From contig NC_068987.1 in the NCBI RefSeq assembly GCF_001194135.2, forward strand, positions 45,740,706-45,804,705: a DNA stretch of 64,000 nt. The letters run 5' to 3'. Position numbers and translations under genes: made by a program. Origin of the DNA: Octopus bimaculoides. Its lineage: Eukaryota. The notes below the pieces were generated by a model. The model ran no database searches. It saw nothing but the letters and a program-made list of their open reading frames with translations, and was not told the origin of the DNA. Below, piece after piece: positions 1-64,000 of the stretch; the first letter of the stretch is position 1, and each line of letters starts with the position of its first letter.

Positions 1-142
1 AGGGCATCCAGCTGTAGAAACTCTGCCAAATTAGATTGGAGCCTGGTGTTGCCATCCGGTTTCACCAGTCCTCAGTCAAATCGTCCAACCCATGCTAGCA
101 TGGAAAGCAGACGTTAAACGATGATGATGATGATGATGATGA
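1..142 (+). mobile_element. 3' end of RTE-tail-like retroposon (family C) with (GAT)n tail, young copy
   Basis: Ends ...GTCCAACCCATGCTAGCATGGAAAGCAGACGTTAAAC(GAT)n; near-identical reverse copy at 58566-58676; many older copies in the window. Confidence 0.75.
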
Positions 143-362
143 TGAGCTGGTAGAATTGTTAGCATGCCAGGTGAAATACTTAGCAGTGTTTTGTCTGCCA
201 CTATGTTCTGAGTTCAAATTCCGCCGAGGTCAACTTTTCCTTTCATCCTTTCAGGGTCAATAAATTAAGTGCCAGTGAAACACTGGGGCTGGTGTATTCA
301 ACCAGTCCCCTCCCCACAAATTTCAAGCCTTGCGCCTTTAGTAGAAAAGATTATTATTATCA
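143..362 (+). mobile_element. tRNA-headed SINE, family A
   Basis: GAGCTGGTAGAATTGTTAGC head, GAGTTCAAATTCC B-box-like motif, GGTCAACTTT-CCTTTCATCCTTTC core, (ATT)n tail; more than 15 copies in the window. Confidence 0.8.
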
Positions 363-371
363 TTATATGTA

Positions 372-600
372 AGGTAGCAAGATGGCAGAATCATTTGCAT
401 GTCAGACAAAATGCTTAGTGCCATTTCTTCTAGCTCTTTATATTCTGAGTTCAAATTCTGCCAAGGTTAACTTTACCTTTTATCCTTTCATGTCAACAAA
501 ATAAAGTACCAATTAGGCACTGGGATCAATGTAATCATCTTGCCTCCCCACTTCAAAATTGCTGGCCTTGTGCCAAAATTAGAAACACTAATTATTATTA
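372..600 (+). mobile_element. SINE family A, second head-to-tail copy
   Basis: Same head, core and tail modules directly after the previous copy's (ATT)n tail. Confidence 0.75.
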
Positions 601-627
601 TATGCATTTTGTTGTTGTTGCTTTCTT

Positions 628-900
628 TAACCCTAGGTTAGACTTGAATGAGTACGCCTATGACCAAAAGCATTCTTGTCATGATCATCCAAACTTTCTA
701 CACAGTTTAACTCAGACTACGAGAGGTAGACTATTTAGTGGTTAACATTTCAACTGCTAGCAGTGCTAGGGTCAGATCATTCCAGAAGTGACCTAATATG
801 AAATGTATCCTTCCTGGTATTTTCTAAAAGAATGTATGATTTGAGGGAGATTTGGCAACTATTTCTATCAGGACAGATGACTACAACATAGAAACTCTCT
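628..900. repeat. Unclassified dispersed repeat (family F)
   Basis: Motifs CCCCAGGTCAGCC...ATGATCAAAAGCATTCC and GATTTGAGGGAGATTTGG...CTATTTCTAGCAG recur at about 10655-10880, 27520-27725 (-), 35282-35420 and 43760-43940 (-). Confidence 0.55.
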
Positions 901-3234
901 TGTTAAGTATGTGTTGATTAATAATGTAAATTGAAAGATTTAATAATTGAAAGATTAATAATGTAAATTGAAAGATTTGCTTACATTAACATATTATAAT
1001 CATGGCGTCTATTGATGACATTGATCAATGGGTTTCTTCCAACAATTACCAACTACCAAACCCTCTCACAAAGATTTGATCAAGATCAACCAAAANNNNN
1101 NNNNNTTTTTTTTTTTTTTTTTTGTTACAAAGGCTAAACTTACTCTTTAGAGTCAGAAAATATTTCAACTGTGTCAGGATCTGAACAGAGCACTTACTAG
1201 ACACACAGATATTTCAAATTATACTCTGCCACGAAGTACATCTGATTTATGAGTAAATCTCCACTCAATAATAATTTATAATCATTAGCTCAGCAAATTT
1301 TCTATGTTGTATCACAGTCTCTTCATCTTTAACTTTAATGATTCTTGCTACTACAATAGTTCCTGCTTCTTTCAGTTAGCAAGCAGAGTGATGTTTTCAC
1401 CTCTTCATCTCCTGTCATCTCCATAGTGTTTCACTAAAGTCCATATTAAACACTTTACTCTGAACCTTCCTTTTAAGGGCTGCAATGCTCTGGAACCCTT
1501 GCTTTGCTAACATTTTTTCCTTACAGACATCAACATAGAAAAGTTCAAGTTAAACACCTACTGCATTAACCTTGTAAGTCTAGCAAGGCTTGAAAATGCT
1601 GTAGATAGAACCTCACTTCCTTGGCTTGAGTCATCATCATCAAATATACAAGAAGCATTGCTCAGTTGATGATTCTATGGTAATATTCAGCATTCAGCCC
1701 CTTGTAAGTTCAGTACGAGATAAGGCCACAACATATCAATTTCCATACTTAGTGATAATATTCCTTATCAGGTGATCTGGCCCATATTTCAACCAATTGT
1801 TTTTCTGGAATAATTGCGTAGGTGTCATGGTTAATGGAAAATACCATGTAGTTTGCACCAAATGATTTTTGTAAATTAGATGCTTGGGAAATACAAGGCA
1901 GAAGAGCCAGAGGACTCATAAAGCTTTGTTGGTTAGCTGCTAGCTATGCTGCTCAGACCTTTCACTAAGCATAAAGACATAGCATTTTCACTTCTTGACA
2001 AACTACTGGCATTCAACACAGTAGCTTTTTGTAAAGTAACAATTCTAACATTAGTCTGTTAATAAAATCTAAATATTTGACTGGTTTTACTTGTGAGCAG
2101 CACGTAGCCAGACCAAATAATCCAGCTCTGAGCTGATCAGTTCTACAAGACTATCCTCCATGAACTAATCTTGTGTCTGTAAATTGCTGACTTAAGGAGT
2201 TACATCAAATAGTTGTTGATTCATGGAGAGGATGATTTGATATGACCTGCCTGGAAGTGTCAACAAAGAACATGGGTTTTGAGTCACCTTCTCTAATTAA
2301 TTATTAAAACAGAAGCCCTTTCTGTAGAATCCTCTTCTACTAGACTATGAACACATCATACAACTCTCTGTAATTATCTAGGGCAGATAGTAGTGGTGAG
2401 GCAGATATCACAGTAAACAAAGCTGCTTGACAACTTACTCATTGTCATGTGAGCCAATAAGACTCTAAATATGATTAATTAGAGACGGTAACACAATCCT
2501 CATGTCAATCAGATATCTCTCCTTAAAGTACAGCTAACTCATTAGGAGACATAGGTAATTATACTCTTCATAATATATAGCAAGGTGCCTGGGTGTTGAG
2601 CAGGAATGATGGGATGTGTCTAGAGAACAAAATAAACAAACAGATGAATTATTTCAGAGTTGTACTTGCATGGCAAATGACTTCACCTGTGACAGAGTAT
2701 TAAAACTGAAATAATTACTAGGTGAAAATAACCATTTAAGTTACTTAAATCATTTAAAACACAAAGAAATTGTTATATTCAGCTTTTATTTATTTTCTGA
2801 GGTGATAAAATTTCTGTTGCATTTTTGCAACCTGGTCACTGACATAATTCCACTACATCTATCAAAAATTAGTTACATGCAAGTTTTTATTAGACTTGAA
2901 GATCATGAAGAGGAGGATTTCTTTACAGTTTGCTGTTGTTGAACTTTGGGGATTGATGGTGTACTGCATAGTTACTCTTTGAATGTTTGACGTGTAGGTT
3001 GATGCTTGTCACTGATAGATTCCATTCTATTTTCCCTCTTTGTCTGTATTGTCTACAACTTACATATTTCATCATCAATATACCTCCACTTTTTTCCTTG
3101 TATGGGGATGGTTTTGAACATATGGAGACATCATTTGTGTTGTATATGTATAAAATTATGAGTGGTGTATTTGCTTATAGTACAAGTTTATAAAAATTAC
3201 ATTTTTACTAAAATGATGTATTTAAAAAAGAACT

Positions 3235-3550
3235 GGCACTGTGTCAGTTATGGCAAGAGTTCCAGTTGATCCGATCAATGGAACAGCTTGCTCATAAAAT
3301 TAATGTGCAAGAGGCTGTACACTCTACAGACATGTGTACACTTAATGTAATTCTCAGGAAGATTCAGTATGACACAGAATGTGATTGTGACAAGACTGTC
3401 CTTTGAAATACAGCTACTTCTCATTTTTGTCAGCTGAGTCAACTGGAGCAATGTGAAATAAAGTGTCTTGCTCAAGAGTACAATGTGCCATTAGGAATTA
3501 AACTCACAATCTTATGACCATGAGCCAAATACCCCTAACCACTAAGCCAC
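3235..3550 (-). mobile_element. tRNA-headed SINE, family D
   Basis: Minus strand begins GTGGCTTAGTGGTTAGGGGTATTTGGCTCATGGTCATAAGATTGTGAGTTTAATTCC, then CTTGAGCAAGACACTTT; related heads at about 10140-10285 (-), 32090-32200 (+) and 36355-36500 (+). Confidence 0.65.
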
Positions 3551-3611
3551 TGTTAAAGTAAATAACAAAATTACAAGAAGCAAATTGTATCCATGATATT
3601 TTAAAAAATCA

Positions 3612-3707
3612 CCATTGACAACCTTTTTACACCTCCCATTGACAATCTCTCTATACCACTCATTGAAAACCTTTCCACACTTTCCATTGACAACCTCCCT
3701 ACACATA
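3612..3707. repeat. Degenerate ~24-bp minisatellite, 4 units
   Basis: CCATTGACAACC-N12 repeated four times. Confidence 0.6.
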
Positions 3708-4854
3708 CCCACATCCCACTGACTACTTTTCTAAACATCCCACGAAAAGTTTAGTTGTATTGAGCATTGGGTTATGGATAGAGTACATAACTATGAACGG
3801 AACATACAAATTGTGTATACTCCACTCAAACATTACAAGAAATCCTATTGCAGACCAACAGTAATAAGAAAAGACTCTATTATGTCCAAATCTACCAAAC
3901 TGATTTAGTCTTTTGTCAGACATTAAAACAGTACTGAGGAATATGTTCTAAATATACATCATGACTGATAAATCTCATTCATACTTTATCTTCCAAAGCC
4001 ATTTGTTTTGTTATTGTTTTTGACAGGCTCACAGTGCACTGAGAATCTTAAAAAAGGTTTTAAAATATTGTGAAAATGATACAGACACAATAAGCCCTGT
4101 ATTTAATAACATATTAAAACAATAATTAATGGTAATAATAAAATAACTTTGGCCAGTATGTGGTGCAATAACAAAACATTTGAGAGTGTAATGTTTGTGA
4201 ATGTCATGACAAATAGTGATTTAGCTAAGAGGTTTAAGAAAATCTACTTAGAAACTAATCTTAATGATATAAAACAGGTAGATCAGTCATACTACTCATC
4301 TGTAAGCCCTACATTTTAAAAAATAATTGTATGATGTGTGTCATAATTTCACATATCAAATGTAATGAAGAAATATAGTATACAACATAAGATATTGAGA
4401 AGGACCGTGTGCAATCATTCTTAGAACCTACATTCAAAGATGCATGTTGGAATATAGGTGAAAGATTCAGTGAGTATTGGAACAACTTACAGAAAAAAAA
4501 CAAAAAAAAACAAAAGACAAAAACAAAATCTCTATTTCAGCAACATGCATTAATTAGGTAAATGTGATGCAGCAAACTATAAATTCAGTATAGGCACGAT
4601 ATCTTATGATACTACAGTATGACAGGTAAGGGAATCAGTTTCTCTACAATTGTATAAGCCAAGTCTCAGCCAGATGTCTCAAAGGGATAGTGCCAATGTA
4701 ACATACTTAAGAAGTGCATATATTCCCTTTGCTGGAACTCTTGCAAAGTAATGCCTTTTAATGCCTCCATCGTTTTTTCTTCACCTCTTCCACATCTGCA
4801 AATTCCATAGCATCAGCTTTTGTCACCTTTGAAAAATGGCCTGGATCAACTTAA

Positions 4855-5139
4855 GCAAGAGACCAAAAAACTCCTTGTAACATCGAAGATGAACTGAAGG
4901 CAAGGATTATAGCAGCATTCACAAACTTAAACAAGGAGACTGTCCAGAAGAGTTGCAGGAGATTCCAAAGTCGTCTAGAGGCCATGGTTGAAGCCAATAG
5001 TGATTTTATTGAATAAATTTACTGTTTAGTATTTCAAGATATTTTTATGTAATTTTGGTAAATATATCTGTTAAAATGAGATGTCAGTGTTATTTTCATT
5101 TTTGTATAATTTAGATGACAGTTTACTTACCGCACCCTG
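4855..5139 (+). mobile_element. 3' end of a Tc1/mariner-superfamily (maT-like) transposon
   Basis: Translates KTPCNIEDELKARIIAAFTNLNKETVQKSCRRFQSRLEAMVEANSDFIE* (stop at 5014-5016), a typical transposase C-terminus; ends GCACCCTG followed by TA. Confidence 0.8.
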
Positions 5140-5940
5140 TATATATATAAATGTATACATACATATATACATATCATCATCATCATCATCATGAGAATTT
5201 ATGATGAACACAAGTTTATATCATTTGTTCCTACATACGTTTCATTATTGTGGTTGTTTGGAACTCTGCACTGGATGTTCTAAGTGCAACTGGATGCTTA
5301 ACTGTAATGGATCATGAGAGGAAACATTTTATTGCATTATGTTACAGAGATCCAATATCTCTTCTGTTGTGGTTAAGCATCTACTTGCATGCAAAGCATC
5401 CAATGCAGAGTGCCAAACAATCATAACAGTGAAACCTACATAAGAACAAATGATAGAAATTTATGCTTATCATAATTTCTTGTACATTTGCTCTGTATGG
5501 TGTAACAACTAATACTATTAGAATAGTATTTGTTTAATCACACGACTGGAGCTCTAAATTCAACAGTAGTAGTCATGCATTTAACTGTACACACAATATA
5601 TGAAATATATATTTATGTATATATATGTCTGTCTATCTATCTCTCTCTCTTTCTCTCTCTCTCCATATATTTATATATATCTTCTACTATATTTAAGATA
5701 ATACATGTTTACTCATATATATATATATATATATAATTACATCAAGGATATCAAATCCTCTTAAAAGGATGCTACCATCCAAGTTCCATGATTATATCCA
5801 GTGCTTCAATGAAAAACCAAAGATGTTAATTTCACATACATGGATATGTGTATATAAATATTCATGTATGAGAAAAAGAAATGGAGAAATTAATACATAG
5901 ACATCAATTTATTTGAACAAATTCCATTCTGTATAACATC

Positions 5941-6067
5941 AAATTCTTTACACCTACAACTGTTTCCATACCCAATTAATTCAATTTGAGAAATCAAATT
6001 AAATTAAATTAATTAAATTTTCATATCAAATATTGTAAATTGGGTATTTCATCAAGGGAGAGAATTT
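5941..6067 (-). ncRNA. Type I hammerhead-ribozyme-like motif with long stem II (Penelope-like terminus)
   Basis: Minus strand: AAATTCTCTCCC-TTGATGA-A-ATACCCAATT...AATTGGGTAT-G-GAAA-CAGTTG-TA-GGTGTAAAGAATTT. Confidence 0.55.
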
Positions 6068-6679
6068 ATTAGAAAGGAGCTACATACAACATGTTGGTTG
6101 TCCTTTAATAAACTCAGATATGTGTGTTTTAGCAACAGGTGTATTTAAAAAAACTGCTACTATTCTTATGTATTTGTGCATGTGTGTGGTAAAGTTTTGA
6201 AAATGATGAAATGATGATGAATCAAAACTGTTTACTAATTACCATAGTTGAATATTATGTCATCGATATTAGTGAACAATAGTGAGAAAAGAAATGAATG
6301 ATCTAATCGAGGAAAGCATAAATATAAACAAATCAAATTAAGAAACTAATGAAGTTAAAACCAATATTAAATCAACACATTGCATCTCTAACTTAAATTA
6401 ATTAACCATTCATAAGCTATTAATCATATATTCTCGAGATATGTGTCTGAATTAAAGTTCCAGTAAACTATATATAACATATACTACTGTTACCTGTACA
6501 TAAATCTTTATATTTATATCATCCATTTAATTTATACATTAATATTAAAATGATATATATTAAAAATTATTTACTCATTTTAGTTACTGATGTAAGCATA
6601 TTAATCATAAGATACTGCCTGATTCAAGGTTTCAGTGACCTTACAATTATATCTAATTTATTCTTTAAATTACATCTAA

Positions 6680-7323
6680 TGGTAGTTTCTGAGAACATAT
6701 TTATAGGTGTGAACATATAAAAAAAATAGTCTCCCTCCTTGCATTCAGGAGTTGACACCTTGAATACAAGATTTCAAAAAGTTCCTCCATACAGAGTAAA
6801 CAAAAGACGTTTCCAACTTTATAGGTACTAGCCTATCTTACAATCTCCCACTCCACAGCAATACTTTATTCCTGTCTTTTAATTCCCAAATAAATTTACT
6901 GAGGCTGGAACAAGATGACTTCTTTCTATTATTAAAGGTATAAATGTGATTAGTGATGTGCTTTTTGATATAATTTTCTGTTGCTCCAATGTAAAAAAAA
7001 CTCTTACATTCAGACATCACTCTACATCTATATACTACATTCCTTTGCTTACAATGGTTTTTAAATAAACAGTTACTTTTAACCTTGCAATCACAATGCA
7101 TATTATCACTACTATTCATATTATTATTTTGATTTATATCTTTACATTCTGTGTAATTGTTATTTACTGTGTTACTTATGCTCTTCAGGTTGAGATGGGA
7201 TTTAATGTGGGTTGCTTCCCTTTGTACATTAGAGAAACTATGAATCCATTTATTACTAACATTTTTCCCTAGAGAATCATAATTGTTGCATTTAATTAGG
7301 TGATTATTGTTATAAAAATCCAA
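6680..7323 (-). mobile_element. Penelope-like element, GIY-YIG endonuclease region (decayed)
   Basis: ORF 6838-7323: CDCKVKSNCLFKNHCKQRNVVYRC...FYIGATEN...ITNHIYTF...SLSKFIWELKD; a frameshifted continuation gives a C-x2-C motif (CLLCMEE) and LLNARRE. Confidence 0.85.
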
Positions 7324-7337
7324 TAATTTTTAATTCA

Positions 7338-8382
7338 TTAAGTGAAGACCTCAAGGACAGTCAAGCTGATATGGTTGCTACATTAGGAGATGATGCTCCA
7401 GCTTTATCAACTGTGCAAAAGTGGGCAGCTGAATTCAAGAGGGGTAGGGAGAGTCTTGAAGATGACCCAAAGTCCGGGCATCCTGCCACAGTTACCACCC
7501 AAGAAAAAATTGACTGTGTTCACCACATGGTGATGAATGACAGACATTTAAATGTTAATCAGATAGCTAATGCTGTCGGCACCTCCAGTGAATGAGTTGA
7601 GAACATTCTGCAAAACAAACCTGGCATTTCAAAGAATTCTGCCTGGTGGCTACCTGATCAAAAGCACACCAGACTGGTCATATTGCAGGCAAACTTGGCA
7701 CTTTTTGAAGCACATCCAACTGGTTTTATTGAACATTTCCTCACCCAAGATGAATGTTGGGTTCACCACTTTGAGCCAGAGGCCAAACAGCAGTCCATGC
7801 AATGGAAACACCTGTCTTTTTCCCCACCAAAGAAGGCCAAGGTGGTGTCATCAGCAGGGAAGGTGATGGCCTCCATCTTCTGTGATGCAAAGAGCATTGT
7901 GTTCATTGACTACTTTCAGAGAGGCCATACTATCAGTGGAGAATACTATTCCAACTTGCTAAGATAGCTGCAAAAGGCAATCAAGTCAAAACAGCCTGGA
8001 AAACTGATGAAGGGGTCCTGCTTCATCAGGACAATGCTCCTGCACACAAGTCTGTGGTTGCAATGGCTGCTGTGCATGACTGTGGCTTTGAACTGGTTGC
8101 AATGGCTGCTGCGTATATTCTCCTGATTTGATACCATCTGACTATTTTTTGTTCTCCAGCATGAAAAAACACTTGGCTGGGAAGCAGTATTGCACCGATA
8201 TCTACTGTTGACTTTTTTGAGGGTCAGGATGACAGCTTCTATACCACGGGAATCCAAGTGCTGCAACACTGATGGAGGAAGTGTTTAGACTGCAAAGGAG
8301 GCTATGTTGAAAAATAAAACACATTTAGTCAACTTCAACCATTGCATTATGGTCAGCCTATGAACTTTTCAGCCTACACTCA
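7338..8382 (+). mobile_element. mariner (DD34D) transposon, 5'-truncated, with transposase pseudogene
   Basis: ORFs 7371-7595 and 7683-7967 plus downstream frames give KWAAEFKRGRESLEDD, TQDECWVHHFEPE, HQDNAP and YSPDLIPSDY; has stops and frameshifts; ends AACTTTTCAGCCTACACTCA then TA. Confidence 0.92.
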
Positions 8383-8775
8383 TATGTGGGATCATGGGGT
8401 AAAGACAGATATTTTGGTTTTATTTTGATTTTGTTCTAATGCAAGAGTATGAAGAAGCAATAATACAATAAAGGTATTGATTGACTTATTCAAAGACAAA
8501 TGGAATAACTTTGTTTGGTAGACATGGTAGTTGGCACTTTCTCATATTTGATAAATTATCATTTCTATAAATAATAATCGATTTTTAAATAAAATTTTAA
8601 GCATTTAAGAACAAATAGTAACGGTTACATACACTTTTAATTTATTACTTATTATTTACTTTCCCTCTCTGTATTGTATATACACACATATGAAATACAT
8701 ATACACATGTATGTATGTATGTATGTATGTCTGAATGATATATTTTATTTTAGTCAAATTAGCCTCTTATTACTC

Positions 8776-8821
8776 TCAGTTCACCTGTGGTAGGTGAACA
8801 TGGTCTTCAGGCAAGTTATGA
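8776..8821 (-). CDS. Candidate small or terminal exon of an unknown gene (HNLPEDHVHLPQVN*)
   Basis: Acceptor ATTAATTTACAG; phase 2 start fits the exon at 13751-13883 (GA+T = Asp); ends at donor CAG|GTGAAC (8785) or at stop TGA (8778-8776). Confidence 0.35.
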
Positions 8822-9011
8822 CTGTAAATTAATAGGGTTTGCATATTCATAACAGTTTTCTTGTTATAGGGTGTGGTGACAAGGAGAAAATATGAAAAAT
8901 TTACGTGAATATCCTATGCATCTACAGGTGTAACTCAACGTAGTAAGATATGGACTCAACCAAAATCTCCTAGTATAATAATGGGTGTAGTGTTTATATA
9001 TATATATATAT

Positions 9012-9164
9012 NNNNNNNNNNNNNNNNNNNNNNNNNNNNNNNNNNNNNNNNNNNNNNNNNNNNNNNNNNNNNNNNNNNNNNNNNNNNNNNNNNNNNNNNN
9101 NNNNNNNNNNNNNNNNNNNNNNNNNNNNNNNNNNNNNNNNNNNNNNNNNNNNNNNNNNNNNNNN
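9012..9164. other. Assembly gap
   Basis: N run; small 10-N gaps also at 1096-1105 and 22977-22986, and a 53-N gap at 51578-51630. Confidence 1.
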
Positions 9165-9418
9165 TGAGAGAAAGGAAGGGATGAAAAAAAAATCAGTGTT
9201 TCAACTCTGTGTGAGTATATGTGTGTATGTGTGCATGTGTACAAGGGAAGTATGGAAATGTTTGTATGTGTGATTATTATGTACCTTATTTTGTACCTTA
9301 TGTATATATAAAATTATATTGATACTGAGAACTCTTTTCTCTGATATATTATAGATATATTTTTCAGTGTGTATATGTGTAAATATATGTCTGTGTATGT
9401 ATATACATACATACACAT

Positions 9419-9449
<31 letters not shown>

Positions 9450-9456
9450 TATACCT

Positions 9457-9503
<47 letters not shown>

Positions 9504-9761
9504 TAAGTGTGTATTATGGGAACCAATTCAAAATGCATAGTTGCTGTTTTTATAAATATATCATCATCACCATCATTTTAGCATATCCTTTTCCATGTTT
9601 GCATGGGGCAGATTATCTACAGCTGGATGCCCTTCTTGTCACCAACATTCACCAGTTTACAAACAAAGGAAATATTTTCTCATGGCCAGACATGTTTTTG
9701 CAGAATATTGAAAATGAATGATACTACTCATTTACAGTAATCATGTGATGCCAAGGTAAAG

Positions 9762-9797
<36 letters not shown>

Positions 9798-9844
9798 TTT
9801 TTAATCTTTTACCCATTTCAGTGTAATGACTGGGGCCATACTGG

Positions 9845-10125
9845 GGCACCCCCTTGAAGAATATCTAGTCATATGAATTGATCCCAGTTCATATATCTTT
9901 TTCTAAGTCTGATACTTAATCTACAGGAACATAAGCACACCAATATCAGTTGTCAAGTGGTGATTGGGCTTCTTTTGGTTTTCACCTACCAAATTCACTC
10001 ACAAGGCTCTAGTCACCCCAAGGCAATAGTACATGACACTTGTCAAAAGTGCCACACATTAGGACTGAACCTGGAACTATGTGGTTGGGAAGCAAACTTC
10101 TTACTACACAGCCATACCTGTGCTT
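9845..10125 (-). mobile_element. SINE family B (decayed)
   Basis: Reverse complement of GTGTAGTAAGAAGTTTGCTTCCCAACC...CCTTGTGAGTGAATTTGGTAG. Confidence 0.65.
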
Positions 10126-10949
10126 ATGATGTACAGTGTGCCATATATCAGGTGCTGAAGTGTTGACAAAGTAATGTGAGATGAAGTGTTTTGCTCAAGC
10201 ACACAATGCACCACTCTGTCTTGGAACTGAAACCATGATCTTGGACTCATGACTGCAACACTCGAACCACTAGGCCATGTGCACTCTCTCTCTATATGTG
10301 TGTGTGTATGTATATATATATATACACAAACACATACATACACATACATACATACATACATACATACATACATGCATACACATGCCACCATGGTTTGGGC
10401 AGTTTGATAGGAACCAGTGTGCTTCAAGGCAGTATCATGCTCTAAGTCAGCTTTGACATGGTTTCTAGGGTTGGGTGCCCTTCCTAATACCAACCACTTT
10501 ACAATGTATACAAGCTGTTCTACAAGAGTGGAGGGAAAGTACCACACAAACAGTTGAATAAGAAGTGTGAATGGGACTAAGGAAACCTACTTTCAGTTGA
10601 GCCTGACAATGGGGTTAGATTAAGGGTTAGCTGTGTTATTGATATTAATGGTTAGCTCCAGGTCAGCCATAGTTGAGCAGACCTACGATGAAAATATTCC
10701 AACCATGACCATCCTGCTTCTTTAAAGATATCTTGATACTGTAGTTATTAGATATTAATAACTATCTAATGTGTCATTCCCCTTTTAAAATGGGGAGTAG
10801 GATTTGATTAAGATTTAGCTGCTGTTTCTAGCAGTTTGAGTAACTACATTGAAGCTCTTGTGATCTCAAGGTTAGCTGGATAGATCAGTATGTAGAAGTC
10901 TGAGCAATAAAATGAATGGGATGAAGACAAGAGAAAGTACAGGTTCCAT

Positions 10950-12025
10950 AGGGACAGTTAATGGAATGTTGAAAGCACCAGAATGGAATAATATTAAGCT
11001 ATTACTTTAGTCACGTTATACAAAAATATGGAACCCCATCAAAGGTAGGCATACAAGATAGGGAGAAAGTTCTAGAGGTTTGAATTTGAAGACGCAGTTT
11101 ATGAATAAAGGTAAAAAAAAAGAAAACATTAGAGAGAAGTCAGTGAAGGAGTGAGATTATGCAGAATGTATTTCAGGTTTGAATATCTTGTGAGAAAACA
11201 GCAAGGAAAGTTCTTAGCCATGAACACAAAACCCTAGATTGTGTTTGTTGACTTACAGTCTGGTGGACAATGTAGAAGATGGATATGGGAAAGGAGGAAA
11301 AATTGTCACAGAGAAGTTAGTGAAGGAGTGACATTACCCACGATGCATTTCAGAAGATTGTGTTGACTAAATTTCACTCACAAGATGCTGGTCAACACAT
11401 TTGACCAATCTACTGTGCAACTGAAATTGAACCCCAAGCCATGCAGTTGTGAAGTGAACTTTTTAAATGTGCAGCTATGTATGAGACATATTCAAGGATG
11501 GAAGTTACAAAACTGATATCCTTGTTGATAACAAACTCTGTCCGTCTGACTGTTTATCTGTCTGTCTGTCTGTCTCTCTCTCTCTTTGTGCATGCAAATA
11601 ACAGAATACATGAGGCATGTATAACAGATTTTATACTGAATGTCAGTGAGATATGGACAGTTAATGTGAAAGACCTGCAAGGAATGAAGCAGGATGAAGT
11701 AAGAACAGTTGGTCATGTGTGCAGTATTAATCTATAAGATGGAGTACAAATGTCAGCTGGATATCAAAAACCATTGGCTGATATATGTGTATAAGGAAGT
11801 AGATTATGTTCTGGTTGAGTAGAGCAACACGTAACTTGAACAGCTGTACATGTTGCAGGAAAGGTACTGAGGCTTGATGATGTGGACATAGGAAATATGT
11901 TATGGAGTAGTGAAAAAGAAGGCAAAAGAGAGTTGGTTGAACTTTTAAAAGATGGTTAATGTTTGTTAAAAGAGACATTGCTATGTAGATGCATTCAACC
12001 TATTGACATGGAAAAGAAACTGTAT

Positions 12026-12060
<35 letters not shown>
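10950..12060 (+). mobile_element. Decayed RTE-clade LINE, RT to 3' end
   Basis: QQGKFLAMNTKP*IVFVDL near 11200 and KLISLLITN...NRIHEACITDFILNVSEIWTV (ORF 11477-11737) match RTE RT motifs QEKYLAK.KPLYLAFVD and LPLL.TK...GRLYDACVRT.MLHGSETW; ends in (TAA)n. Confidence 0.65.
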
Positions 12061-12076
<16 letters not shown>

Positions 12077-12317
12077 GGAATACAAAATACAAAATGGCTG
12101 ATAGTTAGCAAGGTGGGACACACATAAGAAAGAAGAAAACAAAGGACAACTGAAGAGGTCACAGAAGTGTGACGAAAGAACTCTGGCTGAAATAGGATTA
12201 ATGTAATGTAATGTAATATAAAGCTGAAGCAAATTAACACCAAATATACAGTGCATGTGTTTTTATTGGCTAAACTGGCAATATGACCATCCCCAAGTAC
12301 AACAACAATAATAATAA

Positions 12318-12526
12318 TCCTTTCTATTATAGACACAAGACTTGAAATTGTGGGGGAGGGGAGTAGTCAATTACATCGACTCCAGTACTGGTACTTATTT
12401 TATTGACCCCGAAAGGATGAAAGGTAAAGTCGACCTCAGTGGAATTTGAACTCAGAACATAGAGACGGACGAGATGCCACTAAGCATTTTGCATGGCATG
12501 CTAATGGTTCTGTCAGCTCACTACCT
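12318..12526 (-). mobile_element. SINE family A
   Basis: GAAAGGATGAAAGGTAAAGTCGACC...GAATTTGAACTCAGAAC; full reverse copy. Confidence 0.8.
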
Positions 12527-13337
12527 TAATAAATATAGTAGTAATAATAATAATAATCATTGTCACCCAAGTCACCATCATCACCAATTGACTCCAGCAT
12601 CACAAATTGACTCCAACATCACCATCATCCTCTTAGCTTGGTTTGGACAAAGCTTCTCACAAGGCAGTGTTTTCAGGCTGGATGCTCTTCTTGCTACCAG
12701 CCCTTTTAGTTCCTTCCACAGCATGCAGAGACATGGTAAATCCAGTCAAAAAAGACAGGGTATGGTATATCTATCAATTGTATAACACTACAATAGAGCT
12801 ATCTCCCTTAGTCTCTGTAAAATGCTATTGTACAATACATTGCAGTATAGTAGCATAGTTTGTTGTACGTTATAGTATGTATGAAATCATTTGGGGTACA
12901 TGGTAGTCAAGTGTTTCTGATTGTAGCATAGTATTTTGTAGTGCAGTAGTATATGTTACAGTACACTGTGGTAGGTTGTTTGTGGCTTAATATAGTTATT
13001 TAGTCACTGTAAAATGCTACAATATAGTACACTGTAGTACAATATTGTTTGTTGTAGTACACTAGGGTAGAGTGTTTGTAGCTGAATGTAGTTATTTAGT
13101 GACAGAAACTAACACAGGTACTCTTTCATGTCGACACAAACCAGAAATTTGGGTAGTGGAGAACAGTCAAATTATATCAACCCCAGTACATAACTGGTAT
13201 TTTATTTTATCACAGCAAAAATTACCTCAATAGAATTTGAACTCAGAATGCAAAGGCGCATAGCTACATACTGTAAGGCATCTTTGTGATGTTCAAATGA
13301 TTCAACTGATTGTTGTTGTCTGCCTCTTCCTCATCCT

Positions 13338-25975: not shown

Positions 25976-27845
25976 GATAAATTTCATAAGCCTCAAGAAA
26001 TTTGAAAAAAGTTGAATTATATAGTGTATGTCTGCCATATTTCCTGATATTATCCATGGTGGTAAAAGTACTCTTTCAAGGTGGATACATCATAGGATGC
26101 ATTGGACTCTAATATAATTAATGTTGCTTTATCTTTAGGACTGTCATTGTCTTGACTCTATTACATTTTACATTGGATATACAAGAGGTATGAAATAATT
26201 TTACTATCAAATGCAATTAAAAGATTTGCTTAAAACTTATATTTGAACGAGATGCTAATACAAAAACTGCAGCTGTATATTGTAAATCTATCAACTACAA
26301 GCAGGAAAAATTCTGTTTAGCTCTGAGGGATGGAATACACTTGTTTTGTAGAGAGAGAAAGATTAAGCAATCATTTTATGTTGAAGGTTTGGTGGGCTCA
26401 GGTGTTTGCTACAGCACTAAGTGTCAGAAGTATCTCACAAAAATAAGGAAACACAAAACAAAACAAAACAAAGCAAAAACAAAAACAAAACTTATTACAA
26501 TCAATTTTGGAATGCAAATATGAGATAGAAGTTGATAGCTAAATAACACCCTGAATAATATAATAATCCTGAATAATATAGTTCATCTTGAACATAAACA
26601 GTCAGTCATTTTGAATTTTGATATTGGCCAATGAACCGTTGTCTGCTTCTTTTTCCCTCACCATCATCCTTTAATGTCCACTTTTCTATGCTTGCATGAG
26701 TCAGATGAAATATGTTGAGCAGGTTTTCTATGGATGAATGCCCTTCCTGTTGCCAACCCTCACCTCTTTCCAAGTAAGGTAATATTTTCCCATGGTCAGA
26801 CATATTTTTCATGGAAGACTGGAAACAAATAACATCATTTGTCTAATGCCGATGCTTGTTAATGTCAAAACAAGGGTACACACACTCATACACACATACA
26901 TACCCCATACATACATACATACATACATACATACATACATCCATCCATACATACATACATACATATACCCTGGGCTTCTTTAGTTTCCATCTGCCAAATC
27001 CATTTACAATACTTCGGTTGGCTTGGGGCTGTAGTAGGAGACACATGCCCGGGACTGAACCAGAGGTCACATGATCAGGAAGGAAGCATCTTAGCCATGT
27101 GGGACTGAACTAAAGACTAAACAGTTAGGAACTACAGTCATACCTGTATCTATTTTTGTAAATTTTACACTACACTAAAATGAATATTATCATTCTAGAA
27201 TATATAATCAGGTAGACTTCAAAATGTTGATGACAGTATGGAGTCAAGAAGACTGATATTTGAAAACCTTAGTAAATTAGAAAATGAGTAAATTACATGT
27301 TTGATTACAACTTAAGGCCATATACTAAAACAAGCCAATCTAGTGTTGGTAATTATCTGTTTTAAGTAGCTGAGAGATAAAACTCCTCTTCAGTAGGATG
27401 TTGATCCATTAAGATTGTATCCCTAGTTAGAATAACTACTCTCTACTGCAAGTCAATGAGGTATACTCATCAATATCGCAGTGTTGCTGGTAAATAAAAA
27501 AGTGAAATTATTCTACATATGCTTCATATTTAAAAAAGTGAGCTTCTGTGTGGTCACTTGAAATGTTAAAAATTGCTGCTAAATATCCTTCAAATCATTC
27601 CTACTGATTTATTATGAGGACAGGGCATACTAAATAATGTGTTTAGAAGATAGGATGGTCATGAATGGAATGTCGTTGATTATGGGTCTGCTTGTACAAA
27701 GTTGATGTGGGGTTAACAACAATTTAGAGCTTTGGAAATTCCATTTTTCAGAGTTGTCTCAGACATAGATATAACACCATGTTGGTGACAGGATACAAAC
27801 CATTAAACTTTAGACTGGTTGACAGGTACTCTAATTACTTAATAT

Positions 27846-27883
<38 letters not shown>

Positions 27884-28720
27884 TATACTCATGCATCAGA
27901 TAGAAACACTAATATACATAAATACAAATAAATAAATAGACATGCACCCATTATCACAGAGAGATAGAGAGATAGTAACTATCTTTCTCTATTATACTTC
28001 AGTGGAGCAATACACATATACATATTTACACTTCATATGTATCAGTGTATACATACACAAACATTTCTATTACATTGAAGCATATGCGATGCAAACTACA
28101 AATACACTCTTGAAGATACAAATGCACAGACACACACATACACACATGAATCCACACCTAAACATATATACAGATGAATGGTAAGCCTAACATGCTACTT
28201 GGTTTAACACTGACATCTGGTCGTTGGATACCTTTAACAAGGGGAAATCACATAATCTGGTGGTCTTGGCACCGCAGATGCGGAAATTTACCCCCCCCCC
28301 ACTAGCAATATAAATAAGAGTGCATTTTGCAACAAAAACCAGTATGAGAGTTTCTCTCATAGCATCTACTGTAGCAAAGTTTATTCTAACAGAACATCCA
28401 TGTTTAAGTGGAGATAGAGATTACCTTTAAAAAAGTTCACACTGTTATTAGCATACATACCAGAACCATAGTTTTCTGACATTGACTCCTGACTACAAGA
28501 ACAATAAGTAAGGACTTCTTTCCTGTTTTCCTTTAAAAGGTTTACATTTATTTTTTACAAACCATTATGGACTGAAATTTTGTTCACAGGCTGTACCAGA
28601 GCTTAATTTTTTTACAACTACTTGTATAACCAATACCATGGAGTATTTTATAGGTTTTTCACAGCTGAGAGCCAACTTAAAAGAGACTCAAGAAATCATC
28701 TTTAAAATTTTAAATTGTAA

Positions 28721-28948
28721 CAGGGTGTGTTAGAAAAACCTTCTGTATTTTGGATAGTCATTGATGAGGTGCAAGTAAAATTAGGCAGATGGTAGCAGTA
28801 TCTTCGTGTAGCTAATGTTTTACTGGTTTTTTTTTGTTTTTTTTGCAGTTACCATTTTGTTTTCAACTAGTGTACACCATGCATTTGCTATCGAAATGTT
28901 TATAAAGAATGGTGAATCTAGAAGGGTTTTCTTTTTTGATGCTCCCTG
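28721..28948 (+). mobile_element. Internally deleted Tc1/mariner-type element
   Basis: Ends CAGGGTG...AAAACCTTC and GAAGGGTTTT...CCCTG|TA; internal HHAFAIEMFIKNGES resembles a transposase N-terminal HTH. Confidence 0.55.
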
Positions 28949-31074
28949 TACAAGGTGAACATGGATCATAATATTGAATTCACAAGTCTGAGAGAGTCTT
29001 AAAAGAACAAGGACACTACTACTGCTCTCCAGGTTAAACAACTAAAAACAATGGAGTGGAATGGTTACCCAAATGGTCAGAGTTCTAGTCTCTCCTGAAA
29101 TGAAGTGGTTAAAGGCCGCAGGTTTATGGAGTGATGTGTTGTTGAATCAACTCTAGTACTTTACTGCTTCTTATTATCTAAATCTTCCAGTTTAGAAACT
29201 TCTGAGAACATTATCACTATTGCCTAATGTCATTGTCATTGTCATAGTTGTTGATGTTGTCATTGACATCATTGTCATCGCTGCTACTTCTGCTACAGCT
29301 ATTATTTATCATCTGCATTCCATGTTGGCATGGGTTGGCCAGTTTCACAGGATCCAATGAATGAGAGGACTGCATTGAGTGCTTTGGTATGGTTTTTATG
29401 ACTGGATGCTCTTCTTAATGTCAACCACTTTACAAAATACTGGGTACTTTTTACATGCCATCAGCACAGTAGAGTCACTAAGTAACTCACATTACAGAGT
29501 TGAGGTGCAGTACCAAGGGAAGTGGCTTTGTTCGAGGTGCTTGAAAAATGTTCTTAGTTTAACGAATCCAAAAAGTGTGTTCAAAATCAGTCTGATTATA
29601 ACTTTTGGTCCCTATTCTAGAAGGAGAGTGTTTTAATAAAATGAATATGAGCAATCTTTGATTTAAGATAAGACTATCAGGATCTTTTGATGGCATACCA
29701 TGAAATAGAAACCATTGTATTATCTGTTTGCAATTCCTGTAATATGATACTGAATCAGCCTTTCCATGGAACCAAATCGAAGATCAGTATGTTTTGACTA
29801 TTCAACCATAGCACGATTTAAAGTTCAACTAGTTTAATTGTGTCTATTTAATCATGCCACAGGTCAACATTTACATTGCATAAACTTTGAGTGGCTCTAC
29901 CTGAACTGACATGATTTTCATTTCACAATTATTATATTATTCTTTACATTCTGGAGCCTAAATACATTTGAATGCAACAACAGCATTAAAAACAACCATA
30001 AGATAATAAAAATGATAAAAAAGCAATTATAAAGCTAGATATATAAATAAATAGAGAGAGGGGGAGAGGGGAGAGAGATGGAGGGAGAGGGAGAGGGAGA
30101 GGGCAGGAGAGGGTGAGAGAGGGCAGGAGAGAAAGAGAGAGAGGGGAGAGAAAGCGAGAGAAGAGAGCAGAAGAGGTAGAGAGCCAGAATAGAAAGAATA
30201 ATTCTATGAGAAATAAGTACATTTTAATCTGTATCTCTTAGAGAAGTCCCTCCATTTCCACCAGTTTTCAAGCATGAGGAATCTCTCTCACATCAATAGC
30301 AACCACTACCATTTGTATTGCAATGGTTACCATTACTTAAACTCTTAATGTGAACACCACCTTCAATATTCTTAAAAGCACACACACTCACACACAGGTG
30401 GTGACAAACACACACATATATATACAGTCACATACATATGCCAAGCTCAAGCTATATACATAATGAAAGATGACACATAATGTACACTTATGCACACACA
30501 CACACACACACACACACAAATACACACACATACATGTATATACACACATATACACACCACTAACTAGACAGAACAAACATAAAAACAAAAACACAACATC
30601 CATACTCTACATGCTCACGCATGTACACATACATATTAAGCACTAATTAGACATACAATAAATATAGCACATCAATCACAGTCAACGTGCACACACACAC
30701 ATACACACACATACACGCACACATGCACACATACACACTCTTACTATGCACAGCATACACATACCCACACAAACACAGACACACAATTCAAGCACAGACA
30801 TACACATACAAAGGCTGACAAAATATTTAATAAGGACATATTTAAAAAGACAAAAAGTGTTCATCTTTTTCAAAATCCATGTTTGTTCGTTTAATCTTTT
30901 TTCCTGGAGATTTCTTAGAAGATAAGCAACTTAATAGGAACATCTGCGCTTTTCATTTCATCACTACTTTTATAGGTTGCACTTGCTGCAGTGCATTTGC
31001 TAGCATTGCAAAAATCTTAAAAGAAACAACTTTTTGGTAGGAAAAAAAAAAGGATAATTTAGTGAGATTAATCA

Positions 31075-31403
<329 letters not shown>

Positions 31404-31404
31404 A

Positions 31405-32072
31405 ACGTGGCAAACTGGCAGAATCATTAGCACACTGGGTGAAATGTTTAGTGGTATTTCGTCTGTCTTCACGTTTTGAGTTCAAATACTGCTGAGGTCA
31501 ACTTTGCCTTTCATCCTTTCAGGATTGATAAATTAAGTCCCAGTTGTGTACCAGAGTCGATGTAATTGATTTATCCCCTCCCCCAAATTGCTGGCCTTCT
31601 ACCAAAATTTGAAAAGAGGTAGCAAGATGGCAGAATTGTTAGCACACCAGGCAAAATGCTTAATGGCATTTCGTCCGTCATTATGTTCTGAGTTCAAATT
31701 CCACCAAGATTGGCTTTGACTTTCATTCTTTTGGGGTCAATAAAAATAGTACCAGTTGAGCATCGAGGTCAATGTCATCAACTTATCCTGCCTCTGAAAT
31801 TGCTGGCCTTGTGCCAAAATTTGAAATCATCATTGTTATCATTATTATTAAGGCAGCAAGTTGGCAGAATCATTAGCACACTGGACAAAATGCTTTGCAA
31901 CATTTCTTCTAGCTTTACATTTTGAGTTCAAATTCTGCTGAGGTTGACTTTGTCTTTCATCTTTTCAGGGTAATAAAATAAGTAGCGGTCAAGCACAGCG
32001 ATCGATGTAATCAACAAGTCCTCTCCTCCCAAACGTCAGGTCTTGTGCCTATAGTAGAAAGGATTATTATTA
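31405..32072 (+). mobile_element. Three head-to-tail SINE family A copies
   Basis: Heads (CTGGCAGAAT / ATGGCAGAAT / TTGGCAGAAT) at about 31413, 31627 and 31861, each followed by B-box, core and tail. Confidence 0.85.
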
Positions 32073-32726
32073 TCGTTTTCATTGTGAAGGTGCATGGCCT
32101 AGTGGTTAGGTATTTGGCCCATGGTCATATGTGCATGGGTTCAATTCCTGAATTGGACAGTATGTTGTGTCCTTAAGTAAGATAATCATCTGAACTGAAT
32201 ATCAGACACTGAGTGCTGGTACAGTTTTCTCTCTCCCTCCAACTGTAACATCCTGGATGCTTGAATGGATCAGAAGGTGAGAGGGCAGAGAAAATGCTTG
32301 TGTTTGCTCATCCTCACATAGGCACTTAAAGCAACCAGTGAAAGCATGGTACATGTTAGCAAGTCATCTTTGATACTCAGTGAAAGTAGCAGTATTCACT
32401 ACACGTGATTTTGCATCGTACTCAGTATTTGGGTGTATTATCAAGTGAAGGTAAATGGAAAAATAATTTTTTTTTTAAATAAGCATCTTCTAATAAAGCG
32501 AGAGGAATTTAATTTCTTTTGTTTATTCTACCTGGTAGTGGGACAAAAAAAAAAATTCATTAATTTGCAAAATAAAAATTTTCTTCTATTTGTAAATTAA
32601 TAACATGGCTTCAAGAAATGGCTATGAAAATAAAAAGGAAAACTAATACATTCTTACAGATAGCAAACAGAGGGGAAAAAAATTCAATTCCTCAGCAGAA
32701 TACACATATTTTACAAGAAAATTAAT

Positions 32727-33043
32727 AGCCTCGGGCCGACCAAAGCCATGTGAGTGGATTTGGTAGACGGAAACGGAAAGAAGCCCGTCGTATATATGTA
32801 TATATATGTATGTATGTGTGTGTGTATATGTTTGTGTGCCTGTGTTTGTCCCCCCAACATCGCTTGACAACCGATGCTGGTGTGTTTACGTTCCCGTAAC
32901 TTAAGGTTCGGCAAAAGAGACCAATAGAATAAGTACTAGGCTTACAAAGAATAAGTCCTGGGGTCGATTTGCTGAACTAAAAGCGGTGCTCCAGCATGGC
33001 TACAGTCAAATGACTGAAACAAGTAAAAGAGTAAAAGAGTAAA
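32727..33043 (+). mobile_element. SINE family B, young 5'-truncated copy
   Basis: ATAGCCTCGGGCCGACCAAAGCC...GAAGCCCGTCG; CpGs retained; (GTAAAAGA)n tail. Confidence 0.85.
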
Positions 33044-35644
33044 GAGTTTTCATAATTTTCATACAGAAAGTAGCAACATTATATTGAATAATTTAAACAT
33101 GACTGATGATAGCAACAACATACACACATTTCCTCCTACCCTACTGGAAAAAAAACAAGTGAAAAATTTTATTTGAGTGATAAAGACAATCCCAGGTCTT
33201 TCTTTTTGACTAATGCTGCTCCAATAGACAGACTTCAGGATAGTATGAATTGCTGAATGAAGAAAAGATTTAGAATCAACATTAATTTATTGACAGCTTA
33301 GACTTCATATCTGAGTACGTGCCCACTGTAGATGCAAACAATAATTCTTTCACTAAAGTGGTTGATCTTTATCGCTGGCTATTTCCAGTTCCTCTGCTCA
33401 TTAACATGTGATGAGTCACCACTGACTTAAGCAAGTTCCTCTACTGTATTACCACATCCACCAGCTATGGTTTCAATGTCACCCAGGCAGGGGATATTTT
33501 ATTGAGTCCTCTAGATTCACTGCATTTTGCTCAAAACAAGGCACCTCAAGATAAATATGGCTCTTCACCATGCACAGCACCCTATAGTGTGAGGAGGCTA
33601 GGAGCATATCCATTATATCACCTCTGATTCTCAGAGTTTAGAATAGATCTGATACAAAACTGCCACTGTCAATTGTTTTTTTATTTGACTCGTGAAATTT
33701 ATGTCTCTCTCTCTCACACACACACACTCACACACTACATACTCCTGCTAGTTCTTGTCACTCTTGACTCCTGAAGTCAAAATAGGAATGGCTCAAACTA
33801 GCATTTTATGGTGTGTGCAGTGCAAACACTGAAGGTTGATATTGCCACTCCCTGGATGTTATGACTACATACTTTTAGATCTGTAGCATATTTTTTCAGA
33901 TCCATTTTTGCTGTTAACCTTATTGTTAGTTTTGAGTACTATGCACACAGTTCTGTTGACTTTGCCTCAACTGTAGGAGGTGATATTATTCTGCACATTG
34001 GCTAGAGCCACTTGTAATTGCTCATTCATGGGCATGAGAAAGCCCCTGTAGCTTTTAAGATTCAGGAATTTGTTATTTTTCCGTCTCACTGTTCAATAAG
34101 GAATTGAGACAAGGATGCACTCTCCTTTGTCACATATCTCAGCCAGGCACACCTTTTCTTCATTATAATGAAGAAAAGGAGTTCAGCCAACTGCCCAAAA
34201 TGGTAGATAATTATCTATCATTTTGGGCAGGTTGTCCGGACCAATACCACTTTTTCTTTCCATGTGTTCTTGTCTTCCATGATATTTTTGAGATCTTCTT
34301 TAAGTTGACCTAATTGACAATAGTATGTCAGAGAAACAAGAAACTATTATTGATATTATTAGATAAGATACTCTGTCAAATACTATATTCCTTTGCCTTC
34401 ACCCTTTTGATATAAATCTGCCAAAGATCACTGCTAGTCCTATGATATAAGCTTCCTGTTTTAAAGTGATCTTAAATTAGAAATTTCACAATGATGATCA
34501 TTTTCCAAGATTCTTTATTACTGTCAAATTTAATTGGCGTATTTCAGCAGAAATATTGTAACAAAAGGGTTTAAAGATTTCATAGAATCTTTCATATAAA
34601 ATACACAAACTAAAGGATGATAGAGCTGTTTTTAAGAATGAGTGAGGTAATGAGAAACTTTAGATCTACTACATTTACCAAACCATTACTGCCCTGCAAG
34701 TAATGGGGAGATGGGAAACCAAGGACCTACCACATTTAACACGGGAAATCTGCATCATAAACATTCAAATATGTTGAATGCAGGCAGAAGCATCAGCGAG
34801 AGTGTGGAAGCAACAGATTTCATTGTCAGGTAAGAGCAGACATTGAAAGGAGGGAGGGGCATGGAAGATGTAAATTATCCTGACCCTGGCAGCAGGTGAT
34901 ACTAGGAGAGATTAAGGGGGTAGTTGTGAATGAAAAAAACATGATGATGACGATGATTATGATGATGGTAGTGGTGGTGGCGGTGATAAGGAAGATTAAA
35001 AAGACTACAATGTTGATCTCGGCACACCACCCTTAGTCTAACATATGTTATTCAAGTTTTGATCAGCTGAGATAAGCTTTATTTTGTTAAGGAGTTTTGT
35101 TTATCTAGACATCACTAAGATTATGTCTTGTTTTTGTTAATGACATATGCATATATGGGGTTGGTGGTGGCATGTGGTGATTTTTAGTGGTGATGCAGGC
35201 TTATAACAGTGGAATAATGTTGTGATTCTCACTGTGTGTGGCTGTATTCATAATAGGAAGTGATAGTGAAGTTGATGCAGTTTAGCCCCAGGTCAGCCTT
35301 CATTAATTACATCCATGATCAAAAGGATTCCAAACATGACCTTATAATTTTTTTTTCTATTTAGGCATAATGTATTTATGGCTACATTGCACGTGTCCTT
35401 CCTTTTTTTAAGATAGTAAGAAAAGATTTGGTTGCTATTTTTAGCATGATGAAAGACCGTATAGAACGGGTATGGGCAACCTGTTTTTGAGAAGCAGGTT
35501 GCATGGGGCATAGCTCATCTTCAGGTAGGTCACACTTCCGAGAAAAATTCAAGATAATTTTTCATTAGGCATTCTGAGATTCTCAGTGGGTTGCAGTTTT
35601 GCCTATGGCTGATGTTGAGGCTATTGTGATACTTGTTTTGTGTG

Positions 35645-35675
<31 letters not shown>

Positions 35676-35689
35676 GTATGGGAGAATTT

Positions 35690-35850
35690 ACGAAAAAAAC
35701 AACAACAGACGAGGACAGGTGGTGTAAACAACAAAAGGATGTATTAGTTTAACACTTGGGAATAGAGAAAGTCTTTAACGTTTCGAGCTATGCCCTTCAA
35801 CAGAAAGAAATAAGGAAAAAAACAAGGAGAAAAAAATTTAAATGTAGTGG
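35690..35850 (-). mobile_element. Penelope-like terminal repeat fragment with a hammerhead-like motif at 35773-35807
   Basis: Minus strand: CTTT-CTGTTGA-AGGGCATAGCTC-GAAA-CG-TT-AAAG; flanked by (TA)n. Confidence 0.55.
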
Positions 35851-35874
35851 TCAGCGATCTATATATATATATAG

Positions 35875-36250
35875 GCATAGCTGTGAGCTAAGAAGGTTGC
35901 TTCCTAACCACATTTCTGGGTTCAGTCCCACTGCGCAGAACTTTGGACAAGTGTCTTCTACTATAGCTTTAGACCAACCAAAACCTTGTGAGTGAATTTG
36001 GTAGATGGAAACTGAAAGAAGCCTGTTGTGTGTGTGTGTGTGTGTATCTCTGTTTGTCCCATCCACCATTTGGCAACTGGTGTTGGTGTGTTTATGTCCT
36101 CGTAACTTAATGGTTCAGCAAAAGATAATGTTAGAATAAGCATCAGGCTTAACAAAAAATGAGTACTGGAGTTGATTCATTCAACTATAAATTCTTCAAG
36201 GTAGTGCCCCAGCATGGCCATGGTCTTATGACTGAAAAAGGATAAAAGAC
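35875..36250 (+). mobile_element. SINE family B, full length
   Basis: Head, CORE-like block, (TG)n and GTGCCCCAGCATGGCC tail. Confidence 0.8.
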
Positions 36251-37215
36251 AAAAAGAGTGATTGTGATGGTGGTGTACAGACCTAAAATGGTAAGCAGTG
36301 CTGACAAATGGGTGATGGTATGGGATAGTGTAAGATTGTGGTTATAATCCAATATGGATGGCTGAGTTCAGGTGTTGCACTCATGAACATGAGATTTTGG
36401 TTTTTATCCCCAGACAAGCTATGTGTTGTGTTCTTGAGCAAAATACTCCACTGCTAAACATTGCTCCAGTCTACTCAGCTGTGAATGGGTACCCTTGTGA
36501 TGGATTAGTGTACAAGGGAGTGATGGTGACTCATGAAAATCACCCAAATGGAGTTCTCAGGGGTCAGGTTTTGTATTCAGCAATTGGAAGGATGAATAGT
36601 GCAATCCATACTGTAAATCCTGAGTGGTTGGCATTGGTTGTTCAACCATGTCAAAGGTCATCATCGTCATCATGGACACTGTAAAGGTGATGGTAGAAAA
36701 CAATATGTACTGATATGGTGAACCAGTCTAGTGAGGTATGATTTGAGAAAGGCTATTTCTAGCAGAATAACAAGTCATGGTGGTGGTGGTAGCTGACACT
36801 GACATAATTTTAAAAAATCAGAGACAGATATAATATATGTTGTCTGAGACAACACTATACCTTGTGGAGAGAAAATATATAAGTTGAAATTACTTTTTAC
36901 ATTCAGTTTTCCATGCTGGCATGGGTTAGACAAGTATATATTATTGAGGCATTGTTTTAAAGTAGGATGTTCCTCCTGTTACTCACCTTTACCTGTTTTT
37001 AAGTAAAGGATCTCTTATTCCACATATTTATAAATGCTCAGTGTGAGTGGAGGAATTGTTGACAGGAAAATGACAACAAACTTCACTGTTTTGTCGACCA
37101 GCAATGTTTCATATGAAGCATGCAGGATGTAAATACACCTACCCATAAATCACACACCTACACACACAGAGCAGAAATTTGCAACTGGTCCTTCTGGTGG
37201 TGTAAAGCTCTTGTA

Positions 37216-37500
37216 GCAGTGCCACATAAAAGTACCCATGCAGTACTATATAAAAGTGCCCCTGCAGTGCCATGTAAAAGTGCCCATGTAACACCATGTA
37301 AAAGCGCCCTTGCAGTGCCACATAAAAGCACCCAATACACTCTGTAAGGTGTTGGTGTTAGGAAGGGCAGCCAGCCATAGAAACCATGCCAAATCAGACT
37401 AGAGCCTGGTGCAGCTCTTCAGCTTGCCAGCTCTGGTCAAACTGTTCAACTCATGCTAGCATTGGCAACAGACATTAAATGATGATGATAATGATGATGA
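37216..37500 (+). mobile_element. Family C retroposon with 5 x 24-bp internal tandem expansion
   Basis: GCAGTGCCACATAAAAGTACCCAT-like unit x5 (37216-37335), then AGGAAGGGCA...CATGCTAGCAT...(GAT)n. Confidence 0.75.
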
Positions 37501-38140
37501 TGGAATCTTTCAATTTTCATCTGCAAGATCCACAGACCCACTCACATGACTTTTGTCAGTCTGGGATTAGAGGTAAATGGCAGTTGCCCAAGGTGCTGTG
37601 CAATGGGACTGAGCCTGATACCACGTGGTTGGGAAGCAAACTTAACCACACAGTCATACATACACACACATGCACTCACACACACGTATACACACACACG
37701 TATACACACACACACACACACACACATACACACACACACGTGCATATACATACTATATTATACATTACTGTTATTTTTGACACTGACGACAGCAGGAAAT
37801 GTGTACTCAGTGACCTCTCTAACCAATTAAGTTAGACTAACTTGACTAACAAATATTGCTTGGCTAAGTAGACCTCTGAAATATCAATTAAACTTTCCTT
37901 GTTTTCCCAAATTAATAACAATATACTGGCACAGCTTTATTAATTAGACTTCTCTCTTTCAATTTCTATAGTTTTATGCATGATACATTACTTATTTCTT
38001 TGTTGGGAAAATACTGAAGATAGTGGTGGGCTGTTTAAAGAAAACTTAAACCACTATGCTAGCGAGTCATGTGACTTGTATACATGTCCCTTATTGGCTC
38101 ATGTTATCCTATAGATTACAACTTAAGGAACAACTTAAAA

Positions 38141-38360
38141 CCCGTTAGCATTCAGATTACTCTATCAAATGTAATGGCTAATTTACACATATTGTTTTAA
38201 ATTAATCATGCATTATCTGTAGATTCAAGATTTCAATGATGTGATTGTTTATATTTAAAATGACATTGTAAGGTAGGTGTAAGAATCTGGATCTTGCTGG
38301 TTTGAACATAAAACAGACAATATATTTGGGATGAATATGGCTGGTTTAAATGGAAAAGAC
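38141..38360. mobile_element. piggyBac-type MITE (decayed)
   Basis: CCCGTTAGCATTCAGA start, GTTTAAATGGAAAAGAC|TTAA end; homologous to 60578-60797. Confidence 0.55.
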
Positions 38361-39735
38361 TTAAGTCAGTAGAGATTTGCTGACTTGAGGGGATAGTTTT
38401 CATTGACCAGAGCCTATGACCTACCAATTAGTTGAATACTAGCTAATTGAAGTCTGCCCCAAATTTAACCATTTTGCTACCATATTTCTGTTGTTATATA
38501 CTGTCTGTGTTTCAATTAATTATGATAACAATGAAAAATTGGTAAAATAACTTTGTCACTATCAAGCTGGTATTTGGTACATAAATCAACATGAAATTTT
38601 ATTGCATGGTTTTTCACATAGATCACTTTAAAACAGAAAGTTTGTATCAGAGAACCAGGGGTGATCTTGGGTGGCTTGGTATCAACAGGGTTGATGATGT
38701 GAACTAATAGCATTCAGGTTGAGACCTTAGACATGTGTTGAAATATGTACAGAGGTATGTATGGAGGTATGTATTGAACTACAACACTACAAAATGTGTG
38801 AAGTTGAAACTGTCCCCTATTTTACTGTATTAAAATATAAAACTTTATCATTCCATCTATTTATTTCTGAGATCCTAATATTGAGCAATGTGCTCAATAT
38901 TAACCCCTGAGGGTCTATGTGGCTATCCAAGGTTCAATAAACATTGGACGAATTATTAGAGGAAGAATACAGAAATTTAAGACTAAAACTCACTAATCTC
39001 CAGTCAAATATCAATGCAATGACTTGTATTCAACAAACACATATTTCACATTAAATATTCCCGCTAAACCAATATAATGACTGAATTTTTATTGTTATAT
39101 ATCAATTTTATCAAGTATTTTCATTAAATTTCTTTAGATTTTTTTATTGAGAATTAGTAATGACACAAAAGATCAAAGGAACTATAGTTTTAAATTAAGA
39201 GATTTTTCCTTAATAATACTTTTAATTGTATTTTAGAAATTTACATGATGGGGGTCAATAAGTTATCAACAACTCCATGAAAGGGGTCAATGATATAAAA
39301 AGTCTGCTGACCCCTATTTAGGCAAAATCATTTCTCAGTTTATAAGATTATTTAGCAATCAAGTGTAAGGTAACTGGTCCAAAACTTGTTTTGCAGGTTT
39401 TAATGAATTTCTTTCATGAGCTTATTTTGCTGTTTTTATAGGAAATCAATTGTTTCATTATCATCATTTTCACTTTTTCACACTTGTAAGGGTCAGACAA
39501 AATTTGTTAAGGCAGATTTTCTATGAACAAATGCTTTTCCTGACACTTACGTTCAACTGTTTCCAAGCAAAGCAAAATTTTCCCATGCAAGACTGAATAC
39601 AAACAGCGTTACTTGCATGATGGTGATGGTTGATTACAAAAGTAACATTATATCAAGACAAGGGTACAAACATGCATGCATATGCAGATACACACACACA
39701 CACACACACACATACACATACACACACACACACGC

Positions 39736-39773
<38 letters not shown>

Positions 39774-40020
39774 CACCACCACCACCACCACCACCACCAT
39801 TTAACATCCATTTCCCCTGTTGGCATAGGTTGGACTACATACACACTCTCAAACATATGTGTATAAAATTAAATAAATGACAAGAGAACAGGAATTCCGT
39901 AATCAACTTCATTAGCTCACAGCTGTTTCTGCTACAAGATGCAAGTGCATCCAGAAGTGAGTGCCTGTGCATCTCCTTGTAGCTTCCTTAGAGCTTCTAA
40001 AATGTGGTGTGTATGCATGC

Positions 40021-40063
<43 letters not shown>

Positions 40064-40067
<4 letters not shown>

Positions 40068-52649: not shown

Positions 52650-53464
52650 TGGTAGCATGTATGTATGTATGTATGTATGTATGTGTAGTTGGGGAGCAGT
52701 ACTTGTCAAGCCTGTTATTCTGCTACAATCATGTTCTGTTGTTTGTGATTAACTAAAGACATTATTGAACATTTCCAATTTAAAGTGGGTTGATGAGTGA
52801 ATATGGGTGGTGAGTGATAGTGATTTTAGCAACAACAGTAATGTCAACAGTGTATGTTACTGTTGTTATTGTTGTTGTTGCAGTGGTGGTTGTGATGGTG
52901 ATGTCAGTGGTAGTCATTACAGGGAGAGGCTTGACAATAAAACAAGTAAATTTTATCTTGATGTAATCTATACTCTGTGAAGATTTTTACGTAAATCTAT
53001 TCCACTCCATAATCATTTACCAGCTAATTAATTTGTATATTTTGTTAATAATTTAATAAATTACTTTAGATATACAGTTGGTGATAGATTTAGTCTCTCT
53101 TATTTTGTTTTTAAATTTCATTCTGCAGTTATCAGCAAAGAACTCTTCATCATCCTCTGTCATCATCATCATCATTGTCATTACTGTTATTGTCATCGTC
53201 ATCAGCAGCATCGTTTTAGTGTCTGCTATTCTATGCTCAGATGGTTCAGATGGAATTTGTTGAGGCAGATGTTTTTTTTATAACTAGAGACCCTTCCTCT
53301 TGCTAACTCTCACCTGTTTCCAAGCAATGTAATATTTACCCATGGCCAGACACATTTTTTTATGGAAATTAGCGGGCAGTACTTGTACTACAGTGACTAT
53401 TGTTCTGTGTCAAGACAAGAAGACATACACATACATATGCTCCCCCCCCCCACATAAATGTGTT

Positions 53465-53529
<65 letters not shown>

Positions 53530-53590
53530 TATGATAAAAGTAACAAATTAATGTTTTAGAAGCATTGAAATGTGTATTGTGAGATAGAAT

Positions 53591-53844
53591 TAAAATGACA
53601 ATTTATTTTCAAATGCATAAACGTTGATAGAACCACACAGAGTGGATAAGATATCCATACAAAGCAGAAAAATTTGTCAGCAACCAGCCATGAGACTCGA
53701 ACTCACATCCCTTTGATTACAGGTCAAGTGCTTTACCAATTAAGCTAAACTACTCACCGACAAATTAATCTACTTTGCACGGATATCTTATCCACTCTCT
53801 GCTCTTCTATCAGCACTTATGTGTTTGAAAATAAATTATCATCT

Positions 53845-53846
<2 letters not shown>
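53591..53846. repeat. Foldback element: 88-bp inverted arms enclosing a tRNA-like sequence
   Basis: 53591-53678 versus the reverse complement of 53759-53846: 72/88 identical, ungapped (hand alignment). Confidence 0.9.
53682..53754 (-). tRNA. tRNA-Thr(UGU)-like pseudogene
   Basis: D arm GCTT/AAGC with loop AATTGGTA; anticodon arm TTGA-CCTGTAA-TCAA; T arm GTGAG-TTCGAGT-CTCAT; 73 nt; weak acceptor stem and C at position 33, so unlikely to be a functional tRNA. Confidence 0.75.
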
Positions 53847-53882
<36 letters not shown>

Positions 53883-53883
53883 C

Positions 53884-53936
<53 letters not shown>

Positions 53937-53939
53937 AGA

Positions 53940-54091
53940 GTAACCACATAGATGTGAAACAAGATGCAAAAAAATAGTACTCGAATATGGATATAGAGTA
54001 AGATGCTTCATTATTAAAGCTGAAAAAACATCACAAAAATATCACAAAAAACTGCTACTCAGAGTTTCATGTTCCTATTCGTTGGACAGTT
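53940..54091 (-). mobile_element. Penelope-like terminal repeat with a minimal hammerhead-like motif at 54050-54091
   Basis: Minus strand: AACTGT-CCAACGA-ATAGGAACAT-GAAA-CTCTGAG-TA-GCAGTT; abuts (TA)n. Confidence 0.6.
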
Positions 54092-54192
54092 TAGATACAC
54101 ATATATATAGACATATATACACACATATATACACATATACACATATATATATGTATATATACATATAAATATGCGCACACACACATACACAT

Positions 54193-54483
54193 ATCTAAAG
54201 TTAGGGAATGGAGTAGTTAAGATTCAGACTACATATGTTTCATAGCTAGCAGAACCTCACAAGTAGTAATTATCTAAGCAAGGGGTAATCCACTAGCTAC
54301 TTGAATCTCCTGCAAGTCAACATGGGATCCCTTGACAACATACTTCCTTTGATTAAGGTATCTTTGGCCCAATAAGTAGCTAGCAGATTACCCCTCGTTT
54401 GGATAATTACTACATCTAAGGTTCTTCTAGTTATGAAACATATGTAGCCTATACCTTATCTATTCCATTCCTTAATTTTGGAT
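54193..54483. repeat. Foldback element: 110-bp inverted arms, 71-nt loop
   Basis: 54193-54302 versus the reverse complement of 54374-54483: 91/110 identical, ungapped. Confidence 0.9.
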
Positions 54484-54618
54484 TTTGATACAGGAAAAAC
54501 TTACAACCTTCTACATCAATAGACTACTATTGTTCCTGAAAGTTGTTTCTTTTACCTTCTACGGACTGCTTGAAGCTTATTATCTTCCTATACCTTGATT
54601 CTTGGATCTTATTTTTAC

Positions 54619-54684
<66 letters not shown>

Positions 54685-56171
54685 ACACATACACATACAC
54701 ATATATATATACAGCGGAACCTTGGTATATGAATTTAATTCTCTCCTGAAAGTCATTTGTCATCCAAAATGTGTGTAAACCAAAACTATTTTTCCTATAG
54801 GAAATCCAAGAGAAGACATGGAAAATTCCATCTGGAGTATGCACTGAGTGAAAGCTAGGCAGCAACTCACACTCACCTGCTGATACTCCTATCTTGTTGC
54901 CAACCTCTGTTACCAGCTTGGATGTTCATTAATTGAGACACTATTCATCATCCAAGATGTTTTATGTTCAAAAAATTGTCCACAAACTGAGGTTCCACTA
55001 CATATGTATATGTGCAGCAAAAGCTGAATGCTCACATGTCGTCTTCAATGGGAGAGTCCATCAGTCCAAGGTGCTCTGTAGTGGGACTGGACCTGAAACC
55101 ATATGGTCAGAAACCAAACTTCTAAAGCACACAGTTCTGACTACACTTATTCAAATAAATATTGTGAGTTTTTAGATTCCTGATAGAGTTATTTCATTTT
55201 TGCTTACATTGTTAATGCCTTTAGGAAAGACATACTCTTCACAACATCATTTCTTCCTTCTGTGTCACAAATCAATAAGGTTAACTGTCCAGTGACAGGA
55301 TATTTATGATAATGAATAGTCAGGCAATTAACTCTATTTATTGCATTTGCATGAGATGAATGAAATATTGATTGATTTAGTCCAGTAATTTAAACATTTG
55401 TTAACATAATAAAAAGATCATCAGCATCATCATCATCATCATTGCCTTAACATTTGCATTGCTATACAGGCATGGACTGAATAAGTCTGCAAGACAGCAA
55501 ATTGCTTATTGTTTTGATTATGTGTCATTTTGTTGGTGGAGCCCTGCATTTTGAGATCTTATCTTAGAGACATTGTCACATGTTTTGTTCTTGTCACAGG
55601 AAACTTCAGTTGGAAATACATAATCTTGTTGCGAATATGTGAACACACTGATGATTCAGTAGCTATGATATACTAGAGCCTCCATCAGGGCCAACAAGGA
55701 GTGTCACAGATCAAAGATCACCCTGACCACCAAGGATACAAGCCCTTTCCAAGCTGTTGCTCTTCAATCTACAGGCATATGCTTAGAGTAATTCCATCAA
55801 TCCTAACCATTTTCATCATAGTCACGCTAATTTTGACAAATTTGCTGAGGGAGAGTACTTCTCTTTCCACTTTCATTCACTTTTTTAAGTGAACTTGAAA
55901 AAGTTGATGAGAGTTTGACAGAAAAAAAAAAGTGTCAGTCAATTCTTTTACCACACAACCTTTATTGCTATCACTATTAGACAAAGGTACACCACCTGCC
56001 CTGCCTTGTTATGGATGGGTTATGAACTGATTCTCACAGTGGACATACTTGATAGCCAAATTCATCCTACATGTGACATCTGTTCAACATAACTCCATGA
56101 GTGAGCAACACTGACTGATGAGTATGTGTAGTACAGTTTCATTATTTTGTGCACATCTCAAACAGTCTTAC

Positions 56172-56279
56172 CTGATGGCACTTCTATGCCTGTAGAATTT
56201 GCTGTGAACCTGTAGTGCCTCTTTTTAGCACTGAAAGGCTCAGGTTTCCTGGAAGTCATCTCTTTGTCCTTGTTGACAC
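56172..56279 (-). CDS. Candidate 108-nt symmetric (phase 1-1) exon
   Basis: CTCTAG|GTGTC...CATCAG|GTAAGA; reads VNKDKEMTSRKPEPFSAKKRHYRFTANSTGIEVPS; acceptor is only moderate. Confidence 0.35.
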
Positions 56280-56972
56280 CTAGAGTATATCTAAGTACAT
56301 AATTGCTAATCCAGTTTCTGTAGTCTTTTTGTGTTGGGAAAGACACATTAAACTTTCAATTGATGGGTTCCTATTTATGACTGTGCCAATCATAAATTTG
56401 TGGCCTGTGCAGCCAACCAGTTTAAAATGTCGACACCCCACACTATCTCTATCAGCTAATGTAACGAACACTCTATTTAGGTATGATCTGGATGACCCCT
56501 TGTGGTTGTTCTATGTCCACTCTAGCAGATTCAGGAAAGCCAGTCTTTATGTTCTGGATTTATGACTGGTATACTTAGTACTTTGCCAGGATTAACACCA
56601 CCACCAGATCTTTGGACGTCTTTAACAGAGTTTATCTGTTGTAAACATCTGGGCTAGTTCTTAGATTTTCTTAAAAGATAGATGAACACGAAGGTTGAAC
56701 TTTCCTTTTTGACTAATTGGCAAAAAACAAAGAGAACCCCATCAATCACATTATGTTAAAGAGTTTAAAAAAATATAATGATAGAATAACAATGGTTAAA
56801 AATGATTTTTAATATTCATTTTAATAATGATAATGATGATGATGAATAGTGAAGGCATGTCATAGATGAGGTCATGAATAGTGATGAAAGAACTCTGATG
56901 AACCTAGCTGACTGATTGATTCACTGAACAGTTAATCAAACAAACAATTAATTAATTGGTTACATGGTTGAC

Positions 56973-57020
<48 letters not shown>

Positions 57021-57584
57021 TAATAATAATAATAATAATAATAAAAGAAGTGAAATAAAATCAATGCAAGTGTTTCTTATTGGTATAATGGCCTTCCCAA
57101 GATACAACAAAATCTGTTTCAACACACATTTCACAACAAGAATCTTGAAAAACCAAATTCAAAAATGCATTAAAATAAGTTGTATTTAATTAATAAAATC
57201 TAAGTAGGAAAAAAAAGAAATCTTAAATATTTCAAATGATTGCCTTTAAAAAAATAATACTAAAATGAAGAGGAGAAATAAAATTTATGAAGTGGTATTT
57301 AAGTTCTATAACAATCTCCTTGATAACTATTAAGTAATTATCTTGCTCTCCAAGAACCTACTCATTCCTACTGTTAAGTATTTGAGCAATTTCAGAACTA
57401 GCTTTAATAAAGTAGTAATGTTACAAGGTTACACAGTAGAGAGAAAAAGAATCAACATAGCATGTACCTTCACTCAACTATGACTACAGCAGTGGTTTAA
57501 GAATAACAGTCAGTAGCAACAACAGCTTAATAATAATTACGCATGGATGTGTGTGTAACATGTGTTGTGGCGTGTGAGCGTGCA

Positions 57585-57618
<34 letters not shown>

Positions 57619-57748
57619 TGTGTGCGCAAATATATATGTATATGTGTGTGTGCATATGTATATGTGTGTACATGTGTGTATCTGTGTGTGTGTATATATA
57701 TACATACTCATAAACATAAATGTATGTTTATTTTGCATACGTACATAC

Positions 57749-57789
<41 letters not shown>

Positions 57790-58258
57790 NNNNNNNNNNN
57801 NNNNNNNNNNNNNNNNNNNNNNNNNNNNNNNNNNNNNNNNNNNNNNNNNNNNNNNNNNNNNNNNNNNNNNNNNNNNNNNNNNNNNNNNNNNNNNNNNNNN
57901 NNNNNNNNNNNNNNNNNNNNNNNNNNNNNNNNNNNNNNNNNNNNNNNNNNNNNNNNNNNNNNNNNNNNNNNNNNNNNNNNNNNNNNNNNNNNNNNNNNNN
58001 NNNNNNNNNNNNNNNNNNNNNNNNNNNNNNNNNNNNNNNNNNNNNNNNNNNNNNNNNNNNNNNNNNNNNNNNNNNNNNNNNNNNNNNNNNNNNNNNNNNN
58101 NNNNNNNNNNNNNNNNNNNNNNNNNNNNNNNNNNNNNNNNNNNNNNNNNNNNNNNNNNNNNNNNNNNNNNNNNNNNNNNNNNNNNNNNNNNNNNNNNNNN
58201 NNNNNNNNNNNNNNNNNNNNNNNNNNNNNNNNNNNNNNNNNNNNNNNNNNNNNNNNNN
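57790..58258. other. Assembly gap
   Basis: N run between (TA)n and (CA)n. Confidence 1.
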
Positions 58259-58288
<30 letters not shown>

Positions 58289-58289
<1 letters not shown>

Positions 58290-58463
58290 TAGTGTATGAA
58301 ATATATATGGAGAGAAAACCATCATGTGGATTCTTTACATGCTAAAAATGGCAATCAAAGCCCAAAACCACAAAAAAAAAAAACATTTGGGCTTTGACTG
58401 CCATTTTTAGCATGTAAGAAATCCACATGGTAATTTTCTCTTCGTGTATATTTCATACACTAT
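58289..58463. repeat. Foldback element: 78-bp inverted arms, 19-nt A-rich loop
   Basis: 58289-58366 versus the reverse complement of 58386-58463: 69/78 identical, and all 9 differences are transitions. Confidence 0.92.
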
Positions 58464-58565
58464 TATATTTAAAAATATTTATGTCTCTGACTTTTATTAC
58501 ACATGCTAACTACTGTTTAATAATTATTTAATAATTTTTACCCTTGTACTTATAAAGTTATATAT

Positions 58566-58676
58566 CATCATCATCATCATCAACATCGTTTAACGTCCGC
58601 TTTCCATGCTAGCATGGGTTGGACGATTTGACTGAGGACTGGTGAAACCGGATGGCAACACCAGGCTCCAGTCTAA
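58566..58676 (-). mobile_element. Family C 3' end, young copy
   Basis: (CAT)n-CGTTTAACGTCCGCTTTCCATGCTAGCATGGGTTGGACG; near-identical to the reverse of 30-140. Confidence 0.8.
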
Positions 58677-59335
58677 TATATATATATTATTTCTATATGA
58701 TGGGCTTCTTTTAATTTTCATCAACCAAATCCATTTACAAGGCTTTGGTCAACCAAGGGCTATAGTAGATTGTGCTTATTCAAAGTGCTATATGACAGGA
58801 CTGAACCTGAAACCATGTGGTTTTGAAAAAAACTTCTTAACTACACTGCTACAAATTTGTGTATTCATGTATGCATGCTAATACTTATAATATATGTATA
58901 TGTGTGTGTGTGTGTGTGTCTGAGCGTTTGTATCTGTGTTAGCATACATACATGTACATGTGTTTGTGTGTGTGTGTATGTTTCTGTTTGTGTGTTAAGA
59001 TAAAAAGATGGAAAAGTGAACGCCCACCTCCACCTACCAACAGCTCATACATCATTTAAACAACACACTGGAGCACATCACGACTTGCACTCTATGGCAG
59101 AATTCATGTGGATGAAAATAGTTCCAAATTAATTGCATGCCGGGATTTCCTGCTCATAACCTTGCCATCAAATGAAAATATCAACAAGTAACAACACCAG
59201 CAACAACAATATTTTTTTTGCAAAGATGAGAAAATATTTCTGACATGGCTGCAATTATTTTAGGAAAACATAATGTAATTTGAAATAGATAAAGCAAAAT
59301 CCATCAAACGATGAAGATGATGATAATGATAATCG

Positions 59336-59549
59336 GTTCTAGTCTAGGCACAAGGCCTGAAATTTTGGGGGCAGGGGCAGGTTGATTACATTGACTCTAG
59401 TGTTTCACTGGTACTTAATTTATTGACCCCAAAAGGATAAAAGGCAGAGCCAACCTTGGGGGAACTTGAACTCGGAACAAGAAGATGGATAAAATGCCGG
59501 TGTGCTACAATTCTGCCAGCTCACCACCATGATAATAATAATAATGATG

Positions 59550-59629
<80 letters not shown>

Positions 59630-59667
59630 TAATAATAATAATGATGATGATAATAATAATAATAATG

Positions 59668-59715
<48 letters not shown>

Positions 59716-59716
59716 C

Positions 59717-59765
<49 letters not shown>

Positions 59766-59955
59766 AATAATAATGGTTTCAAATTTTGGCACAGCAATTT
59801 TTGAGGAGAGAAGTCAATTACATTGACATCCAATATTTGCTGCTGCTTATTTTATCAACCCTGAAAGGATGAAAGGCAAAGTCAGCTTTAGTGGCATTTG
59901 AACTCAGAAGTTAAAGACGGATAAAACATCACTAAACATTTTGTCCAGTGACAGC
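59336..59955 (-). mobile_element. Two SINE family A copies separated by a ~245-bp (AAT)n/(GAT)n tract
   Basis: Reverse cores at about 59425-59475 and 59855-59910; microsatellite at 59530-59775. Confidence 0.8.
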
Positions 59956-60577
59956 TCATTTATGATAATGAATAGTCAGGCAATTAACACACACACATTA
60001 CATATTTACATATATAATGGGCTTCTACACATATTCTGGCCATTGAATTCACTCGCAAAGCATTGGTCTCTCTGAAGTTATAGTAGTAGTAGACACTTGA
60101 TCAAGGTACCATGGAGTAGGACTGAACCCAAAGCCATGGGGTTGTGAGACAAACTTCTAAATTACACAGCATGACATTTCAGCAAATCTCTTATCAAGAA
60201 TAATATCATGGTTCTTGAACAGAGACACAACTGAATGGTTATGAAGGCCACTGTGTGGATCTTGGGCAAGTGTCTTTTGCAAGAGCCTCAAATCAATCAA
60301 AGTCTTGTGGATGAAATTGGGTAGATGGAAACTGTGGAGAAGCCTGAGTGCTGGATCATATCTCTAATTCAACAGTCTAACCGTATCACATATTGTGGCA
60401 AGATGATGTGGCATTAGAATTAAGTTAACAATACTCATGTTTGTGGAATACTCAACCACTTACGTGGTAATTAAATGAGTATGTGTTAATTAAATAAGTA
60501 TGTAGTTTAATTGAGTGAACCATTGAAAGCTCATAATCAAAACCAACATACATACATGAATACTTAGTTAAATTGAA

Positions 60578-60797
60578 CCCTTTGGCATTCAGATTACTCA
60601 GTCAAATGTAATGCTTATTTATTCAGATTGTTTTGAATTAATCATACATTGTCTCATGGCTCTGCCATTTCAATGATGTGATTGTTTATTTTTAGGATGG
60701 CTTTGTAGAGCAGGTGTGATAGACCAAATCTGACCACGTTGAACACAAAATGGGTAGAATATTTGGGCTAGATATGGCTGGTTTAGATACAAACGGG
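60578..60797. mobile_element. piggyBac-type MITE
   Basis: TGAA|CCCTTTGGCATT...ATACAAACGGG|TTAA; CCC/GGG termini with TTAA-like target; homologous to 38141-38360. Confidence 0.6.
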
Positions 60798-60801
60798 TTA
60801 A

Positions 60802-61010
60802 GGCAGTGAACAGATTCATTAGCACACTGGGTAAAATGCTTAGCAGCATTTCATCCATCTTTGTGTTCTGAGTTCAAATTCCCCTGAGGTCAACTTTGCC
60901 TACCATCTACCTGGGGTTTATAAAATAAGTGCTGGTTGAACACTGGGGTCAATTTAACTGACTTAGTCCTTCCTCACTAAACCTGTTGGCCTTGTGCTAA
61001 AATTTGAATT
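60802..61010 (+). mobile_element. SINE family A
   Basis: TTAGCACACTGGGTAAAATGCTTAGC...GAGTTCAAATTCC...GGTCAACTTTGCC. Confidence 0.8.
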
Positions 61011-62905
61011 TATTATCTTTGTTAAATTAGTTTTAACATACTTAAACACAATGTTAAAAAATTACTTTAAAATAATTATAATTACTAAACAGTGTCATTT
61101 ATTTGCAGTCCACTGCAAAAGCATGTTCAGGTTTCTTGATATGTCTTGACATTTTGAATGGTCTTTGTAAAAACAAAAGAGTCATTCATATGATGTCATT
61201 TGTTTCCAAGTTCTCTATATAAACATGTCCAAGATGTTTGGTATTTGATAGACTGGGAGATTGTTACTTTACTTGGAAACAGGTGGTGAAGGTGGCAGGA
61301 TGGCATCAAGAATGGCATCTAGCTATAGAAAACACCTACCCCAACTTACTTATGATTGATCTATGCAAGCATGGAGAAGTGTTATGACAATGATGATAAT
61401 AACAATGATGATGGTGATGGTGGTGGTGGTGGTGGTGTGATGGTCATGATGATGATGATGATTACAATGATGATGATGATGATGATGGCAATAATGCTGT
61501 TAGTGATTTTTCTCCCTATTTTTGTTTATCTTGCTGAAAAGACAGACAGCATTTGTCATCCTACAAATGGCAATAAAATAAAGTTTAAAATTGTAAATCT
61601 AGTCAACCTATGTTAGCACAGACTAATGGATGGAATATTGTATTAGAGAAACACCCCCACTAAAAAAAAAAAAAAAGCTAAACAAAAACGAAAGGCCATA
61701 AAAGTAATGTTATAATGATTGTAAAAGAACAAAAGCTAAATATTGCAGATGCTATTTTTGTGATTGTTGTAATTTCATTGCTGCTTTAACATGCTTTTAT
61801 TGTTGTTGTTGTTGTTGTTGTTATACTCTCAATAATGTTGAGGCTGTTGTTGTAGTTGTTAAGTCCTTTGTCATAGACATTGTCATTGTTACTGCTCATA
61901 TTAATGCACTGATTGCTCATGAAACTGTAAAGACATATTAAATCACTGTTACCTTTCAAGTACCTCTTCCACATGCCACAATCTGACTGGCTGTAAGCCC
62001 CACAGGGAATATTTAAATCTTTCTCAAAAGCCAAATTATGCATTGACATGTTTTTTTTTTTATATACTGTCTTCCATCCAATTTCCCATGCTAGCTTGGA
62101 ATAGTTATGATTCTTTGGTTAATAAGCCATCATTTTTTTACTTCAAAGCCATTATAATGCCTCACGGAAAAAAAAAAAAAAAATCAGATAATAGTCTTCT
62201 GTTTTAAAACAGAATTATAAAAATATTCTAAATGAAGAATAGCAATGAAGTTCCAAAAATGGTAAAGTGTTGAACTAATGGTGTTGTAGTCTTTTATTTA
62301 AATTCAGTGCATTCTCACTTCAAATCCTGCAGACATTTTACAGTTCTGTTATCAATTAGTTATAGTTAAGTACCAGACTTGTTAAATTGGTTTAACCAAC
62401 ACTAGTATGTGGGTTAGGGTTAAATTGATTTAACAAACCTTTGTGAAAAGGTTGCTTAAATCAATTTTTAAAATCCTTGTACATCAGTTAGAGTGCTAGT
62501 AAATTTGTGGTTTTGTCATAAGAAAAAGTTATAAATTAATATCTTTAACCAGAACGAAGAAAATATTTGTTAAAATACACAAAATATTTTTCAGTATAAT
62601 AAATACTTCATATATTCTATTCAAATTCAGCCCTGTTTAAATTCATATTTTCACCGGGGATCAATAATCAAGCGCTAGTGATTAATGTATAGAAGTGAAA
62701 TAACAGAATGGACAAGATATTGAATATCTGGGTCATAGGTCATGTGTTTGTATCATGCCACAAATGTTCTATCTGGATTTTTGACAAGAGACTTAATTCT
62801 ACATGTCACTGTTTACCTCATATGCTTTATAGGAAAAAATTACCAACATTGAACAAGTTATGCCTTATCTAGAATGATATTTACCTTGATTGTTTCACAT
62901 TTCAG

Positions 62906-62968
62906 ATTCTGGATTAGTGCCAGATTATGAAATGCTAAATAAACGAGATAAATCTCCTCTTAAATATG
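62906..62968 (+). CDS. Candidate 63-65-nt plus-strand exon
   Basis: Acceptor CCTTGATTGTTTCACATTTCAG; reads SGLVPDYEMLNKRDKSPLKY; donor G|GTGTTA or GGT|GTTAGT. Confidence 0.3.
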
Positions 62969-63429
62969 GTGTTAGTTAAATGCTGGTAACTCTTCCTTTA
63001 TGAGTTTTTAGAAATATTGAGTTAACCCCATGAAAACCAATCACCTCCTAATTTGCCTGTCAATTCAAAAGTGTTCATATTTATATTAAAATCACAACTG
63101 AGACTTCTGTATTGCATGAATGATAAACTAACTGAGATCCCTATCATCATAGTTTTAATGTTCACTTTTCTATGCTTGCATGGATCTGTTGGAATCTGGT
63201 GAAGCACATGCTTTTCTTGTCACCAACCTTCACCTGTTTGCAAACAAGGTGATATTTCTTTGTGGCTGAACATGTTGCTATGGAAGGCTGGAAACAAGGG
63301 GCACAACTTGTATAAAAGTGACTTGTTTACAACCATTACATGATTTCAAGACAAGGTGACACAAATACACACACACACACACACACACACAACCACCTGA
63401 ACACACACATACACAAGCACACACATATG

Positions 63430-63590
63430 ATGGGCTTCTTACAGTTTCTGTTTACCAAATCCAGTCATAAAGCTTATGCTGACCTAGGGCTATAATAGAT
63501 GACACTTATCCAAAGTGCCATTTAGTAGAACTGAACCTGAAACCATGTGGTTGGGAAGTGAACATTTTAACCATACAACTATGCCTGTGC
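63430..63590 (-). mobile_element. SINE family B, 5' half reversed
   Basis: CAGTTTCTGTTTACCAAATCC...CTGAACCTGAAACCATGTGGTTGGGAAG; similar reverse halves at 18465, 26975, 37535, 40745, 55030, 58700 and 60010. Confidence 0.75.
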
Positions 63591-64000
63591 TTACCAGTAA
63601 GTAAAAATCCATGATAGCTAGATGTAAGAAACTGTTTTTAATGATATATTCTATATAATGGCTTTATATACAAATAGATATAAAAATTGCTATTATTTTA
63701 TGAAATACATCCAAAGTTTTGATTGTTTTGAAAATGATTGAAACACATAAGCTGTCACTTCTTGTTAGAAATATGTTTCTGTAAAGGTTAGTAGGAAAAG
63801 AATGAAGATGAGTAAAAGAGATATAATTATTAATGAAATGAAAATGAAAAAAGATGAAATAATATTTTGAAGTATATCAGAAATAGCAGGAATAGAGAAA
63901 GAGGAGTAGTGCATGGATGTGACACTAGGAGTATGGTGTGCAAGTTGTAGACTATGAAATCATGGTGAGAGATGCATAATCAGAAGATTGAATAAAAATG

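What the first reader, a model, noticed from the sequence alone, without database searches (positions are those of the whole stretch)
53591..53846. tRNA-Thr-like cloverleaf filling the loop of an 88-bp inverted repeat, with a one-sided Pol III terminator
Seen: ungapped 88-bp arms (72/88 identical) enclose an 80-nt loop. A 73-nt minus-strand tRNA-like sequence (53754-53682) fills that loop, with only 3-4 nt spare on each side. The A box (TAGCTTAATTGG) and B-box-like motif (GTTCGAGTC) are readable. Two of the arm mismatches create TTTTT about 10 nt downstream of the tRNA 3' end, and only on that arm; the other arm has GATTAAT. The AATTGGTA D loop and GAC(C/T)TGTAATC anticodon arm look to me more like bacterial-type tRNA-Thr(UGU) than the eukaryotic CTTGTAAAC type. 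Established: Pol III uses internal A/B boxes and terminates at T runs. Inference: this could be an undescribed MITE-like family carrying its own Pol III cassette, or a structured RNA in which a long duplex extends a tRNA acceptor stem. I do not recognise it as a standard SINE, which would have a head, body and tail.
Basis: partly seen in the sequence, partly recalled or inferred. Interest (0 to 1): 0.82.

Follow-up and report, generated by a model that had tools for sequence, protein, structure and literature searches.

The report
Decayed tRNA-Thr-like gene capping a palindrome
A worn-out threonine-tRNA-like gene in an octopus-type genome sits exactly at the tip of a 256-base hairpin-shaped inverted repeat, most likely made in one fold-back copying accident seeded by the tRNA's own stem; it is a neat but probably ordinary relic, with no evidence yet for a new mobile-element family.

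Summary
The arms are 88 nt, ungapped, 72/88 identical (53591-53678 / 53759-53846). They enclose a minus-strand tRNA-Thr(UGU)-like sequence (53754-53682; Rfam tRNA 42.8 bits, ARAGORN), with readable A and B boxes and a T5 run 10 nt downstream on one arm only.

New here: the repeat is in exact register with the acceptor stem. Both have their centre at 53718.5, so the acceptor stem is the top of one ~99-bp stem.

The tRNA is pseudogene-grade: C33, one G-G and three G-U pairs in the acceptor stem, and a cloverleaf that is not the lowest-energy fold. T-runs in both arms mean Pol III could not transcribe the long duplex.

No second copy turned up in the window, in 20.5 kb of Octopus bimaculoides, in protein space, in metagenomes or in paper texts. 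No convincing target-site duplication was found. The "bacterial-type" reading fails: the pattern occurs in 4 of 185,579 prokaryotic species.

Best reading (0.42): one fold-back or template-switch copy, seeded by the acceptor-stem inverted repeat, followed by neutral, CpG-driven decay. A dispersed MITE-like family (0.25) or a snap-back retro-copy (0.15) cannot be excluded, because no cephalopod genome could be searched by DNA.

The parts
53682..53754 (-). tRNA-Thr(UGU)-like sequence, 73 nt, pseudogene-grade. Anticodon TGT is at 53721-53719. Defects: C33 instead of U33, a C27-A43 mismatch, and an acceptor stem with 3 Watson-Crick pairs, 3 G-U pairs and 1 G-G.
   Evidence: Rfam RF00005 at 42.8 bits, model positions 1-71/71. 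ARAGORN Thr(tgt) with drawn cloverleaf. The cloverleaf is -6.2 kcal/mol against an MFE of -12.1 for another fold.
53736..53747 (-). A box, TAGCTTAATTGG (tRNA nt 8-19).
   Evidence: Read from the sequence. It aligns to the conserved UAGCuuAaU.GG of the Rfam consensus.
53694..53702 (-). B box, GTTCGAGTC (tRNA nt 53-61).
   Evidence: Read from the sequence. It aligns to GGUUCgAaUCC of the Rfam consensus.
53759..53846 (-). 5' arm of the palindrome on the tRNA-sense strand (the right arm on the + strand). It contains a T4 on the minus strand at 53831-53828.
   Evidence: the repeat finder I2; 72/88 match to the other arm.
53591..53678 (-). 3' arm of the palindrome on the tRNA-sense strand (the left arm on the + strand). 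It ends in GTCATTTTA, with the T4 at 53595-53592.
   Evidence: the repeat finder I2; alignment; T-runs read.
53755..53758 (-). 4-nt leader (GGTG). It pairs in register with T73 and the trailer (TGCT, 53682-53679), through one G-C pair and three G-U pairs.
   Evidence: The fold of the 256 nt and of the 95-nt putative transcript shows continuous pairing. The inner 11 positions hold 4 matches, 6 minus-strand G-U and 1 transversion.
53679..53681 (-). 3-nt trailer between the discriminator base and the 3' arm. It pairs with the leader.
53668..53672 (-). T5 run, a Pol III terminator-like site that begins 10 nt after the tRNA's discriminator base. It is present on this arm only.
   Evidence: Sequence. 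The arm alignment shows AA in this arm against TT in the other at arm positions 79-80.

Best explanation
This is a decaying, apparently single tRNA-Thr(UGU)-derived Pol III unit at the apex of a palindrome with arms of about 99 bp.

The palindrome was most likely created in one step. The tRNA's acceptor stem is a natural 7-bp inverted repeat interrupted by 58 nt. It served as the fold-back point for a nascent DNA strand during replication or repair (an intrastrand or interstrand template switch). The strand then copied about 92 nt of one flank in reverse complement onto the other side of the tRNA before returning to the correct template.

Since then both arms have drifted apart to 18% divergence, partly by CpG decay, in a heavily CpG-depleted and presumably germline-methylated region. 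The tRNA itself has lost features needed for function.

If the unit was ever transcribed, Pol III would make an RNA of about 90-95 nt, running from a few nt upstream of the tRNA to the T5, with the acceptor helix extended to about 16 bp. The outer ~75 bp of each arm are not part of that RNA and have no function of their own.

Shown: the anatomy, the register, the decay and the lack of nearby copies. Inferred: the template-switch origin, and that the locus is single-copy.
For: 1. Register. The centre of the arms ((53678+53759)/2 = 53718.5) equals the centre of acceptor pairing 1-72 ((53754+53683)/2 = 53718.5), with no gap. Arms and tRNA are therefore structurally coupled. This is not a tRNA dropped into an existing hairpin.
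2. Precedent in papers. Short interrupted inverted repeats are the documented seeds of fold-back and template-switch junctions (PMC4689423; PMC11790251, which gives examples of 4-5-bp repeats about 48 bp apart). Template-switch mutations create whole hairpins in one event, with copied tracts up to 83 nt reported (PMC10710096, PMC8794818, PMC5453318).
3. Precedent in this window. A second inverted duplication with a unique spacer lies at 40021-40216 / 40519-40735.
4. Arm mismatches look like neutral decay. They include a TG/CA pair typical of CpG loss. In the 88-nt arms the strand bias is not significant (8:3).
5. No further copy of arm or loop in 64 kb plus 20.5 kb of octopod DNA, although other repeat families recur many times there. 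No hit in protein space, in JGI metagenomes or in IMG/VR.
6. No target-site duplication.
7. The tRNA is degenerate.
Against: - Copy number was not measured genome-wide. About 85 kb of sampled octopod sequence cannot exclude a family of fewer than roughly 10^4 copies.
- A 256-bp, AT-rich, almost fully palindromic unit ending in TA/TAA has the general look of a palindromic MITE.
- The outer end of the repeat coincides with a T4 run (GTCATTTTA). A transcript-derived (reverse-transcribed) origin predicts this; a DNA-level switch does not.
- The copied tract (~92 nt) is at or above the upper end of template-switch events described in the papers read.
- The AA/TT double transversion that makes the T5 one-sided is not explained by simple decay.
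- Mismatches in the whole 99-nt stem favour G-U pairing on the tRNA-sense strand: 14 against 3, compared with a background of 92 against 95 (Fisher p=0.010). This hints at transcription or RNA-level effects.
Confidence: 0.42

Rival explanations
1. It is one old copy of a dispersed, non-autonomous palindromic DNA element (MITE- or foldback-like) whose founder happened to carry a tRNA-derived core. A transposase that recognises the arm ends would move it.
For: Size (256 bp), AT-richness, nearly full-length inverted repeat and ends at TA/TAA fit the general profile of a palindromic MITE. The window carries DNA-transposon debris (a mariner HTH fragment). 18% arm divergence would fit an old family member.
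Against: No second copy of the arms or the loop in the window or in 20.5 kb of O. bimaculoides, in 5.8 billion predicted proteins searched with a six-frame translation, in JGI metagenomes or IMG/VR, or in paper texts. No target-site duplication: the best candidate is 8 nt with 1 mismatch, lies inside a (TG)n tract, and is 15 nt off the repeat boundary. The arm ends match no terminal-repeat motif I recognise (from memory, not tested). The exact register with the acceptor stem still requires a fold-back copying step to make the founder. A Pol III cassette gives a cut-and-paste element no obvious advantage.
Confidence: 0.25
2. It is a retro-copy of a 3'-extended Pol III transcript (a tRNA-Thr-like head plus a trailer or SINE body of about 92 nt, ending at a T4 terminator). 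The inverted arm was made during reverse transcription. Either the first-strand cDNA snapped back on the acceptor-stem complementarity and copied itself, or LINE-type twin priming produced it.
For: On the + strand the order is antisense trailer, antisense tRNA, sense trailer. That is exactly the product expected from a snap-back cDNA. Apart from the arm-specific T5, the 3' arm ends at the first run of four or more T's downstream of the tRNA (GTCATTTTA, 53599-53591), as a Pol III transcript would. tRNA-Thr-like heads are the usual heads of several mollusc SINE groups, including the cuttlefish SepiaSINE2 (PMC4824008, PMC4758252). Simple-repeat tracts that could be tails flank both sides: (TA)31 at 53467-53528 and (TG)13(TA)29 at 53851-53934.
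Against: It requires that the T5 at +10 arose after the event; otherwise the transcript would have stopped there. No target-site duplication. No other copy of a head-plus-body unit in about 85 kb. The right-hand (TA)29 seems to belong to a neighbouring repeat that starts with TATATA in its other copies. The coincidence with a T4 has roughly a 5% chance in AT-rich DNA (my estimate). Integration of a hairpin cDNA is inferred, not documented here.
Confidence: 0.15
3. It is a functional structured RNA. The long duplex extending the tRNA-like acceptor stem would be kept by selection, for example as a double-stranded RNA or ADAR substrate, or as a processing signal inside a longer Pol II transcript.
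For: As RNA the minus strand pairs at 90 of 99 stem positions, against 79 of 99 for the plus strand. Transition mismatches favour minus-strand G-U by 14 to 3, while other inverted repeat pairs in the same window show 92 to 95 (Fisher p=0.010).
Against: The bias comes from the inner 11 positions (6:0). These include the tRNA's own stem, and divergence there is high (7/11 against 16/88, p=0.003). That is the pattern expected from transcription-associated mutagenesis at tRNA loci (PMC6130373), not from conservation. In the 88-nt arms alone the bias is 8:3, not significant. Six transversions and three C-A mismatches are left uncompensated. Pol III cannot make the long duplex because both arms contain T-runs. 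There is no comparative evidence, since this is a single sequence.
Confidence: 0.07
4. It is a chance arrangement or an assembly artefact.
For: The window has seven N gaps and many microsatellites.
Against: The arm match has E=1.7e-20 and the fold has z=-18.8. The arms differ at 16 positions, which an artefactual fold-back read would not show. No gap lies within 1.9 kb.
Confidence: 0.03

Closest known systems
Template-switch mutations that create hairpins in one step (PMC8794818, PMC10710096, PMC5453318)
   Same: A reverse-complement copy of adjacent sequence produces a long, initially perfect stem around a unique loop. Existing quasi-palindromes are classical seeds. Tracts up to 83 nt are reported.
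   Different: Here the seed would be a tRNA acceptor stem, the loop is a tRNA body, and the tract is about 92 nt. No ancestral state is available to prove the event.
Fold-back or ODIRA-type inversion junctions seeded by short interrupted inverted repeats (PMC4689423, PMC11790251)
   Same: The junction geometry is the same: two inverted arms joined through the spacer between a short repeat pair a few tens of nt apart.
   Different: Those events give kilobase-to-megabase inverted amplifications. This one is 88-99 bp per arm, with no sign of a larger duplication.
Palindromic MITEs / foldback elements
   Same: Short, AT-rich, nearly full-length inverted repeat with a strong hairpin potential.
   Different: No copies, no target-site duplication and no linked transposase ends were found. 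A tRNA in register with the repeat is not a feature I know of in MITEs (from memory).
tRNA-Thr-headed mollusc SINEs, e.g. MetaSINEs including the cuttlefish SepiaSINE2 (PMC4824008), and the Littorina, Aplysia and Crassostrea SINE heads (PMC4758252)
   Same: A tRNA-Thr-like head with A and B boxes in a mollusc genome.
   Different: A SINE has head, body and tail in one orientation, and many copies. Here an inverted arm lies upstream of the head. The Meta-domain could not be compared because its consensus is given only in figures.
LINE-1 twin-priming inversions (from memory: Ostertag and Kazazian 2001)
   Same: A retro-copy in which the 5' part is inverted relative to the 3' part, sometimes with a duplicated segment at the junction. 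The loop would be the 5' end of the RNA, which here is the tRNA head.
   Different: A 92-nt duplication exactly bounded by the tRNA would be unusual. No target-site duplication or tail could be assigned.
tRNA pseudogenes and tRNA loci under transcription-associated mutagenesis (PMC6130373)
   Same: Internal promoter, a T-run close downstream, and raised, strand-biased divergence in and next to the gene.
   Different: Ordinary tRNA genes do not have 88-bp flanks that are reverse complements of each other.

Membership tests
Functional cytosolic tRNA-Thr(UGU) gene | Matches a tRNA covariance model or cloverleaf detector over its full length | tested here: met
   RF00005 at 42.8 bits (gathering score 29), model 1-71/71; ARAGORN Thr(tgt).
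Functional cytosolic tRNA-Thr(UGU) gene | Universal U33 and an intact anticodon stem | tested here: not met
   The anticodon loop is CCUGUAA, with C at position 33. Positions 27 and 43 form a C-A mismatch.
Functional cytosolic tRNA-Thr(UGU) gene | Stable acceptor stem, with the cloverleaf as the favoured fold | tested here: not met
   Acceptor stem: 3 Watson-Crick pairs, 3 G-U, 1 G-G. Cloverleaf -6.2 kcal/mol against an MFE of -12.1 for a different fold.
Pol III type-2 transcription unit | A box, B box and a downstream run of at least four T's | tested here: met
   A box 53747-53736, B box 53702-53694, T5 53672-53668. Actual transcription could not be tested here.
MITE / foldback DNA transposon | Terminal inverted repeats | tested here: met
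   88-nt arms, 82%. This is met trivially, and the ends match no superfamily motif that I recognise (from memory).
MITE / foldback DNA transposon | Target-site duplication flanking the ends | tested here: not met
   The best direct repeat is 8 nt with 1 mismatch, inside (TG)n and 15 nt off the boundary. TAA on the left against TTA on the right is part of the inverted repeat itself.
MITE / foldback DNA transposon | Multiple dispersed copies | tested here: inconclusive
   No further copy in 64 kb plus 20.5 kb of octopod DNA, nor in protein space, metagenomes or IMG/VR. No cephalopod genome could be searched by DNA.
tRNA-derived SINE (including MetaSINE) | Head, body and tail in one orientation, with a target-site duplication and many copies | tested here: not met
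   An inverted arm precedes the head. No duplication. No other head-like sequence in the window, even at Rfam E<=1 or by blastn.
tRNA-derived SINE (including MetaSINE) | Shared central domain (the 66-bp Meta-domain) | not testable with these tools
   The consensus is given only in figures. No supplementary text is held.
Template-switch / fold-back inverted duplication | Reverse-complement copy adjacent to its source, joined at a pre-existing short inverted repeat | tested here: met
   The arms are in exact ungapped register with the 7-bp acceptor-stem repeat; both are centred at 53718.5.
Template-switch / fold-back inverted duplication | An ancestral or outgroup state that lacks the copied arm | not testable with these tools
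   No orthologous locus could be fetched. Exact-protein look-ups for neighbouring ORFs found nothing.
   The pattern TAGCTTAATTGGTAAAGCNNNNGACYTGTAATC occurs in 4 of 185,579 GTDB species genomes and in 0 IMG/VR contigs. A stricter variant has 0 hits in JGI metagenomes. Outside the searched pattern, those 4 tRNAs differ from this one in the acceptor and T stems.
Vault RNA, Y RNA and other Pol III panhandle RNAs | Match to the Rfam family model | tested here: not met
   Only RF00005 passes at this locus. The one other overlapping match at E<=1 is a far sub-threshold miRNA model hit (mir-577, 35.6 bits against a gathering score of 100).

The most novel reading that the evidence does not exclude
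Octopods carry a family of 'tRNA-capped hairpins': tRNA-Thr-derived Pol III units whose acceptor stem is extended by a duplex of about 90 bp. They would be regenerated or spread through an RNA intermediate (snap-back reverse transcription at the acceptor stem). The long arms, when read through in host transcripts, would act as double-stranded RNA or ADAR substrates. The excess of G-U-compatible mismatches on the tRNA-sense strand (14:3) would then be a footprint of editing or of selection for pairing.
Probability: 0.1. Interest if true: 0.7.

Novelty: new member of a known kind. Interest (0 to 1): 0.3.

Why it matters
If the fold-back reading is right, this locus is a clean natural example of a structured gene's own stem seeding a template switch that builds a hairpin of about 100 bp in one step. 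Template switching of this kind is the process proposed as a source of new RNA hairpins and microRNAs. That is of modest interest, and it fits known mechanisms. It would matter more only if genome-wide searches showed many such tRNA-capped hairpins in cephalopods. In that case it would be a new kind of Pol III-linked repeat in animals known for heavy RNA editing.

Tried and rejected
- Second copies in the window: blastn with word size 7, using the arms, the loop and the whole element. Only the self and inverted-self hits appeared.
- O. bimaculoides locus L001 (20.5 kb), fetched through a mariner homologue: it shares many other repeats with the window but not this element.
- Six-frame translation of the element searched against 5.8 billion predicted proteins, to catch spurious ORFs laid over other copies: nothing at E<=10.
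- Exact or degenerate arm-core patterns in JGI metagenomes and IMG/VR: 0 hits.
- tRNA-core pattern: 4 bacterial MAGs in GTDB, 0 viral, 0 metagenomic. The bacterial-origin idea is rejected.
- Sequence strings searched in paper full texts: 0 hits.
- Exact-protein look-ups for the two ORFs upstream of the hairpin, to reach orthologous contigs: not on record.
- Target-site duplication scan around both boundaries: nothing credible.
- Window-wide mutational strand asymmetry as the cause of the G-U bias: rejected, because the background is 92:95.
- MetaSINE comparison: not possible, because the consensus sequences are not held as text.
- Further sampling of octopus loci through protein look-ups: not done. 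At most about 200 kb more could be obtained, which would reveal only families of more than ~10^4 copies.
- Mitochondrial tRNA or NUMT origin: rejected because the D and T loops are canonical.

Full report
WHAT IS THERE

The window looks eukaryotic. It has 34% G+C, a CpG observed/expected ratio of 0.13-0.21 along its whole length, seven N gaps and many microsatellites. It shares several repeat families (65-88% identity) and a mariner fragment (81.7%) with a 20.5-kb Octopus bimaculoides locus that I fetched. The source is therefore an octopod or a close relative.

At the given coordinates repeat finder reports arms 53591-53678 and 53759-53846: 88 nt, 82% complementary, 80 nt apart. The ungapped alignment gives 72/88, and blastn gives E=1.7e-20.

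ARAGORN finds exactly one tRNA in the 64 kb, tRNA-Thr(tgt) at 53680-53755 on the minus strand. Rfam's tRNA model matches 53754-53682 end to end at 42.8 bits, against a gathering score of 29. Even at E<=1 there is no other tRNA-like match in the window.

The A box (53747-53736), the B box (53702-53694) and a T5 run (53672-53668) starting 10 nt after the discriminator base can all be read directly. The other arm has GATTAAT at the corresponding place. The whole 256 nt fold into one hairpin at -128.6 kcal/mol, z=-18.8.

1. The repeat and the tRNA are in exact register. The midpoint of the arms and the midpoint of the acceptor pairing (nt 1 at 53754 with nt 72 at 53683) are both 53718.5. The 4-nt leader also pairs in register with the discriminator base and the 3-nt trailer. 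The acceptor stem is therefore simply the top of one stem of about 99 bp, whose 58-nt loop is the D, anticodon and T arms. The tRNA was not dropped into an existing hairpin. The arms were built around it.

2. The tRNA is pseudogene-grade. It has C33 instead of the universal U33, a C27-A43 mismatch, and an acceptor stem of three Watson-Crick pairs, three G-U pairs and one G-G. Its cloverleaf (-6.2 kcal/mol) is less stable than an alternative fold (-12.1 kcal/mol).

3. Pol III cannot make the long duplex. It would start at the tRNA, the 3' arm has the T5, and the 5' arm has its own T4 (53831-53828). A Pol III product would be about 90-95 nt with an extended helix of about 16 bp. The outer ~75 bp of each arm would not be transcribed by Pol III.

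4. Apart from the T5, the first run of four or more T's downstream of the tRNA lies exactly at the outer end of the 3' arm (GTCATTTTA, 53599-53591).

5. Mismatches are strand-biased. Over the 99-nt stem, 14 transitions leave G-U pairs on the tRNA-sense strand, 3 leave G-U on the other strand, and 6 are transversions. Other inverted repeat pairs in the same window give 92:95:132 (chi-square p=0.003, Fisher p=0.010). The signal sits in the inner 11 positions (6:0), which are also much more diverged than the arms (7/11 against 16/88, p=0.003). The 88-nt arms alone give 8:3, which is not significant.

IS IT A FAMILY?

I could not search a cephalopod genome by DNA, so I tried every indirect route.

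- No second copy of the arm or the loop in the window or in the O. bimaculoides locus, although other repeats recur many times there.
- A six-frame translation of the element found nothing among 5.8 billion predicted proteins at E<=10.
- Arm-core patterns are absent from JGI metagenomes and IMG/VR.
- The strings appear in no paper text.
- Look-ups for neighbouring ORFs, meant to reach orthologous contigs, found nothing.
- A scan for target-site duplications found only an 8-mer with one mismatch, inside a (TG)n tract and 15 nt off the boundary. The TAA/TTA at the ends is the inverted repeat itself.

This argues against a very abundant family. It cannot exclude one with fewer than roughly 10^4 copies.

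THE 'BACTERIAL-TYPE' CLAIM

The D-arm plus anticodon-arm pattern occurs in only 4 of 185,579 GTDB species genomes: three Solirubrobacterales MAGs and one Rhodothermaceae MAG. It is absent from IMG/VR, and a stricter variant is absent from JGI metagenomes. It is not a typical bacterial combination.

The Rfam consensus itself reads UAGCuuAaU.GGUAaaGC, so the D arm is generic. tRNA-Thr-like heads are reported as the heads of several mollusc SINE groups, including one in cuttlefish (PMC4824008, PMC4758252). From memory, eukaryotic tRNA-Thr genes carry a similar GCTTA..TGGT.AAAGC D arm. I could not test this.

HOW IT MOST LIKELY AROSE

The geometry points to fold-back copying seeded by the acceptor stem, which is a natural 7-bp inverted repeat interrupted by 58 nt.

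- Short interrupted repeats of this kind are the documented seeds of template switching at replication forks (PMC4689423; PMC11790251, with examples of 4-5-bp repeats about 48 bp apart).
- Template-switch mutations are known to create whole hairpins in one event, with tracts up to 83 nt reported (PMC10710096, PMC8794818, PMC5453318).
- The same window holds a second inverted duplication with a unique spacer, inside a mariner fragment (40021-40216 / 40519-40735).

I therefore favour a single DNA-level template switch at a resident tRNA-Thr-like gene, followed by neutral decay. The arms differ by 18%, and the TG/CA pairs are typical of CpG loss in this CpG-poor region.

The raised, strand-biased divergence right next to the tRNA fits transcription-associated mutagenesis. 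This is well documented at tRNA loci, with an excess of C-to-T changes on the non-template strand (PMC6130373). It suggests the unit was once transcribed in the germline.

RIVAL EXPLANATIONS

- A palindromic MITE-like family (0.25) fits the size, the AT-richness and the ends. It lacks copies and a target-site duplication, and it still needs a fold-back step to build its founder.
- A snap-back or twin-priming retro-copy of a 3'-extended Pol III transcript (0.15) explains why the arm ends at a T4, and why the + strand reads antisense trailer, antisense tRNA, sense trailer. It requires the T5 to be secondary, and it also lacks a duplication and relatives.
- A selected structured RNA (0.07) rests only on the G-U bias, which is better explained by mutagenesis near the tRNA.
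- Chance or an assembly artefact (0.03) is excluded by the statistics and by the 16 arm differences.

VERDICT

The Pol III cassette reading is supported at the sequence level. The 'bacterial-type' reading is not supported. The claims of a 'new MITE-like family' and a 'long structured Pol III RNA' are unsupported, though the family claim is not excluded.

It is best filed as a tRNA-derived pseudogene with an acceptor-stem-seeded inverted duplication, a new example of known processes. Interest is about 0.3. It would rise sharply only if a genome-wide search showed many such tRNA-capped hairpins.

Noticed in passing
window 40021-40216 and 40519-40735 (ORF 39932-40588, minus strand): A second inverted duplication (77% over 218 nt, 302-nt unique spacer) lies inside a Mos1/mariner-type transposase fragment. 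The fragment has an HTH_48 match of 21.3 bits, below Pfam's cut-off, and 81.7% DNA identity to an O. bimaculoides copy. It has the same arm-loop-arm layout as the hairpin under study.
   Followed up: partly
whole window, compared with L001 (O. bimaculoides CM046603.1, 121929664-121950167): CpG observed/expected is 0.13-0.21 in every 8-kb block of the window but 0.96 in the 20.5-kb O. bimaculoides locus. Shared repeat copies keep CG in L001 where the window has TG or CA. The window probably lies in a long-term germline-methylated domain, such as a gene body, or comes from a different and more methylated species.
   Followed up: partly
window 53928-54092, window 14977-15074 (minus strand), L001 5318-5469: An unnamed repeat family lies just right of the hairpin. 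All three copies begin at a TATATA, so the (TA)29 at 53877-53934 is probably the expanded 5' end of this repeat and not part of the hairpin element.
   Followed up: partly
window 53467-53528 and 53851-53934: The hairpin lies between (TA)31 on the left (62 nt away) and (TG)13(TA)29 on the right (4 nt away). The two (TA)n tracts themselves register as a long inverted repeat (I4). I cannot tell whether they mark a split target microsatellite or are unrelated.
   Followed up: no
window 52082-52401: A 39-nt minisatellite (8.2 copies, 77% matches) is open in both strands. It gives ORFs of 167 aa (+) and 122 aa (-) that are almost certainly not genes.
   Followed up: no
window 9351-9514, 10273-10386, 22214-22648, 53842-53944, 57535-57791 and others: Dozens of sub-threshold Rfam microRNA matches (mir-297, mir-466, mir-3149, mir-1277) fall on (TA)n, (TG)n and related simple repeats. 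All are far below their gathering scores and are false positives.
   Followed up: yes
window 31062-31472: A trinucleotide microsatellite of about 400 bp reads as poly-Ile on one strand and poly-Asn/Asp on the other.
   Followed up: no
window 6838-7323 (minus strand): A 161-aa ORF looked GIY-YIG-like by eye. It has no supporting Pfam match; the only hit is a sub-threshold one to an unrelated domain.
   Followed up: partly
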